From Methanotrichaceae archaeon (GTDB taxonomy: Archaea > Halobacteriota > Methanosarcinia > Methanotrichales > Methanotrichaceae), in assembly GCA_963803145.1 (NCBI GenBank), contig CAWDLW010000040.1, positions 1-12,354 on the forward strand: a DNA stretch of 12,354 nucleotides. Reading direction: 5' to 3'. The stretch's first letter is position 1; the number at the start of each line of letters is the position of its first letter. The position numbers and the translations under genes are program-made. Below the pieces are notes generated by a model. The model saw only the letters and a program-made list of their open reading frames with translations. It ran no database searches and had not been told where the DNA came from. This document shows positions 1-12,354 of this stretch, piece after piece.

Positions 1-264
1 TTCCATCCGCAGTATCCTTCCTAAGACCTTCTTTTAGGCAGGGATCACTTAGCCTATCAGCGCATCCAGGCATGTCTAAATGATCTTGAAGGCAAATAAA
101 GATGCAAATATGATCTGATATTTTTTTGGCCAAAAGATACTCATATCGTAATCGCTCACAATGGCAAAAGTTAACTGAGGATTCTATAATAATGAAACGT
201 AATGAACCTTCATTTCACTGAAAACAATGAATCAAAGACTAGGATTAATTTATTGTAACCTACA

Positions 265-717
265 TCAGCGAACTACCAGGACAGGCAGCTTTGAGTTGTG
301 AACTACTTTTTCCGCTACGCTTCCCATCAGGAACTTTTCCAGACCAGTTTTGCCGATGCTGCCTATTACTATTACATCTATCTTATTATCTCCGGCAATT
401 TTCAATATCTCGTTAGATGGATTCCCCTCGACGATCAGCCTCTTGCTTTTGACGCCGGACGCTTTTGCCTGTTCATCCAATTCAAGCGTAGCCTTTTCTC
501 CGGCTTCCTTAAGGCGGACAGCTACATTATCGATTACATCTGGGCTGATTCCTCCAAAGGGCGGGGTAACACCTGCTGATGATATGTACTTATTTATATC
601 TGCAACATAGACGATAGTGACTTCTCCTCCTGAGAGCTTGGCGAGTTCAATACCAGTCGTTGCTGCTTTTTTGCTATTTTTTGACCCATCGGTTGCGATA
701 AGAATACGCTCAAACAT
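265..717 (-). CDS. Universal stress protein (UspA family), copy 1
   Basis: 150 aa. N-terminal ILIATDGSxxSxxA and C-terminal ATP-binding motif G-2x-G-9x-GS (GSIGKTGLEKFLMGS), followed by VAEKVVHNSKLPVLVV, typical of archaeal USPs. Confidence 0.95.
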   Translation of the reverse strand: MFERILIATDGSKNSKKAATTGIELAKLSGGEVTIVYVADINKYISSAGVTPPFGGISPDVIDNVAVRLKEAGEKATLELDEQAKASGVKSKRLIVEGNPSNEILKIAGDNKIDVIVIGSIGKTGLEKFLMGSVAEKVVHNSKLPVLVVR

Positions 718-741
718 GAATACATCTTTTGTGGTTAAACA

Positions 742-758
742 TGATAATTATTTTGGTT
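742..758 (-). promoter_or_regulatory. Conserved usp promoter element (probable BRE/TATA), copy 1
   Basis: The 17 bp tgataattattttggtt is identical to 6481-6497. It reads AACCAAAATAATTATCA on the minus strand, about 25-41 nt upstream of the start codon. Confidence 0.6.
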
Positions 759-786
759 ATTAAACAGGGGATGGTTATGGTTATCC

Positions 787-1431
787 TCAGTGGGGCATGC
801 GAGGTACCGCCGCGGTTTGACTTAATCCCTTTAGTAACATCGAAATCATTATTGGAATAATCGATTCGTTGTCTAATGTATTCGTAAGCAGGTGGTACCA
901 GTAGAATCCAATTAGCAAATCGATAAATGTATCATAATTGGTTTTTTTGATTTCGCCTCGCGCAATTGCACGATCGAGTAATTGTTCCACGAACTTACGT
1001 TGTTTTGGCATAAATGTGTTCTGCAGTTGGTTGAAAGATTGCACATTAGACTGCGCACTGGCAATTAGGTGCCGAATCGCTTTGCCTCTTGCGGTTTCTC
1101 GCCACAAATCCCAGATTCGAAGTGAAAGTTCAGTTAATTCTTTTTCAAGGGAACCCATATCTGGGATGTTTACTCTACTGGCGACGTCTGAATCATATAG
1201 GTCTATGAATAACGAAGCTCTGTCTGGATACCACCGATATATAGTTTGCTTGCCAACACCCGCGCGTTTAGCGATGGCTTCAATACTGATAGCACTAAGC
1301 GGCTGTTCAGTCAGCAAATCAGCAAGTGCTGTTAGCACTGCTTGGCGGGCCCGTTGACATCTGCGGCGTTCGTCTGGCTGTGAGCGGTGATCCTGAGAGC
1401 CGTTTTCTTTGCTGGGAGTGCGTTGTGCCAT
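787..1431 (-). CDS. TetR/AcrR family transcriptional regulator (bacterial-type)
   Basis: TetR helix-turn-helix signature ISIEAIAKRAGVGKQTIYRWYPDRASL and a helical C-terminal domain (IPDMGSLEKEL, LDRAIARGEI). GAGGT RBS-like sequence about 12 nt upstream of the ATG. Confidence 0.93.
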   Translation of the reverse strand: MAQRTPSKENGSQDHRSQPDERRRCQRARQAVLTALADLLTEQPLSAISIEAIAKRAGVGKQTIYRWYPDRASLFIDLYDSDVASRVNIPDMGSLEKELTELSLRIWDLWRETARGKAIRHLIASAQSNVQSFNQLQNTFMPKQRKFVEQLLDRAIARGEIKKTNYDTFIDLLIGFYWYHLLTNTLDNESIIPIMISMLLKGLSQTAAVPRMPH

Positions 1432-1477
1432 ACGAATAGTTAAACCTCGCTTAATCTACTTAATTCTAAGCCAAGAG

Positions 1478-1496
1478 ACGAGACGTACCGTCTAGT
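1478..1496. promoter_or_regulatory. Putative TetR operator (inverted repeat)
   Basis: ACGAGACG-TAC-CGTCTAGT: 8-bp arms with one mismatch and a perfect AGACG/CGTCT core, in the 124-bp divergent intergenic region directly next to the TATA box. Confidence 0.7.
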
Positions 1497-1505
1497 ATTT
1501 ATATG
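1496..1505. promoter_or_regulatory. Probable bidirectional archaeal TATA box
   Basis: tatttatatg reads TTTATATG on + (towards the radical SAM operon) and TATAAATA on - (towards tetR). It is the best TATA-like element in this spacer. Confidence 0.6.
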
Positions 1506-1555
1506 ATTGGATTAGAGTTCAAGCAACTTGACATGCATCCTAGGAGGGGAGATGC

Positions 1556-2974
1556 TTGGTGGACGAAATTACCACTTCCGTTAGCACAGTTAAAAAATGG
1601 ATAGGTAACCCGCTCTCAATAGGTTCACTCAGGTTCATAGCAAAGGATGATAAATGCGGGAACAGACTGTCACTGGCCATCGATTATTACCTCGGTGAGA
1701 AGGTCGAAGCATGCTGGAAGTGCCGATTGGCCGGTCGGATAGTGAGCCGTATTCTCACCGAGGGCGAGAATTTTTTCGGCGTCCAGGATAACGACGTCAG
1801 AAACGCGCTGAAACAGCCTCCCTTTAAGAAGGGCCTTGTGACCATCCTGCGGAGCATTGCTATGTACGGCGTCACAGTGCCCCAGAAAATCTACGCACCT
1901 ATTCTGGTTGTATGGGACTGCACGCATGCCTGCAACCTGATATGCAAACACTGTTACCTGGATGCGCAGATGAAGCTCCCCGATGAGCTGTCCACAGAGG
2001 AGGCGAAGCGTATGATCGACGACCTGGCAAGTTCTGGCGTAGTCGTGCTGGCTTTCTCGGGCGGTGAGCCGCTTATGAGAAAGGATCTCTTAGAATTAGT
2101 TGAGTATGCACGTGGGACTGGCATGTACCTGGCTCTGGCCACCAATGGCACCTTGATCACCAGGGAAGTAGCTAAAAACCTAAAAGAAGCTGGCATAGAG
2201 TATATTGAGATCTCCCTGGACGGCAAAGACGCGCCCACTCATGATAGATTCAGAGGCGTTCCGGGCATGTTCGATAGATCCGTTGAAGGAATCAAAAATT
2301 GTGTGGCTGAGGGACTGTACACCTGCATCGCTACGACTCCCACTAAGCATAACCTCCAGGATATCCCCAAGATATACGATCTGGCGCGTGACCTGAATGC
2401 ATCCAGGCTAGTTTTGTTCAACTTCATACCGACTGGCAGGGGAGCCGATATGGCTGAAAGCGACATATCGCCAGATGAGCGCAAAGCACTGTTAAAGCAG
2501 ATGTTCGAAAAGAACTATGATGGTACTACCGAAGTGCTATCCACCGCGCCTCAATATGCTAGGGTAGCATTGGGGCTGGAAGGTATATCGGTGGGGCATT
2601 TTCTGACATATAAAAAGGTCGATAACCTCATGTTGACGCTGCTTGAGTTCATTGGCGGATGTGGAGCCGGAAGGCATTATTGTTGCATTAGACCCAATGG
2701 CGATATCGAGCCCTGTGTGTTTATGCGGCTCAAGATAGGAAATGTCCGAGAGAGCAAGCTGCTGGATGTCTGGCATAATTCGCCGGTACTTGATCAGTTA
2801 AGAGACAGGAGCAAGCTACAGGGCCATTGTGCTGTGTGCGATCACAAATATATATGCGGCGGCTGCAGGGCGAGAGCCTTAGCCTACTTTGGTGACCTGA
2901 ATGCTCCAGATCCAGGGTGTATCAATAACAAATCCAGCTGGAAAATGCTCTGCGGATCTGCATGTGAAAAATGA
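1556..2974 (+). CDS. Radical SAM protein with SPASM domain and N-terminal extension; resembles archaeal GMGT synthase (Gms) family (often auto-annotated NirJ/PqqE/Ahb-like)
   Basis: CxxxCxxC motif CNLICKHC, FSGGEPL, ATNGTL. SPASM cysteines CGAG...GDIEPC and CAVCDHKYICGGCRARA...DPGC. The ~110-aa N-terminal extension has GNP, CWKC and IAMYGVTVPQ...P.LVVW. TTG start 6 nt after GGAGGGG (1543-1549). Radical SAM/SPASM is secure; the Gms call rests on recalled family features and the neighbouring tes. Confidence 0.85.
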   Translation: MVDEITTSVSTVKKWIGNPLSIGSLRFIAKDDKCGNRLSLAIDYYLGEKVEACWKCRLAGRIVSRILTEGENFFGVQDNDVRNALKQPPFKKGLVTILRSIAMYGVTVPQKIYAPILVVWDCTHACNLICKHCYLDAQMKLPDELSTEEAKRMIDDLASSGVVVLAFSGGEPLMRKDLLELVEYARGTGMYLALATNGTLITREVAKNLKEAGIEYIEISLDGKDAPTHDRFRGVPGMFDRSVEGIKNCVAEGLYTCIATTPTKHNLQDIPKIYDLARDLNASRLVLFNFIPTGRGADMAESDISPDERKALLKQMFEKNYDGTTEVLSTAPQYARVALGLEGISVGHFLTYKKVDNLMLTLLEFIGGCGAGRHYCCIRPNGDIEPCVFMRLKIGNVRESKLLDVWHNSPVLDQLRDRSKLQGHCAVCDHKYICGGCRARALAYFGDLNAPDPGCINNKSSWKMLCGSACEK

Positions 2975-3002
2975 ATTTAACGCTTACTTACGGAGCTATA
3001 GA

Positions 3003-4460
3003 ATGAGCGACGAATCTGAAAATTGGCAGGGCTATGAGTGGACTGCCCTATCCGTCACCACTGTGGGTGCTCTGTTGGCCTCAATCCAGGGTTCTGCCCT
3101 GATTATTGCCCTGCCTGACATCTTGACCCATTTAGATACCGACTTCATAACCATAATGTGGGTGCTCCTAGGCTACCTGCTCATCACCACTGCTGTTGTG
3201 CCCGTCATAGGAAGGTTGGCAGATATGTTCGGGCGTAAGAACCTTTACAACGCAGGTTTCGCAATCTTCACATTAGGTTCGTTGCTTTGCGGCATGTCTC
3301 AGCCCCAGTTCCATGGCTGGGACCTGGTGGGATATCGCCTTATCCAGGGTCTAGGGGGTGCGCTGCTATTCACCAATAGTGCAGCCATAGTGACTGATGC
3401 ATTTAGACATGGCCGCATCGGCCTAGGCCTTGGCGTGAACCAGATTGCAGCTGCGGCAGGATTCCTGATCGGTCCTGTTGTTGGGGGTCTCTTGACTGCC
3501 ATTTCCTGGCAATGGGTTTTCTTTGTGAATGTTCCCCTGGGCATCGCCGGAACTATTTGGGGATTCTTCAGGCTGCGCGAGCCGGTATCTTTGCCTGCAA
3601 AACAAACCTTTGACTGGCTGGGCAGTCTGACCTTCGTCTTTGGCCTGGGATCGCTTCTTATGGCTGTATCGCTGGTAGCCTTTCCGTTGATTAGCATTTC
3701 ATACGTATACATATTATTCGCTTGTGCTGTTATCGGCCTAGCTGCGTTCTTCATGGTGGAGATGCATGTTGACCAGCCCATGCTTGACCTCAAACTCTTC
3801 ATGGATAGGCTATTTGCTTATGCATCAGCCGCCAGATTTCTTAATAGCCTGGCCAGAGGTGCAGTGCTTTTTGTCTTGATCTTTTTCCTTCAGGGTCCTT
3901 ACGGTCTCGACCCTTTAAGTGCAGGCATCATGATGGCTCCATTCGGAGCTGCTTTCATGCTGGTCGGTCCTGTATCGGGCCATCTCTCGGACAAGTATGG
4001 CTCCAGGGGGCTTGCTACGGCTGGCTTGCTGGTCTCAGCTATCGGGCTGCTCGGCCTGGCAACAGTTGTAGGCACAACGCCTTACTGGCGGATCGCGCTA
4101 TATATGATCTTCATGGGCGGTGGATCAGGTCTCTTCGCTTCTCCCAACACCAACGCCATCATGTCCTCAGTACCTCCAGAAAAAAGAGGTATCGCCTCGG
4201 GAACGAACGTCATGCTCATGAACACAGGAAGCATGCTCAGCATAGCCATAGGCTTCCCTCTAGTGCTCAGTCGTATCCCTGTGGATGTCATGTTCCATGT
4301 ATTTCTTTATGGAGGCGGCATGAGTGGTACTTCTCTGACATATTTCGAGACGGGCATGCATGAGGCATTTCTGGTATCCTTTGCCGTCACGCTCGTAGCT
4401 GCGGTTGTGTCTTTCCTGAGGCCGTCTCGAAAATCTATAGAGTTGCATGGAGGGCTATAA
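3003..4460 (+). CDS. MFS transporter, DHA2 (EmrB/QacA-like, 14-TMS) drug:H+ antiporter family
   Basis: ALPDI in the TM1 region, motif A GRLADMFGRK and its repeat GHLSDKYGSR, R-LIQGLGG, antiporter motif GFLIGPVVGGLL, W.WVFFVNVPLG, P.LDL.LF. Start moved from the track's 2901 to ATG 3003, which follows GGAG at 2992-2995 and removes the overlap with the upstream gene. Confidence 0.93.
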   Translation: MSDESENWQGYEWTALSVTTVGALLASIQGSALIIALPDILTHLDTDFITIMWVLLGYLLITTAVVPVIGRLADMFGRKNLYNAGFAIFTLGSLLCGMSQPQFHGWDLVGYRLIQGLGGALLFTNSAAIVTDAFRHGRIGLGLGVNQIAAAAGFLIGPVVGGLLTAISWQWVFFVNVPLGIAGTIWGFFRLREPVSLPAKQTFDWLGSLTFVFGLGSLLMAVSLVAFPLISISYVYILFACAVIGLAAFFMVEMHVDQPMLDLKLFMDRLFAYASAARFLNSLARGAVLFVLIFFLQGPYGLDPLSAGIMMAPFGAAFMLVGPVSGHLSDKYGSRGLATAGLLVSAIGLLGLATVVGTTPYWRIALYMIFMGGGSGLFASPNTNAIMSSVPPEKRGIASGTNVMLMNTGSMLSIAIGFPLVLSRIPVDVMFHVFLYGGGMSGTSLTYFETGMHEAFLVSFAVTLVAAVVSFLRPSRKSIELHGGL

Positions 4461-4465
4461 CAAGC

Positions 4466-5956
4466 ATGGTGAACAAAAATATAATGCAACCGAATATAAT
4501 GCAACCACTCGTTGTAGATCGGACTGTTTTCTCCCTATGCCCCATCTGCCTGAAGGTCATCAATGCCCGCATATTCCTGGAGGGCGGGGCGGTCATGATC
4601 GATAAGCGATGTGAGGAGCACGGTTATTTCAAAGATGTCTACTGGTCGGACATAACTCTTTATGAAAGGTTTATTGGCTACTGGACTGATGGTTCGGGCA
4701 TCGATGGTTCGTCCCAGACACGCCAAGGCTGTCCATTCGACTGCGGCATATGCGAGAACCATAAAACAGGCACGCTCCTGGCGAACATCGATATTACCAG
4801 CAGATGCAACCTCTCTTGTCCGACCTGCTTCGCCGATGCCGGTGATAGCATAAGTGAGCCAACAATGGATCAGCTCAGAACAATGATGAAGATTGTAAGA
4901 GACCAGAAGCCAGTGCCCTGTTCTGCTATCCAGTTCTCAGGCGGCGAGCCTACAATGAGAAACGACCTGCCAGAGATTTTAGCGTTGGCAAGGCAGCTGG
5001 GCTTCACTCAGATACAAATAGCAACCAACGGTATAAAGCTCGCCACCAGCCCCGATCTCTGCAGGAGCTTAGTTCGAAATGGGCTTACTACGGTTTATCT
5101 GCAGTTCGATGGAGTTACGGCAGAGCCTTATAAGATCTTCCGTGGCAGCGATCTCTTGCCCATGAAGCACCAGGCTATTGAAAACTTGAGAAAGGCAAAA
5201 CAAATGAGCACAGTGCTGGTTCCCACTCTTGCAAAGGGTGTAAATGACAGCCAGATAGGTGATATTGTAAAATTTGCTTTACGCAACTCGGATATAGTGA
5301 AGGGTGTAAACTTCCAGCCGGTTTCCTTTACGGGAAGGATCGATCAGTCAGAAAGAAATGAGAAGAGGATTACTATCCCTGACATTTTTTCCCTTCTGGA
5401 GGATCAGATGGATAATGAGATAACTAGAGATGATTTCTATCCTGTTCCTTTTGTCATTCCTATATCAAGTCTTATAGCAGCTGAGACTGGCCTGCCTCAG
5501 CCATCTATGACAGTCCACCCTTGCTGCGGTGCTGCTACTTACATTTACTATATCCACGGCCATATGATCCCTATTACCAGGTTTGTAGATGTTGAAGGTC
5601 TCATGGAGCGAATCCGGGAGGATGTTTTGGATTACGATGGGTCAAGGCTGGGTAGGATCAGGATGAACGGCATGATCCTGAAGGAGCTGCCCAAGTTCAT
5701 AAATGAGCCAAGAACGGCCAGCAGTCTGAATATCACTGGATTGCTGCTGAGCATCTTCAGGAATGGGACTTGGGAATCACTTGCCGAGTTCCATAACAGC
5801 AGCCTCTTTCTTGGCATAATGCATTTCCAGGATCTATACAATATGGATTTAGAGAGATTGCAGAGGTGCGGAATTCATTATGTCTTACCCGACGGCAGAA
5901 TAATACCATTCTGCTCCTATAACACAGTTCACCGATCATCAATAAGATCAGGTTAG
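4466..5956 (+). CDS. tes: Tetraether lipid synthase Tes / GDGT-MAS (MJ0619-family radical SAM; older annotation hydroxymethylpterin dimethyltransferase)
   Basis: All family metal-binding blocks are present: N-terminal SLCPIC...KRCEEHG, CPFDCGICENH, radical SAM CNLSCPTC, QFSGGEPT, YLQFDG, NFQPVSFTGR, HPCCG, and C-terminal MHFQDLYNMDLERLQRCGIHY...DGRIIPFCSYN. The start may instead be the Met at 4484 or 4499. Confidence 0.85.
   Translation: MVNKNIMQPNIMQPLVVDRTVFSLCPICLKVINARIFLEGGAVMIDKRCEEHGYFKDVYWSDITLYERFIGYWTDGSGIDGSSQTRQGCPFDCGICENHKTGTLLANIDITSRCNLSCPTCFADAGDSISEPTMDQLRTMMKIVRDQKPVPCSAIQFSGGEPTMRNDLPEILALARQLGFTQIQIATNGIKLATSPDLCRSLVRNGLTTVYLQFDGVTAEPYKIFRGSDLLPMKHQAIENLRKAKQMSTVLVPTLAKGVNDSQIGDIVKFALRNSDIVKGVNFQPVSFTGRIDQSERNEKRITIPDIFSLLEDQMDNEITRDDFYPVPFVIPISSLIAAETGLPQPSMTVHPCCGAATYIYYIHGHMIPITRFVDVEGLMERIREDVLDYDGSRLGRIRMNGMILKELPKFINEPRTASSLNITGLLLSIFRNGTWESLAEFHNSSLFLGIMHFQDLYNMDLERLQRCGIHYVLPDGRIIPFCSYNTVHRSSIRSG
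4478..4506 (+). repeat. In-frame tandem duplication (15-bp period) at the 5' end of tes
   Basis: aatataatgcaacc at 4478-4491 and 4493-4506, encoding NIMQP-NIMQP. Confidence 0.9.
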
Positions 5957-5975
5957 CGTGCATTTGATGGTATTT

Positions 5976-5982
5976 AAAAAAA
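5976..5982 (-). terminator. Possible oligo-T terminator for usp copy 2
   Basis: A7 run on + (T7 on -), about 25 nt past the usp stop, in the 48-bp convergent gap with tes. Confidence 0.4.
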
Positions 5983-6004
5983 GATTAACTTAATGAATAG
6001 CAAT

Positions 6005-6457
6005 TTAGCGAACTATCAGGACGGGCAGCTTCGAGTTGTGAACCACCTTTTCAGCAACGCTGCCCATTAGAAACTTTTCGAGCCCAGTCTTGCCGATGCT
6101 TCCCATTACTATTACATCCATGTTATTATCTTCTGCAATCTTCAATATCTCATTGGAAGGATTCCCTTCGATAACCAGCCGTTCGCTTTTAACACCAGAG
6201 GCTTTTGCCAGCTCGTCCACTTCAAGCGTAGCTTTTTCGCCCTCCCCCCTAATTCTTGTAAAAAGATTATCGACTGCACTTGGGCTGGCTCCTCCAAATG
6301 GCGGAAGGAGACCCGCTGAAGATGCATACCTGCCTATATCTGCAACAGAGACAATAACGACTTCTCCGCCTGAGAGCTTGGCAAGCTCGATGCCGGTCTT
6401 TGCTGCCTTTTTGCTATACTCCGACCCATCCGTTGCAATAAGAATGCGCTTAAACAC
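6005..6457 (-). CDS. Universal stress protein (UspA family), copy 2
   Basis: 150 aa with a GTG start. Same motifs as copy 1 (ILIATDGS; GSIGKTGLEKFLMGSVAEKVV) and about 79% identical by manual count. Confidence 0.95.
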   Translation of the reverse strand: MFKRILIATDGSEYSKKAAKTGIELAKLSGGEVVIVSVADIGRYASSAGLLPPFGGASPSAVDNLFTRIRGEGEKATLEVDELAKASGVKSERLVIEGNPSNEILKIAEDNNMDVIVMGSIGKTGLEKFLMGSVAEKVVHNSKLPVLIVR

Positions 6458-6480
6458 GCGCTTATTTTAGCGCTTTAACG

Positions 6481-6497
6481 TGATAATTATTTTGGTT
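6481..6497 (-). promoter_or_regulatory. Conserved usp promoter element (probable BRE/TATA), copy 2
   Basis: Identical 17-mer to 742-758, at nearly the same distance from the start codon. Confidence 0.6.
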
Positions 6498-6724
6498 GTT
6501 GAACTGCGAACGGCTGCAGGTTATCTGCAAATAACATGTAAGGGAGAATGCCAAGACTTTGACTTATTAGATGATCTAGGCGATTTCCGGCATTTGTGGA
6601 CACTGCAATGAAGACTTGTTCTCGGAGAATATGTCCATACAGGTATCCTCAGATCCCTTACCAAGCCTTAAAATAAGTTCAACGTCGTAATGACGAAATA
6701 AATATGAATGGAGGCGTTTTTAAG

Positions 6725-7387
6725 ATGAAAATTCTAGGGATAAACGGTAGCCCTAGGGGCTCCAAGAGTCAGACGCTCGTATTGGTTGAGGCTGTATTGG
6801 ATGGTGCAAACGCTTCCGGCGCAGAGGTAGAGCTAGTGGATGTATGCGAACTGAAGATAGATTACTGCAACGCTTGTGGAGTATGTTATGCTAAGGGCAA
6901 GTGCATCCATGAAGATGACTTTGAAGGCCTGTATCGCAAGATACTGGAGTGCGATGGTCTTGTCCTGGTATCTCCAGTATATTTCAGATCTGTAACTGCC
7001 CAGCTAAAGACGTTGATAGACCGGATGTCAGATGCTATCCATTGTCAGCTTCTCACAGATAAATATGGATGTGCCGTGGCGACCGCAGGAAGCCCTAATT
7101 ATACGGAGGTAACGGACTACCTTGGCCGGATTATTACAGGATTCGGTGCATTTACAGTAGGTAGTGTTGGCGCCAGCCCATCGATTCCTGGAGATATAGA
7201 GGCTAAAAAGAAGGAGGCATCCAAGCTTGGGCAAACGCTGGCAGATGCAATAAAGACCAAGCGTGCCTATCCTGAACAGGATGCTATACACAATGAGACA
7301 CGCAATCGCTTCAAATCGATGGTCAAGGTGAACAAAGATATTTGGGCCCATCAGTACGAGCATTGGGAGAAGATGGGTTGGCTTTGA
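6725..7387 (+). CDS. Iron-sulfur flavoprotein (Isf) / multimeric flavodoxin WrbA-like, NADPH-dependent FMN reductase fold
   Basis: MKILGINGSPR FMN-binding loop, compact Cys motif CNACGVCYAKGKC (Cx2Cx2Cx5C), and SPVYF..VTAQLKTLIDR. Start set at ATG 6725, after GGAGG at 6710-6714. Confidence 0.92.
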   Translation: MKILGINGSPRGSKSQTLVLVEAVLDGANASGAEVELVDVCELKIDYCNACGVCYAKGKCIHEDDFEGLYRKILECDGLVLVSPVYFRSVTAQLKTLIDRMSDAIHCQLLTDKYGCAVATAGSPNYTEVTDYLGRIITGFGAFTVGSVGASPSIPGDIEAKKKEASKLGQTLADAIKTKRAYPEQDAIHNETRNRFKSMVKVNKDIWAHQYEHWEKMGWL

Positions 7388-7416
7388 GTAAGAGATTATT
7401 GGCGCTAGTCCCAGAA

Positions 7417-7430
7417 TTTTTTTGCAAAAA
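7417..7430. terminator. T7 tract / palindrome tttttgcaaaaa after isf (terminator or operator)
   Basis: T run at 7417-7423 and a perfect 12-bp palindrome at 7419-7430, just upstream of the ABC promoter. Confidence 0.35.
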
Positions 7431-7437
7431 TGCCGAA

Positions 7438-7450
7438 GCGAATTTAATAG
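7438..7450 (+). promoter_or_regulatory. Probable BRE-TATA for the ABC exporter operon
   Basis: gcgaa-TTTAATAG with the TATA starting 30 nt before ATG 7473. No clear RBS, consistent with a near-leaderless mRNA. Confidence 0.5.
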
Positions 7451-7472
7451 TTTAAGGACCGGGTTCACTACA

Positions 7473-8453
7473 ATGTTTGCAATTGAAGTTAAACAGCTTA
7501 CAAAAGTTTATAATGGCGATGTTAAAGCACTGGATGGTGTTGATTTTAGTGTTAATGCCGGTGATGTTTTTGCCATGTTGGGCCCCAACGGCTCAGGTAA
7601 AACCACTTTGATGCGGATTTTGACCACGCAGTTCAAGCCTACCTCAGGTGAAGCATATATTTTCGGGCTGGACGTCGCAAAGAACGACGCGCAGGTCAGA
7701 AAAATTATAAGCTATGTTCCACAGGAGGTGAGCGTCTGGAATGATATTACCGGTTTTGAGAACCTTCTCATATACGCTAAGGTTTATGGTCTCCCTTCAA
7801 AGAACAGGAAACAGATTATTTGGGACGCTCTGGATAGTATGGGCCTAAACGAAGTTGCGAATAACCTTGTTAAGACATATTCCGGTGGCATGATCAGAAG
7901 ACTCGAAATCGCATGTGCTATGATGATCAGGCCTAAGCTTCTGTTTTTAGATGAACCCACTCTCGGCCTGGACCCTTCTGCCAGAAAGGCGGTCTGGGAA
8001 AACATGACATCCTTCAAGAAGGAGTGTGGAACAACTGTATTTTTTAATACGCATTATATGGATGAGGCCGACCTTTACTCGGATAAGATAGCCATAATTA
8101 ATAGAGGTAAGATGGTCAAGTTTGGAACGGCCAGTGAACTTAAACATTCTCTGAGGAGAGAGGTCATTCGATTCAGCTTGAGGAATCATGGTGTTGATGA
8201 AGGTGTTCTGAAGAAGATTGGGAGTTCGGGTTTTGTTAACGATGTTTTTATTCATAACTCAAGGCTAGATGTAGTTGTTGAGGATGCGGAGACTGCGTTA
8301 CCTGATGTCATTGAGCTATTGAGAACCGAGGGAATTTCTGCGACGAAGATCTCCATGTCCAGACCAACTTTAGATGATGTCTTCTTAGAGTACGCCGGGA
8401 GCATACATTCGATGAGCCACACAGGCGAAAGAGCCCTGACCGGGAAGGAGTAG
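7473..8453 (+). CDS. ABC-2 type multidrug exporter ATP-binding subunit (DrrA-like)
   Basis: Walker A GPNGSGKT, Q-loop YVPQE, signature YSGGM, Walker B LLFLDEPT, H-loop THYMDEAD, and DrrA-type C-terminal PTLDDVFL. Start moved from TTG 7422 to ATG 7473 (MFAIEVKQL). Confidence 0.95.
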   Translation: MFAIEVKQLTKVYNGDVKALDGVDFSVNAGDVFAMLGPNGSGKTTLMRILTTQFKPTSGEAYIFGLDVAKNDAQVRKIISYVPQEVSVWNDITGFENLLIYAKVYGLPSKNRKQIIWDALDSMGLNEVANNLVKTYSGGMIRRLEIACAMMIRPKLLFLDEPTLGLDPSARKAVWENMTSFKKECGTTVFFNTHYMDEADLYSDKIAIINRGKMVKFGTASELKHSLRREVIRFSLRNHGVDEGVLKKIGSSGFVNDVFIHNSRLDVVVEDAETALPDVIELLRTEGISATKISMSRPTLDDVFLEYAGSIHSMSHTGERALTGKE

Positions 8454-8455
8454 CT

Positions 8456-9226
8456 ATGGCGATGAAGGATTCTTTGAGAGAGATGTTTGCTATGATAGAA
8501 CTTGAGCTGAGGAGACTTAAGCATGATCGAAAGGAGATGTATACGAGGGCGATTCAACCAATTTTATGGCTGGTAGTTTATGGAACTGTCATGAGTCACG
8601 TGAGAGCAATACCTACTGATGGGATACCTTACCTGGATTATATTACTCCGGGCGTTCTACTACAATCCACTATATTTGTGTCAGTTTTTTACGGTCTCAC
8701 AATCGTATGGGAAAGGGAAACTGGCACTTTGAAGAAGCTCCTTGTGGCGCCTGCATCCAGATATGCTATAGTTATAGGCAGATCCATAGCTTCCGGAGTC
8801 CGAGCAATTTTTCAGGCTCTAATAATCTTGCCGATCGCGTGGCTTTTAGGTGTAAAAATTATATCCAATCCATTATTCCTATTAGCGGCATTTTTAATAC
8901 TGTTCTTTGTCTCCGGTGGTTTCGCTGCCATCTCAATTTTTGTTGCATCTCTTATGAAAACCAGAGAGAGATTTATGGGGATAGGTCAGGCTTTGATCAT
9001 GCCGCTCTTCTTTGCCAGCAGCGCACTATATCCGATTAAGTTGATGCCTCAAATCCTGCAATATTTCGCAATCTTTAATCCATTAACATATGCAGTAGAC
9101 GCTGTTAGGGGCCTGATGATTTCCGGAGATCTGACCAACCTTTTACCTGATATTGCAGTCATAGCTATCTTCGATATTGCTATGTTTATAATAGCTTCTA
9201 TAAGCTTCAGGAAGATCATAGAATGA
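8456..9226 (+). CDS. ABC-2 type exporter permease (DrrB-like)
   Basis: About 6 hydrophobic segments, with YLDYITPGVL, ERETGTLKKLLVAP, PLFFASSALYP and NPLTYAVDAVR motifs. Begins 2 nt after the ATPase stop. Confidence 0.95.
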   Translation: MAMKDSLREMFAMIELELRRLKHDRKEMYTRAIQPILWLVVYGTVMSHVRAIPTDGIPYLDYITPGVLLQSTIFVSVFYGLTIVWERETGTLKKLLVAPASRYAIVIGRSIASGVRAIFQALIILPIAWLLGVKIISNPLFLLAAFLILFFVSGGFAAISIFVASLMKTRERFMGIGQALIMPLFFASSALYPIKLMPQILQYFAIFNPLTYAVDAVRGLMISGDLTNLLPDIAVIAIFDIAMFIIASISFRKIIE

Positions 9227-9286
9227 TTTATTCCGGGTCTGTGAAATATGTAACGAGCAAAAACACTCCATGAAGGCAAGAATGAC

Positions 9287-9314
9287 ATGAACTTTTTCAT
9301 TAATTTTTATTTTT
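9287..9314 (+). terminator. Possible terminator of the ABC operon
   Basis: Short inverted repeat atgaa-cttt-ttcat followed by T tracts (taatttttattttt). Confidence 0.4.
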
Positions 9315-9396
9315 ACCGGAACACAATCAGTAATCCATTTATACGCAAGAGATCTTATGAAGCGTGGATTATGTTTTCCACATCTTATGAGGTGAA

Positions 9397-10056
9397 ATGA
9401 TGACTACGAATAGCAACGGGGATTGCAACCATTTTCTTGATGAGATCATTGAATCACGACGATCTATCCGAGCTTTTAAGAACGATATACCGCCGAAAGA
9501 TGCCATTAAGGCAATAATACGTGCAGGTTTGTTTGCTCCCTACGCAGGGGCGGCATTAGATCAAGGAGAATTCAGGCGTTTTGTAGTCATCCAAAATGGC
9601 GGCACTACAATGGCGAAAGTTGGAGCGCTCATGCAGCGACAAATAAAAGCGATATACAATAACATAAGCCTGGAGATGGAGCGCGATCCAGCTATGAAGA
9701 GCAGGGCTCAGAATTTTGCAAGGAGACTTGAGGCGGTTTCAAAGGAAGATCTACCGGGTGTTGGGACTGCACCTTATTTCATAGTAGTAGCGGAGAGGAA
9801 GGGATTTCCTCCAGTAGAACATTGGTCTTTAGCACATTGTCTTCAAAATATGTGGCTGAAGGCTACTGCTCTTGATCTGGGATTTCATCTTGTATCAGTG
9901 ACGGCTGAGATGGCAAAGGATAAAGAATTCTGTGATCTCATTGGAGTTCCTTTCGGAGAGTTCGAAATTAATGGATGCGCTGTAGGATATCCATTGAAGA
10001 AGCTGCCTCCTGCAGAGCGCCAAGATGTGGATGAGGTCACAAGCTGGCTTGATTGA
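9397..10056 (+). CDS. Nitroreductase family protein
   Basis: IIESRRSIRAF FMN-binding motif, AG.FAP, and QNMWLKATALDLG...VGYP. The RBS GAGGTGA (9389-9395) may favour the second ATG at 9400. TATA-like TTTATA at 9338-9343. Confidence 0.93.
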   Translation: MMTTNSNGDCNHFLDEIIESRRSIRAFKNDIPPKDAIKAIIRAGLFAPYAGAALDQGEFRRFVVIQNGGTTMAKVGALMQRQIKAIYNNISLEMERDPAMKSRAQNFARRLEAVSKEDLPGVGTAPYFIVVAERKGFPPVEHWSLAHCLQNMWLKATALDLGFHLVSVTAEMAKDKEFCDLIGVPFGEFEINGCAVGYPLKKLPPAERQDVDEVTSWLD

Positions 10057-10209
10057 TCGTGATACTAGACCGCTAAAAAAGTTATAAAACCAATACGTGC
10101 ATTGTCTAGGTCTACTGTTTAGCTAAGGCTTAATGCCTTTAAGGAGCAGTGATCTGAACGTATAAGGAACTTAACGATAGGCCAAAAGTTAAAAGTAGCT
10201 AGTGTCTTA

Positions 10210-10851
10210 TTATTTCTTCTCCATAAAAGCGTAGTTTGCTAAATGAGTCACAGATTTACCTCTGATCTCTATTGTTTTTAATTCTTTTATGTTGAAGTAT
10301 GGCTCAAAGAGGTCTCTCAGTTCCTCAACAGAAGAGAGATATAAAATAGTGCCTATTCGGGTTTCTACATATTTCTCTGAGCCCCCAAATTGGGGATCCT
10401 TTTCATTGAAACAGACTGAGAGGTATTTGCCTCTTGGATTAAGTATTTTATGAACATTTTCGACATATTTCTTCCTTTCCTCAGGGAATATGTGATGCAG
10501 CAGCTCCCAATCGTATGCAAAATCAAAAGTTTCTGTTACCTCATTCAGATTGCCAAGGACATCGGCAACAAGGAACTTGCTCTTGACTCCTTTCTTCTTT
10601 GCATTTTCCTTGGCGAGCTTTATTGCTGTTGGGGAGATATCGACTCCTGTCACATCGAACCCAATACTCGCAAGATAAATAGCGTAGTTGCCAGCGCCAC
10701 AACCTAAATCAATAGTTTTGCACGGTTTTACTTTTTCGCTCTTAACTAATTCGATTAGAGCATCTGGAGGCGCCTCTATATTCCAAGGGATATTCTCAAG
10801 ACTCATATTTCTATAAATCTTATCTATCTCAGCCTGTTTTATGCCATCCAT
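10210..10851 (-). CDS. Class I SAM-dependent methyltransferase (TPMT/TehB-like small-molecule type)
   Basis: Motif I IDLGCGAG, VTGVDISPTAI, N-terminal IPWN...PP, and FD.AYD...LHHI. GAGGT upstream and tandem TAA TAA stops. Confidence 0.92.
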   Translation of the reverse strand: MDGIKQAEIDKIYRNMSLENIPWNIEAPPDALIELVKSEKVKPCKTIDLGCGAGNYAIYLASIGFDVTGVDISPTAIKLAKENAKKKGVKSKFLVADVLGNLNEVTETFDFAYDWELLHHIFPEERKKYVENVHKILNPRGKYLSVCFNEKDPQFGGSEKYVETRIGTILYLSSVEELRDLFEPYFNIKELKTIEIRGKSVTHLANYAFMEKK

Positions 10852-11081
10852 ACTTTACCTCGCACCTTTCTCCAGCATATAGCCTTACGGTTGAGTATTT
10901 ATGACCGAATATTTAAATCATTAATATCTGGAGTATTTCGAACGGCTAGTTATGGCAAGAAGGCGTTGTAAAATGATCATTTATATAGTGCGAGTGCTGA
11001 TGTTATCTTGGACCTGGAGAATGGATTTTATAATGAACAATCCCTGCGAAAAATTATAGTTAGGTTGGGCTTCATAAAATA

Positions 11082-11663
11082 ATGCATATGTCAGAGGATT
11101 TAGTTATAGATAAAAGCAAAACCGCTTTTGTAGTCATCGATCTACAGAAAGGCGTTACGGCTATGCTGAGCAGGCCATACACCGCACAAGAAGTAATTTC
11201 ACACGCGTCTAAGCTGGTGAACGCATTTAGGAAAAACAATATGCCTGTATTCCTTGTGCATGTGGAAATGACAAAAGAGACAATGCTAAACGTCATAAGT
11301 GACCAGACATTCTCTAGACCTCAGTCACCTTCTTCAGATTGGGCTGAGTTTGTTCCAGAGCTTACTCCTACACCAAAGGATATTGTGATCACAAAGAGGC
11401 AGTGGGGAGCTTTTTATGGGACTGACCTCGATCTACAGCTGAGAAGACGGAAAATAGATACAATAGTGCTTTGCGGAATATCGACTGACTTTGGGGTTGA
11501 GAGCACCGCAAGATTCGCCTACGAGTACGGCTACCAGCAGATCTTTGCAGAGGACGCGATGGCCTCAAGATCTGATGAACAGCATAACGTCGCAGTCAAC
11601 TTCATTTTCAAGAGAATTGGCAGAGTAAGAAAGACTGATGAAATAGTAAAGGCGATAGAATAA
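11082..11663 (+). CDS. Isochorismatase-family hydrolase, YecD-like
   Basis: VVIDLQKG and ITKRQWGAFYGTDLDLQLRRRKIDTIVLCGISTDFGVESTAR, the YecD-type signature. The start may be ATG 11088. BRE/TATA-like cgaaaaattatag at 11047-11059. Confidence 0.92.
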   Translation: MHMSEDLVIDKSKTAFVVIDLQKGVTAMLSRPYTAQEVISHASKLVNAFRKNNMPVFLVHVEMTKETMLNVISDQTFSRPQSPSSDWAEFVPELTPTPKDIVITKRQWGAFYGTDLDLQLRRRKIDTIVLCGISTDFGVESTARFAYEYGYQQIFAEDAMASRSDEQHNVAVNFIFKRIGRVRKTDEIVKAIE

Positions 11664-11932
11664 GTTTCCAAAACTTATTAAATACCTATTTCTATTTTAT
11701 CCATGATGTCGTAGCTTCAGCACAAAAATCTCTTCTTTGTGCCTATATCTTCGTGGTTTAATGCTTGCCTGATTCACCCTGAGTATACAAAGGCATAAAG
11801 CTATTATTCAGCAATCAAGTTATTCTTAGCCTGTGGTGGCATCAGAGATAAGTTGATACTAGTTTTAGATTTTTATACTCTAACCGCAAGTTATATTTAA
11901 GATCAGTAGGAAAAGTTAAAGGGGGTTGTAAT

Positions 11933-12085
11933 ATGGCCGAACATGAGACAGCAAAAACGAAGAATGAAGAAGAGCACAAGGATGTCGAGCCCATAAAGCC
12001 TGGCGACCCCAGGGTCGCTCGCAGAAAGGGCTCATTGCTAGATACCTGCTACACTACCAGCAGTGGGCAGCCAAAGTCGAAATAA
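11933..12085 (+). CDS. Small hypothetical protein, 50 aa (MAEHETAKTKNEEEHKDVEPIKPGDPRVARRKGSLLDTCYTTSSGQPKSK), absent from the ORF track
   Basis: Translated by hand from ATG 11933 to TAA 12083-12085. RBS-like GGGGGTTG at 11921-11928, TATA-like TTATATTTAA at 11891-11900, and purine-rich coding-like composition within AT-rich flanks. Confidence 0.65.
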   Translation: MAEHETAKTKNEEEHKDVEPIKPGDPRVARRKGSLLDTCYTTSSGQPKSK

Positions 12086-12344
12086 GGGCTTGATCATTAG
12101 GAAAGCATCATCACCGCTCTCCTTTTATCGCCCTCTGAACCTATTTTGAATTTTCATGAGCTTTTTCTGCTATGTTTTCTACTATGATTCTCTTAATTTG
12201 CAGTGGCTTATTCCAAGGATCTCATGTTTACGTGATTTAAAACAAAAGTTAGCTTATACAACATCAGGAATGCATTCTGTAAGCTAAGCCCTATTTAAGG
12301 AACTAGTCGGGCGCAAATCAAAAGAAAAATTAGCTGGAGGTGAA

Positions 12345-12354
12345 ATGCCTATCC
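12345..12354 (+). CDS. 5' end of the next gene (truncated by window; M-P-I...)
   Basis: Consensus RBS GGAGGTGA at 12336-12343 directly before ATG 12345. The spacing is short, so the true start may lie slightly further on. Confidence 0.45.

Follow-up and report, generated by a model that had tools for sequence, protein, structure and literature searches.

An uncultured relative of Methanothrix, the Methanotrichaceae archaeon studied here, carries a compact four-gene unit that consists of a repressor, two radical SAM enzymes and a pump, and this unit is probably an accessory, repressor-controlled operon for the formation of cross-linked membrane-spanning lipids. The enzymes are already known; what is unusual is that they share a unit with a pump and a drug-type switch. 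In the window, by which we mean the whole analysed stretch of 12,354 nucleotides, the TetR-family regulator gene tetR (787-1431, minus strand, 214 aa) lies opposite to three co-directional genes on the plus strand. These are gms (gene 1, 1556-2974, 472 aa), which encodes a Gms-type radical SAM/SPASM protein, mfs (3003-4460, 485 aa) for a putatively DHA2/EmrB-like MFS exporter, and tes2 (gene 3, 4466-5956, 496 aa) for a second Tes/GDGT-MAS paralogue. The ORF coordinates bear out the arrangement described in the earlier note, with the divergent tetR and gaps of 28 nt (2975-3002) and 5 nt (4461-4465) between the three genes. Both gaps contain a GGAG motif, and no T-run was seen in either of them. 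For gms the start codon is TTG at 1556 or GTG at 1559, the neighbouring ATG at 1552 being in the wrong frame. A longer mfs frame from position 2901 exists; the start at 3003 is preceded by GGAG, and the alignments of the homologues begin at its residue 1.

The candidate TetR operator (1476-1493) consists of an AGACG half-site at 1476-1480 followed by the palindrome AGACG-TAC-CGTCT at 1481-1493. Just 2 nt further downstream we find the TATA-like box TATTTATAT (1496-1504, plus strand), the putative promoter of gms-mfs-tes2, so that the operator-like palindrome indeed sits at the TATA box as first noted. Taken alone, the palindrome is statistically not unusual. We estimate that the chance occurrence of a 5+3+5 palindrome in 124 nt is not unlikely, and the exact pattern is found at 2 sites in the 4.13-Mb genome, the second of which is intragenic, compared with 7 sites for the reversed pattern that served as control. 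We nevertheless place the candidate operator above chance because it is conserved across the cassette copies. The block GAGACGAGACGT(A/G)CCGTCTA is retained in 6/6 copies read (window, L009, L010, L021, L029 and L095), with L029 differing only in the spacer, and the operator arms have been preserved amid flanking intergenic DNA that has diverged and that in L021 carries an insertion of ~160 nt. The (T/A)TTTATA core of the TATA-like box is likewise present in every cassette copy.

The regulator itself shows the TetR_N HTH (Pfam 6.8e-9) and a C-terminal ligand domain (TetR_C_11, 7.9e-19), which together with the predicted palindromic operator at the promoter is the equipment of a TetR repressor. 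At a threshold of E<=1e-5, the genome contains no other copy. Its homologues form ~30 clusters at 54-100% identity, those with names all belonging to Methanotrichaceae, and beyond these clusters the identity falls to <=40%, in cyanobacteria and actinobacteria. Judged by these relatives, the regulator is bacterial-like.

Gene 1 matches Radical_SAM (5.8e-28) and SPASM (2.2e-10) in Pfam and contains the radical SAM CxxxCxxC motif as well as a SPASM domain with the Cys residues for two auxiliary clusters. Among 43 sequences, Cys126/130/133, 369, 387, 428, 434 and 437 never vary, and Cys425 and Cys455 hardly ever do. The published hallmarks of Gms are an AhbD-like core with an N-terminal extension of roughly 100 aa that is described as absent from AhbD (COG4001) (PMC11214058); PMC11186832 names an N-domain of six helices and the SPASM domain. 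Gene 1 has, ahead of its AhbD-like core, an N-terminal domain of ~110 residues, which the AF2 model (pLDDT 91.4) predicts to fold into six helices (2-16, 19-28, 37-45, 54-74, 78-85 and 88-104), and this extension is alignable across 52 homologues. The top NCBIfam models, NirJ2 and AhbD, reach 299 bits (E about 5e-89) against cut-offs of 500 bits and cover residues 117-458 only, missing 1-116. In a quick tree, the 52 N-extended rows split from 4 short AhbC/D-like rows with an SH-aLRT of 94. Adjacency to gmm served as the proxy for a shared clade with the experimentally proven enzymes PF0647, X802_RS00105, A3L02_02305 and METOK_RS04425. A B12-binding radical SAM gene of the Gmm type is the first or second neighbour in 12/50 other gms loci, including L033 and L034 within the window's 15-row clade, and is partial in 2 more. 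By sequence, gene 1 thus appears to fit the published GMGT synthase (Gms) family, and the assignment as Gms-type rather than AhbC/AhbD/PqqE, made in the earlier note, stands on the tree separation, the sub-cut-off AhbD/NirJ2 scores and the N-domain. The genome carries another Gms-like gene away from the cassette. A single clade of the cassette Gms and this other Gms-like gene of the family is rejected by the AU test (p 1.5e-50, for a group chosen post hoc from the tree), which suggests that the former did not arise by recent duplication of the latter and belongs to another lineage.

The identity of gene 3 as a Tes was confirmed with a score of 640.6 bits in the NCBIfam Tes equivalog model NF045702 (cut-off 450) and by a full-length alignment to GDGT-MAS PDB 7TOL (E 7e-157 over residues 18-493), in which the motifs CPICLK, GCPxDCGxC, CNLxCPxC, HxxCG, RCxIHY and PFCxYN are aligned. 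Pfam finds Zn_ribbon_HMPTM (PF23545, 2.5e-17) and Radical_SAM. Tes2 is 67% identical to the other Tes of the genome (Tes1, at C15), and its clade has 99% support, so that Tes2 is the product of a duplication within Methanotrichaceae, a family-internal second paralogue. The pump clearly belongs to the MFS family (MFS_1, 5.7e-56). It may be DHA2-like, as also proposed beforehand; its 198.8 bits in the TIGR00711 DHA2 model lie below the cut-off of 230.2, and a crude hydropathy count at a strict threshold gave only 8 strongly hydrophobic segments, where DHA2 calls for 14 transmembrane segments. The protein falls into a Methanothrix/Methanotrichaceae MFS family with 72-94% identity, inside which the cassette members form their own subgroup at 89-94%, and three paralogues with 80-83% identity are encoded elsewhere in the genome. 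The MFS is thus native to Methanotrichaceae.

With tetR as marker, we detected the cassette in 4/105 Methanotrichaceae genomes and additionally on one metagenome contig. In G002 a 5,111-bp block reaching from the tetR end to the tes2 end is present in two copies with 99.3% identity, and the ends of the duplicated block coincide with those of the cassette. The tetR-radical SAM-MFS-tes synteny is hence recurrent and not a one-off; the cassette is rare but real. It does not recur outside its narrow clade. Around 50 other gms loci, phmmer found no TetR match among 187 neighbouring ORFs, Tes adjoins gms at no loci other than L020 and L026, and a directly neighbouring MFS gene is seen by phmmer in L011 alone, with 3 MFS_1 matches by Pfam among 96 immediate neighbours. 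The locus is plastic and shows duplications and remnants. In G492, gms has an internal deletion of ~1.08 kb and tetR, operator, mfs and tes2 are intact, showing that the unit can persist without Gms. Compared with L021, dS is alike over the four cassette genes (0.81-0.98). With dN/dS values of 0.06-0.13 (mfs 0.06-0.08, tetR 0.13), all four are under purifying selection.

The cassette is flanked by two universal stress protein genes on the minus strand, at 265-717 (Pfam Usp 1.8e-34) and 6005-6457 (1e-35), whose products are 78% identical. An FMN-reductase-like flavoprotein, a DrrA-like ABC ATPase and an ABC-2 permease (6704-9226, plus strand; FMN_red, ABC_tran + DrrA1-3_C, ABC2_membrane) lie outside the duplicated block and are possibly associated with the cassette; similar genes, accompanied by a TrmB regulator, adjoin gms homologues in L024, L026, L028 and L032. 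Including a nitroreductase, a methyltransferase and an isochorismatase, the gene content of the neighbourhood resembles that of an island for stress response or detoxification.

From this layout we infer that the genes are repressed and co-transcribed, what kind of ligand is sensed, which lipids are made and what the pump carries. A TetR dimer would bind the palindrome abutting the TATA box, over the expected BRE position, and would block transcription of gms-mfs-tes2 until a ligand, most likely lipophilic or amphiphilic, frees the operator. The cassette would then be induced by a lipophilic stressor. Tes2 would couple the tails of archaeol-type diethers to form tetraethers (GDGT) and/or macrocyclic archaeol, Gms would set a cross-link between two biphytanyl chains to give GMGT, and the co-transcribed MFS pump would expel the inducing or membrane-damaging compound. 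A host with diether lipids is reported to produce GMGT once gms and tes are co-expressed in it (PMC11186832). Tes2 may, by analogy, not supply GDGT, because the second Tes of M. acetivorans, MA_1114, is described as yielding no GDGT, and macrocyclic archaeol in trace amounts only (PMC8941075). The idea of the earlier note that such a switch could explain cryptic tes genes applies to the extra paralogue Tes2 only, and not to the separate Tes1, which has no such switch nearby.

In FadR- and DesT-type regulators, control is a homeostatic feedback on lipids. The TetR of the cassette might sense an endogenous lipid or intermediate, with the MFS acting as a lipid flippase or exporter instead of a toxin pump and the enzymes unchanged. 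The position of mfs between two lipid genes with such short gaps, its retention with tes2 even after the gms deletion in G492 and the separate subgroup of the cassette MFS all favor this view, as does G001, where a Tes2-type gene lies ~2.5 kb from a paralogous MFS gene with glycosyltransferase genes in between. We still regard it as unlikely, since the closest named relatives of the MFS carry EmrB/QacA-type drug exporter annotation and many detoxification genes are nearby. Drug efflux could also be the whole function, if lipid genes had been inserted into or appended to an ordinary TetR + MFS module and were co-transcribed with no selected functional coupling. However, the entire block was duplicated with its ends at the cassette ends, the four genes share purifying selection and a similar dS, and other gms lineages independently adjoin TrmB + ABC-2 (L024, L026, L028), all of which makes this quite improbable despite the separate histories of the parts (TetR bacterial-like, MFS native, Tes2 a family paralogue), the AU result for Gms with its group picked from the tree, and the plasticity of the locus.

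A TetR plus exporter layout is typical of biosynthetic clusters too, and gene 1 could then act on tetrapyrroles, as an enzyme of the AhbD/NirJ type, or serve as a SPASM maturase for another substrate, or the enzyme pair could make an exported small molecule. Indeed, NirJ2 and AhbD are its top curated models, and among solved structures its fold comes closest to the SPASM maturases SkfB, SuiB and PqqE. With scores so far below the cut-offs, residues 1-116 unmatched, separate short AhbC/D-like genes in the same genome, an N-domain and tree placement that match the Gms definition, and no precursor-peptide gene seen within the 28-nt and 5-nt gaps, we consider this very improbable. The preferred reading remains the switchable lipid operon with its efflux pump.

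QacR-QacA is a bacterial pair of a TetR-family repressor and a divergent MFS efflux pump. The cassette shares with this type the divergent repressor, the candidate palindromic operator at the promoter and the MFS pump, which may be DHA2-like, but its pump unit holds two lipid C-C coupling enzymes and its putative promoter has an archaeal TATA box. With the archaeal gms-gmm pairs (Garcia et al. 2024, PMC11214058; for Gms also PMC11186832), as described there, gene 1 has the N-extension, the AhbD-like core and SPASM in common, and relatives of gene 1 at 42-59% identity adjoin B12-binding radical SAM genes. The cassette, in contrast, has no gmm; gene 1 is instead partnered by an MFS pump and Tes2. 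In the window's genome, the B12 radical SAM gene that matches best is 28% identical and lies away from the cassette. Bacterial gms-tes and gms-mss clusters of Acidobacteria and Planctomycetes (PMC11214058) join gms and tes physically as found here, and this implies that the lipid-spanning step and the cross-linking step are coupled in sequence; going by their text description, they are set apart from the cassette by its archaeal host, the pump gene between the enzymes and the TetR switch upstream. A recent preprint (10.1101/2025.10.20.683597) gives, in its account of the cgm/pgm neighbourhoods, another combination of a lipid-tailoring radical SAM, an MFS exporter and a one-component regulator. 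In 56% of cases, GDGT methylase genes are stated there to be accompanied by MFS genes; co-occurrence with MarR regulators and the induction of GDGT methylation by amphiphiles are reported as well, and a tie to membrane-destabilising chemicals is proposed. These are B12 methylases with MarR, in Sulfolobaceae, Thermoplasmata and Thermococcus, as opposed to Gms and Tes with TetR in the present host. Second Tes homologues are listed for 22/322 methanogen genomes (Zeng et al. 2022, PMC8941075). Like MA_1114, Tes2 is an extra paralogue in addition to the primary one; it keeps all aligned Cys motifs and is not an orthologue of MA_1114, because its duplication lies within Methanotrichaceae. No description of the four-gene tetR-gms-mfs-tes layout was found in the literature searched, in line with the novelty claimed for it. 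The underlying idea had been presented as newer than it is, given the bacterial gms-tes clusters (2024, PMC11214058) and the radical SAM/MFS/regulator neighbourhoods (2025, 10.1101/2025.10.20.683597) in their published descriptions.

As a compact natural construct of regulator, operator, two enzymes and pump, complemented by a natural gms-deletion variant, the cassette lends itself to work on how lipid tailoring is regulated in archaea. Among the methane producers that use acetate in wetlands, sediments and digesters, the Methanotrichaceae (Methanothrix family) are major ones, and cultured representatives of the family are described as having diether lipids. One may speculate, although we think it somewhat unlikely, that the cassette is a portable module by which normally diether acetoclastic methanogens answer a chemical signal with cross-linked monolayer (GMGT) lipids and export of the compound, that the same logic was assembled independently elsewhere with TrmB and ABC-2, and that GMGT in wetlands and digesters partly records chemical stress and not temperature. 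Many peat gms sequences are reported to group with Methanomicrobia (PMC11214058). If the repressor-controlled gms-tes2 operon is real, it would give some members of the family a testable route to condition-dependent GDGT and H-shaped GMGT, and would bear both on which organisms make the GMGT of mesophilic peat and sediments and on the signal that these biomarkers record.

Three co-directional genes on the plus strand, a radical SAM/SPASM gene (gms, 1556-2974), an MFS gene (3003-4460) and a tes-like gene (tes2, 4466-5956), lie divergent from a tetR gene on the minus strand (787-1431). The ORF coordinates bear out this part of the earlier note, including gaps of only 28 and 5 nt. A GGAG(G) motif is present at each gap or gene end, and neither gap has a T-run. 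The divergent tetR/gms region is 124 nt long and contains a candidate operator, the palindrome AGACG-TAC-CGTCT (1481-1493), with a second AGACG directly before it; a TATA-like box, TATTTATAT, starts 2 nt after the palindrome, and GGAGG is found 8-11 nt upstream of the TTG/GTG start of gms. Such a palindrome is not improbable on its own. The pattern occurs at two sites in the genome, and because the other one falls within an ORF, we see no sign of a wider operator regulon there. The operator-like element that had been noticed at the TATA box nevertheless held up: a 21-nt block around it is conserved in all six cassette copies read, while the remaining intergenic DNA is divergent and in one copy has gained an insertion of about 160 nt. 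Since the putative operator adjoins the TATA-like box at the would-be archaeal BRE position, repression via promoter occlusion would be the natural reading. Scanning the window for Rfam families and tRNAs gave no match.

The regulator has TetR_N and TetR_C_11 domains. Its homologues share at least 54% identity in about 30 clusters, which are Methanotrichaceae where named; the next homologues, from cyanobacteria and actinobacteria, do not exceed 40%. No TetR paralogue is present in the genome. The pump is an MFS_1 protein from a large Methanothrix/Methanotrichaceae family (72-94% identity), with three further copies in the same genome (80-83%).

The identity of gene 1 needed more care. Its best model matches are NirJ2 and AhbD, at 299 bits vs cut-offs of 500, and these models span residues 117-458 only, leaving over an N-terminal extension of about 115 residues. 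An extension on an AhbD-like core is precisely how Gms, the GMGT synthase, was first recognised, namely as an AhbD homologue with 100 additional N-terminal residues (excerpts of PMC11214058). According to the sections available of PMC11186832, Gms combines a radical SAM core with an N-domain of six helices and with a SPASM domain that has two auxiliary clusters. Indeed, the AlphaFold model of gene 1 (43 homologues; pLDDT 91.4, pTM 0.91) places six helices in residues 2-104, and the cluster cysteines are invariant. Among solved structures, which do not include a Gms, SPASM maturases such as SuiB have the nearest folds. A search of the ESM Atlas gave generic archaeal radical SAM/SPASM clusters only. 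In a tree of 56 sequences from same-phylum genomes and metagenome contigs, the 52 N-extended proteins stand apart from four short AhbC/D-like ones (SH-aLRT 94), so that the grouping with AhbC/AhbD-like proteins that would have spoken against a Gms was not seen. The window's Gms belongs to a 15-row clade (support 97) together with those of loci L033 and L034, in both of which a B12-binding radical SAM gene directly follows gms. A gene of this kind, gmm, encodes the GMGT methylase of published gms pairs, and a gmm-type gene is the first or second neighbour in 12 of 50 gms loci from outside the window's own narrow clade, with two further partial cases. Membership of gene 1 in the clade of proven Gms enzymes is thereby suggested indirectly. 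An apparent in-frame TGA in the gms copies of a second family genome, G002, proved to be only an earlier stop, three codons ahead of the window's. We also noted an N-domain motif, CG-x-R ... ACWKCR (Cys34, Cys53 and Cys56; Gms residues 34-56, within window 1556-1730), which is common to the window's clade and another large one (L042-L045, L048, L067), is absent in other Gms-type sequences and may be a metal site.

The named relatives of the proteins with which the cassette Gms groups come from Methanocella, Methanoregula, Methanomicrobium and similar genera. The window's genome encodes a second N-extended paralogue (C15:320670-322058; L015:8653-10107, minus strand) with 38% identity to the window's Gms. 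It sits between the ftsZ and DNA ligase genes with no gmm, tes or transporter among its neighbours and, together with its copies from G001, G002 and G012, forms a very long branch. An AU test (30 of the 56 rows, LG+G4), in which the tested group was named after the tree was seen, rejects a single clade for the cassette Gms set and this C15-type set (delta lnL 105.6, p 1.5e-50).

For gene 3, the assignment as tetraether synthase Tes was confirmed. The protein, Tes2, passes the NCBI Tes equivalog (640.6 bits vs a cut-off of 450), has the Zn-ribbon plus radical SAM architecture, and aligns over residues 18-493 with the crystallised GDGT-MAS 7TOL (E 7e-157), all cysteine motifs being in register. 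Contig C15 carries a second Tes, Tes1 (681 bits), whose neighbourhood contains no GGR or ferredoxin gene, unlike what has been reported for M. acetivorans. All family sequences fall into one clade of the Tes tree (support 99). Because a seven-row Tes2 clade (99), which unites the cassette copies with second copies from G001, G005 and G019, nests within it and is distinct from Tes1 of G000 (the window's genome), G001 and G002, Tes2 appears to be a family-internal paralogue. What it makes is uncertain, which counts against over-reading; the case of another second copy, MA_1114, shows that the product of such a copy is uncertain (PMC8941075, in part). Tes has a patchy distribution within the family: at E<=1e-80, 10 of 24 genomes sampled from it have no match, and at least two copies are present in the window's genome and in five of those sampled.

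Using tetR as the marker, we detected the cassette in 4 of 105 family genomes from three genera (G000, G002, G422 and G492), so the synteny is not a one-off. The Gms of G422 (L021) is 84% identical to the window's, and a metagenome contig (L029) shows tetR and gms at its end. G002 holds two cassette copies, which share a 5,111-bp block with 99.3% identity from the tetR 3' end to the tes2 3' end; the window matches this block at 89% with identical ends. All four genes show dN/dS values of 0.06-0.13 with similar dS. In G492, where two contigs (C189, C65) overlap at the promoter (L095:1-620 plus the end of L094), gms has lost about 1.08 kb internally, so that some 18 of its N-terminal codons are fused to its C-terminal part; tetR, mfs (92%) and tes2 (83%) are intact and the operator is perfect. 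The unit thus survives without gms, which again counts against over-reading. G005 retains only a C-terminal gms fragment near its Tes2-type gene. G001, from the same genus, has neither tetR nor gms; its Tes2-type gene is followed directly 3' by GT2 glycosyltransferase and DUF116 genes (L080:3462-4952), with a paralogous MFS and an ABC gene 2.5 kb further. A GT4 gene lies directly 3' of a Tes2-type gene in G002 (L010:4637-5575), and these glycosyltransferases may be lipid head-group enzymes. Close homologues of the cassette Gms, TetR and MFS are also found on contigs matching in size (72394; 13151; 14011; 3502; 3259148), which hints at further copies in public metagenomes.

Usp genes that are 78% identical to each other (265-717 and 6005-6457) bracket the cassette. 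In G002, a 2.46-kb segment containing the tes2 end, a paralogous MFS gene and Usp is repeated on both sides of the locus (L009:1260-3718 and L009:12326-14784; 99.2% identity). Segmental duplications readily arise in this region, and this may be why the window, which spans an entire contig (C40) of 12,354 nt, is so short. Taken together, the four-gene cassette is real, conserved and mobile-looking. Downstream (6704-11663) follows a run of stress/detoxification-type genes: an FMN-reductase-like flavoprotein with a CxxCxxCxxxxxC motif, a DrrA-like ABC ATPase with ABC-2 permease, a nitroreductase, a TPMT/TehB-like methyltransferase and an isochorismatase.

Within ±7 kb of the 50 other gms loci, tes adjoins gms in L020 and L026 only, with Gms 78-79% identical; here tes precedes gms, the Tes shares only 48% identity and the divergent regulator is TrmB. 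Across the phylum sample, tes and gms are adjacent only in G116 among the Tes matches listed. Pfam assignments for 96 immediate gms neighbours gave Radical_SAM 16, B12-binding 10, TrmB 5, MFS_1 3, FMN_red 2 and Tes Zn-ribbon 2. In L024, L028 and L032, gms adjoins an operon of TrmB and an ABC-2 exporter, and L028 additionally contains an FMN-reductase-like gene resembling the one downstream in the window. No TetR matched among 187 neighbouring ORFs of the 50 loci. The pairing of gms with a regulator and an exporter thus recurs with different protein families, TrmB/ABC-2 in these loci and TetR/MFS in the cassette, which we take as a lead.

The earlier note had proposed a TetR-controlled, stress-inducible operon of Gms, a DHA2-type pump and Tes of undescribed architecture. 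Its layout and gene identities stand. The MFS protein is nearest to DHA2/EmrB, yet falls under that model's cut-off, and the claim of novelty has to be narrowed in view of published precedents. Co-expression of gms and tes yields GMGT in a diether host (PMC11186832, in part), bacterial gms-tes clusters exist (PMC11214058, likewise), and, as far as the consulted portion of a preprint goes, GDGT methylase genes adjoin MFS and MarR genes, and methylation is induced by amphiphiles (10.1101/2025.10.20.683597). In the literature searched, with supplementary neighbourhood figures outside its scope, we found no description of a TetR-controlled tes or gms, nor of the four-gene layout. What is new about the cassette is the regulatory and transport context into which it puts already known lipid enzymes; a stress-inducible function would be plausible.
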